Assembly (NCBI GenBank): GCA_047619465.1
Contig: JBLHJW010000002.1
Span: 1 to 42,638, forward strand
DNA from: Minisyncoccia bacterium
GTDB taxonomy: Bacteria > Patescibacteriota > Minisyncoccia > Phycocordibacterales > CSBR16-119
Length of the DNA stretch: 42,638 bases
Direction of reading: 5' to 3'
The translations under genes and the position numbers were made by a program. The notes under the pieces were generated by a model. It saw nothing but the letters and a program-made list of their open reading frames with translations. It was not told the origin of the DNA and did no database searches. Below, piece after piece: positions 1 to 42,638 of the stretch. Positions within the stretch are counted from its first letter, which is position 1. Each line of letters opens with the position of its first letter.

Positions 1-27
1 GAGGTCAGTTATTTCAAAAAAGTAAAA

Positions 28-678
28 ATGGAAATAAATATTTCAAAAAATGGAAGCTATCTTGTTTATGCTGGAGATGAAAAGTCTGGAGTAGATTTTG
101 TTTTGAGTGAGTGTAAAAAAATAAAAGCCCCACACTCAGGGGCCGACTGTCTCGTTTTTCAGAAGACAACAATTTCAATAGATGACATTCGTCTGATTCA
201 GGATATGCATGAACAGAAATCCATTGGTGAAGAAAAAACAATAATTTGTGCTGGGTCATTTATTACTACTCAAGCTCAGAACGCACTTCTAAAGATGATT
301 GAAGATACAAAAAAGGGAGAAAGGATATTTCTGATTGTTGCATACGAAGCAGAATTGCTACCAACAATTATTTCTAGAGTTCAAACTTTTAGACTACAGA
401 CCGGTGTTGAGAGCGGGGAAGCGAAAGATTTTGTAGAGATGCCTGCCCACGCACGAATTTCATACATAGAAAAAAACTTTCTTTCTATAGAAGAATCAGA
501 CTCTAAACGCGATGCACTGCTAGGATTTTTTAGAGATCTAGAAAAATATACACACTCGCAACAAAATCTCACAAAGTACGAAGACCTTCTTCGGGCGCTG
601 CCAGTACTGCGTACAATGCTCGGCAACCCAGGAGCTCCAGCGAAAATGATCGCAGAGTATGTGGCGTTGGCTTTTTAG
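28..678 (+). CDS. holB: DNA polymerase III delta-prime-like clamp-loader subunit (short, degenerate Walker A)
   Basis: 216-aa ORF. The motif LLPTIISRVQTF resembles the delta-prime/RFC box VII (T-I-x-SRC-Q). No clear GxxGxGK P-loop. Confidence 0.5.
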   Translation: MEINISKNGSYLVYAGDEKSGVDFVLSECKKIKAPHSGADCLVFQKTTISIDDIRLIQDMHEQKSIGEEKTIICAGSFITTQAQNALLKMIEDTKKGERIFLIVAYEAELLPTIISRVQTFRLQTGVESGEAKDFVEMPAHARISYIEKNFLSIEESDSKRDALLGFFRDLEKYTHSQQNLTKYEDLLRALPVLRTMLGNPGAPAKMIAEYVALAF

Positions 679-685
679 ATTAATA

Positions 686-715
686 TTGACAGATTAGTAT
701 TTATTGTGCTATAAA
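686..715 (+). promoter_or_regulatory. Sigma70-type promoter: TTGACA-18-TGcTATAAA
   Basis: TTGACA at 686-691, TG at 707-708, TATAAA at 710-715. The predicted TSS is near 722, giving a ~110-nt leader before the ATG at 835. Confidence 0.5.
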
Positions 716-727
716 CTAATAAAGATT

Positions 728-775
728 GGTCCTAGCCAAAAGGCACCAAAACATTGGTGTTTTCTGGCTATGACC
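728..775 (+). other. Long imperfect RNA hairpin in the 5' leader (22 stacked positions, 2 mismatches, 2 G-U, AACA loop)
   Basis: GGTCCTAGCCAAAAGGCACCAA / AACA / TTGGTGTTTTCTGGCTATGACC. No U-tail follows, so it is not a terminator. Confidence 0.6.
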
Positions 776-810
776 ACCACCAAGAAGGTATAGTTCTCTG
801 GCAATAACAA

Positions 811-830
811 TATATATATATATATATATA
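811..830. repeat. (TA)10 dinucleotide microsatellite, ending 4 nt before the ATG at 835
   Basis: Direct reading: tatatatatatatatatata followed by tgta ATG. Confidence 0.95.
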
Positions 831-834
831 TGTA

Positions 835-1524
835 ATGGCACATAAAAGTACTAGCGAAGAATCGGCAACCAAGTTGCTAGGTCTTCAAAAAGATTTGGGT
901 AACAAATTATCAAATGGATCACGGTCCCTTGATGATTTGTATTGGTTCAATACCCTGCCAAAGGAAACCCTTCGACAGCTTGTCGAAGGTGGCTATGAAT
1001 TAGTAGAACCAAAAAACCCCTACCTCCGTTTAATCTCAGGAGGTCAGACAGTATCCATCCCTGCTTGCAAAGGTGGAGAGAATACAAATATCTATAACGC
1101 CAAGAAAACTTTTCCTGGATACATAGATTCTGATTTCAAAGGTTACGGAACTAACTTACCACAGCCAGCAACTGAGAAAACTAATGTTTCTGTGTACGAA
1201 ATGTACAACAAAGACGCAGATTTCAAAACTTTGTTTGGTTCATTAAGCTCTGACTTAAAAAGTCTTGCATTTGAATCCCAAGAGCAAATTGAGGAATTCT
1301 GCTTGGAAAACAAAAAGTGGTTGCGAACAGACGGTTATGGAACTTTCTTCTTGTTTACTGAAGAAGCAGAGGGTGAAGAAAAGTTCTTCGTTGCGGACGT
1401 GGACTTCGGCTCTAGTGAGCTGGAGGTGGTTGTGTTTCACTTGTCGAGTGACGATGTGTGGGACGCGAGCAATGCTCATCGTATCGTGACTCCTGCTACA
1501 AAACACTTGGAAGCTCAGAGCTAA
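835..1524 (+). CDS. Hypothetical protein (no recognisable family)
   Basis: 229-aa ORF bounded by a promoter/leader upstream and a perfect terminator downstream. Confidence 0.65.
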   Translation: MAHKSTSEESATKLLGLQKDLGNKLSNGSRSLDDLYWFNTLPKETLRQLVEGGYELVEPKNPYLRLISGGQTVSIPACKGGENTNIYNAKKTFPGYIDSDFKGYGTNLPQPATEKTNVSVYEMYNKDADFKTLFGSLSSDLKSLAFESQEQIEEFCLENKKWLRTDGYGTFFLFTEEAEGEEKFFVADVDFGSSELEVVVFHLSSDDVWDASNAHRIVTPATKHLEAQS

Positions 1525-1546
1525 ACCCTCTGACCCTTAATATCTT

Positions 1547-1580
1547 AGACCCTTTCCTTTTGGAAAGGGTCTTTTATTTA
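1547..1580 (+). terminator. Rho-independent terminator
   Basis: AGACCCTTTCC-TTTT-GGAAAGGGTCT followed by TTTTATTT. Confidence 0.85.
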
Positions 1581-1582
1581 CT

Positions 1583-1611
1583 TTGCCAAAAAAGCCGCTC
1601 CCGAGTATACT
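1583..1611 (+). promoter_or_regulatory. Promoter TTGCCA-17-TATACT, 8 nt upstream of the frr ATG (leaderless type)
   Basis: TTGCCA at 1583-1588, TATACT at 1606-1611, ATG at 1620. No SD site. Confidence 0.55.
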
Positions 1612-1619
1612 TACTCCAT

Positions 1620-2171
1620 ATGATAAATTTAAACGAAGCAAAAGCAGCATTTCAGGGAACTGAAGAATGGCTATCAAAGGAATACTCACAGGTTCACACA
1701 GGACAGGCCAGCCCCGCTATCCTAGACTCTATAAACGTAGAAGTTTATGGTGCTATACAACCTATCAAAAACATTGGATCTATATCTATAGAAAACTCAA
1801 AGACACTTCTTGTTGCTCCATGGGACAAGTCTCAGATCAAAGATATTGAAAAAGCTATTATTGATAGCGGTCTTGGTTTATCTACTGCAGCTGGTGACTC
1901 AGGTGTTCGAGTGATACTCCCTCAGCTTACAGAAGAGACACGTGGAAAGCTTGCAAAGGTACTGAAAGCTAAAATGGAAGATGCTCGAGTCTCTATTCGG
2001 AAAGAACGACAAACAGCAATTGAATCACTTGAGACACAAAAGAAAGATGGGGACATTGGCGAGGATGATATAAAGCGAGGAAAAGAAGACATCCAGAAAA
2101 TGGTGGATGCATCAAATATAAAACTAGAGGAGATTTATAAGGCAAAGGAAGTAGAAATAATGAGCGTTTAA
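1620..2171 (+). CDS. frr: Ribosome recycling factor
   Basis: Typical RRF sequence (SPAILDSINVEVYG, LVAPWDKS, LPQLTEETR). The start is moved to M55 of the tracked ORF because the upstream part covers a terminator and promoter. Confidence 0.95.
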   Translation: MINLNEAKAAFQGTEEWLSKEYSQVHTGQASPAILDSINVEVYGAIQPIKNIGSISIENSKTLLVAPWDKSQIKDIEKAIIDSGLGLSTAAGDSGVRVILPQLTEETRGKLAKVLKAKMEDARVSIRKERQTAIESLETQKKDGDIGEDDIKRGKEDIQKMVDASNIKLEEIYKAKEVEIMSV

Positions 2172-2175
2172 TTAT

Positions 2176-3303
2176 ATGGAAACTATTTTACTGATAATCA
2201 TACTTGTTGCTGTATTAGCTGTTCTGATTTTAGTTCATGAATTTGGGCATTTTATAGTTGCAAAACGAAACGGTATTAGGGTAGATGAGTTTGGATTTGG
2301 ATTTCCTCCACGAGCAAAGAAACTTTTTCATTGGAAGGGAACTGATTTTACTCTAAACTGGATTCCATTTGGAGGCTTCGTTCGAATCTTTGGAGAAAAT
2401 CCTGCTGATCCAGAATTATCCGGTAGCAAACCTAAGGATAGTTTTATTGCCAAGAGTAGATGGACTCAAGCAAGAGTTCTTTTGGCTGGAGTTTTTTTCA
2501 ATATACTTCTAGCTTGGTTCTTGTTTGCACTTTCTTTTGTAATGGGGGTTCCAGCCATCGTTAGTTCAAGTAACTCGCTTTACAGACACATGGAATCTGG
2601 TCAAGAACTCGTTATCACAGATGTTCTTCAAGAGTCTCCCGCATCTAAAGCTGGGCTAGTTCCTGGAGATATAGTTTCAAATATTTCAGAAGCTCGAGAG
2701 GTTAGAGAATATCCCAACCTAGATGATTTTGCTTTCTCTGGATTCATCAAGAATCATCCAAATGAACTTTTAACTATTCAGTACACTAGAGATGGAAGGG
2801 AAAACAGTGTGGCATTGAAACCTGTAGTTGGGGTGTTGTCACAAGACTTCGCTTCTATCGGAGTGGCTACTGCCTTGTCCGGAAATCTTCAGTTGTCAGT
2901 TCCTAGAGCTATATGGCAAGGAGGAAAATCCACTGTTAAAGTTTTCTTTGAGACAACCAGAGGACTAGCAAGTATTATAGGTGGAATATTTACATCTAAC
3001 GATACACCCGTTCTTGAACAAGTGTCAGGTCCTATTGGTATAGCTGGAATAGTGCAAGACTCTATGTCAGAAGGGTTTACCTCTATTCTTATGCTGGTTG
3101 CTATTATCTCTGTGAACTTGGCTGTCTTGAATCTTGTACCATTTCCAGCGCTGGACGGTGGAAGGCTACTTATACTAATTGTTGAAGGAGTTAGAAAGAA
3201 AACAGTTAGCCCAAAAATTGTTATGTGGATAAACGCAGTCGGATTCTTTGTACTCATTGGTCTTATGGTGGTGGTGACAATTAGTGACATAATCAAGTTG
3301 TAA
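2176..3303 (+). CDS. rseP: RIP metalloprotease RseP (M50 site-2 protease with PDZ)
   Basis: HEFGHF zinc motif in TM1, PDZ-like middle region, NLVPFPALDGG motif. Confidence 0.9.
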   Translation: METILLIIILVAVLAVLILVHEFGHFIVAKRNGIRVDEFGFGFPPRAKKLFHWKGTDFTLNWIPFGGFVRIFGENPADPELSGSKPKDSFIAKSRWTQARVLLAGVFFNILLAWFLFALSFVMGVPAIVSSSNSLYRHMESGQELVITDVLQESPASKAGLVPGDIVSNISEAREVREYPNLDDFAFSGFIKNHPNELLTIQYTRDGRENSVALKPVVGVLSQDFASIGVATALSGNLQLSVPRAIWQGGKSTVKVFFETTRGLASIIGGIFTSNDTPVLEQVSGPIGIAGIVQDSMSEGFTSILMLVAIISVNLAVLNLVPFPALDGGRLLILIVEGVRKKTVSPKIVMWINAVGFFVLIGLMVVVTISDIIKL

Positions 3304-3324
3304 ATTTGCTACAATTTATTTGTT

Positions 3325-4074
3325 ATGGAACTTCTACCTGCAATAAAGGAGTATTCAGAAAATAGGCCGGGCCACTACAGTGGAGCTTGTAGTCACTTTA
3401 TACCAAAGGATCCAGATGGTGAGTTCTGGAGTGCTTTCCAAGAAGAGGTTCTTGAAAAGTTTTCTTTTGATTTGCCGGTTGTCGATGCAGACAAAAAGAT
3501 CAATCCTTTTTTTGGGTTCTTTGGCACTAGATTTCATCCAGAGAAAATGACACCGTACTACTTCCATGCGGGAATAGATTTCACGGGAAAAGTAAAAAGA
3601 GAAATATTTCCTGTTGCAGATGGAATTTTAGAATACTCAGGTTTTGGTATAATCAACGGGAAATATGTCATGCTCTCTCACCCTGAGATAAAAACAAAAG
3701 ATGGTTATGTTCTCCATTCTTTATATATGCATCTTCGGGACATAAAGGTTTCGTTCAATTCATACCAAAAGATGCTCCGTGAAGTTAGTTTCAATACTTA
3801 TCCTTCAATAAATATATCGAAAGATCAGACCATAGGCGGGATTGGTAAGACTGGTCTAGCGGGGGGGCACCCTCATCTCCATCTGCAGTTTGAGTTTCGA
3901 AATGAAAAAGGAGACATAATTCTAATTAATCCAGCCCCATTCTTAGGGCTTGATTCTGAGGATAATTTAACAGGGAAGATTAAAAGTAGCGAATTATTTA
4001 GGGATTTTGTTGAAAAAAATAAAGAAGATATGGTTAAATGGGGCTTATCCGATATTGTAAATAATTCAATATAG
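3325..4074 (+). CDS. M23 family metallopeptidase
   Basis: FHAGIDF (HxxxD) and HPHLHLQF (HxH) LytM/M23 signatures. TGcTACAAT at 3307-3315 lies 9 nt before the ATG. Confidence 0.85.
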   Translation: MELLPAIKEYSENRPGHYSGACSHFIPKDPDGEFWSAFQEEVLEKFSFDLPVVDADKKINPFFGFFGTRFHPEKMTPYYFHAGIDFTGKVKREIFPVADGILEYSGFGIINGKYVMLSHPEIKTKDGYVLHSLYMHLRDIKVSFNSYQKMLREVSFNTYPSINISKDQTIGGIGKTGLAGGHPHLHLQFEFRNEKGDIILINPAPFLGLDSEDNLTGKIKSSELFRDFVEKNKEDMVKWGLSDIVNNSI

Positions 4075-4093
4075 GGACTCTTTCCACAGGGGG

Positions 4094-4122
4094 TTGCACA
4101 ATTTGATAAATAATGTTATAGT
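4094..4122 (+). promoter_or_regulatory. Promoter TTGCAC-17-TATAGT
   Basis: TTGCAC at 4094-4099 and TATAGT at 4117-4122. Gives a ~90-nt leader before the ATG at 4220. Confidence 0.5.
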
Positions 4123-4219
4123 CTATGTAGTTAATTCTTCTGAGTTAATATTTTAAATGGTTAGGTCGTTAGGCCTTTTAATTTTGATTAGTATTTAAAT
4201 AAGTAAACAATTATTAAAT

Positions 4220-5248
4220 ATGGCTACAACATATAAAGCAAAACAAATAAGCAAAAAACTCCTATCAGAGCTTGGGGAGCGGGCTTTGGATGTGGTTTCA
4301 AATCGGTTTGGACTTACTCCAGACTCAGAGAGGAAAACACTAGAATCCATTGGACAAAAATATGGTATTACTCGTGAAAGAGTAAGACAGATTGAGAATG
4401 CAGCTCTTGGTTCTATAAGAAAATCTGACATGTTTCAAGAACACGAAGAATCTTTTATAGACCTGCAGTCTATCATTCAAGACTTAGGAGGAGTTGTCTC
4501 TGAAGATGAGATTCTTTCACATGTTGCAAAGGATGCTAGCGCACAAAACCATGTGCACTTTCACATGGTTCTAGGTGATCAATTTAATGACCACAAAGAA
4601 AATGATCACTTCAAGAAAAGATGGAGTGTCGACGGAGAATCTACAGACTCAATTCATGATGCACTTAGCAACTTGTACAAGTCAATTTCTCTTGACGAGC
4701 TTCTGACTGAAGATGAACTTATATCTAGATTTGCAAAGAATCTAACTGAAGCATCTCAAGATGTTCGAGATCAAGAAATAGTAAAGAGATGGCTGAGGCT
4801 GTCAAAACGAATCGATTCAAACCCACTTGGAGAGTGGGGACGAGCAGAATCAAAGTCTGTTCGTGTTAGAGGAGTGAAAGACTATGCCTTTCTTGTTATG
4901 CGAAGACATGGATCTCCAATGCATTTCCGAGAGGTTGCTGAGTCAATTACTGATACATTTAATAAAAAGACGCATCCAGCAACAACCCATAACGAACTAA
5001 TTAAAGATGAAAGATTTGTACTCGTTGGAAGAGGTTTATATGGACTTCGAGAGTGGGGATACAAGCCTGGAGTTGTAGCTGATGTTATCCGAGGCATCAT
5101 TGAGAAAGATGGACCAATGTCAAAAGAAGAAGTTGTTGACAAGGTTCTAAAGGAGCGATATCTAAAAAGGAATACAATTCTAGTAAATCTTCAAAACCCT
5201 AAAAAGTTTAAGAAGACAAAAGAAGGACTATATACAACAATCAAATAA
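4220..5248 (+). CDS. Sigma-70 region-4-like HTH protein with a C-terminal HARE-HTH-like domain
   Basis: N-terminal SIGQKYGITRERVRQIENAAL is a sigma region 4.2-type HTH. The C-terminal VLVGRGLYGLREWGY resembles the HARE-HTH / RNAP delta N-domain signature. Confidence 0.7.
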   Translation: MATTYKAKQISKKLLSELGERALDVVSNRFGLTPDSERKTLESIGQKYGITRERVRQIENAALGSIRKSDMFQEHEESFIDLQSIIQDLGGVVSEDEILSHVAKDASAQNHVHFHMVLGDQFNDHKENDHFKKRWSVDGESTDSIHDALSNLYKSISLDELLTEDELISRFAKNLTEASQDVRDQEIVKRWLRLSKRIDSNPLGEWGRAESKSVRVRGVKDYAFLVMRRHGSPMHFREVAESITDTFNKKTHPATTHNELIKDERFVLVGRGLYGLREWGYKPGVVADVIRGIIEKDGPMSKEEVVDKVLKERYLKRNTILVNLQNPKKFKKTKEGLYTTIK

Positions 5249-5260
5249 ACTCAGAAATAA

Positions 5261-5288
5261 AAAAACCCTGTAGCCAGGGTTTTTTTAT
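5261..5288 (+). terminator. Rho-independent terminator
   Basis: AAAAACCCTG-TAGC-CAGGGTTTTTTT. Confidence 0.8.
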
Positions 5289-5309
5289 TTTTCTGATATA
5301 ATTATCATT

Positions 5310-5786
5310 ATGATAAATACAAAGGGAGAAATATTCTGGATAATACTTATGGCTATTGCGGGTATAATATTGGCTGTTTTGGCTTTAGGACTTGCGACAG
5401 GAGAAAATAGATATTTGGGTGTTTTTACTGGACAATACAGTAATAAATCTGCAGATAAAGACAGCTGTGGAATACTCATAGACGAGCCGGCGGCAAAGAA
5501 AACTTTCATGTTTCCATTCACTGTTTCTGGAAAAATAACAGGATGTGGATGGTCTGCTTCCGAGGGAATGGTTGGGTCCGTGCATGTCATTGATGGAACA
5601 GGGACTGAAGTGTCATTCGAAAGTTTAGAGGCAACAAGTGCATGGAACTCAGAGACTGTTACATTTAATCAAAACATAAGTATTCCAATTATGAACACAG
5701 AAGATGGGAAAATTCGTTTTAAAAATATAGACTCATCAGGAGAAAACCCTCTATCTTTTGATATCCCCGTCAATTTCCAGCAGTAA
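5310..5786 (+). CDS. Membrane-anchored protein with an Ig-like (Gmad2-like) domain
   Basis: N-terminal TM helix. FTVSGKITGCGW..EGMVGSVHVIDGTG resembles Gmad2 Ig-like domains. TGaTATAAT lies 7 nt before the ATG. Confidence 0.55.
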   Translation: MINTKGEIFWIILMAIAGIILAVLALGLATGENRYLGVFTGQYSNKSADKDSCGILIDEPAAKKTFMFPFTVSGKITGCGWSASEGMVGSVHVIDGTGTEVSFESLEATSAWNSETVTFNQNISIPIMNTEDGKIRFKNIDSSGENPLSFDIPVNFQQ

Positions 5787-5818
5787 GACAATTTTCTGGG
5801 TTATAATGTTACCACTCT

Positions 5819-7069
5819 ATGATACTTGATTTATTAAACGTCATTCTACTTTTTATACTAAATGGACTAGCAAAAACTGCACTTTTCTGGGTTCCGGTTG
5901 TTTTGTTGATTGTTGGGTGGAGACTTTGGATTAGATATGTCAATATTGCAACAATAGAAAGTAAGAAATGGACACTGTTAGAAATAAGAATTCCTAAAGA
6001 CGTATTTAGAACACCTGTTGCCATGGAAATCTTTCTTTCAAATGCTATTCACCAAACAGGGGGAATGGGAACATGGTTAAAGAAGTACTGGGATGGAAAT
6101 GTTCACACATGGTTTTCTCTGGAAATTATTTCTATTCAAGGGTCCGTCAAGTTTTTTATAAGGACAGAGAATAAATTTAGAAGATTAATAGAAGCTCAGC
6201 TATATGCGCAGTATCCCACTGTTGAAATTATTGAGTCTGAAGACTATGTAGAGAAAACAGCCAAAGAAATGATGATTAAGCCTTGGAGTATTTGGGGTTC
6301 AGAGTTTAGCTTAGCTAAAGATGACCCATATCCAATAAAAACATATGTTGATTACGGACTTGATAAATCAGGAGGAGGACTTTTAGAGGAGGAGAAAAAA
6401 ATTGATCCAATATCTCCTTTTATAGAATTTCTGGCTTCTATGAAGTCTGGAGAGCAAGCATGGTATCAAATTATTGTACGTCCATCTATAAAACGATTTA
6501 AAGATCCCAATAGTATGTTTGGTAAGATCGACTGGAAAGATGATGCCTTAAGATTGAAAGAGGATCTAATGAAGGCTCACATTGTAAAAGACGAGAACGG
6601 CAACGAGAAGCGTAATATTCAGAACATGACTCAGTCAGAAAAAGACGCCCTAACTGCGATCGAGAAAAGCATCGGCAAGCCTGGCTTTGATGTAGGAATG
6701 AGGGCTCTATATTTGGCAAAGGAAGATTCATTTGACCCAGACAACATAAATGGACTATTAGGAGCCGTTAAGCAGTACAACTCTGTTAATCTAAATAGTT
6801 TTAAGCCATCAAACACAACAGATTTTGACTATCCTTGGGAGGATCCAACAGGGTCTAGGGTTCGTAGATTGAAAAAGAAAATATTCAATGCTTACTGGGA
6901 CAGAGGTTACTTTTATCACCCTTATGATATTAAAGGTAGAAAACCTTTTGTTTTGAATTCTGAGGAACTAGCGACTATATTTCACTTCCCAAGCCGTTCA
7001 ACAGAAGCACCAACATTTGAGAGAATCGAAGCCAAAAAGGCAACACCACCACCAAATCTTCCTATATAG
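5819..7069 (+). CDS. Hypothetical membrane protein (two N-terminal TM helices)
   Basis: 416-aa ORF with no recognised family. Its stop lies 2 nt before the mltG ATG. Confidence 0.7.
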   Translation: MILDLLNVILLFILNGLAKTALFWVPVVLLIVGWRLWIRYVNIATIESKKWTLLEIRIPKDVFRTPVAMEIFLSNAIHQTGGMGTWLKKYWDGNVHTWFSLEIISIQGSVKFFIRTENKFRRLIEAQLYAQYPTVEIIESEDYVEKTAKEMMIKPWSIWGSEFSLAKDDPYPIKTYVDYGLDKSGGGLLEEEKKIDPISPFIEFLASMKSGEQAWYQIIVRPSIKRFKDPNSMFGKIDWKDDALRLKEDLMKAHIVKDENGNEKRNIQNMTQSEKDALTAIEKSIGKPGFDVGMRALYLAKEDSFDPDNINGLLGAVKQYNSVNLNSFKPSNTTDFDYPWEDPTGSRVRRLKKKIFNAYWDRGYFYHPYDIKGRKPFVLNSEELATIFHFPSRSTEAPTFERIEAKKATPPPNLPI

Positions 7070-7071
7070 AT

Positions 7072-8088
7072 ATGGAAAATACACTTTTAGAAAAAATCGG
7101 ATATTATTTTAAAAAAATAATTAGCTCCGTTAGATTTGCAACAGAGACTCAAGGTGAGCTTGTTTGGGCTGGGCTTGCTTTTTTTGTGTTCATTTTTCTT
7201 CTTTCATTTATTGCTCCACCTAGAAGCTTTATGATTCAAACTTATGTTGAGATAGAAGAAGGCTCTAGCTTAAGATCTGTTAGTGAACTTTTTTCTGAGG
7301 AAGAATACATAAAAAGCGGTCAACTTTTTGAATTTTTTGTCGTATTGTTCGGTCGTCAGAAAGGTGTAAAAGCTGGAGAGTATTTCTTTGAGCAAAGGAT
7401 AACATCACTAGAAGTGGCTTGGAGATTGGTCCGTGGAGATACTCGTGTTGCACCCGTATCAGTTACATTTTTTGAGGGGGCGACCGTGGACGAAATGGCA
7501 TGGGTTCTTGGCGAGAATCTTTATAAGTTTGATAAAGAAAAATTTATTAAATTAGCAAAACCAAAAGAAGGGTATCTGTTTCCGGATACTTATTATTTCA
7601 AAAAGAAGACTAGTCCAGAAGAAATAATAGACATACTAGAGAGAACTTTTATAGACAAAACCACAGAGATGCTTTCTTTTTTTGAAGAGTCGGGGCGGTC
7701 AATTGATGAGCTTGTGATCATGGCCTCCATTTTAGAAAAAGAGGCAGCAAATATATATGAGGAAAAGCGTACAATTGCAGGAATTCTATGGAAAAGAATC
7801 TCAATCGACATGCCCCTGCAGGTTGATGCCACTCTTAAGTACGTAACAGGTAAAGGTTCAGCTCAGCTAACAAATAAGGATCTACAGACAGATTTTCCTT
7901 ACAACACATACACAAACAGAGGTCTTCCTCCTGGTCCAATAGGAAATCCTGGTGAAGATGCCCTGAAAGCTGCTGCTAATCCAAGCGCATCCGAATATCT
8001 TTTTTACCTTCACGACAAGAATGGTGGAATTCACTATGGGAAAAATCACACAGAACACTTACGCAACAGAAGAGACCACCTGAATTAA
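7072..8088 (+). CDS. mltG: Endolytic murein transglycosylase MltG (YceG-like)
   Basis: N-terminal TM helix plus YceG motifs (ASILEKEA, NTYTNRGLPPGPIGNPG). Confidence 0.9.
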   Translation: MENTLLEKIGYYFKKIISSVRFATETQGELVWAGLAFFVFIFLLSFIAPPRSFMIQTYVEIEEGSSLRSVSELFSEEEYIKSGQLFEFFVVLFGRQKGVKAGEYFFEQRITSLEVAWRLVRGDTRVAPVSVTFFEGATVDEMAWVLGENLYKFDKEKFIKLAKPKEGYLFPDTYYFKKKTSPEEIIDILERTFIDKTTEMLSFFEESGRSIDELVIMASILEKEAANIYEEKRTIAGILWKRISIDMPLQVDATLKYVTGKGSAQLTNKDLQTDFPYNTYTNRGLPPGPIGNPGEDALKAAANPSASEYLFYLHDKNGGIHYGKNHTEHLRNRRDHLN

Positions 8089-8130
8089 TTTTTTGTTGTG
8101 ATACAATGATGTTTCAATTTTACTTAATAC

Positions 8131-8676
8131 ATGAAAAGACATAAACTAGCATTTGTAGATATAGAAACCACTGGATTCAGCACTGATACACAGGAGATTA
8201 TTGAGCTTGGGGTTGTTATTGCTAAACCCTTAAACGATGACGCTACTGAATACGAGGTTGTAGAAGAACTAGACCTAAAAATAAAACCGGAACATATAGA
8301 AACAGCAGATGTTCAAGCCCTTAGGGTTAATGGTTATGATGAAGGGGCCTGGATTTTCGCCCATTCTCTGAAAGAAGCAATGCAAATATTTTCTGACAAG
8401 ACAGAAGGATGTGTCTTTGTGGCTCATAACGTTGCTTTTGACTACAGCTTCATAGATAAGGCCTTTCATAAGACTGGAGTGGAAGATAAACTTTTCTATG
8501 CAAAAATGGATACTATTTCTATGGCTTTCGCTAAACTCCACAAGAAGAAAGATATAGAACGATTTAGTCTAAAGAAGCTTTGTGAATATTTTGGCATTGA
8601 AAACAATAAAGCTCACACAGCTCTATCTGATGCGCGGGCCACATTTGAATTATTTCACCATTTAATGAAACTGTAA
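8131..8676 (+). CDS. DEDDh 3'-5' exonuclease (DnaQ / Pol III epsilon-like)
   Basis: ExoI FVDIETTG, ExoII AHNVAFDYSF, ExoIII HTALSDA. Confidence 0.85.
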   Translation: MKRHKLAFVDIETTGFSTDTQEIIELGVVIAKPLNDDATEYEVVEELDLKIKPEHIETADVQALRVNGYDEGAWIFAHSLKEAMQIFSDKTEGCVFVAHNVAFDYSFIDKAFHKTGVEDKLFYAKMDTISMAFAKLHKKKDIERFSLKKLCEYFGIENNKAHTALSDARATFELFHHLMKL

Positions 8677-8698
8677 GATTTTTAGCACTTTTCTTGTA

Positions 8699-8722
8699 GA
8701 CCTTGATTAATTCAGGGTTTTG
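8699..8722 (+). terminator. Rho-independent terminator (one G-U pair)
   Basis: ACCTTGA-TTAAT-TCAGGGT followed by TTTTG. Confidence 0.6.
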
Positions 8723-8763
8723 TTGTATTGTATACATTAATAGCACTTCAAAATATATGTCAA

Positions 8764-9450
8764 ATGACAGAAAAAGGAATAAATGAGGCTAAATTAAAGT
8801 TTAATGAGACTGCTGGTCTAGGGCCAGACCTATTAAAAATTTCATGGTTACATAAATCATCTCGAAACCACTTGGTTAGTGTTACATATCAGGACGCTTG
8901 GCTTGACGAGATTACCATGAATTTTTCCTTCTCTACATCAGAAATTCAAAATACTCCAATCAGGGTTATAGACACTAAAGATAAAGATTGGAGAAATATG
9001 AAGATTGTAGTCGAGAAAGATTTTACTGTTGATCGACTAATATTCTATATTGGAAACGTAATAAGAAAGAACATTAGAGGATCAAAAGTGGAGAGGATTG
9101 CATTTGATTTTTTTTGCGACCTAGCAGAAAGAAACGATAATTTTGATACACCAAAAAGATCAACTGAAGAGGAAGATTCCTATAAAGGTATTGACTTCTT
9201 TGTGTTTGTAAAGTCTGGTTATGAAAAAGACCCAGTGAAGAAAATTGCTTTGGACATTAAAAGTGATCGTGTTTTTCAAAAAAAAACAGCGAGCAAGAAT
9301 AGAGAGATGAAAAGGCTGGTCTCTACTATTTGTCTGAGGGAAAAGGAGCATTTAGAGTTGAACGAGAATGATATCGTTGAAAGGATGCTATTGTGTGCAA
9401 ACAAGAACCATATATTTAATATAGACTATAGTAGACCTACTGTTCAGTAG
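8764..9450 (+). CDS. Hypothetical protein, possible PD-(D/E)xK nuclease fold
   Basis: ATG at 8764 is preferred over the TTG at 8728. GIDFFVFV...IALDIKSD fits a D...(D/E)xK pattern, which is weak motif-level evidence only. Confidence 0.6.
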   Translation: MTEKGINEAKLKFNETAGLGPDLLKISWLHKSSRNHLVSVTYQDAWLDEITMNFSFSTSEIQNTPIRVIDTKDKDWRNMKIVVEKDFTVDRLIFYIGNVIRKNIRGSKVERIAFDFFCDLAERNDNFDTPKRSTEEEDSYKGIDFFVFVKSGYEKDPVKKIALDIKSDRVFQKKTASKNREMKRLVSTICLREKEHLELNENDIVERMLLCANKNHIFNIDYSRPTVQ

Positions 9451-9460
9451 GTCTATTTTA
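9432..9460 (+). terminator. Rho-independent terminator overlapping the stop codon
   Basis: TAGACCTACT-GTTC-AGTAGGTCTA followed by TTTTATT. Confidence 0.8.
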
Positions 9461-9511
9461 TTACCCGGATATTGATATTTAATATTTTTAGGGTAGTGTA
9501 CAATAATCATT

Positions 9512-10606
9512 ATGAAAACAAGTGAAGGAAAAAAAGTGTTTGTAGGAGTATCTGGAGGTGTAGATTCATCTGTTTCTTTAGCGTTGCTCCAGGAGCAGGG
9601 ATACGATGTGACCGGTGTTTTTATAAAGACCTGGCAGCCCGAATGGATAGAGTGCACTTGGCGTGATGAGCGTCGTGATGCCATGCGAGTATGTGCTCAC
9701 TTAGGCGTTGATTTTGTAACTCTTGATTTAGAAAAAGCATATAAGGAAGGTGTAGCTGATTATATGATTGCAGAATATCGATCAGGTAGAACTCCAAACC
9801 CAGACGTAATGTGCAATAAAGAAGTAAAATTCGGTGGATTTTTAGACTGGGCTCTGGAAAATGGCGCTGACTATATTGCAACAGGGCACTACACTAGAAA
9901 CAGTGATAAAGAAGGCCGCCAAAGAATGCTTGAGGGAAAAGATAAAAACAAGGACCAGTCTTACTTCCTATGGACGCTAACTCAAGACCAACTGAAGCAC
10001 ACAATTTTCCCAATAGGGGATATTCCAAAACCAAAAGTTCGAGAGCTTGCTGAGAAGTTCAATCTGCCGACAGCAAGCAAAAAGGACAGCCAAGGGGTGT
10101 GCTTTATTGGAGAGATAGATATGAAAGATTTTCTGGGTCACTATATAGATGAGAAGAACGGGGATGTTTTAAATACAGACGGAGAAGTCATCGGTGAACA
10201 CAACGGAGCTTTTCTTTTGACTATTGGTGAGAGACATGGATTCACTATCTCAAAAAAGGGAACAGAGGATAAAGCCCTATTCGTTGTAGAAAAGGATGCC
10301 GATAAAAATACTGTGACTGTTTCTGAGAAATCACCATTTGATGAGAAAGAAGGAAATACAGCTGGATATACAAAAGAAGTTTCATTGATTAAAACAAATT
10401 GGATTCCAACAGCCTTTCCTCCCTTTGGAAAGGACTTTGAGGCACGGGTACGGTATCGCGGTGAGCGACACAAATGTAACTTCATGCAGGTTAGAGATGA
10501 CACAGCTTTACTTGTTTTTGAAAATCCTGTTTGGGGTGTATCAGCCGGGCAATCAGTTGTTGTTTATGATAAAGAGGAGTGTATTGGGGGAGGTATTATC
10601 TCCTAG
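9512..10606 (+). CDS. mnmA: tRNA-specific 2-thiouridylase MnmA
   Basis: PP-loop VGVSGGVDSSV, KDQSYFL motif, catalytic Cys context. TACAAT lies 7 nt before the ATG. Confidence 0.95.
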   Translation: MKTSEGKKVFVGVSGGVDSSVSLALLQEQGYDVTGVFIKTWQPEWIECTWRDERRDAMRVCAHLGVDFVTLDLEKAYKEGVADYMIAEYRSGRTPNPDVMCNKEVKFGGFLDWALENGADYIATGHYTRNSDKEGRQRMLEGKDKNKDQSYFLWTLTQDQLKHTIFPIGDIPKPKVRELAEKFNLPTASKKDSQGVCFIGEIDMKDFLGHYIDEKNGDVLNTDGEVIGEHNGAFLLTIGERHGFTISKKGTEDKALFVVEKDADKNTVTVSEKSPFDEKEGNTAGYTKEVSLIKTNWIPTAFPPFGKDFEARVRYRGERHKCNFMQVRDDTALLVFENPVWGVSAGQSVVVYDKEECIGGGIIS

Positions 10607-10654
10607 TTATATATGATAGTATTGTCTAAAATTGTATAGGTAAAGAAATATTTA

Positions 10655-11029
10655 ATGATTCCAACAGATGGATACCTTTTGGATGAGTTTACAGAACACA
10701 TTCAAAGATATAAAGAGGTAAAAGGTTTTCTTGTTTCAAGAAAGCGCATACTACATTGGCTGAAGAAATTTAAGAATGTTGGTGTCTATGAAAGAAACTA
10801 CACCTTCAAGGATGCTTGGTTGCACAATCTAGATCTTTTCCATGACATGTCTGTTAATAGGGCTCATTTGGAAAAATACAAAAAAAGATTTGCAAAATAT
10901 GAATACCATCATCCTCAATTTGGATTTATCAAAGTCTATAAGCACATAAAGCTTTTTGATTTTGAAGGAGAAATAGTACTTGTTATTTCTCTTCCAAAAG
11001 AAGAAAAATTACCAAAGGGACTTCTGTAA
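10655..11029 (+). CDS. Hypothetical protein
   Basis: 124-aa ORF with no recognisable family. Confidence 0.55.
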   Translation: MIPTDGYLLDEFTEHIQRYKEVKGFLVSRKRILHWLKKFKNVGVYERNYTFKDAWLHNLDLFHDMSVNRAHLEKYKKRFAKYEYHHPQFGFIKVYKHIKLFDFEGEIVLVISLPKEEKLPKGLL

Positions 11030-11120
11030 TGGGGTCTTTTTTATTACCTTTTTTATATTTGACTTAATATTGGAAAAGGGTAGTATCAAATAAAAGGATA
11101 GAAACAAAAAAAACCAGTAA

Positions 11121-11588
11121 ATGGAAAAGGTGAAAAAGATAGAAAAGAGTGCAGATCCAACATGGGCTGATCATTTTAGAGAGGTGATTATTCATGGTCG
11201 CAAATTTGAAGTCCATTTCACCACAAGGGGAAAAATTTCAGACTGGTTTCTTTTAGAATTTGGCAAGGTAACTCTCCAGGAAAGGGTTTATCATATTCCT
11301 GGAAAAGAATGGATCACGGTAGAGACTCTTGCTGATGATGTATATATTACAAAAGGGTATGCTATCAAACATGGAAAGGGATATGCTAAGTATCGCATTA
11401 TCCATGAGGATTATGACTTTTACTTTATTATTTACAAGAACCTAAAGAACTGGGGCGCAGGATATAGATCACCAAGGGCTGTTGTGATTGAGAAGGACGG
11501 GTTAGAATTTCCTGTAAAGCTATTTGTTCAACCAGTAAAGATAGAGAAAACATTCTTGGAAATATTCTGTAGTCTATTTCTTCCCTAA
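11121..11588 (+). CDS. Hypothetical protein
   Basis: 155-aa ORF. Candidate promoter TTGACT-16-TAGTAT at 11059-11086 and a terminator downstream. Confidence 0.6.
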   Translation: MEKVKKIEKSADPTWADHFREVIIHGRKFEVHFTTRGKISDWFLLEFGKVTLQERVYHIPGKEWITVETLADDVYITKGYAIKHGKGYAKYRIIHEDYDFYFIIYKNLKNWGAGYRSPRAVVIEKDGLEFPVKLFVQPVKIEKTFLEIFCSLFLP

Positions 11589-11599
11589 AAACCATCAAA

Positions 11600-11626
11600 A
11601 GAGTTCCAATTGGGGCTCTTTTTTAT
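11600..11626 (+). terminator. Rho-independent terminator
   Basis: AGAGTTCC-AATT-GGGGCTCT (with G-U pairs) followed by TTTTTTATTT. Confidence 0.7.
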
Positions 11627-11652
11627 TTGTCTTAGTTTGATATACTAGACTA

Positions 11653-13437
11653 ATGACACATCATGAAATAAGACAGAGATTTCTAAATTTCTTTGAGAAG
11701 CGAGGACATACAGTTCTTCCTTCAGCCTCTCTTGTAACCACAGACGAACCAGGTCAAACAAACAAAACACTGTTTAATACTGCAGGCATGCAGCCACTTG
11801 TTCCGTATCTAATGGGAGAAGTTCATCCAGATGGACAGAGGCTTGCTAGTGCTCAGAAATGTCTACGAACAGTAGATATAGAAGAGGTTGGAGATAATAC
11901 CCATAATACTTTTTTTGAAATGCTTGGAAATTGGTCTCTTGGAGATTATTTCAAGGAGGATGCTATTAACTGGAGTTATGAATTTCTAACGAACCCGGAG
12001 GAGGGTCTTGGGTTGGACTCGTCTCGCATCTACGTGACAGTTTTTGCGGGGAATGATGACGTTCCAAGAGACATGGAATCTGTAGAGATATGGAAATCTA
12101 TTGGAATTTCCGAAGATAGAATATATTTCCGTGATAGTAAGGACAATTGGTGGACAGCTGGGGCTGATTCTCCTGCGGGTCCATCATCTGAGATGTTCTA
12201 CGATTTGACTGGAGAGCTTGGAGATATGACATCCGATGAGTTTGAGAAGGCGGATCATGATCAAAAAGTTTTAGAGATTTGGAATGATGTCTTTATGTCT
12301 TACAGACAAGAGGCTGGAAAAGTTGTCGGAGATCTGCCACAGAAAAATGTGGATACAGGAGCTGGTCTAGAACGAATCACTGCCGTGGTTCAAGAAAAAG
12401 CACATATATATGAGACAACTATTTTTGCTCCATATATTTCATATATAAAAGAAAACTCACTAAACTACAATGAAGTAAAAGCTCGAATAATTGCTGACCA
12501 CTTCCGGGCGACAGTTTTTATAATATCAGATGGTATTTTTCCTTCAAACACAGATAGAGGGTATGTGCTCCGAAGGCTTATTCGAAGACTAATAATGGCG
12601 GGAAGAAATATATCTTTCTCTGGAGAGTATGATGATTTGGTAGAAATGATAGAAACTGATTATTCTTCTGTGTATAGAAATATAGACAAGATGAAAGTAA
12701 GTGAAATATTCGAAAATGAAAAAGTTAAGTTTGAGAAGGCAATAGAAAGGGGTCAGAAAGAACTTGCTAAGCTTTCTTCAAAAGATGAATTTATCCTATC
12801 AGGAGAAGATCTTTCATTGTTAGAGCAGACTCACGGCCTACCAGTAGAGCTAACACTGTCTCTTGCTGTAGAGTCTGGAGCCTCTGTTTCAGATTCAGCA
12901 GTTCGTGACTATGAAGACCTGGTAAAAAAACACAAAAAACTTTCCCAAACCTCAGCAGAAGGAAAGTTTAAGGGTGGCTTGGCAGGCGAGAGCGAGATAG
13001 AGATTAAGTACCATACGACCACTCACATGCTTCACCAGGCCCTTAGAGAGGTTCTAGGTAATCATGTAACACAGAAGGGAAGCAATATCACCCCAGATCG
13101 TCTTAGATTTGATTTTTCTCACAGTGAAAAGATGACAGACGAAGAAAAGAGCAGAGTGGAGGATTTAATTAATGAAAAAATAGAGGAAGACTTGCCAGTT
13201 CTTAAAGACGAAATGACCCTTGACCAAGCACGTGAGGCTGGAGCCCTGGGTGTATTTGGTGACAAATATGGAGAAACAGTTAATGTTTATGAAATAGGAA
13301 AAGGAGAAGATATATTCTCAAAAGAAATATGCGGTGGTCCACATGTAGAATCTACTGGCGTACTTGGCAAATTTAGAATAAAAAAAGAAGAAGCCAGCTC
13401 GGCTGGAGTGCGAAGAATAAAAGCAGTGTTGGAATAA
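11653..13437 (+). CDS. alaS: Alanine--tRNA ligase, short form lacking the C-Ala domain
   Basis: Class II AlaRS N-terminus (IRQRFLNFFEKRGHT). Editing domain has HTTTHMLH and CGGPHV and ends right after GVRRIKAV. TGaTATACT lies 6 nt before the ATG. Confidence 0.95.
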   Translation: MTHHEIRQRFLNFFEKRGHTVLPSASLVTTDEPGQTNKTLFNTAGMQPLVPYLMGEVHPDGQRLASAQKCLRTVDIEEVGDNTHNTFFEMLGNWSLGDYFKEDAINWSYEFLTNPEEGLGLDSSRIYVTVFAGNDDVPRDMESVEIWKSIGISEDRIYFRDSKDNWWTAGADSPAGPSSEMFYDLTGELGDMTSDEFEKADHDQKVLEIWNDVFMSYRQEAGKVVGDLPQKNVDTGAGLERITAVVQEKAHIYETTIFAPYISYIKENSLNYNEVKARIIADHFRATVFIISDGIFPSNTDRGYVLRRLIRRLIMAGRNISFSGEYDDLVEMIETDYSSVYRNIDKMKVSEIFENEKVKFEKAIERGQKELAKLSSKDEFILSGEDLSLLEQTHGLPVELTLSLAVESGASVSDSAVRDYEDLVKKHKKLSQTSAEGKFKGGLAGESEIEIKYHTTTHMLHQALREVLGNHVTQKGSNITPDRLRFDFSHSEKMTDEEKSRVEDLINEKIEEDLPVLKDEMTLDQAREAGALGVFGDKYGETVNVYEIGKGEDIFSKEICGGPHVESTGVLGKFRIKKEEASSAGVRRIKAVLE

Positions 13438-13444
13438 TCCACTG

Positions 13445-13474
13445 AAAGAGACTCATCTGAGTCTCTTTTTTATT
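13445..13474 (+). terminator. Rho-independent terminator
   Basis: AAAGAGACTCA-TC-TGAGTCTCTTT followed by TTTATTTT. Confidence 0.85.
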
Positions 13475-13495
13475 TTGTTGATGTATAATAAAAGA

Positions 13496-14671
13496 ATGTT
13501 TAACCGATTATTTGGTAGGCGAGGAAGAAAGCCCAAAGTTTCAATAGTTTTTGACATTGGTAGCGACTCTGTCGCTGGTTCGGTTGTTCACTTTACTGGA
13601 AACTCAGAGGAGTCTCCTAGGATTATCTACTCAAAAAGAACTCATTGGCATAGTGAGAATCAGTCTTCATATGAAGACATTCTTCGATCCATGAAGTATA
13701 CACTTGGAAATGTTGCTCGAGTCATACAAGAAAAGAATTTCCCAATTTCTCGCGGAAGCGAGATCTATGTTACTTTTTCTGCTCCATGGTTTGCAAATGA
13801 GACAAGAAGAGCAGAGTTATCTAGAAAAACTGTATTTACAGTTACAAAAAATATTTTAGATAAAATTAAAGACAAAGAAATAAAAAGTTTTTACAAAGAG
13901 GGTGAAAAAGTTTATGGGGAAGATTTTGAAGTTATTGAAAAAAGCATCATAGATGTTTCAGTTAACGGATATCCCACAGATAAGCCTGTTGGCAAAAAGA
14001 CAAAGAATATAAACATGAGTATTTATGTGAGTGTTGCGCCCAAGGATGTGATATATACAGTTAGAGACGTACTGGGAAGGGTTTTACATCACAATATTAG
14101 CTTTCATACAACAACGCTTACATCATATATTGTTTCAAGAGATTATTTCGCAAGGGACAAGGATTATATTTTCATGAATATAGGAGGAGAGCTTACTGAC
14201 CTACTTGTTGTTAGAAACAACACAATTTTCCAGTCACTGTCATTCCCTCTAGGTCTCAACTTCTTTTATAAACACATGGCCAGCAGTCTTGAGTCATCTA
14301 CTCATGAGGTGGAGTCTCTTCTTCTTGCCGCTCAGAATAAGCACCTACATGGTGAAACTCAGAAAAATGTGGAAGGCGCCAAAGCTAAAGCATATAAGGC
14401 TTACGAAAAGCACCTTGAGTCTGTTTTTCGTCAACTGAGCTCTAACTACAAACTTCCTCAAGATATTTACCTTTCAGGATTTGATTTATTCGACAGTGAT
14501 TTTAGAAGATTGATTGAGTCAGAACATTTTGGTCTTTACTCAATGTTAGATATACCATTTGACGTTACCTTTATAAACAAGACAAAGATTCACACATATC
14601 TTCGTTATCAAGACGGTATTAAAAGAGATTTATTTGTTTCATTATCAGTCTTATATTTAAACCATATTTAA
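13496..14671 (+). CDS. Actin-like ATPase superfamily protein (PilM/FtsA-like), function unknown
   Basis: VFDIGSDSVAG (phosphate-1-like) and MNIGGELTDL (phosphate-2-like). The start is set at ATG 13496 because TATAAT (13484-13489) lies 6 nt upstream; the tracked ORF starts at TTG 13475. Confidence 0.65.
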   Translation: MFNRLFGRRGRKPKVSIVFDIGSDSVAGSVVHFTGNSEESPRIIYSKRTHWHSENQSSYEDILRSMKYTLGNVARVIQEKNFPISRGSEIYVTFSAPWFANETRRAELSRKTVFTVTKNILDKIKDKEIKSFYKEGEKVYGEDFEVIEKSIIDVSVNGYPTDKPVGKKTKNINMSIYVSVAPKDVIYTVRDVLGRVLHHNISFHTTTLTSYIVSRDYFARDKDYIFMNIGGELTDLLVVRNNTIFQSLSFPLGLNFFYKHMASSLESSTHEVESLLLAAQNKHLHGETQKNVEGAKAKAYKAYEKHLESVFRQLSSNYKLPQDIYLSGFDLFDSDFRRLIESEHFGLYSMLDIPFDVTFINKTKIHTYLRYQDGIKRDLFVSLSVLYLNHI

Positions 14672-14673
14672 TT

Positions 14674-15990
14674 ATGCCCCCTAAAAAAAGAACAATTCAA
14701 GATATTAAACCGTCCAAAAAGGCGACGACTGTCCGTAACAAAGTTTCTACGACAAGAAAAAAGGCAGTTAAGGCTCTTGAGACTAAGGATCTCAAAGATT
14801 CTCGTTCATCTGCAGCTAAGCGGAGCAAGAAAAGTGAACCATCAAAAATCCTGAGAGAGGGTAAATCTATATGGATTTTAGTTGTCGTTGTTTTTGCTTT
14901 CTTCCTCTCAGCATTCTCTCTTTTGTTTTCAGGTTCAACAGTTGTTATAACTCCAAAACAAGTAACGCTTCCAGATGGTAAAATACTACTATCCGGTGAG
15001 AAAGACAGCACAGAAGGACTTTCCTTCCAGAGCATTTCTGTAGACGGTGAAAGGTCTGTACTTATCAAATCAAGCGATTCATCTCCTGTTGAGAGAGGAG
15101 CTACAGGTGTCGTTACTATCTACAACAACCACAGTACTAAAAATCAGAACTTATTAATTGACACTAGAATTCTTGGTTCAAATGGAGTAATTTATAAAAC
15201 AAAAACCGCAGCCGTTATTCCAGGTCAAAAGAAAGCAGATGGAGATCTTGTGCCAGGCAAGATTGATGTAGAAGTTTACGCAGATGTTCTTGGTGTTTCT
15301 GGAAACCTGGGTATGTCTGATTTCTCTATTGTTGGATTTAAAGGAACCAGTAAAGAACAGTCTTTCTATGGTAGATCTAAGACAGAAATAAATGGTGGTT
15401 TTAATGGATTGTTGCACTCGTTAACTCAGGACATTGCTATCTTAGAGAAAGAGAAGCTGAGAGATCTACTAAAAAATGATCTAAAGTCGAAATTGGAAGC
15501 ACAAATACCTGAAGGATATATTCTGATCGATAATTCAGAAGAATACGTAGTTTTGGATAAAAATGATAGATATGAATCAGATACTGAAAGTGTAGAGGTT
15601 TTTGAAAAAGGCTCGCTTATAGCTTTGATTGCAGACAGTAATATTTTGGCTGAATCTGTGGCAAGAGAGACTGTTACAACTTATGTAGAAGGAGATAGAA
15701 TTTACTTGAATAATATAGAATCTCTATTGGTCGCTCTTGTTGGTTCGCCTATTGGAATAGATGCCCTAGAAGAAATTAATATATCAGTCAAAGGTAAGCC
15801 ATCTCTTGTTTGGATTCTTGACGAAGACAAGATTAAGTACAACTTGGTGGGGACAAGGAAAAAACAGTTTGAGACAGTCATGTCTCGATATGAGTATGTA
15901 AATAAAGCCAAACTAAAAATCAGACCTTTTTGGCGGTCCAAACTTCCTGAAGAAATAGAGGATATAGAAATTACATATTACCTAGATTAG
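14674..15990 (+). CDS. Hypothetical membrane-anchored protein (basic N-tail, one TM helix, large exo-domain)
   Basis: 438-aa ORF. Its ATG lies 2 nt after the stop of the actin-like gene. Confidence 0.7.
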   Translation: MPPKKRTIQDIKPSKKATTVRNKVSTTRKKAVKALETKDLKDSRSSAAKRSKKSEPSKILREGKSIWILVVVVFAFFLSAFSLLFSGSTVVITPKQVTLPDGKILLSGEKDSTEGLSFQSISVDGERSVLIKSSDSSPVERGATGVVTIYNNHSTKNQNLLIDTRILGSNGVIYKTKTAAVIPGQKKADGDLVPGKIDVEVYADVLGVSGNLGMSDFSIVGFKGTSKEQSFYGRSKTEINGGFNGLLHSLTQDIAILEKEKLRDLLKNDLKSKLEAQIPEGYILIDNSEEYVVLDKNDRYESDTESVEVFEKGSLIALIADSNILAESVARETVTTYVEGDRIYLNNIESLLVALVGSPIGIDALEEINISVKGKPSLVWILDEDKIKYNLVGTRKKQFETVMSRYEYVNKAKLKIRPFWRSKLPEEIEDIEITYYLD

Positions 15991-16034
15991 CCATTGTTTT
16001 AAAATGCTTTTATGTTAATATATCAATCATACAT

Positions 16035-16247
16035 ATGGCAAAAGCAGAAGACATCCGAGTTACAGGAAAAATAACAGAATCACTCCCAAATACTACCTTT
16101 AGAATTGACGGCGAGAATGGCAAATTAATTTTGGCGTATCTTTCTGGAAAAATGAAAAGGTACAGAATCAAGGTTATGGTTGGTGACACTGTCGAAGTTA
16201 TAGTTGATCAGAACGGTGACAAGGGCCGAATTGATCGTAGATTATAA
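16035..16247 (+). CDS. infA: Translation initiation factor IF-1
   Basis: S1-like IF-1 sequence (VTGKITESLPNTTFRI...GKMKRYRIKVMVGDTVEV). Confidence 0.95.
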   Translation: MAKAEDIRVTGKITESLPNTTFRIDGENGKLILAYLSGKMKRYRIKVMVGDTVEVIVDQNGDKGRIDRRL

Positions 16248-16355
16248 GAAATACCCACTTTTAACATGTTTAGGGTTGCTTTTTTAAAAGAGATAATGTA
16301 TTATCTCTCCCGTTACTTAAAAGAGGGAAAAGCCACTTTTTACTTACACATTTAT

Positions 16356-16478
16356 ATGAAAATCAAGTCCTCAATTAAAAGATCAGACCTCCGAAACGGT
16401 GAGCAACTTGTTCGCAGAAAAGGAAGACTATATCGAATTAACAAAGCAGATCCTCGACGTAAGGCACGTCAAGGTTAA
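16356..16478 (+). CDS. rpmJ: 50S ribosomal protein L36, Cys-less (C-minus, YkgO-like) form
   Basis: The 40-aa product [40 protein letters not shown] matches the L36 pattern. All four zinc ligands are absent. Canonical position between infA and rpsM. Confidence 0.85.
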
Positions 16479-16496
16479 TTAAACATTATATTATAT

Positions 16497-16877
16497 ATGC
16501 GAGTTTTAGGTATTACAATTCCAGATGAAAAAAGAGTAGAAAGAGGCTTAACTGTACTATTTGGTATTGGTCTTTCTCAATCACAAAAAATGCTTGAAAA
16601 AGCAAAGGTGGACAAGAATAAAAAGGCGAAGGATCTAACCGAAGCAGAAGAGGCAACTCTTAGAAAGCTTATCGATGATATGACCCTAGAGGGAGACTTG
16701 AGACGAGAAGTAATTTCAAACATCAAGAGACTTAAAGATATTGAGTCATATCGTGGAAGTAGACACTCAAAAAGACTACCTGTTAGAGGTCAACGAACAA
16801 AGTCAAATTCTCGAACCGGTCGAGGAAATACTCGAAACACTATGGGGTCGGGAAAAACTAAGACAGACAAAAAATAG
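16497..16877 (+). CDS. rpsM: 30S ribosomal protein S13
   Basis: S13 sequence and conserved operon position. Confidence 0.95.
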   Translation: MRVLGITIPDEKRVERGLTVLFGIGLSQSQKMLEKAKVDKNKKAKDLTEAEEATLRKLIDDMTLEGDLRREVISNIKRLKDIESYRGSRHSKRLPVRGQRTKSNSRTGRGNTRNTMGSGKTKTDKK

Positions 16878-16889
16878 CCAGATAATAAT

Positions 16890-17324
16890 ATGGGAAAAAA
16901 ACGAATCATAAAAAAGTCCGGAGGGACAATGAATAGGGAGCTTCGAAATCGATCAGCTGGTCGACTAGGTAAGAGAAAGCTTACTTCTGGTATTTTGTAT
17001 GTTCAGGCAACTTTCAATAACACAAAAGCTATCTTCACTGACGATCAAGGTAATATGATTTTCGGATCATCTTCAGGGTCTCTTGGATTCAAAGGAGCAA
17101 AAAAGGGAACACCTTTTGCTGCTGGACGAGTTGGAGAACTACTAGGAGAAAAAGCCAAAGCCATTGGCGTAAAAGAAGTAGATATTATCGTGAAAGGGGT
17201 TGGTTCTGGTCGCGAGCCTACAATTCGTTCTTTCATGGGACATGGGATTGATATCAAGTCTATCAAGGATAGAACTCCGGTTCCACACAACGGTCCTAGA
17301 GCGCGTAAGCCACGAAGAGTTTAA
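16890..17324 (+). CDS. rpsK: 30S ribosomal protein S11
   Basis: YVQATFNNT..., GFKGAKKGTPFAA, PHNGPRARKPRRV. Confidence 0.95.
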   Translation: MGKKRIIKKSGGTMNRELRNRSAGRLGKRKLTSGILYVQATFNNTKAIFTDDQGNMIFGSSSGSLGFKGAKKGTPFAAGRVGELLGEKAKAIGVKEVDIIVKGVGSGREPTIRSFMGHGIDIKSIKDRTPVPHNGPRARKPRRV

Positions 17325-17339
17325 TTTAAATATATAATT

Positions 17340-17948
17340 ATGATAATCGGAGCAAAATATAAAATATGTCGTCGACTTGGTTCAGGTGTTTTTGAAAAAT
17401 GTCAAAACCAAAAGTTCTCTCTTTCAGAGGCTCGTCACGAAAAATCAAAAAGAGGAAAACGTCGTAAGCAGATTTCTGACTACGGACAACAGCTAATCGA
17501 AAAACAAAAAATTCGATTCTCTTACGGAATCTCAGAAAGACAGCTTAAAAACTACGCCAAAGAAGCAGCAAGCATGAAGAATGTTACTGCTAGAGAGGCT
17601 CTTTTCCAACTCCTAGAGTCTAGACTTGATAATACTCTATATCGAATGGGAATAGCTGTTACTCGCCCTCTAGCTCGACAAATGGCCTCTCACGGGCATT
17701 TTACAGTCAATGGCAGCAGAACAACAGTTCCGTCTTATAAGCTGAAAGCAGGTGATGTTGTTGCTCTTCGTGAAGGAAGCAAGTCACGAACTCTTTTCCA
17801 GAACATAGACAAGAAACTAGCAAAATATACATCTCCATCATGGTTGTCGTTTGATTCTAAGAACATATCAGGATCAATCACGGGACTGCCAGTGAACAAT
17901 GAAACATTCCTAGACTTCGGTTCGGTTCTTGAATTTTACAGTAGATAG
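17340..17948 (+). CDS. rpsD: 30S ribosomal protein S4
   Basis: S4 N-domain and S4 RNA-binding domain (RLDNTLYRMG...). Confidence 0.95.
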   Translation: MIIGAKYKICRRLGSGVFEKCQNQKFSLSEARHEKSKRGKRRKQISDYGQQLIEKQKIRFSYGISERQLKNYAKEAASMKNVTAREALFQLLESRLDNTLYRMGIAVTRPLARQMASHGHFTVNGSRTTVPSYKLKAGDVVALREGSKSRTLFQNIDKKLAKYTSPSWLSFDSKNISGSITGLPVNNETFLDFGSVLEFYSR

Positions 17949-18017
17949 TCTGATTAAAACACTTATCAATTTTTATTAGATTATAAATAACGATCTTTGG
18001 ATCAAACAAAAATCTCT

Positions 18018-19022
18018 ATGTCATCACACGAAATACTTTTACCATCAAAACCACGTCTAGTTACAGAAGACGGAAACAAAGCTATATACGAAATAGATGG
18101 TCTTTATCCTGGGTATGGTCACACTCTAGGGAACTCTCTACGAAGAATTATACTTTCATCTCTACCAGGAGCTGCAATTACAAAAATAAAGGTTAATGGC
18201 GCAGGTCATGAATTTGAAGTTCTAGAAGGTGTACAAGAAGACGTTATAAACATAATTCTTAACCTAAAGAAGGTTCGTTTTAAATTAATCACTGGAGAAG
18301 CTCAAGTTGTGACTCTTTCTGCAAAGGAAGGTGTTGTAACAGCAAAGAGTATAACAGTTCCTGGTCAAGTTGAAATACTTAATGAAGATCAGTATATTGC
18401 AACTGTCACAGACAAGAAGAAAACTTTAGAAATTGAAATGACTGTTGAGCAAGGTCTAGGTTTTATCCAAAAAGCAGAAATCCAAAAAGAGAAAATGGAG
18501 TTGGGTCAAATTGCTATGGATGCAATCTTCTCGCCTGTTCGACGTGTTTCCTATGAAGTAGAAAATATGCGTGTCGGTGATAATACAAACCATAACCGAC
18601 TTAGGATTTCTATTGAGACTGATGGAACATACACTCCAAAGGAAGCTCTAGAAAAGTCAGTTGAGATTATGATTCTACAACTACAATCTATTCACGAGTT
18701 TAAAGGGCTTGATGAGATAAAAGAAGAAATGGCTGCTATAGAGAAAGAGAAAGCTGCTATCGCTGAGTCTGTTAAAGAAGCCAAAGAAGAAGAGGGGGAA
18801 GAAGAGGAGGTTAATGAGGAAGAAGAAGTTTTAAAAACTCGAGTGGAAGATCTAAATCTGTCTACACGTACACAGAACGCCCTTGATATCGCAAAGATCC
18901 GAACAGTTGGAGGAATTGCTCGAAAGTCAAAAGAAGATCTCTTAAACCTTGAAGGATTGGGAGATAAGGGTATTCAGGAAATCAAGCGAGCACTATCAAA
19001 TTTTGGAATATTGCTTAAATAA
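18018..19022 (+). CDS. rpoA: DNA-directed RNA polymerase alpha subunit with an extended acidic NTD-CTD linker
   Basis: GYGHTLGNSLRRILLSS in the NTD and a CTD HhH (LNLSTRTQNAL). The start is ATG 18018 or TTG 17997. Confidence 0.95.
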   Translation: MSSHEILLPSKPRLVTEDGNKAIYEIDGLYPGYGHTLGNSLRRIILSSLPGAAITKIKVNGAGHEFEVLEGVQEDVINIILNLKKVRFKLITGEAQVVTLSAKEGVVTAKSITVPGQVEILNEDQYIATVTDKKKTLEIEMTVEQGLGFIQKAEIQKEKMELGQIAMDAIFSPVRRVSYEVENMRVGDNTNHNRLRISIETDGTYTPKEALEKSVEIMILQLQSIHEFKGLDEIKEEMAAIEKEKAAIAESVKEAKEEEGEEEEVNEEEEVLKTRVEDLNLSTRTQNALDIAKIRTVGGIARKSKEDLLNLEGLGDKGIQEIKRALSNFGILLK

Positions 19023-19068
19023 GTATAAGCTATTGCAAATTCAGAAAAAATCAGTAAACTACTAAACC

Positions 19069-19425
19069 ATGCGACATCATAACAAAAACCGAAAATTTGG
19101 ACGAAAGCGAGATGTACGAAACGCTCTTATGAAGTCGTTGGCTATTTCTCTTATTCGACATGAGAAAATCCAGACAACAGAAGCCAAAGCTAAGTCTCTA
19201 CGACCTATGATTGAGAAGCTTATAACAAAGTCTCTTATGGGGACTCTTGCTTCGCGTAACATTGTTCGATCACGTCTGATTAACCAGAACGCAGAGACAA
19301 AGAAGCTGGTTGATGATATCGCTCCACGATACAAGGATGTTAATGGTGGATATACACGAATTACAAAAATGCCTCAGCGTCTATCAGATGGAGCTAGAAT
19401 GGCTATAATCGAATTTGTTAAATAA
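19069..19425 (+). CDS. rplQ: 50S ribosomal protein L17
   Basis: MRHHNKNRKFGR..., GGYTRI motif. Confidence 0.95.
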   Translation: MRHHNKNRKFGRKRDVRNALMKSLAISLIRHEKIQTTEAKAKSLRPMIEKLITKSLMGTLASRNIVRSRLINQNAETKKLVDDIAPRYKDVNGGYTRITKMPQRLSDGARMAIIEFVK

Positions 19426-19427
19426 AC

Positions 19428-19781
19428 ATGGAACCAAAAACTTATACAATTGATGCAACAGGAGAAAGCGTTGGTCGCGTAGCGAGCAAGGTAGCTGTTA
19501 TTCTTATGGGAAAGAATGCAACAGATTTTATGAACAACAAAGTTGCAAATCACAAAGTTACTATTGAGAATGCTTCTAAAGCAAAAATATCTCAGAAGAA
19601 GATGAAGACTACAGAGTACTCACAGTATTCTGGATACCCAGGAGGTTTGAAATTTGTTACTATGGAAAGAGTTATAGAGAAGTTTGGTTATAGTGAAGTG
19701 TTTAAGAAGGCTGTCTACGGAATGCTTCCAGGAAACAAGCTTCGATCACCTAGAATGAAGAATCTAACAATCACTGAATAA
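19428..19781 (+). CDS. rplM: 50S ribosomal protein L13 (short)
   Basis: L13-like sequence (GRVASKVAVILMGK, YSGYPGG, MLPGNKL). Confidence 0.9.
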   Translation: MEPKTYTIDATGESVGRVASKVAVILMGKNATDFMNNKVANHKVTIENASKAKISQKKMKTTEYSQYSGYPGGLKFVTMERVIEKFGYSEVFKKAVYGMLPGNKLRSPRMKNLTITE

Positions 19782-19783
19782 TT

Positions 19784-20191
19784 ATGGCTACTACTAAAAA
19801 ATACACAGAATCAATAGGACGACGAAAAACTGCCACAGCCCGAGTAAGACTTACTGAAGCTAAGCAACTTTCTATAGTAGTTAACGATAAGGAATCTTCT
19901 ATATATTTTCCTACAACAGAACTTCAGAAGATCATCCACGACTCTTTCTCACGAACAAAGATAGACGATGGATATAGCATTACTGTTCTTGTTTCTGGTG
20001 GAGGAATACATTCACAGGCAGAAGCTGTACGACATGGAATTGCTCGATCACTTGTAAAGATCGGAGGAGATGAAAATAAGATTCTTCTGAAAGTAGAAGG
20101 ATACCTAAAAAGAGACCCTCGATCTAAAGAGCGACGAAAGGCTGGAAAGGCTGGAAAGGCTCGAAAAGGAAAGCAGTGGTCAAAACGATAA
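19784..20191 (+). CDS. rpsI: 30S ribosomal protein S9
   Basis: GRRKTATARV, GGGIHSQAEAVRHGIARSL, C-terminal ...KR. Confidence 0.95.
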   Translation: MATTKKYTESIGRRKTATARVRLTEAKQLSIVVNDKESSIYFPTTELQKIIHDSFSRTKIDDGYSITVLVSGGGIHSQAEAVRHGIARSLVKIGGDENKILLKVEGYLKRDPRSKERRKAGKAGKARKGKQWSKR

Positions 20192-20207
20192 TAACTATTT
20201 TAATTTT

Positions 20208-20232
20208 AAAACACTCGAAAGAGTGTTTTTTT
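20208..20232 (+). terminator. Rho-independent terminator ending the ribosomal block
   Basis: AAAACACTC-GAAA-GAGTGTTTTTTT. Confidence 0.85.
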
Positions 20233-20254
20233 GTTTGTCTGTTATACTACAGCT

Positions 20255-21874
20255 ATGAAAATTAATTCACTGATCTCAAAGCAAACAACATTACTTCTAA
20301 TTCTTGCAATTTCTTTTGCAACACTTTTCTTACCTTTAACAAGTGTCCAAGCTGCAACGCTAAAAACAGGCATGGACGCTAGCGATGTAATCGGTTCTCC
20401 GAGAACATTCACAACAACTGCTGCAACCATCACCTCAAGTGGTTTTACTTTTCCCATTGACACTTATTTAGACACAACGAATAACTACTTATTCACTATG
20501 TCGCAAATATCTAATCGTGTCCTTGTTTTTAATCTTAACGCCGATCACACTCTGATTGACTACACAGCTGACTATGTTCTTGGTCAGACAGACTTTACTT
20601 CAAGCAGCACGTCAACGACAGCTTCAACATTTTCAAAAATAAGATCTATTACTGTGGATGAGGCAAACCAGAGGCTGTATGTTAGTGACACTGGATCAAG
20701 CCGAGTTCTTATGTTTGACTATTCAGTCAGTTTTTCAAATGGAATGAGTGCTTCAAGGGTTCTTGGTCAAGCCAACTTTACCGCTAGTGCTGCTACTGCA
20801 ACACAGTCAGGGATGGAAGAGCCATCCTCAATTGAATACGACGCCACGAATGAGAGATTGTTTGTTTTAGATGCCTTTGGCGAAAGGGTCCTCATTTTTG
20901 ACACATCAGATGGTGTGACAAACAATGAGGCCGCTATTAATGTTCTTGGTCAAGACGATTTTATTTCAAACGGAGGTACAACAACTCAAAGCGGTATAAG
21001 TAACACTGAAGATGTGTCATATGACTCTGATACATCATACTTGTATGTTGCCGATCCCGCTAACAAAAGGATTATGGTTTGGGATTTGTCATCTGTGGTT
21101 ACAAATGGAATGGATGCAAGTTACGTTCTTGGTCAAGCAGACTTTACTTCAGATACTGATTTTGGGACAACACAAAAATCTGTAAGTAATTTAACGTCGG
21201 TTTCTGTCGACACGGTAAATAATCGTTTGTATGTTGGTGACACTAATCGAGTGCTCGTCTTCGACATCTCATCAGGTGTCTCAAACAATATGGATGCAAC
21301 ATATGTTATCGGTCAAGCCGACTTTGTAAGTAATTCAGGAAACAGGGGAGGGTCTGCTGGAGCGAATACATTGTTTTATGTTTTTGGTGTGGATATAAAC
21401 GAGTTAGACAATATTCTTTATGTTTCTGATACAGGGAATACCCGAGTTCTAATCTTCGACCTCTCAGCCACAGTCTCATCATCCCCATCAACCGGCCTCT
21501 CCTACACCCACCCACCACTCTGCAAAGCCACAATCACTCCAAACACAATAACAGCAGGAGAAGAAACAACACTAAGCTGGAACACAACATGGCCCACAGA
21601 CAGACAATCAAACTACTACACCAAAGTACCAGGAGAAGGACTATACTCTTCCAGTGTAAACTCAATATCAATACAACCAAAACACACTACAACCTACAGA
21701 CTAGCTACATTCAACCTATGGGGAGCAAACTTCTGCGAAGCTACAGTAGAAGTACTAGACACCGAAGGAGAAGAAGTAACCTCTGAAAGAAACTCTATAC
21801 TGACTGCTTCAGCTGCAGGGAACTCATTCTTTAGACCAATTATTTCGTTCTTTGCTGGATTGTTTGTGAGGTAA
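20255..21874 (+). CDS. Secreted NHL-repeat beta-propeller protein, paralog A, with a conserved C-terminal Ig-like module and hydrophobic tail
   Basis: Signal peptide ending LTSVQAAT. About six blades carry GMDASYVLGQADFTS and NRVLVFD-type NHL motifs. TGtTATACT lies 6 nt before the ATG. Confidence 0.85.
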   Translation: MKINSLISKQTTLLLILAISFATLFLPLTSVQAATLKTGMDASDVIGSPRTFTTTAATITSSGFTFPIDTYLDTTNNYLFTMSQISNRVLVFNLNADHTLIDYTADYVLGQTDFTSSSTSTTASTFSKIRSITVDEANQRLYVSDTGSSRVLMFDYSVSFSNGMSASRVLGQANFTASAATATQSGMEEPSSIEYDATNERLFVLDAFGERVLIFDTSDGVTNNEAAINVLGQDDFISNGGTTTQSGISNTEDVSYDSDTSYLYVADPANKRIMVWDLSSVVTNGMDASYVLGQADFTSDTDFGTTQKSVSNLTSVSVDTVNNRLYVGDTNRVLVFDISSGVSNNMDATYVIGQADFVSNSGNRGGSAGANTLFYVFGVDINELDNILYVSDTGNTRVLIFDLSATVSSSPSTGLSYTHPPLCKATITPNTITAGEETTLSWNTTWPTDRQSNYYTKVPGEGLYSSSVNSISIQPKHTTTYRLATFNLWGANFCEATVEVLDTEGEEVTSERNSILTASAAGNSFFRPIISFFAGLFVR

Positions 21875-21917
21875 AAAACTTTGTTTAAAAAGCACCCGAG
21901 AGGGTGTTTTTTTCTAT
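21452..21917 (+). repeat. Direct repeat copy A (3' module of paralog A plus its terminator)
   Basis: Aligns by eye with 24989-25452. Exact runs of 33, 63 and 79 nt (the 79-nt run is 21681-21759). Confidence 0.9.
21886..21913 (+). terminator. Rho-independent terminator
   Basis: CACCC-GAGA-GGGTG followed by TTTTTTT. Confidence 0.8.
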
Positions 21918-22008
21918 GCATTCATAATTTAGATAAATAATTACTCTAATTGACTTAAATAAATTATGTGTTATATTTAAATTAAATTCTAACAAAAACT
22001 AAAGTACC

Positions 22009-23700
22009 ATGAAAAAAATGAAGAGAAGTATGCAACTTTGTGTTGTGGCGCTGCTATGCGCGAGTATGCTTGATATAACGGTGAGCAATGCCCAAAATGG
22101 TATACAACACCTTGAAAAGTTCCCGGGATCTGAAGATTTTTCGTTTCAAACAAGTGGGATAAAATTTACTATTGTTGATGCGATGAATAAATCGCAAAAC
22201 TCAGAGATGCCATATATTGCGGGTACCCCTGGTGCCTCTCAATTCAATGCATCAATTGCAACAATTGGAGCGGGTCTTCTTATTCCAGATAGTGCTACAC
22301 CTTTCGAGTTGCCTAAGAACAGACCAGTCATGTGGTTTTGGAATATTCAAAATCATATTATTGCGAAACTCCCCGGTTCAATTCGGGACTTAAAGTTTTA
22401 CCCTGTGGAGGGTTCAATGGGTGATACGACCTACTACTGGTCATACCAAGACCTTCAACGGATTGAAGTTATTGGTCAAGACACGAATTACTACGTAACC
22501 GTGGTAATTGGTCAGGATACGACATGGTCTCGAGAGATTAGATTTGAGAATAATGTGAATTATTTCCTTGATGCGGAGGCAGATGGTCATGATCATTTTT
22601 TCAATCCTAATTTTCCTGGTGGTCTCGTTGCCTATGTGTGGATGCTCTATGAGGAGAGGGATATGTCCGCCTTTGATTGTGGTGGTCAGCCGTGCTCTGA
22701 AGCAATGGTAATGGGGATTGAATATGTCCAGATTAAAAACTCTACTGGTGAAACACTTCGTCAGTACAAGCTGGATGATTTTGATCAGTCTGAAATCATA
22801 GAATATTATCTCACAGATAGAGAGGATCCATATTTTGCTTCTCAGCAATACTGGTTGAATTCAGTGGATATGCCACAGAATAACGACAGCGTTGTGTTGT
22901 GTAGTGCCAGAAGGATTAATGACATCTTTGCCTATGGTCCTTCAGGGGTTCAGTTTAGATTCAAGGATCTTGCCTGGACGGGAGGTGACAGTGTCACCGT
23001 GGCTGGGCAACACTCTGCAAAGATTCTCTCCTACGATGAGTTTCAGATGGATTTTATCTTTTTCAATAATGCTGTACCCGAGGCGGGAGGAGACACTATT
23101 TCCGAGGCAATTATTGCGAGAGTGGATTTCCAGAATCAGACCAGACAGATTCTTTCGAGGTATGGAGGAGAATATGGTTTGTACGGAAATGCTATGGGTA
23201 ATGCTGGCGCGATTGGAAGCTCTGTTTCCATGTGCTACGGCTTCGGCTTCGAGCATATGTATCCTCTTGGAAATCCTTCAGGTCTAGAATACTCGACTTT
23301 GGACGGAAGTGTCTTGAGAGAGATTTACCTGCCTGACTTCAACTTCTCTGCGGGGATGTATCTTCATGAGCCAAAGAACATGGAGTGGCTCGTAGACATA
23401 CTCGCTGTAGAAGATTCCGTAAATTTGGGGGGACGGTGGATGTATCGAGTGGATGACCCGCTTGCTGTGAGAGAGGTTGCAGAGGTTAAGAGCTTACTGC
23501 TCTATCCAAATCCAGCAACTAACATCGTTACTCTTACAGAGAAAGTTCACCAGGTGAGACTTTTTGCCATTGATGGTAAAGAGGTCTTCGCTCCACGGAG
23601 AGGCAAGGTTCTTGATGTAAGCTCTCTTGTTAAGGGGGTATACGCCATTCATTTGGCACATCCAGACGGTTTGTTTGTTGAAAGATTGATTATCCAGTGA
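22009..23700 (+). CDS. Secreted protein with a T9SS (Por) type-A C-terminal sorting domain
   Basis: Signal peptide MKKMKRSMQLCVVALLCASML...AQ. The last 68 aa (23494-23697), LLLYPNPATNIVTLT...VRLFAIDGKEV...LVKGVYAIHL...ERLIIQ, match the T9SS CTD pattern (yPNPa, D..Gk.v, l..GvY). Confidence 0.85.
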   Translation: MKKMKRSMQLCVVALLCASMLDITVSNAQNGIQHLEKFPGSEDFSFQTSGIKFTIVDAMNKSQNSEMPYIAGTPGASQFNASIATIGAGLLIPDSATPFELPKNRPVMWFWNIQNHIIAKLPGSIRDLKFYPVEGSMGDTTYYWSYQDLQRIEVIGQDTNYYVTVVIGQDTTWSREIRFENNVNYFLDAEADGHDHFFNPNFPGGLVAYVWMLYEERDMSAFDCGGQPCSEAMVMGIEYVQIKNSTGETLRQYKLDDFDQSEIIEYYLTDREDPYFASQQYWLNSVDMPQNNDSVVLCSARRINDIFAYGPSGVQFRFKDLAWTGGDSVTVAGQHSAKILSYDEFQMDFIFFNNAVPEAGGDTISEAIIARVDFQNQTRQILSRYGGEYGLYGNAMGNAGAIGSSVSMCYGFGFEHMYPLGNPSGLEYSTLDGSVLREIYLPDFNFSAGMYLHEPKNMEWLVDILAVEDSVNLGGRWMYRVDDPLAVREVAEVKSLLLYPNPATNIVTLTEKVHQVRLFAIDGKEVFAPRRGKVLDVSSLVKGVYAIHLAHPDGLFVERLIIQ

Positions 23701-23714
23701 TTCGTTTCATTGGT

Positions 23715-23744
23715 AAAACCCACGACTTTTGTCGTGGGTTTTCT
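23715..23744 (+). terminator. Rho-independent terminator
   Basis: AAAACCCACGAC-TTTT-GTCGTGGGTTTT. Confidence 0.85.
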
Positions 23745-23773
23745 GTATTTATTTTTTCTGCTAAACTATAGTG

Positions 23774-25411
23774 ATGAAAATCAAATCAATATTATCTAAA
23801 CAAACAACATTAATCCTTATCCTTACAATTTCTTTTGCAACTCTGTTTCTTCCACTAACATCACTTCAGGCTGCAACGATTTCAAATGGCATGGAAGCGA
23901 GTAATGTTATTGGTCAATCAGACTTTACCTCAAACACAGCGCTTATGGATCAGTCTCATATCATTGTCCCAACTGCTATTGCATACGATACGGTGAATGA
24001 CATATTATTCGCCGCAGGTTTAATTTTTGATGATGAAGACAACGACGCGTTTAGAATCGTCACATATGATCTATCAAGTGGAATCACAGACGGTGTGAAT
24101 GCCACGAACGTCATAGGTCAGGCTAACTTTACCGCAGCTGTTACAGGGACTACTGCTGGAACATTTAGCACACTGATCTCTGATGTTGAATATGATTCAG
24201 TGAATGAAAGACTTTTTGTTTCTGACTATTTTAACTCTCGAGTTCTTGTTTTTGACCTTTCGGGTGGAATTACAAATGGGATGAGTGCGACTTACGTTCT
24301 GGGTCAAGCTAATTTAACAACACTTGATGTGCCTGGTTCCAATCTTGCCACAAGTACGGTAGGTTTTCCTGATAGTCTTGCTTATGACTCTCTCAATGAC
24401 ATGTTGTTTGTTGGGGACACTTTTTATGAGCGAGTAGTGGCGTTTGATTTGTCAGGAGGAATCACAAATAACATGGATGCCTCATATGTTATCGATGATA
24501 CTGACTTTAATACTCCGGTTGCCGGTTTAACACAGAGCGCGTTTCAAAATCCAAAGGGTCTTGAATATGACTCTCAAAATAAGTACCTGTATGTTGCCTC
24601 AGACCTTCAAAACAGAACACTTGTCTATGATTTTTCAGGCGGAGTATCAAATGGGATGAGCGCAAGTTATGTGCTTGGTCAAGCAGACTTTACCTCAAAC
24701 ACAGCGACAGTTAGCGCTTCAGGGTTAAGTGGCCCATCAGATATTGCTTACGATCATTCATCTTTGACACTTTTTATTTCTGACTCATCTAATAACAGAG
24801 TTCTTGGCTACGATATATCAGGTGGAATCACAAATGGAATGGAAGCCAGCAACGTTCTTGGTCAATCGGATTTTTTATCAAATTCAACAGGTCTTACATC
24901 TAGGACACTTAATGAGCAAGGTAAGATGGTTTTTGATCCAACCTCTGGTAGTCTTCTTGTCGCCGATACGTCAAATTATAGAGCTTTGATCTTCGACCTC
25001 TCAGCCACAGTCTCATCATCCTCAGAAAACGGCCGAGGCTACATCCACCCACCACTCTGCGAAGCCACAATCACTCCAAACACAATAACAGCAGGAGAAG
25101 AAACAACACTAAGCTGGAACACAAACTGGCCTACAGAGAACCAAAACACCTACTACTCTAAAGTTCCAGGAGAGGGACTCTTCTCAAGCAAGGTAAACTC
25201 AATATCAATACAACCAGAACACACTACAACCTACAGACTAGCTACATTCAACCTATGGGGAGCAAACTTCTGCGAAGCTACAGTAGAAGTACTAGATGAA
25301 AATGGAGAAGAAGTAACATCAAACAATAACTCAAGACTTACTGCTGGAGTTTCTAATTCACCTATTGTTAGAGCTGTAACTTCTTGGTTTGCTGGTTTGT
25401 TTGTGAGGTAG
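23774..25411 (+). CDS. Secreted NHL-repeat beta-propeller protein, paralog B
   Basis: Same architecture as 20255-21874. The signal peptide and last ~140 aa are conserved and the propeller core is diverged. TGcTAAACT lies 6 nt before the ATG. Confidence 0.85.
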   Translation: MKIKSILSKQTTLILILTISFATLFLPLTSLQAATISNGMEASNVIGQSDFTSNTALMDQSHIIVPTAIAYDTVNDILFAAGLIFDDEDNDAFRIVTYDLSSGITDGVNATNVIGQANFTAAVTGTTAGTFSTLISDVEYDSVNERLFVSDYFNSRVLVFDLSGGITNGMSATYVLGQANLTTLDVPGSNLATSTVGFPDSLAYDSLNDMLFVGDTFYERVVAFDLSGGITNNMDASYVIDDTDFNTPVAGLTQSAFQNPKGLEYDSQNKYLYVASDLQNRTLVYDFSGGVSNGMSASYVLGQADFTSNTATVSASGLSGPSDIAYDHSSLTLFISDSSNNRVLGYDISGGITNGMEASNVLGQSDFLSNSTGLTSRTLNEQGKMVFDPTSGSLLVADTSNYRALIFDLSATVSSSSENGRGYIHPPLCEATITPNTITAGEETTLSWNTNWPTENQNTYYSKVPGEGLFSSKVNSISIQPEHTTTYRLATFNLWGANFCEATVEVLDENGEEVTSNNNSRLTAGVSNSPIVRAVTSWFAGLFVR

Positions 25412-25452
25412 AAAACTTTGTTTAAAAAACACCTGAAAGGGTGTTTTTTTCT
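24989..25452 (+). repeat. Direct repeat copy B (3' module of paralog B plus its terminator)
   Basis: Partner of 21452-21917. Confidence 0.9.
25424..25450 (+). terminator. Rho-independent terminator
   Basis: CACCT-GAAA-GGGTG followed by TTTTTTT. Confidence 0.8.
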
Positions 25453-25506
25453 TGCGGAAAGTTGAATGTTGTACTAGACTCATATCAAACAAGAAAAGTA
25501 GGAGAT

Positions 25507-26172
25507 ATGCAAGACAAAAACAGTATTTTGGTATCGACAGGTAAGATATGCCTATGTTGTGGTGGGAGAGGAAACCACATACAAAAAGAACATTATATGG
25601 AAACTCTGGATAATTACGCTGGTTTGGATCATATCACTATTCCAATGGGGCCTGCCTCAACAAGCCAAGTGGAAACAATCAGGTTTATTTGTCCAACGTG
25701 CGGGTTTAACCCAAGCTTCGTAAGAATCGATGGATCCGAAATGTACAACGAGGAAGATGAAAAAAGACTCTTCAAAATTTTAAAGGATACGTACCCTGCA
25801 AAGTTATCAATGTTCGATGATCGGGTTGATCTGTTTAAAAAAGATCATAATAGAGAATTTGTTCTTTTTGGGTTGACTACTCTTGTCGCTCCTGGATCTG
25901 TAAGAGTTAAGAAATCAAAGGATGATAAATTATTTGCCTTTGGTGAAAATCCATACTGGCTTCAAGAGCGTAAAGTGGTAATCTCATGGTCAGGGACTAA
26001 ATGGATTTCTATTTCAGAGAGAGAATCGGCTGCAGCTGGTGGCATGAAAAATAAACCAGTAGACAATGATGAGCCGCTTCCAGAAGAAGCTGTACCCATG
26101 ATGGAGTTCTATATACAGGGAGATCGCTACACAGAATCTTTCTTTATTGGAAAAAACTTCTTAGAAGAATAG
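25507..26172 (+). CDS. Hypothetical protein with an N-terminal zinc ribbon
   Basis: CLCCGG...CPTCG cysteine pairs. AGGAG lies 4 nt upstream of ATG 25507, one of the few SD sites in the window. The tracked start at 25441 lies inside the preceding terminator. Confidence 0.7.
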   Translation: MQDKNSILVSTGKICLCCGGRGNHIQKEHYMETLDNYAGLDHITIPMGPASTSQVETIRFICPTCGFNPSFVRIDGSEMYNEEDEKRLFKILKDTYPAKLSMFDDRVDLFKKDHNREFVLFGLTTLVAPGSVRVKKSKDDKLFAFGENPYWLQERKVVISWSGTKWISISERESAAAGGMKNKPVDNDEPLPEEAVPMMEFYIQGDRYTESFFIGKNFLEE

Positions 26173-26180
26173 CTATTACA

Positions 26181-26207
26181 AGTCCCGCCATGAGCGGGAC
26201 TTTTTTA
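26181..26207 (+). terminator. Rho-independent terminator
   Basis: AGTCCCGC-CATGA-GCGGGACT followed by TTTTT. Confidence 0.85.
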
Positions 26208-26240
26208 TATCTGGTGTCCTACACATGCTATAATAGTGAA

Positions 26241-27908
26241 ATGTTACAAAAAGAAGCATTGCAAATACTCCAGACAGGAGCAAATATATTCCTCACTGGA
26301 GCTCCGGGGGCAGGGAAGACTTATGTTCTAAATCAGTACATTGAGTACCTCAAAGAACACGCTATTAATGTAGCGGTGACTGCTTCTACTGGTATTGCAG
26401 CGACTCATGTGGGTGGAGTTACTATTCACTCCTGGGCTGGTATAGGTATCAAGGATGACATGAGTCAGGAGGAGCTCGCTGGACTAGTAGAGAAGAAATA
26501 TCTTCACAAGCGTTTTCGAGATACCAAGGTTCTAGTCATAGATGAAATCTCCATGCTTGGTGGCGGAACACTGGATCTAGTGAACAAGGTCTGCAAGAAG
26601 TTTAAGAAAGACACACGGCCATTTGGAGGCTTGCAGGTGGTTCTAGTTGGTGACTTCTTCCAGCTTCCTCCTATTTCCAGGGGAGGAGAATCGGTCTTTG
26701 CCTTTTCTTCAAATACTTGGAAAGAGCTCGCACCTATTGTCTGCTATCTTGGTGAACAACACCGTCAGGAGGATGAGAAACTTCTTTCGCTACTATCTGC
26801 TATCCGTCAGGGTGATGGACTGGAGAATGGTGAAGTTCTGAAAGAGAGAATGGATGTAGAGTTCGAAGATGTTATCTCCGCCACAAAACTATACACTCAC
26901 AATGCTGATGTAGATTTAATAAATGCTCGTGAGCTAGAGAAACTCGAAACAGAAGAAGAAATATACCCCATGGAAACACGTGGACCAGTAACTCATGTTC
27001 AGAAACTTATCGACTCATGTCTATCTCCAGAAGCACTCCTTCTGAAGAAGGGTGCGATAGTTATGTGTACAAAGAATAACTTTGAAAGAGGATATGTAAA
27101 TGGAACCATGGGTGAGATTGTAGACTTCGATGCCAAGACTGGCGATCCAATAATAGTTACAAATGATGGAAGAGAGATTCTAATCTCTTCTGCTACCTGG
27201 GCTATTCAAGATGGAGAAAAGACTCTTGCAGAAGTAACACAGATTCCGCTTCGACTGGCTTGGGCTATCACAGTTCACAAGTCTCAGGGTATGTCGCTAG
27301 ACGCCGCAGAGATAGATCTCGGAAAAGCTTTCGAGTACGGTCAGGGGTACGTAGCGCTTTCTCGTGTGAGGTCTTTCGATGGATTGAAGCTTATAGGATT
27401 CAACTCTGATGCATTACTGATTCACCCTCTAGTTCTAGATGAAGACAAGCGATTCCGATCTAGGTCAACTCAAATAAAAGAGTATCTATCTAAGAAAACA
27501 GAAAAAGAACTAGACGCATCCAAAAAGACATTTATAGAAAACAGCGCCGGCTCAGTAGAGAAGGTAGACTGGAAAGCCGCAGAAGCTCTAGAGGAGAAAA
27601 TCCCATCCCACCACAGAACCCGGTCTTTGATCGAGGAAGGCAAGAAACTCGACGACATTGCCAAAGACCGTGAACTTACAAAAGAAACCGTACTCACTCA
27701 TATAGAAAAGCTCCTTACAGAAGGAACTATCACCCTGAACGATATTTCGTACATACGACCCCGAGGAAAGAAGTTCGCCGATGCACTAGCAGCATTCCAA
27801 GAAGTCTACAACGAAACCGGCGAACTCCACCTCTCCCCAGTAAAGAACAAAACAAAAAATACTTCGTATTATGATATACAGCTTGCCAGATTATTTTTAG
27901 ATAAATAA
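26241..27908 (+). CDS. Pif1/RecD-family SF1B DNA helicase with a C-terminal HTH domain
   Basis: Walker A GAPGAGKT, Walker B VLVIDEISM, GDFFQLPP, TVHKSQG, YVALSR. TGcTATAAT lies 6 nt before ATG 26241. Confidence 0.9.
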   Translation: MLQKEALQILQTGANIFLTGAPGAGKTYVLNQYIEYLKEHAINVAVTASTGIAATHVGGVTIHSWAGIGIKDDMSQEELAGLVEKKYLHKRFRDTKVLVIDEISMLGGGTLDLVNKVCKKFKKDTRPFGGLQVVLVGDFFQLPPISRGGESVFAFSSNTWKELAPIVCYLGEQHRQEDEKLLSLLSAIRQGDGLENGEVLKERMDVEFEDVISATKLYTHNADVDLINARELEKLETEEEIYPMETRGPVTHVQKLIDSCLSPEALLLKKGAIVMCTKNNFERGYVNGTMGEIVDFDAKTGDPIIVTNDGREILISSATWAIQDGEKTLAEVTQIPLRLAWAITVHKSQGMSLDAAEIDLGKAFEYGQGYVALSRVRSFDGLKLIGFNSDALLIHPLVLDEDKRFRSRSTQIKEYLSKKTEKELDASKKTFIENSAGSVEKVDWKAAEALEEKIPSHHRTRSLIEEGKKLDDIAKDRELTKETVLTHIEKLLTEGTITLNDISYIRPRGKKFADALAAFQEVYNETGELHLSPVKNKTKNTSYYDIQLARLFLDK

Positions 27909-27909
27909 A

Positions 27910-28467
27910 ATGAACCTATACGAATTTTTAGATAATACTTTTATTGGAACAATTCTTGCAACGCTTGGCGCTGGTATTATTTTAGCGAAAATTGGATATT
28001 ACTATTACAACAAACAAAAAAATATAGATCTGGAATATAAAGATACTCAATTAATACGAGAACTGACCTCAAATTTATTTTCTACTTTAGAGATTGCCGT
28101 AAAAGAATATATAACTTTCACGAATATTTATGATAAGAAGAATCCATCTGTTCACCAGATAATGGAACAGGTATGGGATGGGATTGGCAAAAATTTAAGA
28201 GATGAATATTCTAAGAAATTGAATAGCTGGAGCGATAAAATTACAGAATCTTCTAATGAATTAATTACAAAGCTGAATATAGAGAACGGTAAATATAGAA
28301 ATAAAATTGAGGATATATCTAGACTTACGCCTGAAGTTACAATTAGAATTGCGTCTCACATTTTAATAACAATGGAGTCACAAGATCAGAATCAAGAATT
28401 CAAAAATGAGTTAATTGATAAGGCTAAAGAACTTAAAGAAGTTCTTACTTCTCTGAGAAAAATATAA
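27910..28467 (+). CDS. Hypothetical membrane-anchored protein
   Basis: 185-aa ORF with an N-terminal TM helix. It starts 2 nt after the helicase stop. Confidence 0.6.
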   Translation: MNLYEFLDNTFIGTILATLGAGIILAKIGYYYYNKQKNIDLEYKDTQLIRELTSNLFSTLEIAVKEYITFTNIYDKKNPSVHQIMEQVWDGIGKNLRDEYSKKLNSWSDKITESSNELITKLNIENGKYRNKIEDISRLTPEVTIRIASHILITMESQDQNQEFKNELIDKAKELKEVLTSLRKI

Positions 28468-28576
28468 CTACTTTATAAACTTATGAAAATACCACTATTT
28501 ACAAAAGAAAGGGAGAGAGCTGGCTCTAGCGAAAAGTTGAGACTTTGGAAGAATATTTTAAATAGCTAAAAACAAA

Positions 28577-28603
28577 AAAGCCCACAAAAAATGTGAGCTT
28601 TTT
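28577..28603 (-). terminator. Terminator hairpin, better paired on the minus strand
   Basis: GCCCACA-AAAAA-TGTGAGC. The odd pair is G-U on the minus strand and C-A on the plus strand. Flanked by A and T runs. Confidence 0.55.
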
Positions 28604-28925
28604 AATTTGGAGAAAATCCAGTTTTGTTTATTTCTTTCTCAACTACAGCTGCATTGTTTATCTGTTTCCAGTTAAATACAGAGGTCTTGATCTTATTTTC
28701 TATCGCAGAGGATGTTTTCTCTGGGAGATCACAGTCGCTTATTTCATAAGTGACTTTAGCTCTCCATTTTTCGTCTAGTTCTCCTATTTTTATTATTTCA
28801 TCCACCGCCTCTAGCGCATGTTCTTTGCAAAAGATAGCTGTTGTACATACACCTCCTTCAAGAAAGAAATGACCGTGGTCAGACTCTCGAGAGCATTTTC
28901 TAAAACTAGGTTGTTCAAAACTCAT
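28602..28925 (-). CDS. Hypothetical Cys/His-containing small protein
   Basis: 107-aa ORF. Minus-strand TGtTATAAT at 28948-28956. Confidence 0.6.
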   Translation of the reverse strand: MSFEQPSFRKCSRESDHGHFFLEGGVCTTAIFCKEHALEAVDEIIKIGELDEKWRAKVTYEISDCDLPEKTSSAIENKIKTSVFNWKQINNAAVVEKEINKTGFSPN

Positions 28926-29042
28926 GATTGATAGTTTTGTTTATCTAATTATAACATGAGATCAATTGAGTTAAGAATTCACCATAGGCTCGGTGAAAAT
29001 AACGAAGGGAGATTTCAAATAATTATTTGAAAAATTCTTCGC

Positions 29043-29069
29043 AAAAAAACACAGAACAAGTCTGTGTTT
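29043..29069 (-). terminator. Rho-independent terminator of the metallophosphoesterase gene
   Basis: ACACAGA-ACAAG-TCTGTGT flanked by A7 and T5 runs. Confidence 0.8.
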
Positions 29070-30233
29070 TTATTTTGTATGGAGAACCACTATCTCTGCA
29101 TCGGTTCCTACTCTTGCCGGGGAGACTGCTGTTCCAACTCCTGTAGTTGTGTAGTAGGACCCAAGAGCGTCTTTGACTAGTCCAGATATTTTTTCCTTGT
29201 ACAGAATCTTTACCATTAGAGTTCCTGGGAAGAACTGACCTCCATGAGTGTGGCCAGACACTGTAAGCGGTATACCGGAAGCGCCGAGGACAGCTCTGTT
29301 TTTCGGATCATGAAGAATCGCTATGGCTGGTGTTTTAGATCCTATTACACTGTTCACTCTTTGAGAAAAAACTTCATCGGATTCTATTGCGTAGTCAAAT
29401 CCTGAAACATACTCAGAAGTACCAGGAATCTGCACTAAGTCATCCGTCACTACTGTGATGTTATCGGGTAGGCCTTTGTAGAATAGTTCATTTTCTTCGT
29501 TGTATGCTTCGTGGTTTCCAGGAGTGAAGTAAACACCAAGTGGGGCAGAGACACTTTTTAAAGGAGAGAGGAATTCCTCGTATGGGAACTTTGGTCCATC
29601 GATCAAGTCTCCAGCGATGAGTACCATGTCTGGATTCTGTTCCATGATCTTTCTAGAAACTTTCTCCACGAAGTTCTTCTTCCGAACAAGTCCTATATGC
29701 AGGTCGGAAACAAGAACGATATTTATTCCAGTAAGTTCTTTTCCTAGAGTTTCTGCTCCAAGTGATACAGTCTTTATCTTTATATTTGAAGCATTTATGA
29801 TCCCATATCCTGCAAACATTACGGTGCATAGTATTACAGCATATCCAGCATATGAAAATGGTATCTGGAAGCCTGACTTGCTCAGTATTGTATATAGCGC
29901 CCATAGAATAACTGTACTGAAAAAGAAACCAGAGATTATAACAATCCAGCTGCTAGACACAGTATAAATAACAGAGTTCAGGCTACTCCAACTTTTGCTA
30001 CTAACCATCATGCTAGCGGCCATAATAATCGGCATTAGTATAGAGACTCCGTAGAGTACTCGAGAGACAAGCTTACTGATAGCCCCCGAGGCAACAAGGA
30101 ATCTGATTCCTGTGTAGGCTCCCACCCAAAGAAGGCCTAAGAAAAATAATATAAAAAATGCAAACATGATATTTCTGTCCATATCTATGCATGATAACAC
30201 GTGTTTATGTTTATTTATCAAGGGTGTTGACAT
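29070..30233 (-). CDS. Membrane-bound metallophosphoesterase (calcineurin-like)
   Basis: VSDLHIG, GDLIDG, GNHE and GHTHGG motifs after about five TM helices. An alternative leaderless-type start is at 30182 (M18), 8 nt after TGtTATCAT. Confidence 0.85.
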   Translation of the reverse strand: MSTPLINKHKHVLSCIDMDRNIMFAFFILFFLGLLWVGAYTGIRFLVASGAISKLVSRVLYGVSILMPIIMAASMMVSSKSWSSLNSVIYTVSSSWIVIISGFFFSTVILWALYTILSKSGFQIPFSYAGYAVILCTVMFAGYGIINASNIKIKTVSLGAETLGKELTGINIVLVSDLHIGLVRKKNFVEKVSRKIMEQNPDMVLIAGDLIDGPKFPYEEFLSPLKSVSAPLGVYFTPGNHEAYNEENELFYKGLPDNITVVTDDLVQIPGTSEYVSGFDYAIESDEVFSQRVNSVIGSKTPAIAILHDPKNRAVLGASGIPLTVSGHTHGGQFFPGTLMVKILYKEKISGLVKDALGSYYTTTGVGTAVSPARVGTDAEIVVLHTK

Positions 30234-30279
30234 TGTATTCTTTTAATAATTAAATATAGAAAAGATAAAATTAGGAAAT

Positions 30280-30501
30280 ATGGCAGCATTAAAAGATAAA
30301 GTAGTGATTAGGGGTTCTGCTCCTGTCCTTCCAGAGAAGAAATGTACCAAGCCAGGATGTGACGGTTTGATGAAGCATGTTTACTTTGATGGCGAGGTTA
30401 AAGACGAGTTCACTAACAATATTAGACCAGGTACGGAGATTAAAGAGGCTTGTCCTCTTTGTCTAGAAAAAAGAGGAATAATAATAAAGCAAAAGGCCTG
30501 A
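30280..30501 (+). CDS. Small zinc-ribbon protein
   Basis: 73-aa ORF with CTKPGC...CPLC. The stop lies within the terminator stem. Confidence 0.6.
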   Translation: MAALKDKVVIRGSAPVLPEKKCTKPGCDGLMKHVYFDGEVKDEFTNNIRPGTEIKEACPLCLEKRGIIIKQKA

Positions 30502-30521
30502 CAATTGTCAGGCCTTTTTTG
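30491..30521 (+). terminator. Rho-independent terminator
   Basis: GGCCTGACAA/TTGTCAGGCC perfect 20-nt palindrome followed by TTTTTT. Confidence 0.85.
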
Positions 30522-30747
30522 TTTCTCTATTACTTATTGATTTTTTAAAAAAAAGATAGTATGAAAGAAAAACTTCAAATGGTGGCAAAATCAAATTCTG
30601 GCCTATTGGCCAAACTAACTCCAGTTCCAGGAAAGAAATGACTAAAGGAATGAAAGCCTATAATCAAGGTGTTAATTTAAGAAGAATAACTTATCAACGC
30701 ATGGCAATGTTAAGCAAAAAGAATATAAGAGGAATTCAAGTAGACTA

Positions 30748-30772
30748 AAGACCGCCTTTCGGTGGTCTTTTT
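30748..30772. terminator. Convergent terminator, better paired on the plus strand
   Basis: GACCGCC-TTTC-GGTGGTC (G-U on the plus strand) flanked by AAA and TTTTT. Confidence 0.75.
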
Positions 30773-30774
30773 AT

Positions 30775-31311
30775 TTATTCCATCCCAAACTGCTTGAAGA
30801 GTTCCTCCTCAGTTTCTGGGTCCAACTTAGATACAGACACCATAACCTCGGTTCCTAGACTGAGGTCTTTTTTTATTTCTGCGAACATGTGCTCGAGTGG
30901 GTAGGGTGAAATCCATACAGAGTTCTTGAGTAGCAAGAAACCAGCTTTCTTTAGAAGGTATCGGAAGCTTTCTCTTTCTGCTTTTCTATCTTCTGGAATA
31001 TCCACTAGTATCATCCGCCAAAAACCGTCCCAAGATGTTGAGACTAGACTGTTTGAGTTAGTTAATTTTATGTTACGGAGCTTTGCTTGGCCTTCTGGTG
31101 TGAGTCGGAGAAAGCTAGAGTGCTCAGTGTCGAACTGCTCGACTAAATCTGTATCCTTCAAGGCTTTGAGTGTCCTGTTTAGGGCGTATTTTGCCTTTGT
31201 ATCGTCTGTATACTCTTCAAATAGCTCAGAGTGCAGATCACGCTTTTTGAGTGATTTTCGGGCCCCCAGAGCTCGGAGGATATACTCTTGAATTGACTTT
31301 TTCTTTGACAT
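30775..31311 (-). CDS. PaaX-family-like transcriptional regulator
   Basis: N-terminal wHTH. WDGFWRMILVDIPEDRKAERESFRYLLKKAGFLLLKNSVWISPYP matches the PaaX C-domain pattern. The start is set at M14 because TTGTCA-17-TACTAT lies 6 nt upstream. Confidence 0.75.
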   Translation of the reverse strand: MSKKKSIQEYILRALGARKSLKKRDLHSELFEEYTDDTKAKYALNRTLKALKDTDLVEQFDTEHSSFLRLTPEGQAKLRNIKLTNSNSLVSTSWDGFWRMILVDIPEDRKAERESFRYLLKKAGFLLLKNSVWISPYPLEHMFAEIKKDLSLGTEVMVSVSKLDPETEEELFKQFGME

Positions 31312-31317
31312 ATTCAT

Positions 31318-31346
31318 ATAGTAACACTCTATACTCTTTTTGACAA
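31318..31346 (-). promoter_or_regulatory. Promoter TTGTCA-17-TACTAT (minus strand), leaderless type
   Basis: Plus-strand tgacaa at 31341-31346 and atagta at 31318-31323. The ATG is at 31311. Confidence 0.55.
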
Positions 31347-31368
31347 TCATTCTGCGACCACAGAAAAC

Positions 31369-31397
31369 TTGTCAAAAATGTAAACCTGGTGTAGTAT
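31369..31397 (+). promoter_or_regulatory. Promoter TTGTCA-17-TAGTAT for grpE-dnaK-dnaJ
   Basis: TTGTCA at 31369-31374 and TAGTAT at 31392-31397. No CIRCE inverted repeat is present. Confidence 0.55.
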
Positions 31398-31438
31398 AAA
31401 GGAACTTAATCGCATTAATAATATTCAACTAAATTACT

Positions 31439-32044
31439 ATGCCTGACGAAGAAAACAACAACGATATTGAGCAAGAAATTGCTAAAGAGGAAGCAGTAAT
31501 GGATCAGGAAGCGGATGTTTCTGACTTTGAATTTGACGACACAGAAGGTGTTTCTGGGGACAAAATAAAACAACTTAAACAAGAGGTAAAAGATCTCAAG
31601 GAAAAAGTTCGAGAGAACCTGGATGGTTGGCAAAGAGAAAGAGCTGACTTTATAAACTATAAAAAAAGTGAAAATGACAGAGGAATCCGAATGCGTGGAA
31701 TGCTCGAGGAAGCGATCACGACAGAATTCCTAGCCACACTCGACAATTTCGACATGGCAATGAGCAATAAAGAAGTTTGGGAGAGTATCGATGAGAACTG
31801 GAGAATTGGAGTGGAACATATTTACAAACAATTCAGCGGGACACTCGAAGGGTATGGAATGAAAGAGTTAGAAGTCAAAGTCGGAGACAAGTTTGATCCA
31901 GAAAGACACATGGGATTGAATCAAGTTGAGACTGATGACTCAAGTCTAGATGAAACTATTGCAAAGGTGATACAGAGAGGATACGAGATGAAAGATACTA
32001 TCCTGCGACCAGCAAAAGTAGAGGTTTATAAATTACAAAACTAA
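31439..32044 (+). CDS. grpE: Nucleotide exchange factor GrpE
   Basis: GrpE coiled coil plus C-terminal beta domain (FDPERHMG..., [18 protein letters not shown]). Confidence 0.95.
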
Positions 32045-32061
32045 TTAATCAAAAAAATACT

Positions 32062-34005
32062 ATGGGAAAAATAATTGGAATTGATCTAGGAACTACAAAC
32101 TCAGCCTTCGCTCATATTGAGGGAGGACAACCAGTAATTATAGAAAACAAAGAAGGAGCACGAACAACTCCATCTGTTGTAGCTATCAACAAGTCAGGCG
32201 AGAGACTTGCCGGACTTGTAGCACGACGACAAGCTGTAACAAACCCAGAGAACACTATCTACGGTGTGAAGAGACTTATGGGTCATCGATTTGATGATGA
32301 GATTGTTGGGAAGGAGCAGAAGATCGTTGCATATGATATTCAGAAAGGAGGATCAGGTGGTGTAGAGGTTAAACTTGGAGACAAGAACTACCGACCAGAA
32401 GAAGTATCAGCCATGATTCTAGGAAAGATCAAGGCAGACGCCGAAGCAAAGCTAGGTGTACCTGTTACAGAAGCTGTTATTACAGTACCTGCCTACTTTG
32501 ATGATGCGCAACGACAAGCAACAAAAGACGCCGGACAGATTGCTGGACTAGAGGTAAAGAGAATCATTAACGAGCCTACAGCAGCAGCTCTAGCGTATGG
32601 TTTTAATAAAAAGAAAGATGAGACAGTAGTTGTCTTTGACTTCGGTGGAGGAACATTTGATGTGTCTGTACTTGAAGTTTCAGAAGATACTATAGAGGTA
32701 AAGTCTACAGATGGAGACTCGCACATGGGAGGACGAGATATCGACCAAGCTATCATAAACTGGATCGCAGAAGGATTTATGAGCGAGCAAGGAATTGACC
32801 TGAGAAATGACACTCTATCTCTACAGCGACTAGATGAAGCCGCAGAGAAGGCAAAACATGAGCTATCTGCCACATCAGAAACAGAAATAAATATTCCATT
32901 TGTTACTTCAGATGCATCAGGACCAAAGCACTTGGTAATGAAAATGACTCGAGCAACTCTAGAAGAGCTTGCTAAGCCATTTATTGAGAAGTCTATCGAG
33001 ATCACAAAGCGAGCAGTAGAAGCCAGCCCATTCAGTGTTTCTGAAATCAAAGAAATTATTCTTGTAGGAGGACAGACTCGTATGCCAGCTATTATCGAAG
33101 CGGTAAAATCACTATTCGGTAAAGAGCCAAACAAGTCTATTAACCCAGACGAAGTAGTAGCACTTGGTGCGGCTATTCAAGGAGGAGTTCTACAGGGAGA
33201 TGTACAAGACGTACTTCTACTAGATGTTATTCCTCTATCACTTGGAATCGAAACTCTTGGTGGAGTTGCTACAAAACTTATCGAACGAAACACAACTATC
33301 CCAGCTACAAAGTCACAAGTATTCTCTACAGCAGCTGACAACCAGACTTCTACAGAGATTCATATTGTTCAGGGAGAGCGACCAATGTCTACAGACAACA
33401 AATCACTCGGACGATTTGTATTGGAAGGAATTCCACCTGCAGGGCGAGGAGTTCCACAGATTGAAGTTTCATTTGATGTTGATGCAAATGGTATCCTAAA
33501 TGTAAAAGCAAAAGACAATACTTCAGGTAAGGAGCAATCAATCCGCATCGAAGCTTCTTCAGGACTTACTGATGAAGATATTGAGAAAATGAAAAAAGAC
33601 GCCGAGCTACATGCCGACGAAGATAAGAAAAAGAAAGAAGTAGCAGATATTAAAAATACTGCCGAGATGACAGTCTTTGCCGCAGAAAAAGCTATCGTGG
33701 ATGCGGGAGAGGATGCACCAGAAGATGTTAAGAAAGGAATCCAAGACAAGGTTGACGCTCTAAAGAAAGTAAAAGAGCTTCCAGATGGAAATCATGACGA
33801 CATCAAGAAGGCTACAGATGAGCTAAGTACTGAAATGCAAAAGATCCACGAGCACATGGAAAAGAAGGCAGAAGCAGCTAACGCAGCACAAGCTGATGCA
33901 GGTGCAAAGCCAGAAGGAGAAGCAGCTCAAGAAGCTGAAGTTGTGGATGAAGATAAAGAGGACAACAAGGAAGAAGGTGAATCAAAAGAGGGGGATAAAG
34001 AATAA
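32062..34005 (+). CDS. dnaK: Molecular chaperone DnaK (Hsp70)
   Basis: [28 protein letters not shown] and other Hsp70 signatures. Confidence 0.98.
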
Positions 34006-34025
34006 AAATAGTCTATACTTATCAA

Positions 34026-34913
34026 ATGTCAAAAGACCACTACAAAACACTTGGGGTAGATAAGGGGGCGTCAAAAGACGAAATCAAAAAAGCATTTCGA
34101 AAGGAGGCGCACAAGTATCATCCAGATAAAAAAGGAGGAGACGAAGCCAAGTTTAAAGAAGCGAACGAAGCCTATCAGACTCTCTCAGACGAACAAAAAC
34201 GGGCTCAGTATGACCGGTTTGGTTCGGCGGGTCCACAAGGTTTCGGAGGTGGTGGAGGTGGCCAGCAAGGGTTCGGCGGATTTGATTTCTCTGGATTCCA
34301 ACAAGGGCAAGGACAAGGACAGGGTGGAGTTGAATTTGATATGGGAGATATATTTGGTCAGATGTTTGGTGGAGGATTTCAGAGACAACGTCGAGGGCGA
34401 AATATTGCTCTTCATATGAGACTAACTTTCAAGGAGTCTATTCTCGGAACAAAGAAGAAAATCAATCTACCTAGCCAAAGCTCAGAACACTCCAAGGGTG
34501 CAGTTGAAGTAGACATTCCAGCTGGGATTGAAAACGGTCAACAGCTGAAGCTTCAAGGGTATGGCGAAGCAGTAGAGGGAGGAAACCCTGGAGATCTATA
34601 CTTACAGTTTGAGGTTACCCCACATCCAAAACTTCGCAGAGAGGGTGTCCACTTGGTTACAGATCTATATATTAAGCTTACAGACGCTCTACTTGGAGGA
34701 AAGGAAAGCGTTCCAACTGTGAACGGAACAACCAAAATTAAAATTCCACAAGGAATAGTTCATGGCACAGTACTTCGTGTAAGCGGAGAAGGTGTGCAGG
34801 GTGGAATGTTTAGCAAGGGTGATTTACTTGTAAGAGTGCTAGTAGAGATGCCAGAGAAGCTATCTAAGAGTCAGAAGAAGTTGATTGAAGAGTTAAAGGA
34901 CATGGGAATATAA
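34026..34913 (+). CDS. dnaJ: J-domain co-chaperone lacking the Cys-rich zinc-finger domain (class B / CbpA-like architecture)
   Basis: J domain with HPD, G/F-rich linker and C-terminal beta domains. The 295-aa product has no cysteine. Confidence 0.9.
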   Translation: MSKDHYKTLGVDKGASKDEIKKAFRKEAHKYHPDKKGGDEAKFKEANEAYQTLSDEQKRAQYDRFGSAGPQGFGGGGGGQQGFGGFDFSGFQQGQGQGQGGVEFDMGDIFGQMFGGGFQRQRRGRNIALHMRLTFKESILGTKKKINLPSQSSEHSKGAVEVDIPAGIENGQQLKLQGYGEAVEGGNPGDLYLQFEVTPHPKLRREGVHLVTDLYIKLTDALLGGKESVPTVNGTTKIKIPQGIVHGTVLRVSGEGVQGGMFSKGDLLVRVLVEMPEKLSKSQKKLIEELKDMGI

Positions 34914-34936
34914 TATTCCAATTTTAATTATAAAAG

Positions 34937-34967
34937 AAAAAAGCAGCCACAATGGCTGCTTTTTTTT
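34937..34967. terminator. Bidirectional terminator
   Basis: AGCAGCCA-CAA-TGGCTGCT flanked by an A-run and T8. Confidence 0.85.
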
Positions 34968-35190
34968 ATTTGTCTATACTTCTGGCTTTAAATAACATTA
35001 TGAGTCCTATTATTAAAAAAACAGTGACCCATCCTACTGTTATCCAAAATATTATTGGTTCGTTATTGTATAAGAGTACTGCCTGCTGATACTCTTTATA
35101 TATCCCAAACGGGAGCAATACAAAAATGCAAAACAGAACTAATAACGCCAAACTAGTATTATCCTTATAAAAACTCTTAAGCTCTTCCAT
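34966..35190 (-). CDS. Small two-TM membrane protein
   Basis: 74-aa ORF with two hydrophobic helices. Minus-strand TTGACA-17-TTAATA lies upstream. Confidence 0.55.
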   Translation of the reverse strand: MEELKSFYKDNTSLALLVLFCIFVLLPFGIYKEYQQAVLLYNNEPIIFWITVGWVTVFLIIGLIMLFKARSIDK

Positions 35191-35270
35191 ACTGATATTT
35201 ATTGTTTATTTTATTAAAGCATATTTAAACAACTTGTCAATCTATATGAGAATTATGTTATTCTAAACAT

Positions 35271-36407
35271 ATGAAAGATATCCACCAGATACTGAAAACT
35301 AGACCGACATATGTTGAGGTGGATTTTGATGCTCTTCGTCACAATTTCAATCAGATAAAAGATCATGTTGGTGATAAGAAAATTCTTTGCATAGTAAAGG
35401 GAAATGGATATGGTCATGGGGCTGTTGAAGTTTCTAGGGTTTACGAGAAGCTGGGGGCTAACTACCTCGGTGTGGCAATTGCAGAAGAAGGAGTGGAGCT
35501 TAGAGAAGCAGGGATAAAAATACCTATTCTTGTTATGGGCGGTTTAGCTCTGAATCAGATAGATCTTTGTATCCAAAGAGGTTTAACTATCACAGCACCT
35601 TCCGATGAGAAACTTTTGTATATAAATAAGACAGCTGGAGAAATGAAAAAGATAGCAAAGGTTCACTTGAAAGTAGACACAGGTATGGGGCGTATAGGTG
35701 TTAACTTCGCTAGGGTAAATAAGTTTTATAAAATAATGAAAGAGTGTGAGAATTGTGAATTTGAAGGAATATACTCTCACTTTGCAGCTTCAGACACTGA
35801 TGGAGATTTTACAAAAACACAAATAGAAAGATTTGAAAATGTAATTTCCAAATTTGAGGAAGAGGGTTTTAGCTTCAAAATAAAACATCTCGCAAACTCA
35901 GCTGGACTTCTCAACTATCCAGAGTCACGGTTTGATATGGTTCGTCCTGGGATTATTCTCTATGGACTGCATGAAGGATTTACAATTCCAGAAGAAATAG
36001 ATTTAAAGCCTGTTATGAGTTGGAAGACACAAGTTGTTTACTTCAAGTTTCTTGAGAAGAACACTCCAATCAGCTATGGTTTACTTTATAAGAACTCAGA
36101 AGACACTCATATTGTGACAATTCCAGTTGGCTACGCTGATGGATACCAGAGAAGTCTTTCAAATGGTGGCCACGTAACAATCAATGATAAAAAATATCCA
36201 GTAGTAGGGAGAATCTGCATGGATCAGATAATGATTGATATAGGTATAGATGGTGAGGCCTATAAAGGAGATGAAGTGATTCTTGTTGGATCTTCTGAAA
36301 GCCAGAATATAACTTTCTATGATTTATCCAGATGGGGAAATACTAGTGTTCATGAACTACTGGCTCAAATAAGCTATCGAGTGCCAAGGATATATCTTGA
36401 CTCTTAA
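35271..36407 (+). CDS. alr: Alanine racemase
   Basis: PLP-lysine motif VKGNGYGHG and a C-terminal beta domain. TGtTATTCT lies 6 nt before the ATG. Confidence 0.95.
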   Translation: MKDIHQILKTRPTYVEVDFDALRHNFNQIKDHVGDKKILCIVKGNGYGHGAVEVSRVYEKLGANYLGVAIAEEGVELREAGIKIPILVMGGLALNQIDLCIQRGLTITAPSDEKLLYINKTAGEMKKIAKVHLKVDTGMGRIGVNFARVNKFYKIMKECENCEFEGIYSHFAASDTDGDFTKTQIERFENVISKFEEEGFSFKIKHLANSAGLLNYPESRFDMVRPGIILYGLHEGFTIPEEIDLKPVMSWKTQVVYFKFLEKNTPISYGLLYKNSEDTHIVTIPVGYADGYQRSLSNGGHVTINDKKYPVVGRICMDQIMIDIGIDGEAYKGDEVILVGSSESQNITFYDLSRWGNTSVHELLAQISYRVPRIYLDS

Positions 36408-36434
36408 AAATCCATTTCTGAAAATGGATTATTT
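36406..36434 (+). terminator. Rho-independent terminator
   Basis: AATCCATTT-CTGA-AAATGGATT followed by ATTT. Confidence 0.7.
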
Positions 36435-36491
36435 AGTTACCCTATAAGATTAGGATCTTTTGTGATAAAGTTGGGAAAAAGAACATTTCAA

Positions 36492-37700
36492 ATGGGAAAA
36501 GTAAAACAACCTCTCTTGTTTGATATCAAGAAAGACCCAATAAAGAAAAATTATAAGACGCACAATAAGCATATCTTATCTATAAGAAAGCATGAGATGT
36601 GGGAAGACAATCTTCCTTCTGCCGATTTTATAGGATTGCCACACGTATTTCTATCTGGTGCTTTTGAGAATAGGTCTCGAATTTCAAATACTTCAAGACC
36701 GACCATGAGCAAGAGTAGTATTCTCACTGGAATGGCTGAACTATTACATGTTAAGAACACAACACTTCTTAGAGATGAAATAGAGAAGTATATTCGCAGG
36801 GAATCATATCTGCTTAAGAAAGAAACAAAAGCAAGAAGGATAGTGAATCCTGCTGGTGAAGATTTTTTCTATGCGGCTATTGAAAGAGGATTTAATCATT
36901 TTGAGGATGAGTATCTACTACCAGGATATCTAAGAGAGCGCATGAGGGATAGCATTCCTCAAACAAGCACTCCTATGAAATTCAGTGGCGTTACTCGTTT
37001 TGTCGCCAATGGGACAGGTGATATGAATTGGTACCAGGATACCAATAAAGCCCTACAGAGACTTTTGCCAGATCATCCAATTAAGTTGCTGTGTGATTTA
37101 TTTGCAGCAACATCTATTCGAGCAAGCTTGGAGAGTAATGTTACAAAATTCTTTTCTGCCCTAGATCAGTACTATGAAAACCGTCTGAGAAAAGTAACCG
37201 TTACTGGGCAAGGTGGAAAGAAGGTTATTATTGACAGCTATTTTGATAAATTCTTGGATGCTACAATAATAAATCTTAACCATATCAAGAATGGAATTGA
37301 ATTGGGTGGAGGGAAAAAAGGATCAGCCAGAAAGATTCGTAATTTTTCATTAGCGATGCAAGGATTTATTCATGCTGTTGTTGCAGATATTTGGATCACA
37401 AGAGTCTTCGATGCTGATGTTCTTTATAAGTATAAAGGTGAATACACCAGCAGAGCCCCCTCAAATAGTCTATACAATGCCATTGAATGGTATACACGTG
37501 ATTTAGCTAAGACTATTGGTTTTGAGGCTAGAGCCGTTAACGCCATGATGTGGGGCTCAATTCGTTTTGAGGAAGATGATACCAAGAACGATACTAAATA
37601 TCAGGTTCCACTTGGTCAACGTTTAAGTCACGGACTATTTACTGATCAGTATGGATCACTTGTTTCCACAGGAAATGGTATAGCTTTTAAGCAATACTAA
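36492..37700 (+). CDS. Hypothetical protein, family not recognised
   Basis: Long ORF starting at ATG 36492 or GTG 36462. Conserved-looking polar patches (LFAATSIRASLESN, KIRNFSLAMQG, VADIWITRVF). Confidence 0.7.
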   Translation: MGKVKQPLLFDIKKDPIKKNYKTHNKHILSIRKHEMWEDNLPSADFIGLPHVFLSGAFENRSRISNTSRPTMSKSSILTGMAELLHVKNTTLLRDEIEKYIRRESYLLKKETKARRIVNPAGEDFFYAAIERGFNHFEDEYLLPGYLRERMRDSIPQTSTPMKFSGVTRFVANGTGDMNWYQDTNKALQRLLPDHPIKLLCDLFAATSIRASLESNVTKFFSALDQYYENRLRKVTVTGQGGKKVIIDSYFDKFLDATIINLNHIKNGIELGGGKKGSARKIRNFSLAMQGFIHAVVADIWITRVFDADVLYKYKGEYTSRAPSNSLYNAIEWYTRDLAKTIGFEARAVNAMMWGSIRFEEDDTKNDTKYQVPLGQRLSHGLFTDQYGSLVSTGNGIAFKQY

Positions 37701-37727
37701 AAATCTCACTTTTTGTGAGATTTTTTG
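37700..37727 (+). terminator. Rho-independent terminator
   Basis: ATCTCAC-TTTTT-GTGAGAT followed by TTTTT. Confidence 0.85.
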
Positions 37728-37732
37728 TTTTC

Positions 37733-37761
37733 TTGACCAAAGCTTCTTTGGCAAGTAGTAT
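37733..37761 (+). promoter_or_regulatory. Promoter TTGACC-17-TAGTAT with the palindrome CCAAAG-CTT-CTTTGG spanning the -35 box and spacer
   Basis: TTGACC at 37733-37738, TAGTAT at 37756-37761, palindrome at 37737-37751. Confidence 0.55.
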
Positions 37762-37784
37762 TAAGAAAACTAAATATAGTCCTC

Positions 37785-38975
37785 ATGGCAAGAAAAACAC
37801 TTGAGCAGAGGATTGTTGAATCCTTTGAAAAATATAAAAAACACCTAGAGCCTGGACGTGTATCAGTTACAAGATCTATAGAAATTCTAGATATTGATCT
37901 AGTTAATTGTGTCACTCAGATGAGAACAGAGTTTACTGGAATTGAAGATCTAGCAGAGAGTATTGCCTCTGAAGGTTTAATACAGCAATCTACAGCTGTT
38001 ATGTTCAACGGAACACAGGCAAAAGAATATCTAGATATGATTAACTACATGCATGGAACTAAGCACCGCTTGAGTTCTTTGGTGGAGGCAAAATATCTTG
38101 GTAAGACAGTTTACTACATTTTAATATGTGGAGAGAGACGCCTACGAGCACTCAAACACCTATGGTATAAAGGTTGTCAAATGTGTCGCGGTTCGGTTAC
38201 GGGAAAACTTGAAGAAGGAGTATGTTTCAAAAACCACTTTAATGACATGTCTGGTAAGTCATTTCATTTTTCTGTCTCTAGGAATACAGTTCCACCAAAG
38301 GGTTTACTGGTTCAGTTTGCGGAGAACAGCTATGTTTCTCCAGGAGCACATGCTTTGGCCGCTGTTTATGGTCCTTGGTATAAATTAAAAAAGCTTCAGG
38401 ATCCAAAAACAACAATTCAGTATTTTGCTAATAGTGTAGGGAAGTCTCCACAGACTATAAGTAAATATATTGGCTACGTTGACCTTCCTTCTAAACTGCG
38501 AAAGTACGTTGAGAATGGAAAAATGAAATACGATACTGTTGCTGAAATTTCCAGATACCAAAAGGCTGGAGCCAACAAAGACCAGCTGATGGAATCATTC
38601 GTTTCAATTGGTCTTTATTACAAGAGCACAAGATCAGCCAGAAAATATATCAATGGCAAGATTGATGACCTAAATCCTAAGCAGATAAAAATGTTCGAGA
38701 TGGTTGTTGAAAAGCCAGCCTATAAAAAGATAGTTGATCCTCAGATTGCTAAGCATTTGGTCAAAGATCATGAATTCTTCTCCAGACTTGCTGATTTCAT
38801 TAATGATGGCTTTTTGACAAAAGAGGATAACCTGTTTTCGGATGAAGTTCAGCTTAGATATCTAAGTAGCGTTATTGAAACTGAAACAGAAGCATTGCCT
38901 GTTTTAAAGCAGCTAGTTGATTCAGATAAGTATAATTTATTCAAAACAGCTTTGGGTCAATTAAAAAGAGCGTGA
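37785..38975 (+). CDS. ParB/Srx N-terminal-domain protein with HTH, orphan (no parA), carrying a Cys/His insert
   Basis: QMRTEF...LAESIASEGLIQ...ICGERRLRAL (ParB GERR box, 38127-38150). ENSYV plus the HTH FANSVGKSPQTISKYIGYVDLP. The insert CQMCRGS...CFKNH follows the GERR box. Confidence 0.8.
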   Translation: MARKTLEQRIVESFEKYKKHLEPGRVSVTRSIEILDIDLVNCVTQMRTEFTGIEDLAESIASEGLIQQSTAVMFNGTQAKEYLDMINYMHGTKHRLSSLVEAKYLGKTVYYILICGERRLRALKHLWYKGCQMCRGSVTGKLEEGVCFKNHFNDMSGKSFHFSVSRNTVPPKGLLVQFAENSYVSPGAHALAAVYGPWYKLKKLQDPKTTIQYFANSVGKSPQTISKYIGYVDLPSKLRKYVENGKMKYDTVAEISRYQKAGANKDQLMESFVSIGLYYKSTRSARKYINGKIDDLNPKQIKMFEMVVEKPAYKKIVDPQIAKHLVKDHEFFSRLADFINDGFLTKEDNLFSDEVQLRYLSSVIETETEALPVLKQLVDSDKYNLFKTALGQLKRA

Positions 38976-38992
38976 TTTTCACGCTCTTTTTT
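38963..38992. terminator. Bidirectional terminator (parB-like and cysS converge here)
   Basis: AGAGCGTGA-TTT-TCACGCTCT flanked by A5 and T6. The TGA stop lies in the stem. Confidence 0.85.
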
Positions 38993-39056
38993 ATACCCCA
39001 GAGTATCTTCTCTCCCTGATATCGATTTATCATACTCTTTGGGTTCACCTTAATAC

Positions 39057-40418
39057 CTAAATCTTTTCTATTACTGGTCCGTTTTCTGTGTCTAATATAG
39101 TGTATCCTTTAGTTTTTAATTCATCCCTGAGTGTGTCTGCAGTTTGCCAATCCTTTTCTTTTCTAGCTTTCTCTCTTTGAGCTGCTAATTTTTTGATGTC
39201 ATTTGGAACTTTAAAATCTAGAGATTCTTGAATCCCTAACCCCAAGAATTCATCCATTTTCAAAAGCGTCTTTAATTTGCTAGCAGACTTTAAAGAATTA
39301 TCTTTTAACATTTCCCAAGTTAGAGCAAGACCCTTTGGCGCATCTAGGTCATCATTTATTGCCTCAGTAAATTTATCAAGATATTCCACACTTTCTTTGG
39401 CAAGGAGACTTGAAAGAAAACCAGATATCAAGCCTCGAGCCAGGTGGTGGATATTTCTAAGAGCATTTTGACTTGCTTCAACCGCCTCTAAAGTGAAGTT
39501 CGTTTGAGTTCTGTAATGAGCTTGAAGTAAGAAGTATCGGAAAGCGACAGGGGAGAAACCTTTCTCTTGTAAGTCGCGAAGTGTGTAAAAATTTCCGTCA
39601 CTTTTTGACATCTTTTTACCATCCACCATTAAGTGAGAGTTGTGCAGCCAGTAGTTTACAAACTCTCCACCATTACAACAAACAGACTGAGCTATTTCAT
39701 TTTCGTGGTGGGGAAACATGTTGTCTACTCCTCCGGTGTGGATATCAAAATGATTTCCTAGGTACTTTGTACTCATGGCCGAACACTCAATATGCCAACC
39801 TGGATGTCCTTTCCCGAGTGTTGTCTCCCAAGCTACATCACCATCTTTTGGGTCGTAGGCTTTCCAGAGTGCAAAATCCTGAACATTGTCTTTAGTGTAT
39901 TCATCGCTCGCCACACGTTCGGTTTGTTTAGTTGAGCTTAAATCTACTCTTGATAGTTCTCCATACTTTGAAAATGAGGATATATCGAAGTATGTACTTC
40001 CGTCGGGTGCTTTATAAGCGTTGTCGTTATCAATAAGGGTTTCAATCATCTTCACCATTTCTGGGATGTGTTCAGTCGCCTTAGGAAAGGTGTCTGCTGG
40101 AATTACGTTTAAAGAGTCGAGGTCATTCATAAAACCAACTGTATAGAATTCAGTAAATTCTTTTAGACTTTTTCCTTGCTTTTGTGAGTCTCGGATGGTC
40201 TTGTCGTCGACATCTGTGATGTTCATTACATGCTTTACTGATAGACCATTGAAAATAAGTGTTCTTTTTAAAAGATCAGCAAAAACATAGGCTCTAGCAT
40301 TTCCAATATGGGGGTAGTCGTAGACAGTTGGACCGCAGGAATACATAGAAACCTGACCAGTTTCTATTGGTGTAAACTCTTCTAACTCTCTTGTCTTGCT
40401 ATTGAAAAACTTTATCAT
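39057..40418 (-). CDS. cysS: Cysteine--tRNA ligase
   Basis: HIGN and KMSKS class I signatures. The start is set at M30 (MIKFFNSKTRELEEF), which removes the overlap with corA. Confidence 0.95.
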   Translation of the reverse strand: MIKFFNSKTRELEEFTPIETGQVSMYSCGPTVYDYPHIGNARAYVFADLLKRTLIFNGLSVKHVMNITDVDDKTIRDSQKQGKSLKEFTEFYTVGFMNDLDSLNVIPADTFPKATEHIPEMVKMIETLIDNDNAYKAPDGSTYFDISSFSKYGELSRVDLSSTKQTERVASDEYTKDNVQDFALWKAYDPKDGDVAWETTLGKGHPGWHIECSAMSTKYLGNHFDIHTGGVDNMFPHHENEIAQSVCCNGGEFVNYWLHNSHLMVDGKKMSKSDGNFYTLRDLQEKGFSPVAFRYFLLQAHYRTQTNFTLEAVEASQNALRNIHHLARGLISGFLSSLLAKESVEYLDKFTEAINDDLDAPKGLALTWEMLKDNSLKSASKLKTLLKMDEFLGLGIQESLDFKVPNDIKKLAAQREKARKEKDWQTADTLRDELKTKGYTILDTENGPVIEKI

Positions 40419-40452
40419 GACGTCTATTGTATCATAGCCACCATAAGCCACA

Positions 40453-41367
40453 CTAGAACCAGCGTTTGATTTTAAAGTAGATAAACAAGGTGACTCCAAG
40501 AACAATCATAACTCCCGCTATTCTATAAAAATCAACCTCAGTAAGCTTTAGAGCTGTATTCATTCCAAAGATACCTGTTATAAGAGTCAAAGGAAGCATT
40601 ATGAAAGACATGATTGTTAGAGCTTTCATTACTGAGTTTATTTTGTTTGTGAGAAGAGCGTCATTTGTTTCTTTTAGGTCGTGGAGAACATCTTTATGGT
40701 TTTCTAGGGTTGTTTTTACTCGCCGATGATCTCCAAGAATATCTGACAAATAGTGCTTGAAACCTGTACCAAACAAATCTGTTCCAGATCGTTCAAAAGA
40801 GTTTAGTATGTCACCATGGACGTTTATAGCTTGTCGAAAATCAATTAGTCTTCTGTTTAATTCAGATATTTTACGAACCATTTTTTCCTCCATGTTTTCA
40901 AATATTTTCTCCTCAATAAACTCCAACTCTGTATCAATGACCTGTAGTTGGTCAAGAGAGCTTTTGTATAGCTCTCGCACGATATTAAAGAAAAGAAACC
41001 CAGCGTGGTCACCTAGATCTGTTTTTTCTAGGGTTGCGTTAGTATTAAACACTTTTGAGAATTCCTTGAGAGAAATAACCTCTTCGTAGTGTGTTGTTAT
41101 TAGAAAGTCTTTTCCTATTATGAAATCGATTTCTATTTCATTCTGAGAACTGTCTCCTTTTTGAATTATTGTTGGAAAGTGAAGAACCAAGAAGACAAGT
41201 CCTTCTTTTTCGTAGTAATCAACCTTTCCTCGAAGAGTTCTCTCTGTCATCTCACTTGCAGCCAAGTCTGGTATCTGGTACTCCTCCGTTAAGTGAAGAA
41301 CCTCCTCTTTTGTTGGATTGTAAACATCAATCCATTTTATTTTGTTGTGGGAATATGTTGAAATCAT
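40453..41367 (-). CDS. corA: CorA-family magnesium transporter
   Basis: GMN motif (GIFGMNT) before the last TM helix, with the typical cytoplasmic N-domain. Confidence 0.9.
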   Translation of the reverse strand: MISTYSHNKIKWIDVYNPTKEEVLHLTEEYQIPDLAASEMTERTLRGKVDYYEKEGLVFLVLHFPTIIQKGDSSQNEIEIDFIIGKDFLITTHYEEVISLKEFSKVFNTNATLEKTDLGDHAGFLFFNIVRELYKSSLDQLQVIDTELEFIEEKIFENMEEKMVRKISELNRRLIDFRQAINVHGDILNSFERSGTDLFGTGFKHYLSDILGDHRRVKTTLENHKDVLHDLKETNDALLTNKINSVMKALTIMSFIMLPLTLITGIFGMNTALKLTEVDFYRIAGVMIVLGVTLFIYFKIKRWF

Positions 41368-42047
41368 TATTTTTTATTTTTCTTATTAATAGTTTTTCTC
41401 TTAGATCTTCTGTTTATAAATCTATAGTTTAACCAGTCAAAAAACTTATTCAATTTCTCTGAATTAGTGCTTGATAAGTTATAAAATATTGCAGCTCCAA
41501 AGATTATCAGTGACAATACTGTATTCACAAAAGAGAATCCAATAGCTGCCATTGCCATTAATCCAGGCATCACAATTCGTATCATTCCTCGGGCATCTTC
41601 TCTTTTATCAATCTCATCACTTTCTATGCTATCTGAATCTCTAACATGAACTCTCATCCAAAGTAGTGTCGCAGAGATAAGTAGCATATGTAGACCGTAT
41701 ACTAGAATTGCCAATTGAGAAAACAGATACAATCCTAAAAAGTGAGTTGAAAAAGGAACCAGTCCAATTAGAAGCAGAAAAATGGCATTTATGGAAGTGA
41801 GCCTGTTATCAAGATTGTGAGCAAAAACAGATGATATATAGTGTTGTCCGCGCCAGTACACGTACAGCAAAGTAAAAGATGTGGCGTATATGAAAAAAAG
41901 AGGCAAAATTCCAACTAGAGCATGAGCCAGATCCAACTCTGTTAGAATTTCGGATATCTCTGGTACTCGTATCTCTAGAACCAAAAGCGTCATTACTATC
42001 GCAAATATACCATCTGAGAGAGAATCAAGACGTTGCTGTTTTAACAT
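41367..42047 (-). CDS. TMEM175/DUF1211-family potassium channel-like membrane protein
   Basis: RLDSLSDGIFAIVMTLLVLEI signature in helix 1. Six predicted TM helices and a basic C-tail. Confidence 0.8.
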   Translation of the reverse strand: MLKQQRLDSLSDGIFAIVMTLLVLEIRVPEISEILTELDLAHALVGILPLFFIYATSFTLLYVYWRGQHYISSVFAHNLDNRLTSINAIFLLLIGLVPFSTHFLGLYLFSQLAILVYGLHMLLISATLLWMRVHVRDSDSIESDEIDKREDARGMIRIVMPGLMAMAAIGFSFVNTVLSLIIFGAAIFYNLSSTNSEKLNKFFDWLNYRFINRRSKRKTINKKNKK

Positions 42048-42139
42048 GTTTAAATTATATCATGATGGATGTTAAACGAGCCTCTCAAATAGGCCTTTAT
42101 GGGGATTTCCCAGATCTTAACAGTCCCCAGAAAGAATAC

Positions 42140-42167
42140 TTGCATTTTTGTTTTATTTAGGTAGAAT
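42140..42167 (+). promoter_or_regulatory. Promoter TTGCAT-16-TAGAAT
   Basis: TTGCAT at 42140-42145 and TAGAAT at 42162-42167, 10 nt before the rplU ATG. Confidence 0.5.
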
Positions 42168-42177
42168 AACCCCTGTT

Positions 42178-42504
42178 ATGGCAACTAAAGAATTCGCAGT
42201 TATAAAAACTGGAGGGAAGCAATACAAGGTCTCAGTAGGAGATGTTCTTCGTATTGAAAAGCTTCCAAAGGAGTTTGAAGAGGGAGACAAGGTCACTTTT
42301 GAAGAAGTGCTTCTATTTGATAATGGAAAAAGTACAGATGTTGGAACACCAACACTTGAAGGAAAAACAGTCGAAGCTCTATTTCAAGAAGAAGGACGAG
42401 CAAAGAAAGTCGTGGTGGCAAAGTATAAATCTAAGTCACGATACTATAGAAAGAATGGTCACCGACAACCTTTCTACGAAGTAAAGATTTCAGCAATTAA
42501 ATAG
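42178..42504 (+). CDS. rplU: 50S ribosomal protein L21
   Basis: FAVIKTGGKQYKVSVGDVLRIEKL, GHRQPFYEVKI. Confidence 0.95.
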   Translation: MATKEFAVIKTGGKQYKVSVGDVLRIEKLPKEFEEGDKVTFEEVLLFDNGKSTDVGTPTLEGKTVEALFQEEGRAKKVVVAKYKSKSRYYRKNGHRQPFYEVKISAIK

Positions 42505-42511
42505 TAATTTT

Positions 42512-42537
42512 AAAAAACACCGCAAGGTGTTTTTTTC
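42512..42537 (+). terminator. Rho-independent terminator
   Basis: AAAAAACACC-GCAA-GGTGTTTTTTT. Confidence 0.85.
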
Positions 42538-42584
42538 TTATACGAAGTTTTTAAAGCCAGATAGTATATTTGTCCTGGGACAGT

Positions 42585-42625
42585 TAATTTCAACCTTACA
42601 AGCTAAGCTTGTAAGGTTGAAATTA
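42585..42625. repeat. Perfect 20-bp inverted repeat separated by a single nucleotide
   Basis: TAATTTCAACCTTACAAGCT a AGCTTGTAAGGTTGAAATTA. Confidence 0.9.
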
Positions 42626-42638
42626 TTATTTATTAATA

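Follow-up and report, generated by a model that had tools for sequence, protein, structure and literature searches.

The C-terminal module that is shared by two propeller genes (genes A and B, table 1) is probably kept alike by gene conversion between its copies, judging from the way in which identity and divergence are distributed along the sequences. The pattern that conversion leaves is present in the DNA, and from it we infer the recombination events themselves. The repeated DNA encodes a conserved C-terminal module that consists of an Ig-like beta-sandwich that has a single Cys pair, followed by a linker and a hydrophobic tail, and this module ends a multigene family of signal-peptide proteins with differing N-terminal domains in Paceibacteria-type bacteria of the candidate phyla radiation (CPR). 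An extreme A/C richness of the coding strand characterizes one large subclass of the modules.

Organization of the Propeller Genes

The window (the whole 42.6-kb stretch of DNA that was analyzed) comes from an uncultured, ice-dwelling bacterium. Its flanks consist of ordinary housekeeping genes, and no mobile-element genes were found among the flanking genes. Both propellers are of the NHL-repeat type (PF01436, 36.5 bits in gene A and 37.1 bits in gene B, cut-off 20) with a blade period of 183 nt. The open reading frame of gene A was called from a TTG codon at position 20231, and the N-termini of homologs point to the ATG codon at position 20255 (MKINSLISKQTT...) as the likely true start. The source metagenome also contains multiple copies of the gene A signal-peptide region (word depth 39.5 vs. 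about 9, run X1). The intervening gene matches both Por_Secre_tail (PF18962, 32.8 bits, cut-off 27) and TIGR04183 (30.9 bits, cut-off 23), its arylsulfotransferase-like propeller scores under the Pfam cut-off, and a word-indexed protein search returned no relatives. The depth of this gene (9.5–10.8) equals that of the flanks, which indicates that it is truly collinear with them.

Table 1. Features of the two propeller genes, their C-terminal modules, and the gene between them
Feature	Position	Strand	Description and evidence
Gene A	20231..21874	+	Signal peptide, six-bladed NHL beta-propeller, C-terminal module; open reading frame list, Pfam NHL, blade periodicity, homolog N-termini
N-terminal signal-peptide region, gene A	20255..20395	+	Conserved; 74.6% identity to 23774–23914
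Copy A, A/C-rich segment	21452..21763	+	Homogenized core of the repeat; end of the last blade, short linker, Ig-like beta-sandwich domain (PPLC...NFC Cys pair); identity, exact runs, third positions, AlphaFold2
Copy A, linker and C-terminal tail (..NSILTASAAGNSFFRPIISFFAGLFVR)	21764..21871	+	Ordinary composition; 67% identity to copy B; low-confidence helices in the model
Gene A stop codon, 3' untranslated stretch, hairpin and T-run terminator	21872..21917	+	87% identity to 25409–25452
Intervening gene	22009..23700	+	Signal peptide, arylsulfotransferase-like propeller, T9SS-type C-terminal sorting domain; outside the repeat
Gene B	23771..25411	+	Architecture as gene A, likely start ATG 23774; open reading frame list, Pfam
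Copy B, A/C-rich Ig-like module segment	24989..25300	+	Repeat match, composition, change-point
Copy B, linker and C-terminal tail (..NSRLTAGVSNSPIVRAVTSWFAGLFVR)	25301..25408	+	Composition, segment identity
Gene B stop codon and terminator hairpin	25409..25452	+	Identity to the gene A terminator

Identity of the Two Copies

The repeat starts with ATCTTCGACCTCTCAGCCACAGTC at position 21452, which recurs at position 24989 (offset 3537). A preliminary description of the DNA had counted exact runs of 33, 63, and 79 nt by hand, and all three counts were reproduced at this offset (21452–21484, 21525–21587, and 21681–21759, respectively) together with further exact runs of 16 and 24 nt. The same description had called the repeat near-identical, which is true of the runs and of the domain-coding part (21452–21759; 276 out of 308 positions, 89.6%, ungapped) but overstates the likeness of the whole 466-bp repeat (83.6%), in which the linker and tail (21760–21871) are 66.9% and the stop codon and terminator 87% identical. 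As had also been described, the upstream propeller DNA is more diverged than the module: the propeller cores of genes A and B share about 55% identity compared with 89.6% for the domain, and the signal-peptide regions share 74.6%. The 32 differences within the domain (16 nonsynonymous and 6 synonymous codons) are confined to two patches. Such clustering is unexpected for randomly placed differences (P = 0.0015 for a longest run of at least 79 nt), and the sum of the three longest runs was reached in 0 out of 20,000 random placements.

Near-identical paralogs that differ at their 3' gene ends by clustered, mostly nonsynonymous changes could be the variable regions of a diversity-generating retroelement, by which both genes would be rewritten from one template repeat, and CPR bacteria often carry such elements. 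This candidate was rejected as scarcely credible: the 42.6-kb window contains neither a YxDD motif nor a Pfam match to a reverse transcriptase, the differences involve all bases and are not specific to adenines, and long A-rich runs are perfectly identical.

The Module and Its Protein Family

AlphaFold2 models the sandwich with eight strands (pLDDT 94–97 over residues 11–90) and the linker and tail as low-confidence helices. Foldseek matches the module to the Ig domains of CD22, PECAM, and FGFR and to PKD domains (probability 1.0, TM-score about 0.5), and the predicted beta-sandwich is that of an Ig-like or PKD-type domain. At E ≤ 0.1 the module has no match among the Pfam and NCBIfam models, PF18962 and TIGR04183 included. 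Word-indexed protein searches gave only 2–4 short relatives and an exhaustive profile search was needed, which identified about 25 cluster representatives with a full module behind NHL, BNR-like, PD40-like, and other N-terminal domains. The module is present in both propeller genes, as had been described, but it is not private to them: it occurs in multiple copies at the C-termini of an entire protein family, across which its protein sequence is conserved. The C-terminal end carries a conserved N-S-x-L-T-A motif followed by a hydrophobic stretch of ~19 residues, which contains Arg and Pro, and a final Arg or Lys. The architecture suggests that the module may act as a stalk together with a cell-surface anchor or sorting unit for varied passengers.

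Known C-terminal sorting units share part of these properties. The T9SS type A C-terminal domain (Por_Secre_tail, TIGR04183) is likewise a conserved C-terminal beta-sandwich that ends many secreted proteins with different passengers; however, the module lacks any Pfam or NCBIfam match and the true Por_Secre_tail of the neighboring gene belongs to a different sequence family. A short NSxLTA motif, a hydrophobic stretch, and a terminal basic residue recall the tripartite signals of sortases and exosortases, but the hydrophobic stretch of the module includes Arg and Pro and no sortase is encoded in the 42.6-kb window. Among the best Foldseek matches is an archaeal S-layer protein (PDB 1L0Q) in which a tandem YVTN beta-propeller and a PKD domain follow one another in the same fold order at the cell surface; the sequence identity is only 15% with a TM-score of about 0.48, the propeller is of the NHL type in genes A and B, and no comparable C-terminal tail has been described for 1L0Q. 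Literature searches returned no account of the module, nor any of concerted evolution among the surface proteins of CPR bacteria.

Evidence for Gene Conversion

Codons for residues that are identical in copies A and B are themselves identical in a fraction of 0.90, where shared codon bias alone would give 0.55. This fraction is 0.90–0.94 within genomes, compared with 0.53–0.55 expected and 0.50–0.70 observed between genomes, and no silent change occurs over 47 codons in a row in the 63- and 79-nt runs. Modules from one genome or sample are 89–98% identical, whereas the identity between genomes is 66–78%. Pairs from other genomes or samples are alike to a similar degree: one pair (L002 and L003) reaches 98%, and a second pair (L006 with an NHL and L007 with a PD40-like domain) is 98.3% identical over 402 nt although the N-terminal domains are unrelated. 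A third copy of the module, from another sample (L015), alternates between A-type and B-type DNA in blocks (B, A, B, A, B) and carries about two changes of its own within the domain, a mosaic that has to be read as coming from short-read assemblies of a repeat.

These data make an old tandem duplication without conversion, after which the propellers diverged fast and purifying selection together with codon constraint held the module, quite improbable. Conservation of the module protein across the family agrees with such a history, and codon constraint alone makes 52–56% of the same-residue codons identical, but it accounts neither for the much higher codon identity of copies A and B nor for the long stretch of codons without silent change. 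Module pairs from different genomes with a residue identity of 0.78 reach a codon identity of only 0.58–0.70, and both the likeness of L006 and L007 behind unrelated domains and the mosaic of L015 also count against it.

All sequences derive from short-read metagenome assemblies and the source runs were examined as Logan contigs. In the source metagenome, the depth of module words exceeds that of the flanks 7- to 20-fold (about 7-fold over-representation; the unitig of the 63-nt run has a depth of 61.7 compared with 8.6 for the single-copy flank), the borders of the module coincide with breaks between unitigs, and the repeat splits the unitig graph into pieces of 60–100 nt (47 pieces over 581 nt in one run). 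As a multi-copy module fragments the graph, some mosaic patterns could be path choices of the assembler. A collapsed or chimeric consensus of several copies might even have been threaded onto both genes, inflating their similarity and creating the mosaics, but this is unlikely. The copies differ at 32 sites in two patches and are therefore not collapsed, exact unitigs match the window without a mismatch at 21454–21554 and 21525–21587, and independent assemblies from NCBI, JGI, and ENA give the same likeness within samples. The high word multiplicity, which fragments the graph, is also direct evidence that several copies have identical stretches in common.

The mosaic third copy, the over-representation of module words, and the likeness within genomes together support segmental gene conversion. 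The modules are more alike within than between genomes while their flanks are diverged, silent-site identity exceeds the expectation, and mosaic tracts are present, as expected under concerted evolution. The earlier suggestion of a mosaic origin and ongoing gene conversion is accordingly upheld by the silent-site identity, the patchy differences, the L015 mosaic, and the L002/L003 and L006/L007 pairs. In this process the copies within one genome would swap short stretches by non-reciprocal homologous recombination, which would keep the module identical in patches while the propellers diverge. The preliminary description had further proposed that recombination between the repeats could delete the intervening gene. 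Such a deletion is mechanistically possible, yet the contigs of four runs contain no 3537-bp deletion joint, a source in which rare forms cannot be seen.

Paralogous outer-membrane protein genes of Helicobacter pylori (babA/babB and sabA/sabB/hopQ) have 3' segments that evolve in concert by gene conversion. As with the module, these surface-protein genes combine diverged middles with conserved ends, and their 3' ends resemble one another more closely within one genome than across strains. Chimeras form through non-reciprocal recombination, as is probable for the module too, and the protein is anchored by its conserved C-terminal part, a role that the module may share. The differences are that the host is here a monoderm-type CPR bacterium, that the conserved part is an Ig-like domain with a tail and not a beta-barrel, and that the module is common to genes with unrelated passenger domains. 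For the bab genes, we know of no report of a silent-site composition as extremely A/C-rich as this. Segmental gene conversion of surface antigens is also the basis of the vlsE/vls cassettes of Borrelia and the pilE/pilS system of Neisseria (PMC9159922, PMC13463697). Short-patch, mosaic, non-reciprocal exchange among related copies of surface-protein genes is common to these systems and, probably, the module, but the vls and pil systems vary the exposed part of the protein by transfer from silent cassettes to one expression site, whereas here the conserved module of complete, seemingly expressible genes is homogenized. A further difference is that no G-quadruplex motif is conserved in the module. 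The recombining DNA of vls is strongly strand-asymmetric in composition. There the skew is between G and C, while in the module it is between A+C and G+T.

A/C-Rich Composition of the Module

A change-point search of third codon positions identified an A/C-rich segment at 21449–21793 in gene A (A+C of 0.91 vs. 0.45, log-likelihood ratio 46) and at 24989–25336 in gene B (0.86 vs. 0.42, log-likelihood ratio 39). The change-points at 21449 and 24989 match the starts of the repeat and bear out the sharp switch in composition that had been noticed there. Third positions within 21452–21763 consist of A 0.53, C 0.385, G 0.03, and T 0.06, compared with A 0.35, C 0.14, G 0.17, and T 0.34 in the other genes of the window. 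All two-fold pyrimidine-ending codons of the module (21 out of 21) end in C, compared with 36–38% in the rest of the window including the ribosomal protein genes. The two modules are the most A/C-rich stretches in the whole window. Amino-acid composition as the sole cause is ruled out by codon resampling: the A+C content of 0.705 compares with 0.556 ± 0.016 for the same protein resampled from the codon usage of the window (z = 9.3). Translational optimization was rejected because ribosomal protein genes in the same window use ordinary codons.

An equivalent switch in composition is present in further family members (L001, L002, L006, L007, L008b, L012, L015, and L016a). Other modules (L010, L013, L014, and L016b) are without A/C bias, and the two adjacent modules of L016 are only 74% alike, which shows that neither homogenization nor A/C bias is universal. 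Thr makes up 19.6% of the residues in A/C-biased modules and 8.5% in unbiased ones. Between genomes, just 49% of four-fold sites agree, with G almost absent and A↔C as the commonest change; in the sequences compared, the A/C bias persists across lineages despite this turnover of silent sites. A and C are as abundant in the variable patches as in the shared runs, so the bias has no particular link to the conversion tracts of most recent date.

The T-poor composition does not indicate that the module arrived recently from a foreign source; several lineages have kept it even though their silent sites have turned over in other respects. If the module were a foreign cassette, viral or from some other organism and still showing the codon usage of its donor, this would explain the sharp compositional boundary and the joining of the module to unrelated N-terminal domains; we nevertheless consider such an origin very unlikely. 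Silent sites are randomized between lineages and still A/C-rich, so the bias is maintained and not passively inherited, a strand-asymmetric bias is not explained by any genome-wide codon usage, and the housekeeping flanks are free of mobile-element genes. A viral origin was rejected after a comparison with 2.9 million viral contigs returned no relative.

The main alternative to a mutational bias is selection for a C-rich, G-poor, unstructured mRNA, for which we see some, rather doubtful, probability. A stretch that is poor in G and U and does not fold, or a tract that resembles a Rho-loading site, might aid the translation of the last domain or control the fate of the transcript. This agrees with the base content of the module (C 0.33, G 0.13), with the weak predicted fold of the sense RNA (−41.7 kcal/mol vs. 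−76.3 kcal/mol for the neighboring 312 nt), and with a bias that outlasts the turnover of silent sites. However, the module shows no specific structure (z about 0) and matches nothing in Rfam, the ribosomal protein genes do not make such codon choices, and related modules do without the bias. Other functions of the DNA were also considered. An embedded structured RNA was rejected (no Rfam match; fold z-scores against shuffles of −0.07 sense and +1.29 antisense), as was an overlapping or antisense reading frame (no alternative frame is open across the homologs). A conserved antisense G-quadruplex was rejected too: the motif GGTGGGTGGGTG of copy A is absent from copy B, and this lack of conservation marks it as a by-product of C richness. 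A scan for promoters of antisense transcription gave no matches above those in shuffles.

In our reading, the A/C richness is kept up by a strand-asymmetric pressure that acts over the same stretch as the recombination and also shifts the protein towards Thr. The cause that we favor, with low confidence, is mutational, with the coding strand biased towards G>A and T>C; the antisense strand, repeatedly single-stranded during recombination, may be deaminated and so cause these changes on the coding strand. A comparable third-position profile, rich in A and C, poor in T, and nearly free of G, is found in the genes of vertebrate mitochondrial DNA whose coding strand is A/C-rich, where it is attributed to C and A being deaminated on the opposite strand as long as that strand is single-stranded. 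The mitochondrial profile is the same as that of the module, but the asymmetry spans a whole replicon and follows replication, whereas here it covers about 310–345 nt inside a gene.

More speculatively, and with a probability that we put lower still, the A/C-rich composition (G/T-rich on the antisense strand) could be a footprint of recombination itself or an adaptation to it. In this family the module's antisense strand, as the one that invades or is displaced, would repeatedly be single-stranded and gather C>T and A>G deamination, and it might in addition gain from the known preference of RecA for single strands that are rich in G and T. The module would then be a dedicated recombination cassette with which CPR bacteria swap passengers onto a common surface anchor that is kept uniform. 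A footprint of this kind would be a local, gene-internal counterpart of replication-linked strand asymmetry, of which we know no earlier description.

Implications for CPR Surface Proteins

The avoidance of G and T at silent sites is strictly local and strand-asymmetric, and it offers a clean natural case in which mutational and selective causes of codon usage can be separated. If the bias is tied to recombination, one could tell from composition alone which strand gene conversion exposes. The probable concerted evolution of the module would also be a recurrent source of broken or chimeric metagenome assemblies. The CPR bacteria (Patescibacteria) spend their lives attached to other cells, and little is understood of their surface proteins. 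The uncatalogued C-terminal module marks a family of secreted proteins in these bacteria, and its probable concerted evolution within genomes would provide a route for the shuffling of passenger domains.

Shared C-Terminal Module of Two Propeller Genes

Genes A and B share the same domain architecture (table), with NHL propellers that score 36.5 and 37.1 bits in Pfam (cut-off 20) and have a blade period of 183 nt. Their C-terminal parts matched nothing in Pfam or NCBIfam. The string with which the preliminary description opened its direct repeat starts at 21452 and occurs a second time at 24989, and the exact runs of 33, 63 and 79 nt that it had counted by hand were recovered at an offset of 3537. 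Its wording "near-identical" is appropriate for these runs and for the domain (89.6%) but not for the whole repeat (83.6%). The 32 differences within the domain are confined to two patches (21485-21507 and 21588-21655), change 16 codons nonsynonymously and 6 synonymously, and are clustered beyond chance (P(longest run >= 79) = 0.0015). The observation holds and has strong statistical backing.

The N-terminal signal-peptide regions (MKI..SKQTTL.LIL.ISFATLFLPLTS.QA) are also conserved and are approximately 4-fold over-represented in the source metagenome. With the module conserved as well, the family can be described as two conserved ends with a variable middle. Terminator hairpins of a common pattern (AAAAACACYYGARAGRGTGTTTTTTT) were identified at three positions, and the one following gene B carries one arm change that is compatible with a G-U pair.

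Coordinates of genes, modules and neighboring features (window unless a locus from another genome or sample is named)
Feature	Position	Description	A vs B identity
Gene A	20231-21874	Signal peptide, six-bladed NHL beta-propeller, C-terminal part
Gene B	23771-25411	As gene A
Signal-peptide regions	20255-20395; 23774-23914		74.6%
Propellers			55%
Domain	21452-21759 (gene A)	Gap-free	89.6%
Linker and tail			66.9%
Stop codon and terminator			87%
Whole 466-bp repeat	21452-21917; 24989-25452		83.6%
Terminator hairpins	20199-20237; 21880-21918; 25417-25455	After rpsI, gene A and gene B
Intervening gene	22009-23700	Between genes A and B
ORF	25441-26172	GTG start call at 25441
Pif1-family helicase	26190-27908	C-terminal HTH_40 domain; two genes downstream of gene B
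Module genes	16497-20230 (ribosomal protein locus)	After rpsI
Module gene, L014	2071-4674 (ribosomal protein locus)	After rpsG
Por_Secre_tail gene, L014	4767-6128	Directly after module gene
Module genes, L016	6479-11172 (ribosomal protein locus)	Between rplB and rpsS
Division site in second NHL/module gene, L016	9960-10005	Eight-G run
Helicase, L010	1-42	Few genes away from module gene
P0020 gene, L008	2138-3670	N-terminal part not a propeller

Module Family and Predicted Fold

An exhaustive profile search returned 1484 proteins at E <= 0.001, most of them matched through the last NHL blade, which was part of the query; the full module is found at the C-terminus of approximately 25 cluster representatives. 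The N-terminal parts of module proteins differ (NHL propellers, BNR/Sortilin-like, PD40/Tricorn-like repeats, DUF5122, and others). Conserved features of the module are the motif Y-x-x-P-P-x-C, a second Cys within G-A-N-F-C, a linker with the motif N-S-x-L-T-A and a tail (e.g., FFRPIISFFAGLFVR) that terminates in Arg or Lys. AlphaFold2 (24-sequence alignment) models an eight-strand beta-sandwich with a pLDDT of 94-97 and low confidence for the linker and two short helices. Foldseek matches to the model are generic Ig and PKD domains, including 1L0Q, an S-layer protein that combines a propeller with PKD domains, and a PDB sequence search with the module gave no significant match. From this architecture we infer that the module is a putative stalk and surface-anchor or sorting unit. 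The named relatives belong to genome bins of Paceibacteria and other members of the candidate phyla radiation (CPR). The window itself contains ordinary housekeeping genes, encodes no reverse transcriptase, sortase, transposase or integrase, and its DNA occurs in ice and seawater metagenomes.

Probable Segmental Gene Conversion

Codon identity, scored at sites with the same residue, splits the module pairs into two classes. Copies A and B on one contig (0.90), L002 and L003 from one bin (0.94), and L006 and L007 from one sample (0.91) compare with 0.53-0.55 expected from shared bias, and A/C-rich modules of different genomes reach 0.50-0.70 (expected 0.52-0.56). The final 402 nt to the stop codon are 98.3% identical in L006 and L007, although the first encodes an NHL propeller and the second a PD40-like domain. 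Another sample supplied a third close copy (L015, protein P0003), whose DNA is a mosaic of blocks: B-type, A-type, 15 consecutive B-type sites, 9 consecutive A-type sites and again B-type, with roughly two changes of its own in the domain. Protein P0001 joins an A-type tail with B-type patches. In the metagenome runs of the source ice samples, the unitig of the 63-nt run has a depth of 61.7 compared with 8.6 for the adjacent single-copy propeller, and module words are much deeper than their flanks (summed module depth 100-230). Unitig breaks coincide with the module borders, and loose ends run into P0001-like and P0003-like sequences.

Taken together, the codon identities, the L006/L007 pair, the mosaics and the word depth show that the module is multi-copy and that its copies have exact stretches in common in varying combinations, a pattern characteristic of segmental gene conversion. 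Short-read assemblers can produce mosaics of their own in such a repeat, which is the chief reservation; word multiplicity and the contrast within versus between samples are independent of assembly paths. The ongoing conversion proposed for the two genes is supported by the codon identities, mosaics and word depth and reaches the whole protein family, and the "mosaic origin" proposed with it is better understood as a C-terminal module that is shared and recombines.

The direct repeats are 3.5 kb apart and recombination between them could remove the intervening gene. No clean joint of the deletion size was present in the contigs of four runs, in which rare forms are invisible. The joints seen in contigs, each defined only by its two sides, fit other family members with the same signal peptide and module, and the depth of the intervening gene equals that of its flanks. 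The product of this gene carries at its C-terminus a genuine sorting domain of the T9SS type (Por_Secre_tail, scoring above the cut-off); the gene lies on a CPR-like contig, has no close relatives in a word search, and has G-richer third positions than its neighbors. The second Por_Secre_tail gene, in L014, is otherwise unrelated.

Genomic Neighborhood

Module genes adjoin or sit inside ribosomal protein operons at three independent loci, and those of L016 break the rplB-rpsS order, which is among the most conserved bacterial gene orders. In L016 an eight-G run divides the second NHL/module gene into two ORFs; a sequencing error, a pseudogene or an on/off switch prone to slippage could each account for this. 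Pif1 helicases have a role in recombination; the helicase downstream of gene B and the similar one in L010 may reflect plain synteny. The GTG call of the ORF at 25441-26172 falls inside the gene B terminator, and translation probably begins at a later ATG (MQDKN...); its product matched nothing in Pfam or NCBIfam.

Local A/C Bias at Silent Sites

A change-point search on the third codon positions of genes A and B identified A/C-rich segments at 21449-21793 (0.91 vs. 0.45) and 24989-25336 (0.86 vs. 0.42), whose starts agree with the composition breakpoints previously placed near 21452 and 24989. Third positions in 21452-21763 are A 0.53, C 0.385, G 0.03 and T 0.06; those of the window's other genes are A 0.35, C 0.14, G 0.17 and T 0.34. 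Within the module, all two-fold pyrimidine-ending codons end in C (21/21, compared with 36-38% elsewhere), all two-fold purine-ending codons end in A (10/10) and G is absent from four-fold sites. When the same protein was resampled with codons drawn from the window's usage, A+C was 0.556 +/- 0.016 compared with 0.705 observed (z = 9.3). Ordinary composition resumes in the linker and tail. The ribosomal protein genes of the window have ordinary codon usage, indicating that the codon choice of the module is not the preferred set of the organism.

The modules L001, L002, L003, L006, L007, L008b, L012, L015 and L016a show the third-position switch, some of them with only 47-70% residue identity to copy A; L010, L013, L014 and L016b lack it. 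The switch in L008 (protein P0020) is limited to the second half of the domain, which matches the L001 module, as if a biased copy had converted this part of an unbiased one. Between genomes, four-fold sites under conserved residues are only 49% identical, differences are most often A<->C (59/122) and G is almost absent. Silent sites have thus turned over yet stayed within A/C, and partly T; the bias is maintained and not passively inherited from a donor. It extends to the protein: biased modules contain 19.6% Thr compared with 8.5% in unbiased modules, and less Val, Phe and Gly. The bias is equal in shared runs and variable patches, so it belongs to the module over the long term and is not a feature of its most recent tracts.

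Candidate causes that were rejected are a structured RNA (no Rfam match; z ~0 sense, +1.3 antisense), an overlapping ORF in the module (none conserved), an antisense G-quadruplex (motif not conserved), a diversity-generating retroelement (reverse transcriptase absent from the window, differences not adenine-specific), a viral source (none found among viral contigs) and expression-linked codon choice, which the ribosomal protein genes do not show. Selection for an unfoldable G/U-poor, C-rich mRNA remains a candidate, and the module folds at -41.7 kcal/mol compared with -76.3 for the adjoining 312 nt. Slightly favored over it is another candidate, a strand-asymmetric mutation bias (G>A and T>C on the coding strand): if the antisense strand were often single-stranded, deamination of C and A there would yield these changes. 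The third-position profile of the module resembles the known profile of vertebrate mitochondrial genes. Since the bias co-extends with the recombining tract, recombination is suggested as the source of the single-strandedness.

That the conserved ends of paralogous surface-protein genes can evolve in concert is already known; the module family itself appears to be new, as does its strictly local A/C-rich silent-site composition that is kept across lineages.

What the first reader, a model, noticed from the sequence alone, without database searches (positions are those of the whole stretch)
22009..23700. T9SS C-terminal sorting domain in a Patescibacteria-like genome
The last 68 aa (23494-23697) read LLLYPNPATNIVTLTEKVHQVRLFAIDGKEVF...LVKGVYAIHLAHPDGLFVERLIIQ. 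This is the classic type-A Por/T9SS CTD pattern. T9SS is a Bacteroidota/FCB outer-membrane secretion system and should have no machinery in a CPR-type cell.

By eye this gene also uses more GC-rich codons (GCG, CCG, CGG, GTG) than its neighbours. Its start region is A-rich with no SD and is preceded by TATATTTA, which is close to the Bacteroidetes -7 box TAnnTTTG.

I see three possible explanations:
- horizontal acquisition from a Bacteroidota host or neighbour;
- a repurposed CTD;
- a binning or assembly chimera.
Basis: partly seen in the sequence, partly recalled or inferred. Interest (0 to 1): 0.75.

Follow-up and report, generated by a model that had tools for sequence, protein, structure and literature searches.

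The report
Bacteroidota-type secretion tail in a Paceibacteria gene
A real gene in an ultra-small (Patescibacteria) bacterium carries the C-terminal export tag of the Bacteroidota type IX secretion system; it most likely arrived as a single-gene import from a Bacteroidota neighbour, and similar tagged genes recur in related genomes.

Summary
ORF 22009-23700 (563 aa) ends in a type-A T9SS C-terminal domain: PF18962 scores 32.8 bits (cutoff 27) and TIGR04183 30.9 bits (cutoff 23). An exhaustive search of 1.84 billion proteins found 73 hits besides the protein itself, all CTD-only. The canonical motifs are present, and solved T9SS CTDs top the fold search.

The contig is Paceibacteria: RpoA's best matches (86-57%) are all Patescibacteria.

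A chimera at the gene's borders is unlikely, because the identical gene lies in the same local setting in three assemblies. A 363-bp exact repeat does leave open which NHL paralog (A or A') precedes it.

The gene is a ~1.84-kb cassette with its own promoter-like site and terminator. It sits between two tandem NHL paralogs, in a block absent from the five closest relatives.

The 480-aa passenger has no detectable homologue, only a sub-threshold arylsulfotransferase-like signal.

Codon and 4-mer atypicality, a signal peptide with Gln at +1 (the Bacteroidetes "Q-rule"), and nearest CTDs from Flavobacteriales favour import from Bacteroidota.

The missing SD (41 of 43 genes) and the "-7 box" do not discriminate.

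CTD proteins are not unique here. Another family on Patescibacteria backbones keeps its CTD under purifying selection, and a decayed copy also exists.

Moderate interest; new member of a known kind.

The parts
20255..21874 (+). Paralog A: NHL-repeat beta-propeller protein with signal peptide (…VQA|AT) and conserved C-terminal Ig-like region plus hydrophobic tail. Left neighbour of the cassette.
   Evidence: NHL PF01436, 36.5 bits. Native-like codon use. The rpsI->A join is 100% identical in JGI contig L002 and Logan contig L003. Its last 363 bp are identical to paralog A' on L084.
21893..21915 (+). Terminator of A (CACCCGAGAGGGTG plus T-run), a member of a terminator family also found after rpsI and after B. 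It marks the end of native sequence to the left of the cassette.
   Evidence: repeat family D10. Contained in Logan contig L001 together with the target gene.
21916..23759 (+). The ~1.84-kb single-gene cassette (promoter, ORF, terminator), bounded by the short direct repeat TTTTTTCT (21908-21915 and 23752-23759).
   Evidence: A-end/B-end alignment diverges right after GTTTTTTTCT. Alignment of the A, A' and B leaders. Sequence read. The repeat is low-complexity, so it is only weak evidence for an insertion scar.
21950..21977 (+). Sigma-70-like promoter candidate TTGACT-16 nt-TATATT with TG extension, ~32 nt upstream of the ATG.
   Evidence: 10 of 12 matches. The number of such sites in the region is not above chance, so position is the only support.
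22009..23700 (+). Target ORF, 563 aa: signal peptide, orphan passenger, type-A T9SS CTD.
   Evidence: Identical in three assemblies.
22009..22092 (+). Predicted Sec/SPI signal peptide (residues 1-28: n-region KKMKRS, h-region LCVVALLCASML, cleavage VSNA|Q), leaving Gln at +1.
   Evidence: Read from the translation using the -3/-1 rule; no predictor was run. Q at +1 fits the Bacteroidetes Q-rule (PMC5837995).
22684..23262 (+). Weak arylsulfotransferase-like (beta-propeller) signal in the otherwise orphan passenger (residues 226-418).
   Evidence: PF14269 25.0 bits (cutoff 27), E 1.5e-05. PF05935 21.4 bits (cutoff 24.2), E 1.5e-04. No other homologue in 1.84e9 representatives or in the PDB.
23500..23697 (+). 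Type-A T9SS C-terminal sorting domain (residues 498-563).
   Evidence: PF18962 32.8 bits vs 27. TIGR04183 30.9 bits vs 23. Motifs. Fold hits to solved T9SS CTDs.
23715..23742 (+). The gene's own intrinsic terminator (12-bp stem with 6 G-C pairs, then a T-rich tail).
   Evidence: Logan contig L001 ends exactly here.
23774..25411 (+). Paralog B: NHL-repeat protein, right neighbour of the cassette. The T->B join is identical in the window and in JGI contig L084.
   Evidence: Native-like codon use.

Best explanation
The gene is a Bacteroidota-style T9SS cargo gene (Sec signal peptide with Gln at +1, passenger, type-A CTD). It was imported horizontally as a single-gene cassette into a Paceibacteria genome. 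It landed in the spacer between two tandem native NHL surface-protein paralogs, inside a lineage-specific block between rpsI and a conserved gene followed by pif1.

In its present host it is probably transcribed from its own sigma-70-like promoter and exported across the cytoplasmic membrane by the universal Sec/SPI pathway. With no outer membrane and no T9SS translocon expected in Patescibacteria, the CTD cannot act as a T9SS signal. It would remain attached as a C-terminal Ig-like beta-sandwich, either a vestige or a generic surface or adhesion module. The passenger is probably a beta-propeller enzyme or binding domain of the arylsulfotransferase-like kind.

Shown: the CTD identity, the Paceibacteria backbone, the cassette anatomy, absence from close relatives, and contig continuity.

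Inferred: the donor phylum, Sec export, lack of a T9SS in this genome, and the fate of the CTD.
For: - CTD identity.
- Host: all 80 best RpoA loci are Patescibacteria, the closest at 86%. Core genes fill the window.
- Island: in the five closest relatives rpsI is followed within ~0.8-1.2 kb by pif1, with a g25441-like ORF between them in L004. The window has an extra A-T-B block there. No A, T, B or T-type CTD homologue appears in any of the 80 loci by tblastn.
- Cassette: it has its own promoter-like site and strong terminator. Its boundaries fall right after A's terminator and right before B's conserved leader.
- T is unrelated to A or B.
- Composition: 4-mer correlation with the rest of the window is 0.661, lower than all 186 equal-sized windows. 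That is 3.4 sd below the same protein re-coded with native codon usage, whereas A and B match their re-coded nulls. GC3 z = 2.45.
- Donor hints: the named owners of the nearest CTDs are Flavobacterium magnum and Chryseobacterium sp.. Gln is at +1 of the signal peptide, against Ala in native A and B. An average of 71% of Bacteroidetes SPI substrates have Gln at +1, against <9% in most Chlorobi (PMC5837995).
- Precedent: Bacteroidota are disproportionately frequent gene donors to Patescibacteria, including one transfer to a Paceibacteria MAG (PMC12455944).
- T9SS genes are reported absent outside the FCB phyla (PMC11285876).
- Continuity: the identical gene is in three assemblies.
Against: - No donor is identifiable. 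The 480-aa passenger has no homologue at E<=1e-3 among 1.84e9 representatives, and the nearest CTDs are only ~40-44% identical. The transfer is therefore either not recent or comes from an unsampled lineage.
- Compositional evidence is not decisive. Dinucleotide bias is unremarkable, with 25 of 186 windows more extreme. The syntenically conserved pif1 deviates from its re-coded null even more than T (z about -5.5).
- The Q at +1 is a single residue at a cleavage site predicted by eye.
- Absence of a T9SS and of an outer membrane in this genome was not tested.
- A second Patescibacteria CTD family keeps its CTD under purifying selection. That argues CTDs need not be mere vestiges in this phylum.
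Confidence: 0.55

Rival explanations
1. Repurposed CTD. The CTD is retained because it does something in Patescibacteria that does not need the cell's own T9SS. It could be a surface or adhesion Ig-like module, or a handle that docks onto a T9SS-bearing (Bacteroidota) host's surface-exposed attachment complex.
For: - A different CTD-protein family lies on Patescibacteria backbones. P0090 appears in six assemblies from at least five samples; in every contig that extends far enough it lies between the same 454-aa ORF and infA-rpsM. P0092 lies next to hpf, fmt, xerC and rpoC.
- In the L037/L044 ortholog pair the CTD has dN/dS 0.32 and the passenger 0.13. Against the 33%-identical homologue P0092, the CTD is better conserved than the passenger (49% vs 29%).
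- T is an intact 563-aa ORF in a 38% GC genome and is identical in three assemblies.
Against: - The selection evidence comes from another family, not from T. T shows no sequence variation to test.
- T's CTD is only 16-23% identical to those CTDs, against 35-39% to Flavobacteriales-type CTDs, so the acquisitions look independent.
- A decayed CTD gene in L007 shows that such genes are also lost.
- No binding partner or host is known.
Confidence: 0.25
2. Native origin. The gene is an old Patescibacteria gene, and the CTD-like domain is an ancestral or convergent Ig-like module rather than an import.
For: - No donor homologue exists for the passenger.
- The gene has a sigma-70-like promoter, a host-style terminator and no SD, like its neighbours.
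- CTD proteins recur in the phylum.
Against: - The gene is absent from the five closest relatives and from all 80 Paceibacteria loci.
- It has the most atypical 4-mer profile in the window, and its codon use departs from the native pattern while A and B do not.
- The CTD matches curated Bacteroidota-built models above their cutoffs, with the closest named relatives in Flavobacteriales.
- The signal peptide is of the Q-rule type.
Confidence: 0.08
3. Assembly or binning chimera. The gene belongs to a Bacteroidota genome and was joined to the Paceibacteria contig by mistake.
For: - The gene is flanked by repeated paralog sequence.
- Two assemblies disagree on what lies upstream: rpsI-A-T in the window, against fusA-tuf-rpsJ-A'-T in JGI contig L084. 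The disagreement arises from a 363-bp exact repeat.
- Short-read contigs break at both ends of the gene.
Against: - The disagreement is between two paralogs of the same genome, not between phyla.
- All three assemblies join T's upstream spacer to the native paralog 3' end and terminator. These were made with different assemblers, including a short Logan contig spanning 21862-23742.
- Two assemblies join T to paralog B with 100% identity over 3.8 kb.
- B continues into the syntenic g25441-pif1 backbone.
- Binning is irrelevant, since the gene is on the same 42.6-kb contig as rpoA, dnaK and alaS.
Confidence: 0.04

Closest known systems
Type-A T9SS cargo proteins of Bacteroidota (TIGR04183 / PF18962 Por_Secre_tail), e.g. 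Flavobacterium and Chryseobacterium 'T9SS type A sorting domain-containing proteins'; P. gingivalis RgpB as the structural archetype
   Same: - Three-part layout: Sec signal peptide, passenger, ~70-aa C-terminal Ig-like CTD.
- Scores above both curated cutoffs.
- YPNP, the conserved Gly before beta4, GxY and the C-terminal motif are present.
- Gln at +1 of the signal peptide.
- The predicted fold is closest to solved T9SS CTDs.
   Different: - It is encoded on a Paceibacteria chromosome, a phylum in which T9SS genes and an outer membrane are not expected.
- The passenger has no detectable homologue anywhere.
- CTD identity to the nearest Bacteroidota CTD is only ~40-44%.
Patescibacteria CTD proteins P0090/P0091/P0092 (NCBI name: 'T9SS type A sorting domain-containing protein, partial [Patescibacteria group bacterium]')
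   Same: - Signal peptide with Q at +1 in P0090 and P0091 (P0092 is N-terminally truncated).
- PF18962 CTD above cutoff.
- Single-gene insertion next to ribosomal-protein genes on a Paceibacteria backbone.
   Different: - An unrelated passenger (Ig-like/Cys-rich repeats).
- CTD only 16-23% identical to T's.
- A different insertion site (before infA-rpsM).
- That family has several diverged members and measurable purifying selection, whereas T is a singleton.
Arylsulfate sulfotransferase-like beta-propellers (Pfam PF14269 / PF05935)
   Same: Residues 226-418 give two independent weak matches (E 1.5e-05 and 1.5e-04) to these related families.
   Different: - Both matches are below the gathering cutoffs.
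- There is no PDB sequence match.
- The full-length single-sequence model was unusable, so the fold and any catalytic residues are unverified.

Membership tests
T9SS type-A C-terminal sorting domain (PF18962 / TIGR04183) | Score above the curated HMM cutoffs | tested here: met
   PF18962 32.8 bits vs 27. TIGR04183 30.9 bits vs 23.
T9SS type-A C-terminal sorting domain (PF18962 / TIGR04183) | Domain lies at the extreme C-terminus of the protein | tested here: met
   Residues 498-563 of 563. Homologous segments are C-terminal in all 73 hits.
T9SS type-A C-terminal sorting domain (PF18962 / TIGR04183) | Conserved elements: the Gly at the start of beta4 (loop beta3-beta4 motif) and the C-terminal motif (PMC11285876), plus the YPNP and GxY regions | tested here: met
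   Alignment A2 has invariant G47, L64, G67 and Y69, with YPNPA and a C-terminal ERLIIQ.
T9SS type-A C-terminal sorting domain (PF18962 / TIGR04183) | Ig-like 3+4 beta-sandwich fold | tested here: inconclusive
   The AF2 model from a 4-sequence alignment has mean pLDDT 58 (63-75 over the domain) and is all-beta. Top Foldseek hits include six solved T9SS CTDs (TM 0.52-0.62), but no E-value reaches 1e-3.
Functional T9SS cargo | N-terminal Sec signal peptide | tested here: met
   n/h/c regions and an A-X-A-like site VSNA|Q were read from the translation. This was done by eye; no predictor was available.
Functional T9SS cargo | T9SS machinery (PorK/L/M/N, SprA, PorV, PorU) and an outer membrane in the same cell | not testable with these tools
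   Only 42.6 kb of the genome is available, and no such gene lies in the window. The literature states that T9SS genes are absent outside the FCB phyla (PMC11285876).
Functional T9SS cargo | CTD cleavage by PorU and surface attachment or release | not testable with these tools
   Needs proteomics.
Arylsulfotransferase (ASST) beta-propeller families PF14269 / PF05935 | Score above the gathering cutoff | tested here: not met
   25.0 bits vs 27 and 21.4 bits vs 24.2. Treated as a fold hint only.
Patescibacteria (class Paceibacteria) chromosome | Core genes most similar to, and syntenic with, Paceibacteria genomes | tested here: met
   All 80 best RpoA loci are Patescibacteria. Shared order: alaS, two ORFs, rpsM-rpsK-rpsD-rpoA-rplQ-rplM-rpsI, then pif1.
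Horizontally acquired gene | Absent from close relatives at the syntenic site, compositionally atypical, nearest homologues in another phylum | tested here: inconclusive
   Absence: met. Composition: atypical but not uniquely so. Nearest homologues: true for the CTD only; the passenger has none.

The most novel reading that the evidence does not exclude
CTD-tagged, Q-rule secreted proteins in Paceibacteria may be more than dead cargo. They could be tools for living on T9SS-bearing (Bacteroidota/FCB) hosts. The episymbiont would export them by Sec, and the CTD would mimic host cargo to dock onto, or be covalently attached by, the host's surface-exposed T9SS attachment complex (PorV/PorU/PorZ). 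That would anchor the symbiont's protein on the host. If so, CTD genes would be a sequence-level predictor of host phylum for Paceibacteria, whose hosts are largely unknown.
Probability: 0.07. Interest if true: 0.85.

Novelty: new member of a known kind. Interest (0 to 1): 0.48.

Why it matters
It is a clean, contig-verified case of a Bacteroidota-style secretion-tagged gene inside a Patescibacteria chromosome, and it is not alone. At least one other CTD family is maintained under purifying selection in Paceibacteria, and another copy is decaying.

This does not appear to be discussed in the searched literature, although NCBI annotation already labels such proteins.

- For CPR biology it offers a marker of gene flow from Bacteroidota, and possibly of physical association with them. 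That makes the largely unknown host range of Paceibacteria more testable.
- For T9SS biology it raises the question of what a CTD does in a cell with no T9SS.

Taken alone, this one gene is most simply an imported cargo gene whose tag has lost its original use.

Tried and rejected
- Word-indexed homologue search with the full protein found only itself. With the CTD alone it found no candidates, which is a limit of that tool and not evidence of absence.
- Scans for T in JGI metagenome contigs found nothing. A scan for the A/A' 3' repeat, meant to find its alternative continuation, also found nothing. That collection evidently lacks these samples.
- Viral contigs, GenBank phages and PHROGs gave no match, so there is no sign of a phage carrier.
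- The full-length single-sequence AF2 model had mean pLDDT 31 and was unusable, so no fold claim is made for the passenger. The PDB sequence search gave no hit at E<=10.
- The idea that T arose from its NHL neighbours was prompted by a 21-nt match at 22462-22482. It was rejected because BLASTP found no significant similarity.
- The idea that the missing SD or the TATATTTA motif points to Bacteroidota was rejected as non-discriminating.
- Dinucleotide (CpG) signature as an HGT marker is not exceptional.
- Exact look-ups of A, B and the window's own 556-aa gene call found nothing on record or were masked. The A versus A' conflict could not be resolved by more contigs.
- tuf and rpsJ of L084 have no counterpart in the fetched relatives' loci, so synteny on that side is untested.
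Full report
**1. What is there**

Its last 66 residues (498-563, nt 23500-23697) match the two curated models of the type-A T9SS sorting domain end to end and above their cutoffs. PF18962 scores 32.8 bits against 27. TIGR04183 scores 30.9 bits against 23.

An exhaustive phmmer run against 1.84 billion cluster representatives returned 74 proteins at E<=1e-3. One is the protein itself. The other 73 all match only the C-terminal region (most from about residue 480 onward), and the match lies at the C-terminal end of each hit protein.

Where the closest hits carry names, they are 'T9SS type A sorting domain-containing protein' of Flavobacterium magnum and Chryseobacterium sp..

In an alignment with such CTDs the YPNP, D-G-K, L-x-x-G-x-Y and C-terminal basic/hydrophobic elements are conserved. 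They include the Gly at the start of beta4 that mutagenesis has shown to matter (PMC11285876).

An AF2 model of the domain built on a four-sequence alignment has only modest confidence (pLDDT 63-75 over the domain). Even so, its best Foldseek matches in the PDB include six solved T9SS CTDs: NucA, FspA and another substrate chain bound in the SprA translocon, RgpB twice, and mirolase. TM-scores are 0.52-0.62, though no E-value reaches 1e-3. The CTD call is therefore sound.

**2. The rest of the protein**

The N-terminus reads as a Sec/SPI signal peptide: n-region KKMKRS, h-region LCVVALLCASML, and cleavage VSNA|Q. This was judged by eye.

Residues 29-480 are an orphan. No protein among the 1.84e9 representatives matches them at E<=1e-3, and nothing in the PDB matches by sequence.

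The only signal is a pair of sub-threshold hits to the related arylsulfotransferase propeller families: PF14269 at 25.0 bits against 27, and PF05935 at 21.4 bits against 24.2, over residues 226-418.

The full-length single-sequence structure prediction failed (pLDDT 31), so I make no fold claim beyond 'possibly ASST-like propeller'.

The protein is not related to its NHL-repeat neighbours.

**3. Whose genome**

The window carries ordinary core genes: frr, rseP, mnmA, a short alaS, rpsM-rpsK-rpsD-rpoA-rplQ-rplM-rpsI, grpE-dnaK-dnaJ, alr, cysS and rplU.

RpoA finds 80 loci in the species-representative genome collection, and all of them are Patescibacteria MAGs (Paceibacteria, Nomurabacteria, Yonathbacteria, Minisyncoccia). 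The closest is 86% identical.

The window equals a complete 42,638-bp contig held by both NCBI and JGI/IMG. Binning is therefore not an issue, because the gene shares a contig with rpoA and dnaK.

**4. Local anatomy**

The gene sits between two tandem paralogs: A (20255-21874) and B (23774-25411). Both are NHL-repeat beta-propeller proteins with signal peptides, a conserved Ig-like C-terminal region and a hydrophobic tail.

The similarity between the 3' ends of A and B runs through the stop codon and the terminator hairpin and ends exactly after GTTTTTTTCT. The leaders of A, A' and B align from just after an upstream terminator.

Between these two native boundaries lies a ~1.84-kb unit (21916-23759) containing:
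- a sigma-70-like TTGACT-16-TATATT site with a TG extension (21950-21977);
- the ORF;
- a strong terminator of its own (23715-23742).

The octamer TTTTTTCT occurs at both edges. It is low-complexity, so I give it little weight as an insertion scar.

In the five closest relatives that retain pif1 nearby, rpsI is followed within about 1 kb by pif1. In L004 a 241-aa ORF lies between them, weakly similar to window gene 25441-26172. The window has the extra A-T-B block there.

None of the 80 Paceibacteria loci contains a homologue of A, B, T or T's CTD by tblastn. T is thus a single-gene cassette inside a lineage-specific block.

**5. Chimera test**

The identical gene has been assembled three times:
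- in the window contig;
- in JGI metagenome 3300053698 contig Ga0535657_0017445 (L084, 7959 bp);
- in Logan contig SRR28416751_1412936 (L001, 1881 bp).

L001 equals window 21862-23742 exactly. It therefore joins the last 13 nt of the paralog ORF and its native terminator to T's promoter region and ORF.

L084 is 100% identical to the window from 21512 to 25314, so it confirms both the left junction and the T-to-B junction.

Upstream of 21512 the two contigs differ. The window has rpsI-A, supported at 100% identity by JGI contig L002 and Logan contig L003. L084 has fusA-tuf-rpsJ-A', where A' is a third paralog, 59% identical to A overall but sharing its last 363 bp exactly.

One of the two assemblies may have taken the wrong turn in that repeat, or both arrangements may exist. 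The window's version needs only insertions relative to the rpsI-to-pif1 synteny of relatives, so it is the more parsimonious. Read pairs or long reads are needed to settle it.

This ambiguity is between paralogs of one Paceibacteria genome. It does not make T foreign to that genome. I put a cross-phylum chimera at about 4%.

**6. Origin**

*Composition.* T has GC3 of 0.422 against 0.314 +/- 0.044 for the other ORFs (z 2.45).

Its tetranucleotide profile correlates with the rest of the window at 0.661, lower than every one of 186 equal-sized windows. It is also 3.4 sd lower than the same protein re-coded with native codon usage, whereas A and B match their re-coded nulls.

There are two cautions. 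Dinucleotide bias is ordinary. And the syntenically conserved pif1 departs from its re-coded null even more. Composition is suggestive, not proof.

*Signal peptide.* The predicted cleavage exposes Gln. This is the Bacteroidetes 'Q-rule': on average 71% of SPI substrates in that phylum, against under 9% in most Chlorobi (PMC5837995). The native neighbours A and B expose Ala.

*Precedent.* Bacteroidota are among the proportionally most frequent non-CPR donors to Patescibacteria, including a transfer to a Paceibacteria MAG (PMC12455944).

*Against a recent transfer.* There is no donor homologue for the passenger, and the nearest CTDs are only ~40-44% identical.

Forty-one of 43 genes in the window lack an SD core, and the upstream motif fits a sigma-70 promoter at least as well as a Bacteroidota -7 box.

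**7. Not a one-off**

A CTD profile built from the hits was run over the six-frame translations of all fetched loci (1.38 Mb). It found further CTDs on Paceibacteria backbones, and Pfam confirmed them.

- **L037 6330-7865.** A 511-aa protein with signal peptide …IKA|QQ and PF18962 at 39.2 bits. It is inserted between a 454-aa ORF and infA-rpsM-rpsK-rpsD-rpoA on a 98-kb contig. The same protein turns up in six assemblies from at least five samples, and every contig that extends far enough shows the same arrangement.
- **L044.** Its ortholog, at 37.7 bits.
- **P0092.** A 33%-identical homologue that NCBI names 'T9SS type A sorting domain-containing protein, partial [Patescibacteria group bacterium]'. 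It lies next to hpf, fmt, xerC and rpoC.

Between L037 and L044 the CTD has dN/dS 0.32 and the passenger 0.13. Against P0092 the CTD is better conserved than the passenger, 49% against 29%. In that family the CTD is being maintained.

Conversely, L007 15430-16523 looks like a decayed cargo gene downstream of pif1: a signal-peptide fragment, a frameshift, an in-frame stop, and a CTD remnant at 25.3 bits.

T's CTD is much closer to Flavobacteriales CTDs (35-39%) than to the L037-type CTDs (16-23%), so these look like independent acquisitions.

Four literature searches found no paper linking T9SS or its CTD to CPR/Patescibacteria.

**8. How it most likely works**

*Shown:* an intact, independently terminated gene encoding signal peptide, orphan passenger and type-A CTD, on a Paceibacteria chromosome.

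*Inferred:*
- It was imported from a Bacteroidota-like donor.
- It is transcribed from its own promoter and exported by Sec/SPI.
- T9SS genes are reported absent outside the FCB phyla, and Patescibacteria are not expected to have an outer membrane (general knowledge, not tested here). The CTD therefore cannot direct T9SS export and stays on the protein as an Ig-like module, either a vestige or a module reused for surface display or adhesion.

The main rival is that the CTD has an active, T9SS-independent or host-directed role. It is kept alive by the selection seen in the L037 family.

**9. Verdict**

The chimera option is largely excluded, and the promoter and SD arguments fall away.

It is a new member of a known kind: a type-A CTD cargo-type protein in an unexpected but not unprecedented host.

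Interest is moderate. It rests less on this single gene than on the recurring, partly selection-maintained presence of T9SS tags in Paceibacteria, and on what that may say about their partners.

Noticed in passing
window 20255-21874 and 23774-25411; L084 2855-4519: There is a family of at least three NHL-repeat surface-protein paralogs (A, B, A'). They have conserved 5' leader/signal-peptide and 3' Ig-like/anchor ends and divergent middles. A follows rpsI and A' follows rpsJ, each directly after a ribosomal-protein gene terminator. A and A' share an exact 363-bp 3' end, which suggests recent gene conversion or a variable surface-antigen system. This repeat also causes conflicting assemblies.
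   Followed up: partly
L037 6330-7865 (also L086-L089); L044 from ~6829; L085 1-1505: A second, unrelated CTD-bearing protein family (P0090/P0091/P0092) lies on Patescibacteria backbones. It is inserted before infA-rpsM and reproduced in several samples. CTD dN/dS is 0.32, and the CTD is better conserved than the passenger in the distant homologue.
   Followed up: partly
L007 15430-16523: An apparent pseudogene of a T9SS-cargo-like gene lies downstream of pif1 in a close relative. It consists of a signal-peptide fragment, a frameshift, an in-frame stop, and a CTD remnant (PF18962 25.3 bits, below cutoff).
   Followed up: partly
window 20199-20237, 21880-21918, 25417-25455; L084 771-803: A conserved terminator-like element (TTTAAAAA-CACCYGARAGGGTG-TTTTTTT) recurs after rpsI, after A, after B and after fusA on L084. 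It looks like a family of near-identical intrinsic terminators or a small repeated element.
   Followed up: no
whole window (43 ORFs): Only 2 of 43 genes have a Shine-Dalgarno core at -20 to -5, and upstream regions are A-rich (mean 41% A). This points to genome-wide SD-independent initiation.
   Followed up: partly
window 26190-27908: The Pif1-family helicase is conserved in synteny with relatives, yet it is the most codon-atypical gene relative to its re-coded null (z about -5.5), with raised CpG o/e around 26.4-27.6 kb. This is a warning against using composition alone to call HGT here.
   Followed up: no
window 11653-13437; L037 1676-3508: Alanyl-tRNA synthetase is short (594-610 aa) in both this genome and a 60%-RpoA relative. 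It is followed by two conserved ORFs of ~395 and ~440-455 aa with no Pfam match.
   Followed up: no
window ~811-834: An (AT)n microsatellite of about 11 units lies immediately upstream of the ORF at 835-1524. That ORF has no Pfam match and elevated GC3 (0.41).
   Followed up: no
window 30775-31350 (-): A PaaX-like (Cas2-like central domain) regulator gene has the highest GC3 in the window (0.458) and the second-lowest synonymous-codon likelihood. It may be another acquired gene.
   Followed up: no

Follow-up and report, generated by a model that had tools for sequence, protein, structure and literature searches.

Two adjacent genes between alr and cysS encode what we read, with a probability of about one half, as a Patescibacteria-specific two-component DNA-base-processing module, in which a putative glycosylase would act together with a nucleotide-gated ParB-like clamp. 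The two genes lie on a stretch of 42,638 nucleotides from a Minisyncoccia bacterium (hereafter, the window), and they are a real pair. Their co-travel in relatives points to an undescribed DNA-surveillance pair and not to a partition system. The original prediction of a novel CTP-switch pair survives in a more specific form, that of a ParB-like clamp and a putative glycosylase.

The locus and its transcription signals

A two-gene insert between alr and cysS had been predicted, and the window indeed contains two plus-strand ORFs there, at 36492-37700 (gene 1) and 37785-38975 (gene 2; 396 aa), between genes that Pfam identified as alanine racemase (E 2e-69) and CysS (E 3.5e-110), the latter convergent with gene 2. 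All features below are on the plus strand. Gene 1 encodes 402 aa when read from the ATG at 36492, and 412 aa from an alternative GTG at 36462. The ATG is likelier to be the true start, because every homologue aligns from there, a 100% identical 402-aa protein (P0004) was called in another assembly, and about 20 nt 5' of the ATG are kept in the syntenic relative L001. The base composition of the pair is native to the window, in which no flanking repeats, integrase, tRNA or composition shift were found.

Each gene was expected to have its own terminator, and hairpins of this kind can be read from the sequence between gene 1 and gene 2 (37693-37731; inverted repeat I3) and 3' of gene 2, facing cysS (38960-38994; I4). 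A further terminator-like hairpin, directly 5' of gene 1, ends the alr transcription unit (36403-36436; I7). An equivalent of the hairpin between the genes can be made out in four of five further ParB-type intergenic regions, and the two genes form separate transcription units divided by a conserved terminator. The proposed strong promoter of gene 2 fared less well. A promoter-like site, TTGACC-17-TAGTAT (37733-37761), is present and overlaps the palindrome CCAAAGCTTCTTTGG at 37737-37751, but it agrees with the consensus at only 9 of 12 positions, such sites were no more frequent in the region than in shuffled sequence (20 versus 16.5 +/- 3.6), and the palindrome is not kept in the closest syntenic relative.

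Gene 1 and its partner are conserved as a pair

Conservation of the gene neighbourhood, which the original prediction had named among its checks, was evident from HMM classification: a full-length gene-1 homologue adjoins a partner gene in all 19 distinct Patescibacteria loci that had enough flanking sequence, six of them from an independent scan of GTDB genomes. Order and orientation are identical in 18 of the 19. The pair spans at least four unrelated genomic neighbourhoods in several candidate phyla, with conserved positions in dnaK-dnaJ...cysS, upstream of rmuC, in nrdAB...secA and in gmk...trxB-ftsZ. Even between deeply diverged genomes (e.g., FtsZ at 67% identity), it occupies the same housekeeping loci. 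In L001, whose housekeeping proteins are 71-86% identical to those of the window, the pair occupies the same site; here gene 1 is 48% identical and gene 2 71%, as compared to 71-86% for the neighbours, and the flanking gene content differs. Neighbours typical of variable islands were seen beside some members, namely an NTase gene (L001), DUF559 (P0003 contig), an EVE-domain gene (L012) and an integrase (L011).

The partner is ParB-like in 11 of these loci and a UvrC-type GIY-YIG nuclease in the other 8, the latter assignment being based on a match to UvrC (1yd6, E 6.6e-5), and the partner type switches more than once across the gene-1 tree. At its C-terminus the GIY-YIG partner has an SSB-like acidic tail (...DDPPF or ...DLPF), a type of tail that typically serves as a docking site for repair and replication factors. 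That sister lineages carry a GIY-YIG nuclease in place of the ParB-like protein suggests that engaging or incising the DNA is the partner's half of the reaction, although the swap could also point to an independent effector and not to a clamp or activator. The proteins of gene 1 and gene 2 may be physically coupled; their separate transcription units speak against it.

Gene 2 encodes a divergent orphan ParB-class protein

Profile searches and a structural model identify gene 2 as a genuine, very divergent orphan of the ParB/Noc/KorB class, with an N-terminal NTP-binding domain, a helix-turn-helix (HTH) and a helical C-terminal region. The gene 2 family profile extends to canonical ParBs (E 1e-9) and, among PDB sequences, to Noc and ParB (E 2e-8); in structure, the AF2 model comes closest to ParB-CDP (6sdk, E 2.4e-6), KorB and Noc. 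Pfam gathering thresholds (PF02195 and PF17762 families) are not reached by the window protein; its relatives L016 and L019 pass for HTH_ParB, and L016 also passes for ParB_N. A gap of more than 440 bits separates members of the gene 2 family from any canonical ParB. Canonical ParBs are present in Paceibacterota and related groups.

The ParB N-domain and HTH that had been predicted were both located. Box I (the C-motif) is QMRTEF (aa 45-50; 37917-37934), in which Q45, R47 and F50 are invariant against 18 canonical ParBs, and Q-x-[RK]-x-x-[FY] occurs in all 12 ParB-like partners. Alignment places Box II at GERRLRAL (aa 116-123; 38130-38153). Box III is reduced to AENS (aa 179-182; 38319-38330), where E180 and N181 are kept and the canonical Arg of ENxxR is missing. 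The ParB-type HTH region (aa ~204-253; 38394-38543) matches HTH_ParB, KorB and TIGR00180, and the PDB profile alignment to the DNA-binding domains of Noc, ParB and KorB falls on the same residues; the HTH itself is GKSPQTISKYIGYVDLP (aa 219-235). Comparison with the 18 canonical ParBs showed that Q45, R47, S59, G64, E117, R118, R119, E180 and N181 are kept, which by alignment are the CTP-binding/hydrolysis residues listed for Myxococcus ParB (PMC13229309). Gene 2 may depend on CTP. However, CTP gating cannot be assumed, because mutation of the NTP-binding residues did not abolish activation in the 5mYOX system (PMC13229309).

Gene 2 also differs from canonical ParBs in several respects. The Cys/His insert expected after the arginine box, within 38161-38290, is CQMCRGSVTGKLEEGVCFKNH (CxxC-x12-C-x3-H; aa 131-151; 38175-38237); it lies directly after the GERR helix, has a pLDDT of at least 90 in the model and is predicted to be a zinc knuckle. 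The motif CxxC-x12-17-C-x3-H is kept in 9 of the 12 partners and is missing only in the L003/L007/L008 clade. A helical insert of ~25 aa precedes the GERR box. The long C-terminus, predicted to be helical, came out helical over the last third of the protein but at low confidence (pLDDT about 45-55), and this domain did not align with ParB dimerisation domains. As had been stated, there is no parA-like ORF among the called neighbours. The ParA-activating N-terminal peptide LG(R/K)GLxxLI, which canonical Patescibacteria ParBs do carry, is absent from gene 2 when compared with the 18 canonical ParBs. Searches with tblastn found no second ParB in the window or in loci L001-L010, the window contains no canonical parS (up to three mismatches allowed), and no palindrome common to the loci emerged as a loading site for gene 2.

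Gene 1 carries a DUF7178 domain and a lineage-specific N-terminal region

Gene 1 had been considered unrecognisable, which no longer holds: sequence profiles place its C-terminal ~200 aa in DUF7178. The window protein matches DUF7178 directly, though weakly, and the family profile retrieves 566 relatives. PF23802 was matched by all 41 large relatives (E <= 0.001) and by all 43 sequences of an alignment made of 42 stand-alone DUF7178 relatives and the window domain (E <= 10). The DUF7178 domain of gene 1 (36969-37631), for which a remote OGG2/EndoIII-like HhH-GPD N-glycosylase/AP-lyase fold is predicted, contains the motifs WY (aa 180-181), FAATSIR (204-210), SNVTK (215-219), ARKIRNF (279-285) and VVADIWITRVF (296-306). 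The AF2 model of gene 1 has a pLDDT of 82 and a pTM of 0.82.

Ahead of the domain lies a helical region (aa 1 to ~159; 36492-36968) with a conserved DFIxxP at aa 45-50 (alignments A2 and A7). This region is confined to the full-length Patescibacteria family that has a partner, and stand-alone phage DUF7178 proteins lack it; in the representative search, shorter relatives align to profile positions ~160-380 only. The family is sparse: a search of 1.84 billion representatives gave 45 representative clusters at E <= 1e-30, and IMG/VR contains no relative of its full-length form. L028 and L030 carry gene 1 as a tandem duplication. DUF7178 itself is found mostly in phage early genes and injected polyvalent proteins, and it co-occurs with ART-PolyVal, DUF3293, InPase, SAM lyase and methyltransferase domains.

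DUF7178 as a putative HhH-GPD glycosylase

We read DUF7178 as a very divergent OGG2/EndoIII-like HhH-GPD N-glycosylase/AP-lyase because several tests, each marginal, agree in direction; every single one was non-significant (HMM E 0.17-0.6; hhalign P ~0.01). When the 43-sequence profile was searched against all 177,635 PDB sequences, the top five matches were 8-oxoG glycosylase/AP-lyases (9o00, 9o02, 3n0u, 3knt and 3fhf; E 0.17-0.59), aligned over the catalytic-Asp helix and the helices downstream. A 75-sequence profile recovered four of these five, with 3n0u first, and a single phage DUF7178 sequence gave zero matches against the PDB. The sole recurring family in a Foldseek PDB search of the AF2 model was human/mouse OGG1 (9 of the 21 top matches; best E 0.4, probability 0.5, TM 0.22-0.28). 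Borderline Pfam matches to HhH-GPD (0.038) and OGG (0.15) appeared in single DUF7178 members.

Alignment by hhalign to three EndoIII sequences (P 0.014) paired Lys281 (codon 37332-37334) with the catalytic Lys120 of E. coli endonuclease III and Asp299 (codon 37386-37388) with Asp138, at an identical spacing of 18 residues; in a control, 1 of 120 column shuffles attained the EndoIII score. Lys281 is invariant in alignments A7, A9 and A11. Asp299, which also pairs with the Asp of 'IIDRH' in OGG2 enzymes, does not vary in A7 or A9 and hardly varies in A11. The extended EndoIII alignment is collinear at low confidence, with collinear motifs before ('LAATS' versus 'LLSAQAT') and after the catalytic pair. 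Like OGG2/EndoIII (3knt, 3n0u, 9o00, 2abk), gene 1 is all-helical and appears to share the layout of a helix, a hairpin, the Lys helix, a 10-residue loop and an Asp capping the next helix. In contrast to these enzymes, its Gly-rich HhH hairpin is degenerate, the Fe-S cluster loop is absent and there is an extra N-terminal region of ~160 aa.

Actinophage annotators had already called stand-alone members N-glycosylase/DNA lyase, and phage GenBank records name them 'N-glycosylase/DNA lyase' or 'glycosylase'; these proteins are bona fide DUF7178 (Pfam E 4e-62 and 2.5e-57). The phage and polyvalent proteins belong to the same domain family as gene 1 (Iyer et al. 2017, PMC5512222), in a survey that does not mention a glycosylase domain. 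Unlike gene 1, they are stand-alone proteins of ~200 aa or modules of 600-2300-aa proteins, and they lack both the N-terminal region and a fixed ParB or GIY-YIG partner. On the glycosylase reading, gene 1 would be an active enzyme.

Proposed mechanism and related systems

In the mechanism that we propose, Lys281 would be the nucleophile that forms the Schiff base and Asp299 the catalytic acid of an enzyme that flips out and excises a damaged or modified base and nicks the strand. Gene 2 would dimerise, load on DNA and close as a nucleotide-gated clamp; once closed, it would bring the glycosylase to duplex DNA, keep it there or activate it. Targeting or activation of the glycosylase by a ParB clamp appears most likely by analogy with DpdA/DpdB and with ParB-dependent phage T-dioxygenases. 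Transglycosylation by DpdA requires the DpdB ATPase (PMC10164549); here, a DNA base-processing enzyme depends on a ParB-fold NTPase that is encoded by a gene of its own and proposed to encircle DNA. However, DpdA has a TGT fold and not HhH-GPD, DpdB differs from gene 2 in its DGQQR motif, ATP hydrolysis and C-terminal domain, and the dpd system belongs to a large restriction-modification cluster of many genes. Similarly, the orphan ParB176 adjoins and specifically activates the DNA-base enzyme 5mYOX176 on dsDNA, with canonical CTP-binding residues conserved (PMC13229309, 2026). That enzyme is an Fe/2OG dioxygenase, ParBs of its type lack the DNA-binding domain that gene 2 retains, and the system is phage-encoded, whereas the present pair is chromosomal in Patescibacteria.

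Among ParB/Noc/KorB proteins, gene 2 shares the N-domain fold, HTH, Box I (QxRxxF), Box II (GERRxRA) and the EN of Box III, and it is distinguished, beyond the differences given above, by its constant pairing with a DUF7178 protein. Orphan ParB-CTPase-fold proteins resemble it in having no parA, no ParA-binding motif and a divergent Box III (Kaljevic et al. 2025, PMC12704722). That survey reports enrichment of orphan ParBs on mobile elements and lists domain fusions, and it is silent on a glycosylase/DUF7178 partner, a zinc insert or Patescibacteria.

Biological role and alternative explanations

Two roles could be served by the same molecular pair, and restriction-like surveillance of foreign or modified DNA is slightly favoured over lineage-specific accessory base-excision repair. 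For the former, a tentative but serious candidate, the glycosylase would excise a modified base typical of phage or other incoming foreign DNA and nick the strand, and the clamp or GIY-YIG nuclease would complete recognition or cleavage. The phage association of DUF7178, the much faster divergence of gene 1 than of its neighbours, the repeated partner switching, the tandem duplications, the sparse family and the variable-island neighbours are in line with this role. In contrast, native composition, persistence at the same housekeeping loci, and the absence of a methylase or other self-protection gene nearby count against it. A defence-type module had been suggested from the start; PADLOC matches no known defence family, which leaves this role a candidate.

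In accessory repair, which we hold possible in some Patescibacteria, the glycosylase/lyase would remove an endogenous lesion that the partner finds or processes. Stable inheritance at conserved chromosomal positions fits this role, as do the 8-oxoG repair enzymes that are the closest solved relatives of the gene 1 domain and the UvrC-like, acidic-tailed GIY-YIG partner. Nevertheless, the distribution is sparse for repair, the evolution of both genes is fast and most relatives are phage-borne.

A terminator and a promoter-like site separate gene 1 from gene 2, both in the window and in most other ParB-type loci examined, and the evolutionary rates of the two genes differ. This would suit neighbours of independent function, with gene 1 an enzyme in its own right and gene 2 a nucleoid protein or a KorB/Noc-like regulator. 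Adjacency in all 19 loci, across unrelated neighbourhoods and candidate phyla and almost always in the same arrangement, makes this improbable.

Base modification is likewise a doubtful candidate: an HhH-GPD-like enzyme would exchange or edit a base and the ParB-like NTPase would drive the reaction, as a DNA base-exchange enzyme needs a ParB-fold NTPase (PMC10164549) and a DNA dioxygenase depends on a ParB-like activator (PMC13229309). Against it, precursor-biosynthesis genes are absent nearby and the alternative partner is a nuclease. HhH-GPD enzymes are not known to be transglycosylases, which also speaks against this reading.

The original prediction allowed that gene 2 might be the sole, syntenically conserved chromosomal ParB of the lineage, with parA encoded at another site; on this reading it would be a partition protein, parS would also lie outside the locus, and gene 1 would be an unrelated neighbour. 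Gene 2 does have intact CTP-binding motifs and HTH, a syntenic position and, between the window and L001, the conservation of a housekeeping gene. However, the missing ParA peptide, the constant tie to gene 1 and the GIY-YIG replacement in 8 loci argue that it is not an ordinary partition ParB, and the bit-score gap to canonical ParBs, their existence in related groups, the unalignable C-terminal domain and the lack of parS in the window leave this explanation very unlikely. The remaining suggestion, a mobile-element remnant (a fixed prophage, plasmid or ICE maintenance or leading-region cassette whose cellular role was lost), can draw on the frequency of both folds in phages and plasmids (PMC5512222, PMC12704722) and on the varying flanks, yet it is just as improbable given the absence of full-length relatives from IMG/VR, the window's native composition without integrase, repeats or tRNA, the vertical synteny in several lineages, and the intact ORFs with catalytic residues invariant across at least 19 loci.

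Gene 1 and the DUF7178 family

The first gene of the pair (gene 1) was originally predicted to match no recognisable family, and profile searches have overturned this, placing its C-terminal ~200 aa in DUF7178. Direct matches of gene 1 itself were weak and comprised DUF7178 and phrog_3842, with no other Pfam match and no NCBIfam match; against PF23802 it scored 19.7-21.7 bits, below the 27-bit gathering score. Its orthologues P0005 and P0006 carry precomputed PF23802 matches, and the proteins retrieved by the gene-1 profile matched PF23802 in 41 of 41 cases at E <= 0.001 and 43 of 43 at E <= 10. On this sequence evidence, gene 1 was treated as a divergent DUF7178 member.

Close homologues are rare. 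Only eight were found among 5.8 billion proteins, one of them identical to the window protein, and an exhaustive profile search recovered 566 relatives. Full-length matches measure ~350-490 aa; the remaining relatives share the C-terminal ~200 aa only, either as stand-alone proteins of ~200 aa or as modules within proteins of 450-2300 aa. All 41 large relatives that were tested match DUF7178, and some add ART-PolyVal, DUF3293, InPase, SAM-lyase, methyltransferase, topoisomerase IB or GemA domains. Such a set of domains is the repertoire of the "polyvalent proteins" of phages and conjugative elements (PMC5512222). The AF2 model of gene 1 is confident (pLDDT 82, pTM 0.82), and its best viral structural matches were polyvalent proteins. 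Scans of IMG/VR and a first scan of GTDB with the close-family alignment found nothing, tblastn of the stand-alone relative P0145 against phages gave no match, and our literature searches found no paper on DUF7178 or on polyvalent proteins together with a glycosylase and ParB.

Stand-alone DUF7178 genes annotated "glycosylase" lie near the genome ends of the Rhodococcus phage Francesca (L023, 3091-4467), followed by an Lsr2-like DNA-bridging protein, and of the Mycobacterium phage prophiGD54-2 (L022, 1880-3648), followed by a DUF932 protein. These DNA-associated neighbours loosely parallel the ParB pairing described below. Another stand-alone DUF7178 gene (L031, 157-1725) sits at the end of a contig from an "uncultured bacterium" of higher GC; the next gene encodes a 341-aa protein whose long C-terminus is charged and of low complexity, and the context looks phage-like.

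DUF7178 as a probable HhH-GPD glycosylase/lyase

We consider it probable, at roughly 85%, that DUF7178 belongs remotely to the HhH-GPD enzymes, as a putative glycosylase/lyase of the OGG2/EndoIII type. Five independent lines of evidence agree, none of them significant alone. HhH-GPD enzymes carry a catalytic Lys on a helix-hairpin-helix and, ~18-20 residues further on, a catalytic Asp, and gene 1 has this layout. Across the full-length, stand-alone and broader DUF7178 alignments, Lys281 never varies and Asp299 varies rarely or not at all; among the polyvalent versions it is the Asp that never varies, the Lys being nearly invariant. The 18-residue spacing between the two equals that of K120 and D138 of Nth, with which both align in hhalign. 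The predicted secondary structure (helices 256-266, 280-289 and 300-305, separated by loops) fits the arrangement of helix, hairpin, helix and Asp-capped helix.

Searches of structures and profiles pointed to the same enzymes. When the gene-1 model was compared with the PDB using Foldseek, OGG1 was the sole recurrent family, with weak matches (E 0.4-2.6, probability <=0.5, TM 0.22-0.28). A 43-sequence DUF7178 profile searched against all PDB sequences gave 8-oxoguanine glycosylase/AP-lyases as its top five matches (E 0.17-0.59), the alignment beginning at the "VVVDxWxxRAF" helix and reaching the domain end. With a 75-sequence profile, four of the same enzymes stood among the first seven matches, 3n0u being first, and the E-values were not better. 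The noise-level Pfam matches of single DUF7178 members include HhH-GPD (0.038) and OGG (0.15). In hhalign comparisons with three endonuclease III sequences, of which the E. coli query is identical to 2abk, P was 0.014, only one of 120 column-shuffled controls reached the score, and the low-confidence extended alignment was collinear. Searches of PDB sequences with the full-length gene-1 family profile or with a single phage DUF7178 sequence returned noise only. GenBank phage records name bona fide DUF7178 proteins "N-glycosylase/DNA lyase" or "glycosylase".

Gene 2 is a divergent ParB-like protein

The second gene (gene 2, 37785-38975 on the forward strand, 396 aa) encodes a real, very divergent ParB/Noc/KorB-class protein. 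The ParB N-domain and HTH originally read from its sequence were borne out by Foldseek, profile searches and alignment, which recovered the fold, Boxes I and II and the HTH. Its AlphaFold model, in which the N-domain and HTH have pLDDT values mostly above 90 (blocks of 76-94) and the C-terminal third ~50, matches structures of ParB-CDP, KorB and Noc (6sdk at E 2.4e-6, 7bnk, 8qa9 and 7ng0). The family profile matched Noc and ParB among PDB sequences at E 2e-8 and reached hundreds of canonical ParBs at ~E 1e-9; the four family members recovered outscored all other matches by more than 440 bits. Direct family scans of gene 2 gave sub-threshold matches to ParB_N (16.3 against a curated cut-off of 26.3), HTH_ParB (17.8 against 22.6), TIGR00180 (33.3 against 58.45) and KorB, and also to PHROG ParB-like families. 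Two family members exceed the cut-offs, L016 for ParB_N (28.1) and HTH_ParB (38.9) and L019 for HTH_ParB (23.8).

Alignment with 18 canonical ParBs showed Q45, R47 and F50 of Box I and G116, E117, R118 and R119 of Box II to be invariant, and S59 and G64 to be kept as well. All 12 ParB-like partners have both boxes, in the forms Q-x-[RK]-x-x-[FY] and GE[RK]R. Box III retains E180 and N181 and lacks the Arg of ENxxR (ENSYVSP); this box is often divergent among orphan ParBs (Kaljevic et al., PMC12704722). The conserved residues of gene 2 align with the CTP-binding and hydrolysis residues given for Myxococcus ParB in PMC13229309; the protein may bind and hydrolyse CTP or another NTP and close as a clamp on DNA. 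The family also has two insertions. A helix of ~25 aa precedes GERR in all members, and the Cys/His insert of the original prediction proved to be a CxxC-x12-17-C-x3-H motif directly behind the GERR helix, which occurs in 9 of 12 members and is missing in one clade only.

With such a fold, gene 2 might be an ordinary partition ParB, and we regard this as unlikely. The absence of an adjacent parA was confirmed: the neighbours are alr and cysS, and no ParA was encoded at any related locus examined. The ParA-activating peptide LG(R/K)GLxxLI, present in most of the co-aligned canonical ParBs, several of these from Patescibacteria, is missing from gene 2 and three other aligned family members. In the 42.6-kb window, no second ParB was found, nor any canonical parS (TGTTNCACGTGAAACA-like) at <=3 mismatches, and no 16-nt palindrome was common to the 11 ParB-type loci.

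Gene 1 homologues are paired with one of two partner types

Neighbourhoods of gene-1 homologues were collected by exact-protein look-ups, a metagenome scan (2 loci only) and a scan of GTDB genomes, and partners were classified with HMMs built from earlier loci. A partner gene adjoins each full-length gene-1 homologue for which enough flanking DNA was available, which upholds the proposal that the two genes form a pair; mere adjacency of gene 1 and gene 2 is unlikely. The named GTDB genomes with such loci belong to Candidatus Paceibacterota, Nomurabacteria and Saccharibacteria, that is, to Patescibacteria. At 11 distinct loci the partner is ParB-like (the window, L001, L003, L007, L008, L016, L019, L026, L027, L029 and L030). 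At eight others (L010, L011, L012, L014, L018, L020, L024 and L025) it is a protein of ~275-320 aa, which by sequence is a UvrC-like GIY-YIG nuclease and is absent from the window. The profile of this second type matches UvrC 1yd6 (E 6.6e-5) and I-TevI 1mk0 (E 0.23), and the pattern GIY...YIG...R...H was found in five of seven partners. Clades of the gene-1 neighbour-joining tree are coherent in partner type, yet the type changes more than once across the tree. This repeated exchange of ParB-like and GIY-YIG partners is a natural experiment on what the partner might contribute.

The C-terminal tail of bacterial SSB is a protein-docking tail. The GIY-YIG partners usually end in a similar acidic tail, ...DDPPF, ...DLPF/...EDLPF or ...GDVPF (L018, 1846-2772; L012, 5748-6689; L011, 7287-8114; L020, 4583-5500; L025, 4897-5853; and L010, 456-1406 on the reverse strand). 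Their N-terminal half also seems to contain a degenerate second GIY-YIG-like repeat. The downstream genes of L011 and L012 were considered as hidden ParB-likes and gave hhalign probabilities below 1%; they proved to encode GIY-YIG proteins. L031 was considered as an exception to the pairing rule and rejected, its DUF7178 gene being stand-alone, of phage type and cut by the contig end. Tandem gene-1 paralogues occur at L028 (3841-6323) and L030 (5437-7988), in one genome each of Nomurabacteria and Saccharibacteria, and at L030 a single ParB-like gene follows the tandem pair.

The pair resides in conserved housekeeping neighbourhoods

The pair occupies housekeeping neighbourhoods that are conserved inside lineages. 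The window and L001 share a dnaK-dnaJ...cysS-corA neighbourhood; L003, L007 and L008 have the pair beside rmuC; L019, L029, L030 and the P0003 contig have it in an nrdAB...secA neighbourhood; and L012, L020 and L025, of the GIY-YIG type, in a gmk...trxB-ftsZ neighbourhood. Housekeeping proteins of the window and L001 share 71-86% identity; the value is 71% for the ParB-like proteins but only 48% for those of gene 1. In other comparisons, gene 1 and the partner gene both evolve faster than their neighbours. In the window, and likewise in four of five further ParB-type loci that were examined, a terminator hairpin can be read between gene 1 and the ParB-like gene, which makes separate transcription of the two probable.

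The genes directly around the pair differ between close relatives. In L001, an unrelated 349-aa gene (6823-7872) stands in place of the window alr (35271-36407). Between the ParB-like gene and cysS (38976-39056 in the window), L001 also has, at 10551-11755, an additional nucleotidyltransferase gene of the Pol-beta type and an ORF of 74 aa that is possibly toxin-antitoxin-like. These variable flanks notwithstanding, it is unlikely that the pair is a decaying mobile-element remnant: the window composition shows no island signature and no shift in GC or skew, no direct repeats flank the pair, and tRNA and Rfam scans of the window found none.

Two side observations concern GIY-type loci and are not conserved in syntenic relatives. 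A phage-type integrase gene lies ~4 kb upstream of the pair at L011 (611-1906), and a gene for an EVE domain, a PUA-like reader of modified bases, lies two genes upstream of the pair at L012 (3341-3796).

Possible mechanism and role

The simplest mechanistic reading is a two-component module for DNA-base processing. One component would be the putative glycosylase/lyase of gene 1, and the other a nucleotide-gated ParB-type DNA clamp, or at other loci a GIY-YIG nuclease; we infer activity, nucleotide dependence and physical coupling alike. A more specific version, which we think improbable, has the ParB-like protein acting as a sliding clamp with the glycosylase as cargo. The clamp would load on DNA and close with CTP, and the HhH-GPD enzyme would be carried or licensed along the duplex; through the CCCH knuckle next to the nucleotide pocket, the sensing of a partner or lesion would be coupled to clamp gating, and a GIY-YIG nuclease could take the place of the clamp with the same glycosylase. 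If true, this would be a processive, switch-controlled machine for base scanning and excision and a new functional class of CTP switch, and, as a corollary, the DUF7178 domains of phage polyvalent proteins would be injected DNA glycosylases.

As for what a base-processing module might do for the cell, a restriction-like defence role has a chance not far below even. It is favoured by the phage-centred distribution of DUF7178, by fast evolution and partner swapping, and by tandem duplication and sparse occurrence. An accessory repair role is only slightly less likely, favoured by long-term syntenic retention and native composition, by the closeness to 8-oxoG enzymes, by an alternative partner that is UvrC-like and SSB-tailed, and by a search of PADLOC-DB 2.0 in which both proteins matched no defence family at E <= 1. 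Overall, the observation behind the original prediction has been confirmed, and its interpretation is supported in part only.

Relation to known ParB-fold systems

ParB-fold NTPases that work outside chromosome segregation, such as Noc, KorB, DpdB and the 5mYOX activators (2026), have been recognised only recently. The ATPase DpdB is needed for transglycosylation by DpdA (PMC10164549), and ParB176 activates a phage thymine dioxygenase, specifically on dsDNA (PMC13229309). In these two experimental systems, then, a DNA-base enzyme depends on a ParB-fold protein as its obligatory partner; KorB-KorA is cited in the latter study as a clamp retaining its partner on DNA. DpdA/DpdB combines a TGT-fold transglycosylase with a ParB-like ATPase bearing DGQQR, whereas gene 1 has DUF7178 as its only Pfam match and gene 2 has GERR, not DGQQR; the likeness is one of functional analogy only. 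Orphan ParB-CTPase proteins are common, as a 2025 survey showed (PMC12704722). That survey makes no mention of Patescibacteria, of a zinc insert, or of a partner that is a glycosylase or DUF7178 protein.

The ParB fold, the category of orphan ParBs and the "glycosylase" label on phage DUF7178 proteins were already known. New, as far as our tools and literature searches reach, are the conserved module of a putative glycosylase with ParB, its alternation with a GIY-YIG partner, the CCCH insert by the nucleotide pocket and an evidence-based link between DUF7178, including its polyvalent versions, and HhH-GPD enzymes. A conserved ParB-glycosylase pair would be a third, independent case of a ParB-fold partner of a DNA-base enzyme, the first in base excision, and the first whose ParB retains both the HTH and the full set of canonical CTP-binding residues. 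DUF7178, a domain found widely among phage early genes and in injected polyvalent proteins, gains a testable function as a candidate DNA glycosylase/lyase, which bears on phage-host conflict over DNA base modifications. The pair also adds a lineage-specific candidate DNA-processing module to Patescibacteria, whose repair and defence repertoires are poorly understood.

Sequence features of the locus

In the window, the pair lies between alr and the convergent cysS, both confirmed by Pfam. Gene 1 could start at ATG 36492 or GTG 36462; the former (36492-37700, forward strand, 402 aa) is likelier, because all homologue alignments begin there, because a 100% identical 402-aa protein has been called in another assembly, and because the leader just 5' of it is kept in L001, the closest relative. 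This leader of ~20 nt (GAAAAAGAACATTTCA[A/G]ATG; 36471-36491) is near-identical to positions 7978-8000 of L001, the proteins themselves being 48% identical, and no obvious Shine-Dalgarno sequence was seen in it. Downstream of alr, of gene 1 and of gene 2 there is in each case a terminator-like hairpin, consistent with the prediction that each gene of the pair has its own terminator.

The strong promoter proposed for gene 2 fared less well: the sequence TTGACC-17-TAGTAT exists, but promoter-like sites in the region do not exceed the shuffled level, and the palindrome that overlaps it is present but not conserved in the syntenic L001. A 17-nt inverted repeat, 82% complementary, joins 36918-36934 in gene 1 with 38853-38869 in gene 2 and contains the palindrome TTAGATATCTAA; it is probably due to chance, since this motif occurs 7 times in the window, which is no enrichment over the 4.6 expected. 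Finally, the listed cysS ORF (39057-40505, reverse strand), with a TTG start at 40505, overlaps the end of the upstream corA-like gene (40453-41367, reverse strand) by ~50 nt, and comparison with the L001 sequence suggests that the true cysS start is an internal ATG near 40430.
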